DNA of 20,000 nt, taken from the IMG/VR virus record IMGVR_UViG_3300042554_003148; one strand, given 5' to 3'. The translations under genes and the position numbers were made by a program. Shown here in pieces: positions 1 to 20,000 of this stretch; the first letter of the stretch is position 1, and the number at the start of each line of letters is the position of its first letter. Below the pieces are notes generated by a model that searched no databases, had not been told where the DNA came from, and saw nothing but the letters and a program-made list of their open reading frames with translations. The DNA comes from an uncultured virus (IMG/VR IMGVR_UViG_3300042554_003148) (Duplodnaviria; Heunggongvirae; Uroviricota; Caudoviricetes).

Positions 1-2321
1 AATACTAATTTAGAACTTACTCCATCGGTATATAGAGTTGTTGAACTATTATCTGATGTACTATTTCTAACAGTAAGCGAGCTTTTTTGAGAATCACCAG
101 TAATATTAAAATAGCCATTACTCAATCCTAAGTTTCCGTACGGATCGGTTGTGCCAATTCCTAATTTATTTCCACTAGATAAAAATATTAATCCGCTTTC
201 GGCATCTATTCCTGTGCTACTTCCATCACTAGTTAATAATCTATTATCAGAGTAATTATTTATTGATACTCCACCAGCCGATCCAGTATATGCTATATTG
301 ATTATATTACTACTATCATTATAACTAATATTAATTCCACTAATTCCAACTAGTAAATCATTTACTCTATCATCAACAGCCTCATCCCAGTTGGTAATAT
401 CGCTATTTGTATGAGTGTGACCACTTAAACTTACGCCAGTACCATTAACTTGTAAACTTTGAGTAAAATTACCGCTAGGAGCGCTAATACTTCCAGTAAA
501 AGTTGCTCCGCTAAGATTTGCTTTACCAGCTAAAGTATTTGTAATCGTTGTGCTAAAATTAGCATCGTTTCCTAGCGCTGCTGCTAACTCATTCAAAGTA
601 TCCAGGGTAGATGGCGCAGAATTTACAAGATTACTAATTTCTGTTCTTACAAATGAGGTACTAGCTATTTGATTAGTATTTGTACCACTAGTTGCTGTTG
701 GAACTAATGGAACTCCTGTAAAAGTTGGACTATTGTTAAATACTAATAATCCAGAACCAGTCTCATCGGATATTACTGAACTTAATTGAGACGATGTAGT
801 ATTTGCAAATTGATTTAATGTTCCTGTTAATGGAGCATATATACCATTAACCAAACCACTAACAGATGAGTTAAAATTAGTTATATCACTAGAACTATGA
901 GTATGACCACTAAGACTAACTCCAATATTATTAACGGCTAGATTTGTAAAATTTCCACTAGTAGAATTTATTAGCCCATTAGACGTAAGTCCATTAACGA
1001 AATTATGAATTGCATTAACTGTTCGATTATTATCCACATGTAAATATTGAGAGTGATCATCATCACCTAACCCGAACAAATTTCCGTGATCATTCTGAGT
1101 AACTCCAGCAATAGTGCTAATTACGGCTACTCGTATATCAAGAATACTAAGTAACGTACATTTAGGAACATTTGTATAATCGCTATCGCCAGCAAATATT
1201 AATCGATAAAGAGGTTTAACTTCGCTTAATGGAAGATTAGTAAGATTAACATCACCCCAAGAGTTATTGCTCTCAGCCGATCCTTGATTGCTATCAATTC
1301 TTTGACCCATAATACTAATAATAGGATCGTCTATTTGATTTGTAGCAAGAATCCATACTGCGAAGTATCTTGTTTGTCCACCGGGACTAACATCAGGGAT
1401 TGTCCAATTGCCACCAGTTAATAAGTTATATTGTGGTCCATTAGCGCCATATTTAACAGGATAGTCTGTTGCGGTATTCTTAACCCACTGACCAGTAGTT
1501 CCCTCGTGATAATAAACCGGAATTTGAGCAATCGGACTTAACTCTTGACAGAACGGATCAGTACTAGAACTATCAGTAATATTTATCACAATATCTTCTT
1601 GAAAAAGAGTACCATTACCAATTGATATGGTTGCATGACTATTACTAGACCCATTTCCACCTAAAACATAATTACCAATACTTAAACCGTCAACATATTG
1701 TGCGCCAAAAGTATAATGAATCCACTTGTGGGTGCTAGTGTCCATCACGATGCCGTGACGCTCTTCAGCAAAGAAAGTCATTTGTCCACTAGGATTAACT
1801 CCACTGTTCCAAGCTACATATGCGATAGGAATATCAGTAGAAAAATCAAAACCTGTAGTTTTATTTGATATTTGATTATTAATAGTATCAAAATGAATAT
1901 AATTAATTTGAGTAAGATTTGGTATAGTTAAACTATCGCCACTAGTTTTAACAACTTTGATACCTTTATTGTAATAACTATATGAACTTCCTGTGGGTTC
2001 TATTCTAAATATGTTTCCACTAACACTAATTCTACTATCAGTTCTATTTACAAATCCTTGAGGCTGTTGACTATCAACATGGACTAAGTTTGTAGAAGCA
2101 ATGGTATAAATACCACTATTATTAGTTATAGATATATCATATCCAGCCGCTATATTCTGATTGACTCCACTAAGCTGTGTCCAAACCGAAATACCATCAC
2201 CTATCTTAAAGATTTTATTAGTTAAATCATATCCTGGTTCACCGCTAGCTAATACTGGATTAGCACTACTCCATTCTGTACTGGAGCCTTTTCTGAATAG
2301 AATATAATCATTTACTGGCAT
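1..2321 (-). CDS. Fibre/structural protein with Mtd-like N-terminal domain; partial, runs off the left edge (>770 aa)
   Basis: Absent from the ORF track because no stop lies in the window. ATG at 2321 after GAGGA. Begins MPVNDYILFRKGSSTEWSSANPVLASGEPGYDLTNKIFKIGDGISVWTQL. Segments I translated in frame give DHGNLFGLGDDDHSQYLH, two VSLSGHTHxxSDITN repeats and LDTLNELAAALGNDANFSTTITN; the frame is still open at the left edge. Confidence 0.85.
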   Translation of the reverse strand, partial: MPVNDYILFRKGSSTEWSSANPVLASGEPGYDLTNKIFKIGDGISVWTQLSGVNQNIAAGYDISITNNSGIYTIASTNLVHVDSQQPQGFVNRTDSRISVSGNIFRIEPTGSSYSYYNKGIKVVKTSGDSLTIPNLTQINYIHFDTINNQISNKTTGFDFSTDIPIAYVAWNSGVNPSGQMTFFAEERHGIVMDTSTHKWIHYTFGAQYVDGLSIGNYVLGGNGSSNSHATISIGNGTLFQEDIVINITDSSSTDPFCQELSPIAQIPVYYHEGTTGQWVKNTATDYPVKYGANGPQYNLLTGGNWTIPDVSPGGQTRYFAVWILATNQIDDPIISIMGQRIDSNQGSAESNNSWGDVNLTNLPLSEVKPLYRLIFAGDSDYTNVPKCTLLSILDIRVAVISTIAGVTQNDHGNLFGLGDDDHSQYLHVDNNRTVNAIHNFVNGLTSNGLINSTSGNFTNLAVNNIGVSLSGHTHSSSDITNFNSSVSGLVNGIYAPLTGTLNQFANTTSSQLSSVISDETGSGLLVFNNSPTFTGVPLVPTATSGTNTNQIASTSFVRTEISNLVNSAPSTLDTLNELAAALGNDANFSTTITNTLAGKANLSGATFTGSISAPSGNFTQSLQVNGTGVSLSGHTHTNSDITNWDEAVDDRVNDLLVGISGINISYNDSSNIINIAYTGSAGGVSINNYSDNRLLTSDGSSTGIDAESGLIFLSSGNKLGIGTTDPYGNLGLSNGYFNITGDSQKSSLTVRNSTSDNSSTTLYTDGVSSKLV

Positions 2322-2353
2322 AAAATATCCTCAAAATCTACCAGTATTATAAA

Positions 2354-3985
2354 TTATGGAGAGCCACCATCAATTATAGCATAGTATATATAAGTTGGAT
2401 TAAGAGCACTAACACCACTAATTCTTGTTAAACCATCAATAACAGTACTAGTTTGTCCAAGATTTATTGTTGTACTACCTAAAGTTATACCACTACTAGC
2501 TAATTTAGTCACAGCAATAGCCGCACTAGCATTAATATCTTCATTTACTATTGTACCATTAACAATTTTAGCACTAGTAACAGTATTATCAGATAGTGTT
2601 GTACTAATACTTAGTGTTCCATTACCAAGATCTGTTAATGTTACACTACTACTTCCGGTAACATCTCCAGTTAATGTTCCAGTAATAATTGGGTCGGGTA
2701 ATCCTGTTAAGCTAGCAAAATTTCGATAATAACTACCATGCTGTCCATCTAATAAATCAGCATTTAGATTAGTAATCAAGCCCGTAGACGCTACTTGTAA
2801 ACTATTACTAATAAAATCGCCAGACGTATAAACATTGCCGCCAGTAAATTCCCATCTTGTATCGTTAATATCCCATACTATGCTACGAGCAATAGTGTTA
2901 TCATGATCATAAACTTGCAAACCGCCTTGAGTTTCAGCACCAGATACATTAACTTGAATTATATTATCTCCAATATCAACAGTGGTACTATTTACTGTTG
3001 TGGTTGTACCTTGAACAGTAAGATCTCCACCAACAATAACATTACCAGTTGTAGTTATACTACCAATTCCATTAATATTTTTATTACCATCTAATACAAC
3101 AGCTCGATTAGAGCTAGCGGTACCAGCAACAACACCAGAAAGATATGCTAATTCACCAGTAGTAACAATGCTACTAGCATCGGTTATATTGCTCCATACA
3201 TGAGTATGATTTAATAATGAATATCCACTAGTATGAATTGTTAAAGTATCTGTTCCACTATCATAATTTAGTACAACTCCAGTACCAGCAGCAAGAGTCG
3301 TATCTACTTGATCGCTTACTGCACTAGCAAAATCTGTAACTAAAGACGCTGGAATACCAGTAACACCTAGTGTTAGTGTATTACCAGCATCATTATAAGT
3401 CCAGGCTACTCCACTACCATTTCTTAAAAATCCGCTTGATCCAGCATTAGTTCCAACAGCATCTTGAGTGGCTTCACCAAAATCTGTTATATCAGAGCTA
3501 GAGTGGGTATGGTTGAGTAATGAATATCCACTAACATTAATGCTAACAAAATTACTAGCATCGTCATAATTTATAACTACCCCGGTGCCATTTCTTAAAA
3601 ATCCTGTAGTTAAATGGTCACCACTAGCAACAATATCTTGAACTTGTTCTTCACTAACAGAACCAGCGGTAACTCTAGCATCAACAGCAGCATTAAAATC
3701 ATTAATTTGTGAAGATAATATTCCGGTAACACTAACTGTTACGGGTGTTCCTGTTGTGGCAGAAAAGTTAATACCGATACCGCTAGTTCCTACAAGATCA
3801 CTACTATTAGGTAATATGCTAGCATAAGGTAGACTATTCCATGCTGTTAATCCATCTCCTATTTTATACTTTCTAAGTGATGTGTCTAAGCCCCATTCGC
3901 CAGCACTTAGTGTTGGATTAGCGCTGATCCATTCGCTTGTTGTTCCTCTACGAACTTGAAGTAATGTTTGAACTGCCATAGTCAT
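2354..3985 (-). CDS. Fibre/structural protein, Mtd-like N-terminus with internal repeats (543 aa)
   Basis: N-terminal RRGTTSEWISANPTLSAGEWGLDT..KIGDGLTAWNSL motif; repeated GxGVxxxYxD and GYSLLNHTH units; NLNADLLDGQHG fibre motif; S/T/G-rich; ends IDGGSP. Confidence 0.8.
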   Translation of the reverse strand: MTMAVQTLLQVRRGTTSEWISANPTLSAGEWGLDTSLRKYKIGDGLTAWNSLPYASILPNSSDLVGTSGIGINFSATTGTPVTVSVTGILSSQINDFNAAVDARVTAGSVSEEQVQDIVASGDHLTTGFLRNGTGVVINYDDASNFVSINVSGYSLLNHTHSSSDITDFGEATQDAVGTNAGSSGFLRNGSGVAWTYNDAGNTLTLGVTGIPASLVTDFASAVSDQVDTTLAAGTGVVLNYDSGTDTLTIHTSGYSLLNHTHVWSNITDASSIVTTGELAYLSGVVAGTASSNRAVVLDGNKNINGIGSITTTGNVIVGGDLTVQGTTTTVNSTTVDIGDNIIQVNVSGAETQGGLQVYDHDNTIARSIVWDINDTRWEFTGGNVYTSGDFISNSLQVASTGLITNLNADLLDGQHGSYYRNFASLTGLPDPIITGTLTGDVTGSSSVTLTDLGNGTLSISTTLSDNTVTSAKIVNGTIVNEDINASAAIAVTKLASSGITLGSTTINLGQTSTVIDGLTRISGVSALNPTYIYYAIIDGGSP

Positions 3986-4003
3986 TAACCCTTTATGTTA
4001 TAA

Positions 4004-4231
4004 TTATGGTGAGCCGCAATCTATTTCATAGCTATCTATAAAATTTGCTAAATAATTATCTAATCCAATAACATCACTAGCATAAACTATTGTTGCTGAA
4101 TATCCAGAAACTATTTCAACGCTTCTGTCGCTACTAGTTTCAATTTCTAAATTATTTAATATGTTCCCAACAGTGGTTTCAATTTCCACTATATTTTTAG
4201 TGTCAAAAATTTCTATAGTAAAATCGCTCAA
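4004..4231 (-). CDS. Small acidic putative virion protein (75 aa)
   Basis: TTG start overlaps the upstream stop; C-terminal IDCGSP resembles the IDGGSP end of the neighbouring fibre. Confidence 0.6.
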   Translation of the reverse strand: MSDFTIEIFDTKNIVEIETTVGNILNNLEIETSSDRSVEIVSGYSATIVYASDVIGLDNYLANFIDSYEIDCGSP

Positions 4232-4632
4232 GTGTCACACTCCAATAACGAAGATGATTGACTAAATCGTTTAACAATATTAATTGTGCCATATATTAAT
4301 CGTATAATGTATTTACCGCCGCCAATGTATAAGTTATCATCACTTTGTAATTCCAAATCATATTTTGCAGCATTAAACGTAAAACTATTGGTGGTGCTAG
4401 CCGGTATCATAAGAGTTATTTTACCAATTAACGGCTCTATACTAAATTTATATACACTATAATCTATATTCTCTGTGCTAAAAGTTTGAGTAAGATTAGT
4501 GTTAGTTTTCCATGTTAATCTAGCACACCAATTTGTAAGATCAATAGGGTTCCCATTATCGTCTTTATAAACCAAACTTAATTTAAAAGAGGAGCCTTGT
4601 TCTATACTAAAATCGTATTTGGATGCTGCCAT
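4228..4632 (-). CDS. BppU-N-like beta-sandwich structural/adaptor protein (134 aa)
   Basis: Pattern IEQGSSF..L.YKD.NG.PIDLT...A....K ... YDLEL ... RLI.G.I is typical of phage fibre-attachment beta-sandwich proteins; GAGGTG RBS. Confidence 0.65.
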   Translation of the reverse strand: MAASKYDFSIEQGSSFKLSLVYKDDNGNPIDLTNWCARLTWKTNTNLTQTFSTENIDYSVYKFSIEPLIGKITLMIPASTTNSFTFNAAKYDLELQSDDNLYIGGGKYIIRLIYGTINIVKRFSQSSSLLECDT

Positions 4633-4677
4633 AACATATCACCTCTGTTTATTATAGTTATACACCTTAATCATGAT

Positions 4678-4710
4678 AAGAAAAAAGCCGCCCAAAATTG
4701 AGCGGCTCTT
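4678..4710 (-). terminator. Rho-independent terminator after the major capsid gene
   Basis: Minus strand GAGCCGCTCAA-TT-TTGGGCGGCTT continuing into a U-tract, about 30 nt after the capsid stop. Confidence 0.85.
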
Positions 4711-4739
4711 CTCTGTGATAAAACTATTAAGATAATATA

Positions 4740-5750
4740 TTATAGAGAACCAAGAAGTACTCTACGATTATCTAGAACAGCAAAGCCTAGTTCGGCCCAG
4801 CCGTAGAAACCAGCTCGTTTCTGACGATGAAGTGTTTCATCTTCAAAAATTTGAACTTCTTGACGAATTGGCATAACAAAACTATCGTTCTTGCGAAGAT
4901 CAAGACCAACAACAATTTCTGTATCGCTTCCTGGCATTGTGCCACCAAGAGTTGATGTATAGAATAGTTGATATTGTTGACCAACACCAAGTTCGTCACG
5001 ATCATGAAGATTAACGCCGAAAACTCTGTTAAGAGCGCCGTCAGCAGCGGTATAGATTTCGCGACGAGTAATTTCGTCAACTTGATCAACACCCCAGTTA
5101 CGGATGTCTTCCATAGCTTCTGGAGAAACGTAAAGGTCTGTTAACATACCTCTGTTATTAGAAGCAGAGTTACCTCCGCCATTACGTCTCATAACAGTTT
5201 TCATTAAACTAACAAGACGCTTGGTAAACTGGCTAGCATTAGCATCGCTGTCATAAACAACAATGTTACGATCAACACCAGCGGCCAATAGTGTGTGCCA
5301 GCCATCATCATTCATCTTCTTAACGAACGAGGCTTCTAGCACTTCCATAGCACGACCAACAACGTCCCAACGAGCATCACGAGCATACTTTAAGAGATAA
5401 TCGATGCTGGCACCAACATCATATGTTGGAACCATAACATAATCACCCTCAACATGACGCTCTGGAATATAACCGTGGTTAGGAATTGTGTAGGCCACAA
5501 AGTCCTTCTCGGTACCAGGAGCTAAGAAATCAAGAGGAAACTCTGGTGTGGCACTTTGATCAAGACGAATTGGTTCAAAGATACCATCAAGAACATCACC
5601 ATTAAGAACGCCCTGACGAAGAGGTAGTTCTAGGGCTTTTGCAAATTCGGCATTAGCTGCTAAAGCAACCTCTCTTTGAGCTGAACCAGAACGCTTTAGT
5701 AGATCACTAAGTTCTGGAGTTGGTTGAAATTTTTCAGTTTTAGCTGACAT
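4740..5750 (-). CDS. Major capsid protein (probable HK97 fold, 336 aa)
   Basis: Size and position after protease and decoration genes, GGAG RBS, following terminator, and a C-terminal GFYGWAELGFAVLD pattern typical of capsid P-domain ends. Confidence 0.85.
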   Translation of the reverse strand: MSAKTEKFQPTPELSDLLKRSGSAQREVALAANAEFAKALELPLRQGVLNGDVLDGIFEPIRLDQSATPEFPLDFLAPGTEKDFVAYTIPNHGYIPERHVEGDYVMVPTYDVGASIDYLLKYARDARWDVVGRAMEVLEASFVKKMNDDGWHTLLAAGVDRNIVVYDSDANASQFTKRLVSLMKTVMRRNGGGNSASNNRGMLTDLYVSPEAMEDIRNWGVDQVDEITRREIYTAADGALNRVFGVNLHDRDELGVGQQYQLFYTSTLGGTMPGSDTEIVVGLDLRKNDSFVMPIRQEVQIFEDETLHRQKRAGFYGWAELGFAVLDNRRVLLGSL

Positions 5751-5773
5751 ATTTATTTCTCCGTGTATGAAAA

Positions 5774-6232
5774 TTATAGGTTTACTGATACTTTAGCATA
5801 GCCGTCAGTGTCTTTGCCGCTTAAGAACTGACCAACTTTAACAGCATTAGAACTACTTGTGCCAATCAAGCCACTAGCACCAACATAAGCATCTGTTCCA
5901 GCGGATGGAGTGATGCTGGCAACTAACATATTTGTTGTAACTTGGCCGTTACGTAATAGTGTTACTTTGCCACCGACCTGAACCTCATCTTTGTGCCAAT
6001 TAATGTGTTGGCGAGTAAGATCAAGATTCACAACATCATTAAGTAGAACGCCTACTGGCTTCGCACCAGATGCTACAGCGGCGTAAGCAACAACAGCATT
6101 GGCATCGTCCATAGACACGCCAACACCAGTTGTTGAAGTTACAGCGCTAACAACACCACCGCGCTCTGCTATAGTAGTCATGAAAAAAGAGATATCTGTT
6201 AATAGTTCGATACGATCAGGTTTTAGAGCCAT
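5774..6232 (-). CDS. Head decoration/cement protein (152 aa)
   Basis: Lies between scaffold and capsid genes; KPVGVLLNDV, GGKVTLLRNGQVTT and AYVGASG beta-rich pattern; GGAG RBS. Confidence 0.65.
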   Translation of the reverse strand: MALKPDRIELLTDISFFMTTIAERGGVVSAVTSTTGVGVSMDDANAVVAYAAVASGAKPVGVLLNDVVNLDLTRQHINWHKDEVQVGGKVTLLRNGQVTTNMLVASITPSAGTDAYVGASGLIGTSSSNAVKVGQFLSGKDTDGYAKVSVNL

Positions 6233-6257
6233 TGTATGTTCTCCGTATAAAGATTAC

Positions 6258-7019
6258 TTAGTTTTTTTTGCCTAATTTACTGTAAACAAACTCAACAAGA
6301 GCTGCACGAGTGGTATTTTCTTCTTCTTCAGAAGAATCAGAGCCAACTGTTAATTCAATATTTGTTTCTGTTTCAACATTTTCTAGATCAGAAGCACTTA
6401 CTTTGGGTTCAACAATCTCTTCTGCTTCTGCAACTTCTTCTGCTTTCATTTTCATTTTCATAGCATCTTCTTTTTTCATTTTCATAGCAGCAAAAAGAGT
6501 TGCCATAGCGTCAAATGCTTCGTCTTCGATATTCTCATATTTTTCAACAAAAGCCAAAGCAGCATCTTCTTCGACGCCATTATCTACAAGGGCAGCTTTT
6601 CTTTTGGTCATTTTTTCTTTCTTGACCATTTCTGCTTCTTTTGTTTTATAAGCAGCGACTGTTTCGTTGGCGCTATCAAGTTCTGCTTTCATTTTCTTCA
6701 TTTCTTCTTCTTTTTTCTTCATCTCTTCATTTTTCATTGCAATAGCTTCTGAAAGTTCTGAGATTTGTGCTTCTAATGAAGTTTTGAGTGCTAAAAGCTC
6801 TTCTGAAGCAGAAGCTTTGACTTCTTCGATTTCTTTTTTCATAGCAGTTTCTCTTTCTGTGAATTCGTTAGTTTGGGTTTGTAATTGAGATTCTAGTGCA
6901 ATATTTTTTTCGGTTAATGAATTAACAGATGCGTTAGCTTCAGCTACAGCCTCTTGACAAGAAGTTTCCATAGCCACCAATTTGTTTTTGATTTCAGTTA
7001 CATCTTGTTCTACACTCAT
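6258..7019 (-). CDS. Possible nested in-frame scaffolding protein (253 aa) from an internal start
   Basis: In-frame ATG (MSVEQDV) at 7019 with GGAGA 8 nt upstream and a GGTGTAA motif at 7058-7064, at the boundary of the protease and coiled-coil halves. Confidence 0.5.
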   Translation of the reverse strand: MSVEQDVTEIKNKLVAMETSCQEAVAEANASVNSLTEKNIALESQLQTQTNEFTERETAMKKEIEEVKASASEELLALKTSLEAQISELSEAIAMKNEEMKKKEEEMKKMKAELDSANETVAAYKTKEAEMVKKEKMTKRKAALVDNGVEEDAALAFVEKYENIEDEAFDAMATLFAAMKMKKEDAMKMKMKAEEVAEAEEIVEPKVSASDLENVETETNIELTVGSDSSEEEENTTRAALVEFVYSKLGKKN

Positions 7020-7850
7020 TGTATTATTCTCCATTTGATTATTCAATCGAATACTTATTACACCTAAATTTTCATTTTCGTTATTTTTTTCTTGAGGATT
7101 ATCAATTTTTTTATTTTCTTCAAAAAGATTCTTATTAAAAACTATACTATCTTCATTTGCAGGTTTGTCAACAAATCCTTTACCAGTAAAGGTAATATTT
7201 CTTAAAACTCTACCAATTTTATAATCATTATTTTCTCCTTTACCGCCGTATGCTCTAAGATATTTTGTTAAATAAGCTGTTTCATCACTTCTACTCAGCA
7301 CTTTATATTCATTGGTTTGTTTATTAATTACTCCATAATCAAAACCTTTAAAAAAGCATTCCATACTAACAAACTTAGTACCATTTTGAATTTCACTAAT
7401 TAATTTTTCTGATCTTTCTCTAAGTTCGGAAGTGCTAAATCCTTTATATATAACAGAACCTGTGAGAATATGGAATTTGTTTGGTAGATTTTCTACGGGA
7501 GTTTCTGGATCTATTAATAGCCCATCCTCGGTAATAGGCCAATTTGATATTATATGACCAACAATTAAACTTTCGTTATGTTCTAGATTTGTGGGTTTAT
7601 GTTCTGGAGTGTGTTTAGCATTCCATACCTCGTACTTATCAAATACATCATCATTTTTATTCCATGATGAGGTTACTAGAATAGATTGAACATAAAATAG
7701 ATCACTATCGTCATAAGATGCTAAACTTTTAAATGATTTAGATGATAATCTGAGAGAGCATGGCTCTGCAACACTAGCATAAGCAATAGAAGACGAGGCT
7801 AATATTTTTGATGTTAAGCCATCTTCTTGTTCGTGTGGATATATTATCAT
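6258..7850 (-). CDS. Prohead protease fused to a coiled-coil scaffold (530 aa)
   Basis: N-half WNKNDDVF, PTNLEH, VSMEC and FTGKGFVDKPAN motifs resemble prohead proteases; C-half is E/K/A/M-rich coiled coil; directly follows the portal. Confidence 0.75.
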   Translation of the reverse strand: MIIYPHEQEDGLTSKILASSSIAYASVAEPCSLRLSSKSFKSLASYDDSDLFYVQSILVTSSWNKNDDVFDKYEVWNAKHTPEHKPTNLEHNESLIVGHIISNWPITEDGLLIDPETPVENLPNKFHILTGSVIYKGFSTSELRERSEKLISEIQNGTKFVSMECFFKGFDYGVINKQTNEYKVLSRSDETAYLTKYLRAYGGKGENNDYKIGRVLRNITFTGKGFVDKPANEDSIVFNKNLFEENKKIDNPQEKNNENENLGVISIRLNNQMENNTMSVEQDVTEIKNKLVAMETSCQEAVAEANASVNSLTEKNIALESQLQTQTNEFTERETAMKKEIEEVKASASEELLALKTSLEAQISELSEAIAMKNEEMKKKEEEMKKMKAELDSANETVAAYKTKEAEMVKKEKMTKRKAALVDNGVEEDAALAFVEKYENIEDEAFDAMATLFAAMKMKKEDAMKMKMKAEEVAEAEEIVEPKVSASDLENVETETNIELTVGSDSSEEEENTTRAALVEFVYSKLGKKN

Positions 7851-7877
7851 TATAAACCTTTCAAAAAGATTTGATTA

Positions 7878-10079
7878 TTATTTTGTACTATACACCATTG
7901 TATAAAAAGATGATTTAGCTTGTTTAATTTCATCAACTGTTAATTCTCTAGAGAGTTCTAATTTAACCAAATTTAACCAATTATAAAAAGTTTTAGTATC
8001 ATTACTAGTTGATGCTGATAAATATTCTGTTATATTTTCTTCATTTAGTTTAGCAAAAGGTTTGGTCTGAAAAAGAATATTTGTTTTAATTTTTTCTAAT
8101 TCTTCATTTTCAGCATTGGATAAACTCCTTAAATTTTTCTTATCAAAATATTCTAAAATTAATGGATTGATTATAGAACTAATTTTGTCTTGTGCAGAAG
8201 ATGACCATATTAAGAGTTTGGCGCCAGTTTGGGGCGAAAATGTTCTGTCCTTTCTTTTTTCGGTATCTTTGGATAATTTGGGTCTGCCTTCGCCTGCTTC
8301 TTTCGGCAACGATTCCGAGGACGGATCGTTAGCCACCTTGGGTGCCCCAAAAGGAGATTTTACTTGTTCTGCTTTTTGTTCTAATGCTGTTTTTTCGCTT
8401 GGTTTTTTCTTTGGTAAATCTAATCCTACTTGACTTGGTGTTACAATTCCTAATTGTAAAGATATTTTCTTAAGAGCATTTTCAAATTGAGGATCGTGCC
8501 ACGGACCAGCTTTTTGTACCATTCTTTCGGAATCTCTTTCTTTTCTTTCTCTATTAAGTCTTGATTTTTCCATATCTGGATCAAAGCCAAATTTGGTCTG
8601 TAATAACTCATCACTAATAAGACTTCTATCTGCTAATTGTATTAGTAGTGCCTTCTCTGCGTCTTCATTACTTAGGTCCATTCTATCAAATTCTATTTTA
8701 GCTGGATATCTAAAACCCATAGCTTTTTGCACAATTTCTATTTCACCTTCCCAAAATTTAACCAACATATCTCTACCATATTGTAGTCTTTGTGTTAAGG
8801 TTTTTAGACTAATAAAATTATTAGTAGTTCCTGCTGCTCCGAATGTGCCAGTAAGTGTTGGAGGAATTCCCAAACCAGCATAGATAGCATTTAAATGAGG
8901 AGTATATTTACCTTCTCCAAGAAAATTATGAACATTAGTATTACTTTCTAACAATTCAATATCTGGGCCCCATACCAAATCCATTGTACCGCCACCAACA
9001 TTGTTTCCTAAAATTTGTGCTAGTTTGGCTGTTGCTGCTTTTGTTGGAGCAATTTTATGTTCTAAATTACCTAATTTGAAAATTCTAATATTACTTATAG
9101 CTCCATCTAGAGCCGCCATGTCTGCTAATTTTAGTTTTTCGATAACAGTAATATCGTCCATAATAGCATATATCATAGGATATGCCCATGCTTGCCAATC
9201 ATCTTTTTTATAATGAAAAACTAGTGTCTTTTCCGGATCTAATGGATATGGTCTTTTAGTTTTAGCTGCTAATACTATTGCTTCTGGAAGAAGAGATACT
9301 ATCTGTTTTTCTGCTTCTGTTTTTGGACTATTAATATTTTTTCTAAAAGTAGCCGGTAAAATTAATTCATATCTTTTTTCACTAACAAATGATGATAAGG
9401 ATCCGGCTGCGCTTTCAACATAAACTGGATCTATAAAAGTATATCTCCAAGGAATTTCTTTTTTTTCTATCTTAAATTGATCCATCTGTTTAACATTGAG
9501 ATCAGGAGATCCAATAGTTTTGTATAGATTATCAGTAACTTTTAATGATATTTTGGCTGTTTGTTTATGAATAACAATATTGCCTGTTTTATATAGATTA
9601 TTTAAAAATCTTTCGCTACGATCTTTACCATTAATTTTTTTGAACCACTGTCTATAAAATCTTTCTATTCTTTTATTTTTATGAACTAATTTAATACCAT
9701 GTACAGCAAAATCACCCATAAGATCGATAACATTTTTTACCAAACCAACACGATGATAAATATCTTCTGCTCTTCGGATAACTAGTTTAATCTTTTTAGG
9801 AACAGCTTCGTCTGGTCTAAAAGCATAGTAGTCATTACGAGTTAATCCAGGACGACCACCAGTATCACCGTCTAGATTAGAAAAATCTATACTATACCTT
9901 CTACCGCCGCCAAAAGCTGCTGTAGAATTTTGAATTCCTGTAAATTCATCTAGAGATTCGGATGATCTTTTAAGAGCATCTTGTTTACTAGATAAATCCT
10001 CTCCCCATGTGACATAAGCATCCTCTCCTATAGATGATGCGTTTTTAATAACGTCTTCTTTGTTTGGTTTTCTGGGCAT
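7878..10079 (-). CDS. Portal protein (733 aa)
   Basis: Directly after terminase; IY.RVGLVKNVIDLMGDF, helical core, AGLGIP..L.G clip-like segment and a charged low-complexity C-terminal extension. Confidence 0.8.
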   Translation of the reverse strand: MPRKPNKEDVIKNASSIGEDAYVTWGEDLSSKQDALKRSSESLDEFTGIQNSTAAFGGGRRYSIDFSNLDGDTGGRPGLTRNDYYAFRPDEAVPKKIKLVIRRAEDIYHRVGLVKNVIDLMGDFAVHGIKLVHKNKRIERFYRQWFKKINGKDRSERFLNNLYKTGNIVIHKQTAKISLKVTDNLYKTIGSPDLNVKQMDQFKIEKKEIPWRYTFIDPVYVESAAGSLSSFVSEKRYELILPATFRKNINSPKTEAEKQIVSLLPEAIVLAAKTKRPYPLDPEKTLVFHYKKDDWQAWAYPMIYAIMDDITVIEKLKLADMAALDGAISNIRIFKLGNLEHKIAPTKAATAKLAQILGNNVGGGTMDLVWGPDIELLESNTNVHNFLGEGKYTPHLNAIYAGLGIPPTLTGTFGAAGTTNNFISLKTLTQRLQYGRDMLVKFWEGEIEIVQKAMGFRYPAKIEFDRMDLSNEDAEKALLIQLADRSLISDELLQTKFGFDPDMEKSRLNRERKERDSERMVQKAGPWHDPQFENALKKISLQLGIVTPSQVGLDLPKKKPSEKTALEQKAEQVKSPFGAPKVANDPSSESLPKEAGEGRPKLSKDTEKRKDRTFSPQTGAKLLIWSSSAQDKISSIINPLILEYFDKKNLRSLSNAENEELEKIKTNILFQTKPFAKLNEENITEYLSASTSNDTKTFYNWLNLVKLELSRELTVDEIKQAKSSFYTMVYSTK

Positions 10080-10133
10080 ATATTTATTTCTAATGTAATA
10101 GTAATGCTATTTGATTACTTTAATAATACACTT

Positions 10134-12161
10134 TTATCTGTAAATTCCTTGATAAATATCGTCATCATTAACATTCGATGTGAACCATTCGGGACCTTTA
10201 TATAGTTTATTACTTTGTTGATTAACTAAATCTCTACTATCTCCACCAACAATATCATAATTTGGAGACTGTAAGGTTCTATTTAATTGTCTAGCTATCA
10301 TATTAGCTATCAATAATGAACTATATCGGTCTTTTCGTAATCTTCCTTTTTTACCATTTGGTAATTTTACTTCCGGAGTATCCCATCTGTCTCTTGCTTG
10401 TGGACCAGTGCTAGTTTGGGTCATAACTATAGTTGTTAATTCGTTTTTAAGTTCTTCTATTTCTAGTATGCATTCACTAACGCTATCATATAATGGATTT
10501 AAATCGTCGTCTAAGATATTTTTTCCTTCTTTTTCCATAGCAAGACCAAGTGTAAGATTATCAAAACGTGGAAATAGTAATATTTTATCTTCTAGATCTT
10601 TTCTTAATCCATGATTAGCTTGACTTGTCCAATCTGCCTTTGCAAATTGTACTAGTTCCAGAATGTGTAAACCTTGTTGAGAATCAGTATCTTTTGCTTT
10701 GTCATAATCAATAATTGGCCATATTAGTTGTTCATTATCTTGAAGCTTGCCAGGATCGTGCAAAGCTTCTTCTATTGCAACGCCACCCCCTTGAGCATCC
10801 ATTCCTATTCTAATAGGAGGAAAGGTTTTCATAAGATCTCTAATTTTTCTAGAACAAAAACTATAAAAGTCATATTCTTGTGCTAGTCCAACCTTTTGTC
10901 TTTCTTTAAAATTATTTCTATTTGTTGCCCAACAATATACTATTCTAGAATGATCCGGATGAACTTCTAATATTACTATACTAAAATTATCTTGTTCACT
11001 AGCAGGATCGATACCGTAAACATAATGTAAATTAGGATTACCTTGAGTTATAGCATCAAAAACTACTGGTTTGTTACCAATTGTTATTGCCGGATAATCT
11101 TTTGTAACACAACTTTCTATTAAACTTCTTCTAAAAAATCCCTGACTATCATTAACGAAACATGCAGCATATTCCATATTATATATACCAACATGAATAG
11201 TAGCTTTTGCTCTACTTACTTGTTTATCATCCATAAATCCTTTAGGTATTAATTCATAGGGTATACGAATAATACTATAATCTTTCCAATTAAAATTTGG
11301 TGGAATTTCTCCATTAAAGATTTCTCGTAGTTTTCTTTCTTCGCCTTTACTTTCTATAATACTTTTATATCTTTTCCAGTACTGAGCAAAATGCTTGAAA
11401 CCGTAGTCTGCTGTTCCACTTATCACTGCTTGATTATTAATTCTTCTAGAAATAGTATCTAATTCTTCGCTCCATACTCCTGCTAATTTCATAGCTGCTT
11501 TTTTAGCTTCTTCTTTAACGTTCTGAATTGGACTGGCACTAACAGCAGCGAAACCAGAAACTACCGTCTCATAAATATCTGGAGATATACTACTAAACTC
11601 ATCTGCTAAAATAATATGAGCGCGTAAACCTCTAATCTTATCTCCATTACCTAAAGGAATAGCTATGGCCCAACTATCTCCCAGTCTTATAGTACATCTA
11701 TCAACATCTCGTCGTGGACCATCTTCGTTGCCATTGAATATGCTTCTTAAAATAGGACTATTTTTCCACATATTTTCCATATATTCAAAGATAATTTTAC
11801 TTTGTCTAAAAGCAGCACCAACTATAACCACCTTGGTCCCTGGATAGAAAGCACACTTTAGTACCGCATACAGAGCTAACAGAAAGCTTTTACTAAAACC
11901 ACGACTACCAATAAGCATAGGGAAAGGACGATTCCACATTTCTTGTAGAACCATAGTCTGCATAGGATGTAATTCTATGTTAAAAATAAGTTTACAGGTT
12001 GATCCTATATAATATGGATTTCTTAAAATTCTTAATAGATGCAAGTCTGGATTTTCTATATCTTCCTTTGTCCTATGAATCATAGGATTATTAGGAATAC
12101 TAAGAGCACTTATATCTCCTAGTCCAAGCCAAGCATTATCAAAACTTTTAAAATCAACCAT
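10134..12161 (-). CDS. terL: Terminase large subunit (675 aa)
   Basis: LHPMQ motif, Walker A-like GSRGFSKS, Walker B RGLRAHIILADE, coupling motif ISGTA, nuclease motifs YVYGIDPA and KDRYSSL. Confidence 0.92.
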   Translation of the reverse strand: MVDFKSFDNAWLGLGDISALSIPNNPMIHRTKEDIENPDLHLLRILRNPYYIGSTCKLIFNIELHPMQTMVLQEMWNRPFPMLIGSRGFSKSFLLALYAVLKCAFYPGTKVVIVGAAFRQSKIIFEYMENMWKNSPILRSIFNGNEDGPRRDVDRCTIRLGDSWAIAIPLGNGDKIRGLRAHIILADEFSSISPDIYETVVSGFAAVSASPIQNVKEEAKKAAMKLAGVWSEELDTISRRINNQAVISGTADYGFKHFAQYWKRYKSIIESKGEERKLREIFNGEIPPNFNWKDYSIIRIPYELIPKGFMDDKQVSRAKATIHVGIYNMEYAACFVNDSQGFFRRSLIESCVTKDYPAITIGNKPVVFDAITQGNPNLHYVYGIDPASEQDNFSIVILEVHPDHSRIVYCWATNRNNFKERQKVGLAQEYDFYSFCSRKIRDLMKTFPPIRIGMDAQGGGVAIEEALHDPGKLQDNEQLIWPIIDYDKAKDTDSQQGLHILELVQFAKADWTSQANHGLRKDLEDKILLFPRFDNLTLGLAMEKEGKNILDDDLNPLYDSVSECILEIEELKNELTTIVMTQTSTGPQARDRWDTPEVKLPNGKKGRLRKDRYSSLLIANMIARQLNRTLQSPNYDIVGGDSRDLVNQQSNKLYKGPEWFTSNVNDDDIYQGIYR

Positions 12162-12723
12162 TAGATTGCTTTATTAATCTTCTAGAAGTTTTTATCGCTC
12201 TTTTAACTATCATAGATGCTACAGACTCAATGTATGGTAAGCTTCTTTTTGCGCTTTCTTCTTTTAGCCAACCTAGGATAGTTGGTAAATTTTGTTCGCA
12301 CCAGTCATTACCTTTTTCATTCATTTCTATAGCATGGCGTCTGCAAGAACAATTTGGGGTACTTTTAATTCCCATTGTGCTAATCATATTTGTTAATATG
12401 GTTCCTGGACCATTAGGAAATTCTTCTAAGGTTTTGGGAAATTTGCTTCTAAGCTTGGTTGCGGTATCATCTTTAATGCTATCATATAGTAGTTGTTCTA
12501 GTGTGGATCTATTAACATCCCCAAGCTTCTCATAATCGATACCATTTGCAATAACAAATGAACCAGGAATATTTCTAACAGTTGCAGAAACTATCTTGTT
12601 GGTTGGATTGTCGTGATAGGTAACATCTAAATAATCCATAACTAATGGTGGTGGATTAACTAATTGATTATTTTGATCAGTATATGGTGGCGGATAGATG
12701 GTGACTGAATTTTCAAGTTTCAT
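12154..12723 (-). CDS. Hypothetical protein with C-terminal Cys-containing domain (189 aa)
   Basis: Overlaps both neighbours; GGAG RBS; C-terminal GPGT...GI....CSC...A..MN..G..WC motif. Confidence 0.75.
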   Translation of the reverse strand: MKLENSVTIYPPPYTDQNNQLVNPPPLVMDYLDVTYHDNPTNKIVSATVRNIPGSFVIANGIDYEKLGDVNRSTLEQLLYDSIKDDTATKLRSKFPKTLEEFPNGPGTILTNMISTMGIKSTPNCSCRRHAIEMNEKGNDWCEQNLPTILGWLKEESAKRSLPYIESVASMIVKRAIKTSRRLIKQSNG

Positions 12724-13201
12724 TTTGGTTCTCCTTTGGTTTATTGTTTATGAGGTAAATCCTTTTAATAATATATTCTGCTACTTTTTCTGCATTAGAT
12801 GCATTATTACAAAATAATACTTTAATATCGTATTTAAGCTGCCAATCTAATATATTCTTCATTATAAATGCTGGAGTAATTCTAACTTTATCCCACATTC
12901 TTTTTGGTAGATTTGATCCTATAGGATAGTTTAACACATCATTCATGCTAAATTCTAATAGGAAAAATGAATATTTAAGTTGGCTCATTCTATGTACAAC
13001 ATCTTTGAACCGTGGTTCAATAATATTATTAGCAATTTCATTTATACTCTTTTTACGTTCTATAGCAAAAACGTCCTGAAGACCTTCTATACTATAATCG
13101 CCAGTATCTAATTTTTTATTAGCAACTACATAATCCTCAAAAGACCACGGTTGTTGCTCTCTGGTATCTATTATGATCGTAAAGTCTTCATTATTTATCA
13201 T
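12713..13201 (-). CDS. ERCC4/XPF-family nuclease (162 aa)
   Basis: IIIDTREQQP, LDTGDYSI and IERKKS match the ERCC4 GDxnERK active-site signature. Confidence 0.85.
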   Translation of the reverse strand: MINNEDFTIIIDTREQQPWSFEDYVVANKKLDTGDYSIEGLQDVFAIERKKSINEIANNIIEPRFKDVVHRMSQLKYSFFLLEFSMNDVLNYPIGSNLPKRMWDKVRITPAFIMKNILDWQLKYDIKVLFCNNASNAEKVAEYIIKRIYLINNKPKENQNET

Positions 13202-13469
13202 TTGATTTTTTATTATCAGATATTAATTTGCTAAAAACTGCTTCGTATGCGTTTTCGTTTCCTTCTATAAGAGAGTGATGAAATTTACACAAAGTGATTC
13301 CGTTATTTATATTATATCTCAAATCAACGCTATCAACCCATCTTTTGATATGGTGAACATGTAATTTTTTAGATGCTAAACATCCTGGCCATTGACATTT
13401 GTATTGATCTCGTTTTTTAACCTCTTGTCTAAAATTTTTGTATAATGGATCGTTATAATTTCTAAACAT
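13191..13469 (-). CDS. HNH endonuclease (92 aa)
   Basis: RDQYKCQWPGC, LHVHHIK and NGITLCKFHH motifs. Confidence 0.9.
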   Translation of the reverse strand: MFRNYNDPLYKNFRQEVKKRDQYKCQWPGCLASKKLHVHHIKRWVDSVDLRYNINNGITLCKFHHSLIEGNENAYEAVFSKLISDNKKSNDK

Positions 13470-14454
13470 TAGCGTAAACTTTAATGTCGCTTTGTATCAT
13501 TTCGCTAACTAAATCATCAAAAGAAGTTGATGGAATCCATCCTAGTACTTTTTGAGCTTTAAGAGATCGGCCACATAAATAGTCAACTTCTGCTGGTCGA
13601 TATAATGACGGATCAATTTCCACATATTGTTTGTAGTCTAGATCCACACTCTCAAAAGATTTGATAACAAAATTTAATACGCTATGAGTTTGACCGGTAC
13701 AAATAACAAAGTCGTCAGGAACATCTTGCTGTAGCATCAAATACATAGCATATACATAATCTTTAGCGTGACCCCAATCTCTGTAAGCTTGAAGATTACC
13801 AAGTTTTAAACTGTCTGATGTTTTCTTGTTAACTAATTGGCCAATATATTTGGTAACTTTTCGCGTTAGAAAATTTTCGCCACGTCGCGGACTTTCATGA
13901 TTAAATAGTATGCCGCTAGTAGCAAAGATATTATAAGCATCACGATATATTCGTACCAAATTGTGACTAGCAACTTTGCTAACAGCATACGGACTTTGTG
14001 GAATTAGTGGAGTATTTTCATCTTGATATTTATTATTATCTTTATCCACACTATAATTTTTACCAAACATTTCGCTAGTGCTAGCTTGATAATATTTTGT
14101 AGCAGATGATGTGGTTCTTATGCCCTCTAAAATATGTAAAACTCCCATGGTATTAATATCAAACGTTGTGGAGGGCTGGTGAAAACTGGTTCCCACATGA
14201 CTCATAGCGGCTAAGTTATAGAATTCGTCTGGTTCGTATTGTTTTAATATGGATAGTATTACTGAAGGATCTGTAAGATCAAATTCCAAAAGAGTTAAAT
14301 TAGGATGATCTACTATACTGGATATTCTTTCAAAATGATACGAACTACTACGTCTATATAATCCAATAACTTTGTAGTCTTTTTCTAATAATAGTTCGGC
14401 TAGATAGCTGCCATCTTGACCAGTAATGCCTGTTATTATAGCTGTTTTATTCAT
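13462..14454 (-). CDS. gmd: GDP-mannose 4,6-dehydratase (330 aa)
   Basis: ITGITGQDGSYLAE, YNLAAMSHV, YQASTSEMFG, SPYAVSK, LFNHESPRRGENF and RDWGHAKDYV are all Gmd signatures. Confidence 0.96.
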   Translation of the reverse strand: MNKTAIITGITGQDGSYLAELLLEKDYKVIGLYRRSSSYHFERISSIVDHPNLTLLEFDLTDPSVILSILKQYEPDEFYNLAAMSHVGTSFHQPSTTFDINTMGVLHILEGIRTTSSATKYYQASTSEMFGKNYSVDKDNNKYQDENTPLIPQSPYAVSKVASHNLVRIYRDAYNIFATSGILFNHESPRRGENFLTRKVTKYIGQLVNKKTSDSLKLGNLQAYRDWGHAKDYVYAMYLMLQQDVPDDFVICTGQTHSVLNFVIKSFESVDLDYKQYVEIDPSLYRPAEVDYLCGRSLKAQKVLGWIPSTSFDDLVSEMIQSDIKVYANV

Positions 14455-15277
14455 TGTGATTTTCCATAAATTCTGGTGTTAGTAATGGTACGTCCACAGT
14501 ATTGTCTTGATAAGTATGATATTGTTGCATTCTTTCTTTGGCTCCGTTTGCTGCCATTCCAAGAATTTCCATTTCTTTGCCTTCTTTTTCTCTGACTATT
14601 TCATCTTCTAGCATTCGTATTAAACCAACCCAACTACTTTTGCCATCTTCTATTCTTTTTATTCTTTGTTCCCTAGTAGCTTTAAGATCCTTGCTAATTT
14701 TTTGCTGTTCGTTAAGAAGTTTGGTATATTCATTAGTGTAATTAGCGATACTGTTGCGGGCAAACGACAATTGAGTTTCGAGATTAGCCAGTTTCGGTAT
14801 ATCTCTTTGATCCTCACTTTTTTCATATTCTTTATCCACAAGCTTTTGTAATTTTTCAGTTTCGCTAATGTGTCTTTTTCGTTCCTTCATGCTACGGTTA
14901 ATTAATATATCAATAGTGATAAATTGTTTAATTTGCAACTCTTCTGCTGGTAAAACGTCTTCTCTAAACTGTTTTATTAGTCCAACCCAAGTATCTTCAA
15001 AGTATTGGAGTTCGCCGCTGTCCGCATCAAATTGACGTGTAATTTCTACCCAAAAGGTTTTACTATGTAATTTATCTTTTAGGGTTTCATAAGCCGCTTT
15101 GTCTTCTGGATCAATTAGTAAATTATTTTCATTAATATATCGCTTAATTGGTCCTTCATGACGATTAAGATTAGATGATATAGTATCTATGCTTAATAAA
15201 TTAACATTCTCACGAATATAAGCTTCTTCATCTAAACTTAGTTGTCCTCGTTTTTTGGGAATTCTGTTGGCTTCCAC
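14447..15277 (-). CDS. Putative terminase small subunit (N-terminal HTH-like, long coiled coil; 276 aa)
   Basis: Basic start then EEAYIRENV..LSIDTIS..LNR HTH-like segment, long helical region, location upstream of terL. Function is inferred from context only. Confidence 0.45.
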   Translation of the reverse strand: MEANRIPKKRGQLSLDEEAYIRENVNLLSIDTISSNLNRHEGPIKRYINENNLLIDPEDKAAYETLKDKLHSKTFWVEITRQFDADSGELQYFEDTWVGLIKQFREDVLPAEELQIKQFITIDILINRSMKERKRHISETEKLQKLVDKEYEKSEDQRDIPKLANLETQLSFARNSIANYTNEYTKLLNEQQKISKDLKATREQRIKRIEDGKSSWVGLIRMLEDEIVREKEGKEMEILGMAANGAKERMQQYHTYQDNTVDVPLLTPEFMENHNE

Positions 15278-15879
15278 TGGTGCTCCTTCATTATTTCAGC
15301 GATGTGTTTTTTAAGTTTAGTTAATTCTGACTTATTAATTTTTTGATTGTGTTTTAATTTTAAATAGCTTTCTCTATATTCTGATCTTATATTAGAATCT
15401 AAAAAAGATACTATTTCTGAGCTTTCATGAGAAGTACTAGATGCTGACAATAACGATAAATCTTCAACATAAGATGGCTTGGCTATGTTCTTTTTAGCAT
15501 CGTTTCGCTTGGCCCATGAAGCATATGGTTCGCATTCCTTTTTGTCAATAAATTTAGAGCACTGATTGTTAGAAACTTTATAAGCAGCATCGTATAGTGG
15601 ACACGTTAAACAAGGCTTGTCTGGTCTTTGATAGTTATTTCTTTTGTAATTAAATAACCGATTTCGCACATGAGTCCATAAAAAGTTTTCTAATGGCCTT
15701 TTATAATCATAATTTTTTAATCCTTCTAACGCAAATATGGCCGCTTGTTGTTTCATGTCCTCGGCACTGTGATAGCCGAATTTAAATTTGTGAGCTAATT
15801 TTTTAGTAATTTTATCTAATACTTGTAAAAATTCAGCATCTGAAACTTGATTTTTATTTTCCAGAATTTTTTTCTTCAT
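15238..15879 (-). CDS. Phage RNA polymerase sigma-like factor (213 aa)
   Basis: AEDMKQQAAIFALEGLKNYD..RPLENFLWTHVRNRLFNYKR resembles sigma-70 region 2; followed by a four-Cys segment and a helical C-terminus. Confidence 0.75.
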   Translation of the reverse strand: MKKKILENKNQVSDAEFLQVLDKITKKLAHKFKFGYHSAEDMKQQAAIFALEGLKNYDYKRPLENFLWTHVRNRLFNYKRNNYQRPDKPCLTCPLYDAAYKVSNNQCSKFIDKKECEPYASWAKRNDAKKNIAKPSYVEDLSLLSASSTSHESSEIVSFLDSNIRSEYRESYLKLKHNQKINKSELTKLKKHIAEIMKEHQWKPTEFPKNEDN

Positions 15880-16015
15880 TATCTAGTAGAATTGATATAT
15901 CCTCTCCGTCTGGTAGTTGCAGATCGCTTTGAGCCTGGTCCACAATACATCCTGATGCTTTGACCGATAAGATCGAAGATGTAAGATTGGTAATATTAGA
16001 ATCAAAATTAATCAT
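15854..16015 (-). CDS. Small hypothetical protein (53 aa)
   Basis: ATG at 16015 (MINFDSN) after AAGGGG; first ORF of the leftward operon. The track start at 16042 lies in the promoter region. Confidence 0.5.
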   Translation of the reverse strand: MINFDSNITNLTSSILSVKASGCIVDQAQSDLQLPDGEDISILLDNEEKNSGK

Positions 16016-16025
16016 ATTGAGCCCC

Positions 16026-16079
16026 TTGCTTAAAAGAACCAAAACTATAATATAATAGAGTTGATCATCACATTGTCAA
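16026..16079. promoter_or_regulatory. Overlapping sigma-70-type promoters at the strand switch
   Basis: Minus: TTGACA (16074-16079)-N16-TATTAT. Plus: TTGCTT (16026-16031) upstream of TATAATATAAT (16046-16056). The -10 regions overlap. Confidence 0.55.
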
Positions 16080-16105
16080 TATTTACACTATATGGAGAGA
16101 ATAAA

Positions 16106-16342
16106 ATGAGCTACAGAAAATGGGGTCAGGTTGAATTGGATTTTATCCGCGATAATTTTAATGTTATTTCTGATGATGAAATTGCTGTACGATTGAGTCA
16201 AATAACAAATAGTAGTATTACTACTCCTATGGTGCGACGACAAAGGCGCAAACTTGGTATTCAAAAGCCACGAGGTCGTCAACCAAAGAACAAAAATGCC
16301 TCAATGCCAGCATCGTTTGCATCATCAAATGATAATGGTTGA
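16106..16342 (+). CDS. Small HTH-like DNA-binding protein with basic AT-hook-like tail (78 aa)
   Basis: ATG at 16106 after GGAGAG; W...E..FI......SD.EIA..L ... VRRQRRKLG pattern followed by KPRGRQPK. Confidence 0.7.
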   Translation: MSYRKWGQVELDFIRDNFNVISDDEIAVRLSQITNSSITTPMVRRQRRKLGIQKPRGRQPKNKNASMPASFASSNDNG

Positions 16343-16375
16343 ACATAAAATTTTAAATTAGATTATGATAAAATT

Positions 16376-16399
16376 GGGGCATTAAGTTGCCCCTTTTTT
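16376..16399 (+). terminator. Rho-independent terminator
   Basis: GGGGCA-TTAAGT-TGCCCC-TTTTTT after the HTH gene. Confidence 0.75.
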
Positions 16400-16428
16400 A
16401 TTTAACCATATAGCATAAGGAAAATAAT

Positions 16429-17346
16429 ATGAAAGTTTTAGTTACTGGTGGTAATGGATTTTTAGGGTCTAGAATTATGAAAGTTCTAAAAGATCAAGGT
16501 TATGATGCTTCAACATTTAGATCAAGAAATTTTGATTTGTGCAATCCTAAGCAAACTAAGGATGCTTTTGATAGATATCGGCCAGATGCTGTGATACACT
16601 GTGCTGCTGTGGTTGGTGGAATAGGGGCAAATAGAGTTAATCCAGGATCATTTTTTTATCAAAACATGATGATGGGATTAAATGTTATTGAAAATTGTAG
16701 AGTTTTTGATGTGAGTAAAGTTGTGCAGATAGGAACGGTTTGTAGTTATCCTAAATATACTCCGGTTCCTTTTAGTGAGGATAGTTTGTGGGACGGCTAT
16801 CCGGAAGAAACTAATGCTCCGTACGGAATAGCTAAAAAAGCTCTTTATGTTATGGTAGAAGCTTATAAAAATCAATATGATCTAAATGGTTGCGTATTGG
16901 TGCCTTGTAATTTATATGGGCCAAATGATAATTTTGATCCTGGTAGTAGTCATGTTATTCCGGCTTTGATTAAAAAGTTTATTGATGCAAAACAAAATAA
17001 CAATACCGAGGTAGAATGTTGGGGAAGCGGAAGTGCCACACGAGAATTTTTATATGTGGATGATGCTGCTGAGGCTATAGTAAAAAGCTTGAGCGTGGAT
17101 ACTGATTCTAAGCCTATTAATCTGGGCGGTGGTGTTGAAATAACAATAAAAGATTTAGCAGAAAAAATAAAACTATTTGTTGGATACGATGGAAATATAG
17201 CTTGGAATAGCGATCAGCCAGATGGTCAGCCACGAAGATTTCTTGATGTATCACGAGCCAAAAAGGTACTGAGCTGGGAACCAAAGGTAAGTTTTGATGC
17301 TGGATTAAAAGAGACTATAGAGTGGTACGGGGCTAATAAAAAATGA
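16429..17346 (+). CDS. fcl: GDP-L-fucose synthase (epimerase/reductase, 305 aa)
   Basis: TGGNGFLG, AAVVGGIGAN, GTVCSYP, YGIAKK (YxxxK), NLYGPNDNF, SSHVIPAL, WGSGSATREFLYVDD and PDGQPRR. Confidence 0.95.
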   Translation: MKVLVTGGNGFLGSRIMKVLKDQGYDASTFRSRNFDLCNPKQTKDAFDRYRPDAVIHCAAVVGGIGANRVNPGSFFYQNMMMGLNVIENCRVFDVSKVVQIGTVCSYPKYTPVPFSEDSLWDGYPEETNAPYGIAKKALYVMVEAYKNQYDLNGCVLVPCNLYGPNDNFDPGSSHVIPALIKKFIDAKQNNNTEVECWGSGSATREFLYVDDAAEAIVKSLSVDTDSKPINLGGGVEITIKDLAEKIKLFVGYDGNIAWNSDQPDGQPRRFLDVSRAKKVLSWEPKVSFDAGLKETIEWYGANKK

Positions 17347-17768
17347 ATATTAAACTTTTAGAAGCTACGGATAATATACAAGATTATATAGATTGCGTGA
17401 AGGATCTAAATAGTCATTATACTAATTTGAGTTCAATAGAAGATATTAAATATGTGCTAGAGCACAGACCGTCAAATATATTAACTTTTGTGATGGTGAA
17501 CGATAGTGATAGGATAGTATCAACAGCAACGGTGATTATGGAAAAAAAATTAAGATATCAAAATTTATGTATGCATATAGAGGATGTTGGCACTCATCCA
17601 CATTTTCGTAATCTTGGATACGGTTCGGAACTAATTCGATACTGCGTAAAAATAGCAGAAGAGAACAAATGCTACAAAGTTAAATTGAATTGTGAAAAAG
17701 ATTTAGTAAGCTTCTATGAGAAACTAGATTTTAAGGTTGGCGGAAACCACATGGGGCGATCATTATAG
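17343..17768 (+). CDS. GNAT acetyltransferase, GNA1 (glucosamine-6-phosphate N-acetyltransferase)-like (141 aa)
   Basis: IVSTATVIMEKK, HIEDV..HP.FRNLGYG and CYKVKLNC....V.FYEKLDF match the GNA1 subfamily pattern; ATGA overlap with fcl. Confidence 0.8.
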   Translation: MNIKLLEATDNIQDYIDCVKDLNSHYTNLSSIEDIKYVLEHRPSNILTFVMVNDSDRIVSTATVIMEKKLRYQNLCMHIEDVGTHPHFRNLGYGSELIRYCVKIAEENKCYKVKLNCEKDLVSFYEKLDFKVGGNHMGRSL

Positions 17769-17885
17769 TTTAGGTAAGACATTTGTTTTAGTTTTGGCTT
17801 ACTATGTTTAGACCACCGCCGGTTTTTTGAGACTGATTCTCAATATCAAACCAAAATGAAAAAACCCCCCTACTAAGCGGGTGAC

Positions 17886-18032
17886 GCAAAATGCTGTGCA
17901 AAATGCTACAGTATGACGCAAAATGCTACAGTGATCCTTACCCCCGTCTCAAAATGAGAATGCTGTAACCCTATATTTTTCAAGGGGTTACGAAAAATCC
18001 TATTTTTTTTCTCGAATGGCACGACATTCGCA
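17886..18032 (+). promoter_or_regulatory. Module A upstream region: putative enhancer boxes, 21-bp dyad repeat, IHF-like palindrome, sigma-54 promoter
   Basis: GCAAAATGCT at 17886, 17898 and 17918; ACCCCCGTCTCAAAATGAGAA at 17940-17960; palindrome at 17964-17992; TGGCACG-ACAT-TCGCA at 18017-18032 with correct GG-N10-GC spacing. Confidence 0.7.
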
Positions 18033-18090
18033 TATATATCTGGTATCGAAACAAGGGGTTTCGGAAACAAGTAGAAAAAGGATAGATAAG

Positions 18091-18321
18091 ATGGAAAACA
18101 TGATTGTGCTCAATACGGTTCGTGAGTTGTGCGAGTTGATCAACAATACGACCATGACCACGTTTGTTGGTCGTGTTGCTTTTGCAATGGACCTTCTGGA
18201 AAGGGTTCGCCATAATGATAACATGATCGAAATCAATCATGAGTTGGGATTCTGCGATGATGGTGGATTCATCCAGATTGATGAGATGGGTTATGTGGTC
18301 GATGATTATGCGATCCAGTGA
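18091..18321 (+). CDS. Small acidic hypothetical protein (76 aa)
   Basis: ATG at 18091 (MENMIVL) after AAGGA. The track start at 18016 falls inside the sigma-54 motif. Confidence 0.65.
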   Translation: MENMIVLNTVRELCELINNTTMTTFVGRVAFAMDLLERVRHNDNMIEINHELGFCDDGGFIQIDEMGYVVDDYAIQ

Positions 18322-18331
18322 TTCCCTATAA

Positions 18332-18366
18332 GGGGGGTTGTGGCAGCGAAAAAGTTTGGTAGGATC
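18332..18366 (+). promoter_or_regulatory. Repeated sigma-70-like promoter, copy 1
   Basis: GGGGGG-TTGTGG-N16-TAGGAT with an extended -10 TG; near-identical copy at 19256-19290. Confidence 0.6.
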
Positions 18367-18389
18367 ATAGAAAAGAAAGAGAGAAAAAG

Positions 18390-18575
18390 ATGGTTTACAA
18401 TGTTGGCGATAGGTTGAGTGTGGTCTATAGTACTGGCGAATCGTTCACCGGTGAACTGGTTAGCGTTCGTGAGATTCCGAACAAGGGAACGCTTATTCTG
18501 GTGAACGACGAAACGGTAGGCTATCGGTCCATGTATGCCGACAAGGTTGTGAGCGTAATCGTGGAGAATGCTTGA
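18390..18575 (+). CDS. Small beta-rich (SH3/Sm-like) hypothetical protein (61 aa)
   Basis: VGDRLSVVY..GESFTGELVSV pattern; purine-rich leader AAGAAAGAGAG. Confidence 0.65.
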   Translation: MVYNVGDRLSVVYSTGESFTGELVSVREIPNKGTLILVNDETVGYRSMYADKVVSVIVENA

Positions 18576-18782
18576 ATGGATACTAACTACTTTCAATCAT
18601 CGTTCGAGAGTATGGAAACGAGTACCATACGATTGTGGCTCCACGAAGCACAAGTACGACTGCCCCATGAGAGGGGTAGCGTTCGTGAGATACTGAAAGA
18701 AGGTATACGCGCGTCTGCTCGTGAACTGTTGTTCAGGTATCGAGAGGATATGAAAAGAATCTTTTCAAAAAACTCGACGTAA
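18576..18782 (+). CDS. Small helical hypothetical protein (68 aa)
   Basis: Starts immediately after the previous stop; its stop lies inside the first 29-bp palindrome of the repeat block. Confidence 0.6.
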   Translation: MDTNYFQSSFESMETSTIRLWLHEAQVRLPHERGSVREILKEGIRASARELLFRYREDMKRIFSKNST

Positions 18783-18859
18783 ACCCTTGATACGTAAGGA
18801 CTTACGGCGAAATTGGGCCGCCATTTTTGACGTAACTCCTTATGGTTCAAGCACTTACG
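18771..18859. repeat. Paired 29-bp palindrome block, copy 1
   Basis: CGTAAACCCTT-GATACGT-AAGGACTTACG (18778-18806) and CGTAACTCCTT-ATGGTTC-AAGCACTTACG (18831-18859); direct repeat of 19787-19875. Confidence 0.9.
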
Positions 18860-18879
18860 GCGACCCCAAAGGTGGTGTA

Positions 18880-19026
18880 GCAAAACGCTGTAGCAAAATG
18901 CAACACCTGTAGCAAAATGCTTCACCTTGGCACACCCCCGTCTCAAAATGAGAAAGTTGTAAAGTGTTGTCCCATAAGGACTTAGAAAGAAAAAAATATT
19001 TTTCAGACTTTGGCACGGGAAGTGCA
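18880..19026 (+). promoter_or_regulatory. Module B upstream region: putative enhancer boxes, 21-bp dyad repeat, IHF-like palindrome, sigma-54 promoter
   Basis: GCAAAAYGCW at 18880, 18893 and 18912; ACCCCCGTCTCAAAATGAGAA at 18934-18954; palindrome at 18958-18986; TGGCACG-GGAA-GTGCA at 19011-19026. Confidence 0.7.
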
Positions 19027-19057
19027 TTATATAGAGGCATAAGAAAGAGAGTGAAAG

Positions 19058-19243
19058 ATGGATAAGACGATTTATTTGGTTTCCGATTGCTGCTATGTTG
19101 AAAGCAACCCAGATTACCAAGTCTGCTCATGTTGTGGTGAGCATTGCGAAATGGTTGTGGATGATTCGATCCATACTGCTATGATGGATGATTTCATCGA
19201 GTCAGACTATATCCCCGGTTATGATGATGGTGAGGCTATCTAG
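19058..19243 (+). CDS. Small Cys-rich (zinc-ribbon-like) protein with acidic tail (61 aa)
   Basis: SDCC ... CSCCGEHC motif; AAGAAAGAGAG leader; directly downstream of the sigma-54 motif. Confidence 0.7.
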   Translation: MDKTIYLVSDCCYVESNPDYQVCSCCGEHCEMVVDDSIHTAMMDDFIESDYIPGYDDGEAI

Positions 19244-19255
19244 TCTCACCTAATC

Positions 19256-19290
19256 GGGGGGTTGCGGCGGCGAAAAAGTTTGGTAGAATC
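19256..19290 (+). promoter_or_regulatory. Repeated sigma-70-like promoter, copy 2
   Basis: GGGGGG-TTGCGG-N16-TAGAAT with an extended -10 TG. Confidence 0.6.
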
Positions 19291-19314
19291 AGCACACAAG
19301 AAAGAGAGAAGAGA

Positions 19315-19632
19315 ATGGAAAAGTTTCGAATCGTTGAAGAATACAAGCGTACAGTTCGTGGTATCTTCTATGGTATGGCGATCCCTTGCGACAAGCGTAG
19401 TGCCGATGGTGGTACGATTACCAGTGAGAAGGTATTGAAGTTCAATCGTTCAGCGTTGCGAAAGATTGGCAAGAGTAAGGTCGAAAAGGCTGACCCCCGC
19501 ATGGTAGGTGGTGAGGATCGTATGCGTTTCCCGGTTGGCAAGCCCGGTTCCCCCGAAAGGGTGGTTGCTCTTGCAGAGCAATATGCTAGCCTCGCGGATG
19601 ATGAGATGAGTCCCTTTACTGGAGATGAGTGA
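19315..19632 (+). CDS. Hypothetical protein (105 aa)
   Basis: AAGAAAGAGAG leader after the repeated promoter; C-terminal KPGSPERVVALAEQY motif. Confidence 0.7.
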   Translation: MEKFRIVEEYKRTVRGIFYGMAIPCDKRSADGGTITSEKVLKFNRSALRKIGKSKVEKADPRMVGGEDRMRFPVGKPGSPERVVALAEQYASLADDEMSPFTGDE

Positions 19633-19813
19633 GAACATGACCATTCAAGTACAAAATACACTCCATCGCCTTGTTGCTCACCACGGTTATTCGGCTACAT
19701 TTGTACAGTATATGGGAGAGGGTATATGTATGTACAGTATCGGCGGCATCATGTACCGCATTAGGGGGATGGTACGATTCTCTAAGAACTCGACGCAAAC
19801 CCTTGATACGTAA
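19625..19813 (+). CDS. Small hypothetical protein (62 aa; alternative start 19637; 3' end uncertain)
   Basis: Overlaps the previous stop; occupies the same slot as 18576-18782 and ends inside the palindrome block. Confidence 0.55.
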   Translation: MSENMTIQVQNTLHRLVAHHGYSATFVQYMGEGICMYSIGGIMYRIRGMVRFSKNSTQTLDT

Positions 19814-19875
19814 GGACTTAGGCAAAAATCGGGCCCGCAATTTTGACGTAAGTGCTTATGAGACAATGACTTACG
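19787..19875. repeat. Paired 29-bp palindrome block, copy 2
   Basis: CGCAAACCCTT-GATACGT-AAGGACTTAGG (19794-19822) and CGTAAGTGCTT-ATGAGAC-AATGACTTACG (19847-19875); first 34 nt match copy 1 at 33 positions. Confidence 0.9.
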
Positions 19876-19897
19876 ACAAACTCTATGCCATGATTTT

Positions 19898-19931
19898 TGG
19901 CATGAAAATTGCTCTAGCATATGGTGTGCCA
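19898..19931. promoter_or_regulatory. Two head-to-head sigma-54 -24/-12 motifs
   Basis: Plus TGGCATG-AAAA-TTGCT (19898-19913) and minus TGGCACA-CCAT-ATGCT (19916-19931). Confidence 0.55.
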
Positions 19932-20000
19932 ATATGGAAGAAAATTATGAAAAGTTTTGTCAAAATCTCTTGACACAAAAATTTCCAGATTTTTCTTGCA

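Follow-up and report, generated by a model that had tools for sequence, protein, structure and literature searches.

Repeated promoters and paired symmetric sites frame a hypervariable island of small genes in an uncultured lake phage

Results

Two modules of one layout lie at the end of the window

The stretch of DNA analysed here (20,000 nucleotides, hereafter the window) comes from a large uncultured lake phage, and its end is also the end of the contig. An earlier note on this DNA had described two consecutive modules near that end that share one order of elements, and both the letters and the aligned modules bear this out, as do the repeat offsets, which are exact at 994 bp (17940/18934), 924 bp (18325/19249) and 1016 bp (18762/19778; a repeat of 98 nt with 81% identity). 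Each module opens on the plus strand with enhancer-like repeats (17882..17932, with three GCAAAATGC cores, and 18876..18924), predicted activator sites whose activator is presumably a bEBP, followed by a second regulator-type site, the palindrome TCTCA-AAA-TGAGA (17947..17959 and 18941..18953). The gap between the enhancer and the sigma-54 promoter then holds a lone 25-bp IHF-type site, which in both modules precedes TGGCAC by 51 nt and has one mismatch in module 1 (17966..17990) and a perfect skeleton in module 2 (18960..18984). The sigma-54 promoter motif itself, GG-N10-GC at -24/-12, is present on the plus strand at 18017..18032, where a pattern scan found it, and at 19011..19026, where it was read from the letters and aligns with module 1. 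The scan returned three such motifs in the window against 0.18 expected, a number reached in none of 200 shuffles; the site at 19011 stands outside this count, having a G where the pattern required A/T. Across relatives the enhancer cores peak at 98-99, 118 and 130-131 nt before TGGCAC and the lone site at 51 nt; it is present at 25/62 enhancer-linked sigma-54 motifs and missing from the other 37, a set in which some motifs face the opposite way and some relatives carry a different element in that position.

Farther along each module there is a 'G6' sigma-70-type promoter on the plus strand (18325..18367 and 19249..19291), with an extended -10 and a short CCC..GGGG stem ahead of it in module 1. 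The stem, a short one without a U run, is kept in 44/47 'G6' copies. Both modules close with a block of two 25-bp symmetric sites that start 53 bp apart: block 1 at 18780..18857 (sites 18780-18804 and 18833-18857, around a GC-rich spacer) and block 2 at 19796..19873 (sites 19796-19820 and 19849-19873). Upstream of the modules, at 16106..16342 on the plus strand, lies a gene for a 78-aa three-helix HTH protein with an AT-hook-like tail, which is kept beside the island in relatives.

The modules begin an island of about 12 kb

The array was read past the window end in L002 and L013, which represent a 99.9% identical strain, and in L221, where it comprises 10 blocks over ~12 kb. The window holds the start of a ~12-kb island with ten or more short gene modules, and over the island as a whole a block stands at the head of each module. 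The earlier note had predicted such a continuation from sigma-54-like motifs near 19898; the array does continue, but these motifs form a face-to-face pair without an enhancer (19898-19913 on the plus and 19916-19931 on the minus strand). Nor is the scaffold a constant ~1 kb, as had been proposed, since sigma-54-type modules are confined to the first 2-3 of the island and later ones are of sigma-70 type and 0.4-2 kb long; module 3 in the window's strain already has a sigma-70-type promoter. Strong sigma-70-like promoters recur between the small ORFs, with 9 coding-strand sites that match 11/12 positions within 8.4 kb, and a promoter scoring 10 or more lies within 140 nt of 298/400 blocks. A CGAT motif sits inside the spacer of 231/298 of these promoters; a nested sigma-28 promoter (TAAA...CCGATA) fits this motif imperfectly, with a TAAA-to-CGAT distance of 18-19 in 66/69 cases, 1-2 bases longer than the E. 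coli spacing. Genes for sigma-54 or its activator were found in none of the five related phage records searched for each, records that may be incomplete. The promoter type suggests that the island is likely expressed early, by the RNA polymerase of the host. Comparison of the scaffold with cultured phages and plasmids gave no match.

As a separate observation, which bears on a possible terminal repeat, summed contig depth rises 2-3 fold at the island start in 4/4 runs; this depth does not measure copies, and the region immediately upstream varies between strains.

The cargo is unrelated between matched slots

The six cargo ORFs of the window lie on the plus strand: f1 (76 aa, 18091..18321), f2 (61 aa, 18390..18575) and f3 (68 aa, 18576..18782) in module 1, and the Cys-rich f5 (61 aa, 19058..19243), f6 (105 aa, 19315..19632) and f7 (62 aa, 19625..19813) in module 2. 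None matches a Pfam family, and in the pool of small genes 64/71 have no Pfam match above the curated cut-off. Slot-matched ORFs (76/61, 61/105 and 68/62 aa) had been called unrelated, a judgement that held in blastp (best E 0.13) and in profile-profile comparison (probabilities 0.49, 0.05 and 0.25%); paralogy through tandem duplication is ruled out by these two comparisons. The C-terminal stretch that the earlier note saw in common is present, but reflects no protein kinship, as both ORFs run into a block. Paralogues do occur in non-matched slots: f5 is found twice, f3 has a distant paralogue, f41, farther along the island (74%), and f6, which is widespread in the family, occurs twice in G001. 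In other strains f34 or f75 fills the slot of f5. The f7 product measures 49 aa in most strains, including the near-identical L013, which has one extra G in a G run. An anti-defence or host-takeover role, as proposed in the earlier note, may be supposed for the cargo; PADLOC, which holds defence and not anti-defence models, matched 0/24 ORFs.

Paired 25-bp sites have a fixed geometry

Each block measures 78 bp, and each of its 25-bp sites reads YAA-N4-TT-N7-AA-N4-TTR, which is mirror-symmetric. The window holds five perfect copies of this skeleton, all within 18780-19873, and nine copies when one mismatch is allowed (3.6 expected; 2/200 shuffles reach nine). Perfect copies are concentrated in the islands of relatives, with 22 in the 24-kb island of G001 against 1 in the 199 kb outside it, and 20 in 13 kb against 0 in 137 kb in G002. 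The two sites of a pair lie 53 bp apart in 14/14 pairs of G001 and 12/12 of G002, where 26-120 bp was allowed, and in 458/509 unique pairs from 219 loci, part of which were fetched with a fixed-gap pattern. Among 400 blocks the AA/TT positions are kept at 0.91-1.0 each (the outer letters being partly forced by the search). The inner arms conserve TAAG-t and a-CTTA at 78-100%. Conservation extends in part to the N4 letters and the GC spacer, and the central 5 bp come close to random sequence. Arm covariation was at or below that of shuffled partners in 9/9 pairing tests on 270 non-redundant blocks, so the blocks form no hairpin. From block end to TTGACA, distances peak at 19-21, 29-32, 40-44 and 61-65. 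The resultant at 10.5 bp is 0.60 (n = 236), and 0.42 with the same phase once the main peak is removed (n = 117), phase and count statistics being inflated because related phages are non-independent samples.

Strain differences avoid genes and show no fixed cassette unit

Close strains differ sharply in the array, with up to 9 breaks in 8 kb against 0 in 8-11 kb of core in 4/4 strains. At scaffold-matched positions the strains show swaps, gains, losses and changed order of cargo, as had been proposed. The earlier note had also named three outcomes that would count against it, namely no further copies downstream, constant ORF content and order among relatives, and paralogy of slot-matched ORFs; copies were found in L002/L013 and L221, content and order vary, and profile-profile search gave no kinship. 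Breaks avoid genes (12/55 inside them, against 58% of bases; p = 5e-8), and 28/55 fall in the scaffold. These represent 28/43 of non-coding breaks against 66% expected, a lack of preference that lends no support to a fixed ~1-kb cassette unit. Blocks take 12/55 breaks on 8% of bases, or 12/43 non-coding breaks against 20% expected, and promoters and ORF ends are equally often hit. One strain comparison has a chimeric block flanking an extra module, and non-collinear junctions between strains are block-block and G6-G6. Backward joints among contigs (88% likeness, unreliable) match hybrid blocks of linear strain contigs, and the comparison with PeSL mini-circles was made from contigs alone. A dedicated shuffling machine is not borne out either: neither tyrosine (PF00589) nor serine (PF00239) recombinases were found in the five related phage records searched for each, three of them at least 90% complete, with the window's contig outside the tyrosine-integrase search. 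The slot-by-slot differences likely arise by homologous recombination at the repeated signals.

Discussion

The protein that binds the blocks and the lone sites is quite probably a DNA-bending protein of the IHF type. An IHF site has kinks 9 bp apart with TTR on its flank (10.1101/382655, PMC8421141), lambda H' is printed as TT-N7-AA-N4-TTG (PMC2709558), and beta-Arg46 of IHF touches the lateral groove (PMC8421141). A beta-type homodimeric IHF would read the TTR element on both arms, and its ideal site would therefore be the H' skeleton made symmetric, YAA-N4-TT-N7-AA-N4-TTR. The island sites keep the AA-N4-TTR core, and 9 bp separate their TT and AA steps. The WATC part of WATCAR-N4-TTR is not conserved: of 270 blocks, the four arms match the E. 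coli consensus in full (9/9) in 1, 10, 20 and 2. The partial conservation of the N4 letters and the GC spacer also goes beyond what an IHF site would account for. An IHF-beta-like gene lies within the island in 19 related loci, 84-87 nt behind a block in 10/19, and the encoded proteins have invariant E44, R46 and P64 and a nearly invariant R42. The five phage records tested, the window's own included, contain no IHF gene, and an IHF-type binder would for that reason have to be a host protein, as far as these possibly incomplete records go. The host is likely a member of the Planctomycetota; an assignment from genome bins was discarded, the 11 capsid hits falling in at least six unrelated lineages, which we read as misbinning; five of these bins yielded no planctomycete genome.

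Two other proteins could occupy the blocks, and we consider each an unlikely binder. The blocks may be operators of a phage protein, most plausibly the 78-aa HTH/AT-hook protein, that would act on the early island as an on/off switch. Its gene adjoins the island in every relative examined, with 36 distinct homologs in related loci, its family has invariant RRQRRK and GR, its predicted three-helix fold is of a DNA-binding kind and the helical phase of the blocks would suit any regulator. An AT_hook match is present in 8/33 members of the family. Against an operator, however, stand the symmetrised H' skeleton and the lone site in an enhancer-promoter slot typical of a bender; the fold match to the GcrA DNA-binding domain (probability 0.95) is not significant (E 0.72), and a GcrA-like fold would suit the CGAT in the sigma-70 spacers at least equally well. 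Equally, another host protein, architectural or a repressor, may read the blocks as four 10-bp TAAG-NN-CTTA half-units at 0, 15, 53 and 68, given an inner-arm conservation that exceeds what IHF needs and the unconserved WAT; the capture of an IHF gene into the same island points instead to IHF. We know of no consensus (CRP, FNR, Fis, Lrp, LexA, HrcA or dif) that fits these half-units.

A very improbable reading is an integron-like or resolvase-like cassette system in which a phage or host recombinase acts on the blocks as its recombination sites. The four-arm layout, the chimeric block at a module gain and the share of breaks that blocks take for their length would fit it, and the distance of 53 bp between centres is reminiscent of the res sites of resolvases; but the central 5 bp approach random sequence, the blocks are phased with promoters, an attC-like hairpin is excluded by the missing covariation, both recombinase families are absent from the records searched, and promoters and ORF ends are hit by breaks as often as the blocks. 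Least credible of all are RNA or single-strand hairpins, that is, terminators or processing sites like true PeSLs. The blocks are palindromic and lie, as PeSLs do (PMC2839356), between gene end and next promoter. Terminator-like calls were obtained on the minus strand of 2/7 blocks, but on the coding strand of 0/7 (5 calls in the region against 6.1 expected), Rfam gave 0 matches for the blocks, and block length is fixed to the base. The covariation tests, the terminator scan and Rfam together rule out a hairpin, attC or REP reading.

On balance, we consider it probable that the window opens onto a PeSL-like hypervariable, predicted early island that runs on host promoters and symmetric IHF-type sites and whose cargo is swapped by homologous recombination. 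The best account of the scaffold is a transcriptional one, in which IHF-type sites stand in phase with promoters and shuffling is a by-product of its repetition. In the first modules a single IHF-type site would bend the DNA between enhancer and sigma-54 promoter, and a host activator would be required; IHF has this position between activator sites and promoter at sigma-54 promoters (PMC3897727, PMC2709558). Paired sites, five turns apart, would place their bends ahead of the sigma-70 promoters on one constant helix face, and would aid polymerase loading or insulate neighbouring units. Since similar promoter, ribosome-binding and block sequences bracket every gene, general recombination of the phage could swap an individual ORF or an entire module and leave expression intact, as for PeSLs. 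A bolder version, which we hold to be speculative and rather doubtful, is that each in-phase pair of IHF U-turns wraps ~100 bp into a nucleosome-like loop per kilobase, insulating and powering swappable modules across the phage family, that certain lineages have acquired an IHF of their own to secure the loop, and that the first operons wait for the activity of one particular sigma-54 activator of the host, by which the phage would read the state of its host before committing.

If the preferred reading is right, phages borrow two bacterial transcription devices with which they are seldom associated, namely sigma-54 promoters that depend on enhancers and IHF bends set in phase; literature searches, which covered few subscription papers, returned no paper on either enhancer sigma-54 promoters or paired symmetric IHF-type sites in phage early regions. 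Several hundred symmetric sites would then be a natural library for the binding code of homodimeric IHF in a little-studied phylum, and the island would mark a fast-evolving pool of small uncharacterised genes for host-takeover and counter-defence screens.

Comparison with known systems

Integron attC arrays likewise have small unrelated ORFs split by four-arm imperfect inverted repeats, with gain and loss of modules, whereas the island shows no hairpin covariation, no integrase in five related records, a constant block length and cassettes with their own promoters. The host-takeover module of SPO1, a phage that encodes the HU-like protein TF1, groups small genes downstream of numerous strong promoters of host type. 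The island resembles it in its small-gene cluster, its promoters and a phage-encoded HU/IHF-family protein, but here the IHF gene is optional cargo and the cargo is unrelated to known families.

Lambda H' and the IHF-dependent sigma-54 promoters of nif, glnHp2, Pu and Desulfovibrio orp, as described in PMC2709558, PMC3897727, PMC8421141 and 10.1101/382655, share with the island the TT-N7-AA-N4-TTR skeleton of H' and a lone site between activator sites and -24/-12, and the phage family adds an IHF-beta-like protein among its cargo. Island sites differ in being two-fold symmetric without WAT, paired 53 bp apart and repeated 10-15 times, in a phage that encodes neither sigma-54 nor activator in five records each.

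PeSL cassettes, known from the T4-type phages RB49/phi1, PST and nt-1 (PMC2839356 and PMC4122927), are the comparison that the earlier note had drawn, and it is apt: where close phages differ by an indel or a replacement, the change lies at repeated elements. The island differs in that its dominant repeat, 78 bp long, is a double site in duplex DNA with invariable geometry and not a terminator stem-loop, neither block nor G6 stem being predicted to supply an adjacent effective terminator; its first modules use enhancer-type sigma-54 promoters; and its phage is not T4-type, the capsid matching only Bacillus phage G (22%) among 50,697 phage records. The shuffling as such extends PeSL biology in an expected way. 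Both systems have repeated early-promoter signals around small ORFs of no known function in a hypervariable region with no dedicated recombinase known, in both the gain, loss and replacement of ORFs map to these signals, and the CCC..GGGG stem of the G6 promoter, the most PeSL-like element of the window, resembles the GGGG...CCCC stem of PeSLs.

Array layout in the window strain and its relatives

The array of gene modules with twin-site blocks is real and family-wide. Repeat positions bore out all three offsets proposed in the earlier note (994, 924 and 1016 bp), the order of elements that it gave for the modules was confirmed, and the slot-matched ORFs, which it had judged dissimilar, were unrelated when compared. 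The predicted continuation was also found: the related loci L002/L013, 99.9% identical to window 8332-20000, carry on past the window end and L221 further still, so that the array with the L221 extension totals 10 blocks in approximately 12 kb. In the window strain, the enhancer and sigma-54 unit is present in the first two modules only; the remaining modules open with TTGACA-N16/17-TAKAAT promoters, which have UP-like A/T tracts and frequently an extended -10. CGAT(A) was seen within the -35/-10 spacer of 231 of the 298 island sigma-70 promoters (for example, L013 14476-14503 and 17534-17561), with TAAA 18-19 nt upstream in 66/69, and may mark either a nested promoter read by another sigma factor or the site of a cofactor. 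A face-to-face pair of sigma-54-like motifs follows block 2 (window 19898-19931), and three relatives (L008, L011, L012) have a leftward sigma-54-like motif left of the first enhancer, which it shares.

The virus contig, 126.7 kb long, stops within the array, and the window is its terminal 20 kb. Genes of the window include those for a terminase and an ECF-like sigma factor, a capsid-type gene and sugar-nucleotide genes; the array lies where G+C goes from 33% to 44%. The phage family is large, with 1808 homologs of the sigma factor, all 24 runs listed come from lake or freshwater metagenomes, and no close cultured member was found. Many family contigs terminate in or at the island. At the island start in L013 (~11360), contig depth when summed becomes 2-3 times higher in 4/4 runs, which may reflect a terminal repeat or upstream strain variation. 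Four loci (L009 11330-12030; also L008, L010, L012) carry a 700-bp minus-strand insert that separates the GNAT gene from the island; it is missing from the window strain and resembles the window's 189-aa ORF at 12154-12723. GGTGTAT(A/T), present on the minus strand at window 7896 and 4666, precedes an ORF start by at most 90 nt in 6/16 cases in the related genome G000 and 17/28 in G001 (expected 4-9%), and is a candidate for the late promoter that the phage sigma factor (gene 15238-15879) would recognise.

Blocks are duplex protein sites on a fixed helix face

Each block (window 18780-18857 and 19796-19873) consists of two imperfect 25-bp palindromes, YAA-N4-TTR-N5-YAA-N4-TTR, whose starts are 53 bp apart. 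This spacing was obtained for 14/14 pairs in G001 and 12/12 in G002 in a search permitting 26-120 bp, and for 458 of 509 unique pairs across 219 loci, a partly circular count since some loci were retrieved by a fixed-gap pattern. The perfect skeleton is almost island-restricted (22 copies inside versus 1 outside in G001, 20 versus 0 in G002). In covariation tests on 270 non-redundant blocks, 0/9 pairings scored above shuffled partners (z from -0.3 to -6.1): the small palindrome does not behave as a hairpin, and nor does the large one. Distances from the block end to the next -35 showed peaks separated by one helical turn; at 10.5 bp the phase resultant was 0.60 for 236 of the 400 blocks and, without the main peak, 0.42 at unchanged phase, both among relatives that are not independent. 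The blocks are duplex protein sites on a fixed helix face relative to a promoter.

Cargo is exchanged among strains on a constant scaffold

Shuffling was shown at the strain level by module maps of 12 close strains, in which the scaffold is constant and the cargo differs. No fewer than three unrelated families (f5, f34, f75) occur in the slot behind sigma-54 promoter 2, f1 lies upstream of f2 or f6 depending on the strain, the 47-aa f5 occupies module 2 or module 3, and entire modules are there in some strains and missing in others. The core had 0 breaks over 7.9-11.3 kb at 94-95% identity (four strains with a separable core), and the array had 2-9 breaks per stretch of 1.1-8.3 kb (10 strains). 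Seven non-collinear junctions in 27 loci fell into four types: block-block, G6-G6 (the sigma-70-type promoter with a GGGGGG run), the point where two paralogous ORFs begin, and one intergenic. In L009, an additional module ends in a chimeric block joining the left half of block 6 to the right end of block 4; the same hybrid occurs among contig joints, which are no evidence of circles.

Genes contained 12/55 breaks against 58% of bases (p = 5e-8), and scaffold elements 28/55. When only the 43 breaks in non-coding sequence are counted, 65% fell in the scaffold versus 66% expected, and 12/43 in blocks versus 20% expected. Because breaks avoid genes and the scaffold share equals expectation, exchange tracks gene boundaries and all repeated signals, with no single cut site. 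No tyrosine recombinase was found in five relatives, and no serine recombinase in the phage's own contig and four relatives.

An IHF-type protein probably binds the block

Three lines point to IHF, which we consider the probable binder: an H'-like skeleton, the slot of the lone site, and an IHF-family cargo gene. As printed in PMC2709558, the lambda H' site reads TT-N7-AA-N4-TTG, three quarters of the block skeleton, and the 25-mer is the H' skeleton with its TTR side mirrored. The two steps at which IHF kinks DNA are separated by 9 bp, and TTR is read on the flank (10.1101/382655 and PMC8421141; for the bend angle, PMC6907758). Counting against IHF, the WAT of its consensus is not conserved in the blocks. 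Both window sigma-54 modules have a single 25-bp site (17966 and 18960) with the enhancer repeats on one side and the sigma-54 motif on the other, matching the slot of IHF in bacterial sigma-54 promoters as described in PMC3897727 and PMC2709558. Of 62 enhancer-linked sigma-54 motifs, 25 have this site 51 nt ahead of TGGCAC; the other 37 are without it, which counts against IHF.

The IHF-family cargo gene occurs within the island in 19 loci, many of them near-identical strains, and 84-87 nt behind a block in 10/19. Its product best matches PF00216 and IHF models, with E44, R46 and P64 invariant and R42 nearly so. A homodimer bearing the beta-type face on both sides would favour a symmetric site. 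In IHF, beta-Arg46 inserts into the lateral minor groove (PMC8421141). The cargo gene, which is IHF-beta-like and in L233 (two copies) lies at 2233-2532, is optional and often right behind a block, with ~65 homologs at >60% identity, mostly on short contigs.

A further point against IHF is that no IHF gene was found in five of five phage records, the window's own among them, so that an IHF binder would have to be a host protein. The nearest named cellular homologs of the phage IHF are Planctomycetaceae/Planctomycetota IHF-beta (46-49%), which weakly suggests a planctomycete as the likely host; genome bins gave no help towards the host. Also counting against IHF is the conserved gene of a 78-aa HTH/AT-hook protein adjoining the island (16106-16342, + strand, directed away from the phage sigma gene). 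Its predicted fold resembles the GcrA DNA-binding domain (probability 0.95; E 0.72, not significant), and, speculatively, it could read the CGAT of island promoter spacers.

Cargo genes

Neither Pfam nor PHROG gave a match at E <0.01 for any of the six window cargo ORFs. The Pfam cut-off was passed by 7 of 71 island proteins, including an L7/L12 C-terminal domain, Kyano_Gp96, GP88/DUF7227, a pyrimidine-dimer glycosylase, PRTase and DUF932, and 11 had any match; PADLOC matched 0/24. Cargo function and timing we infer, and a role in takeover or anti-defence would be plausible by analogy. Two small ORFs (L013 14733-15008 and 14531-14722), conserved family-wide, are very acidic and Asp/Tyr-rich, resembling DNA mimics by composition only. 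The far island carries the L7/L12 C-terminal-domain protein and tRNA genes (L013 19134-19505; L221 8255-8329 and 9905-9976; L037 13649-14479), 11 of the latter in L037, a 20-kb stretch of G001.

Comparison with known systems

An integron array was rejected as a reading. In the literature searched, no paper described either the twin sites or early phage regions with enhancer sigma-54 units, and the array is undescribed there. The earlier note had likened the array to PeSL elements, and the likeness stands for the manner of working but not for membership. As described in PMC2839356 and PMC4122927, PeSLs have a terminator stem-loop, belong to T4-type phages and form circles, whereas the block is without such a stem-loop, the window phage is not T4-type and the array is known from contigs alone. 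The feature closest to a PeSL is a short CCC..GGGG stem ahead of the G6 promoter in 44/47 copies, its G run being forced by the search, and the array works in a PeSL-like manner.
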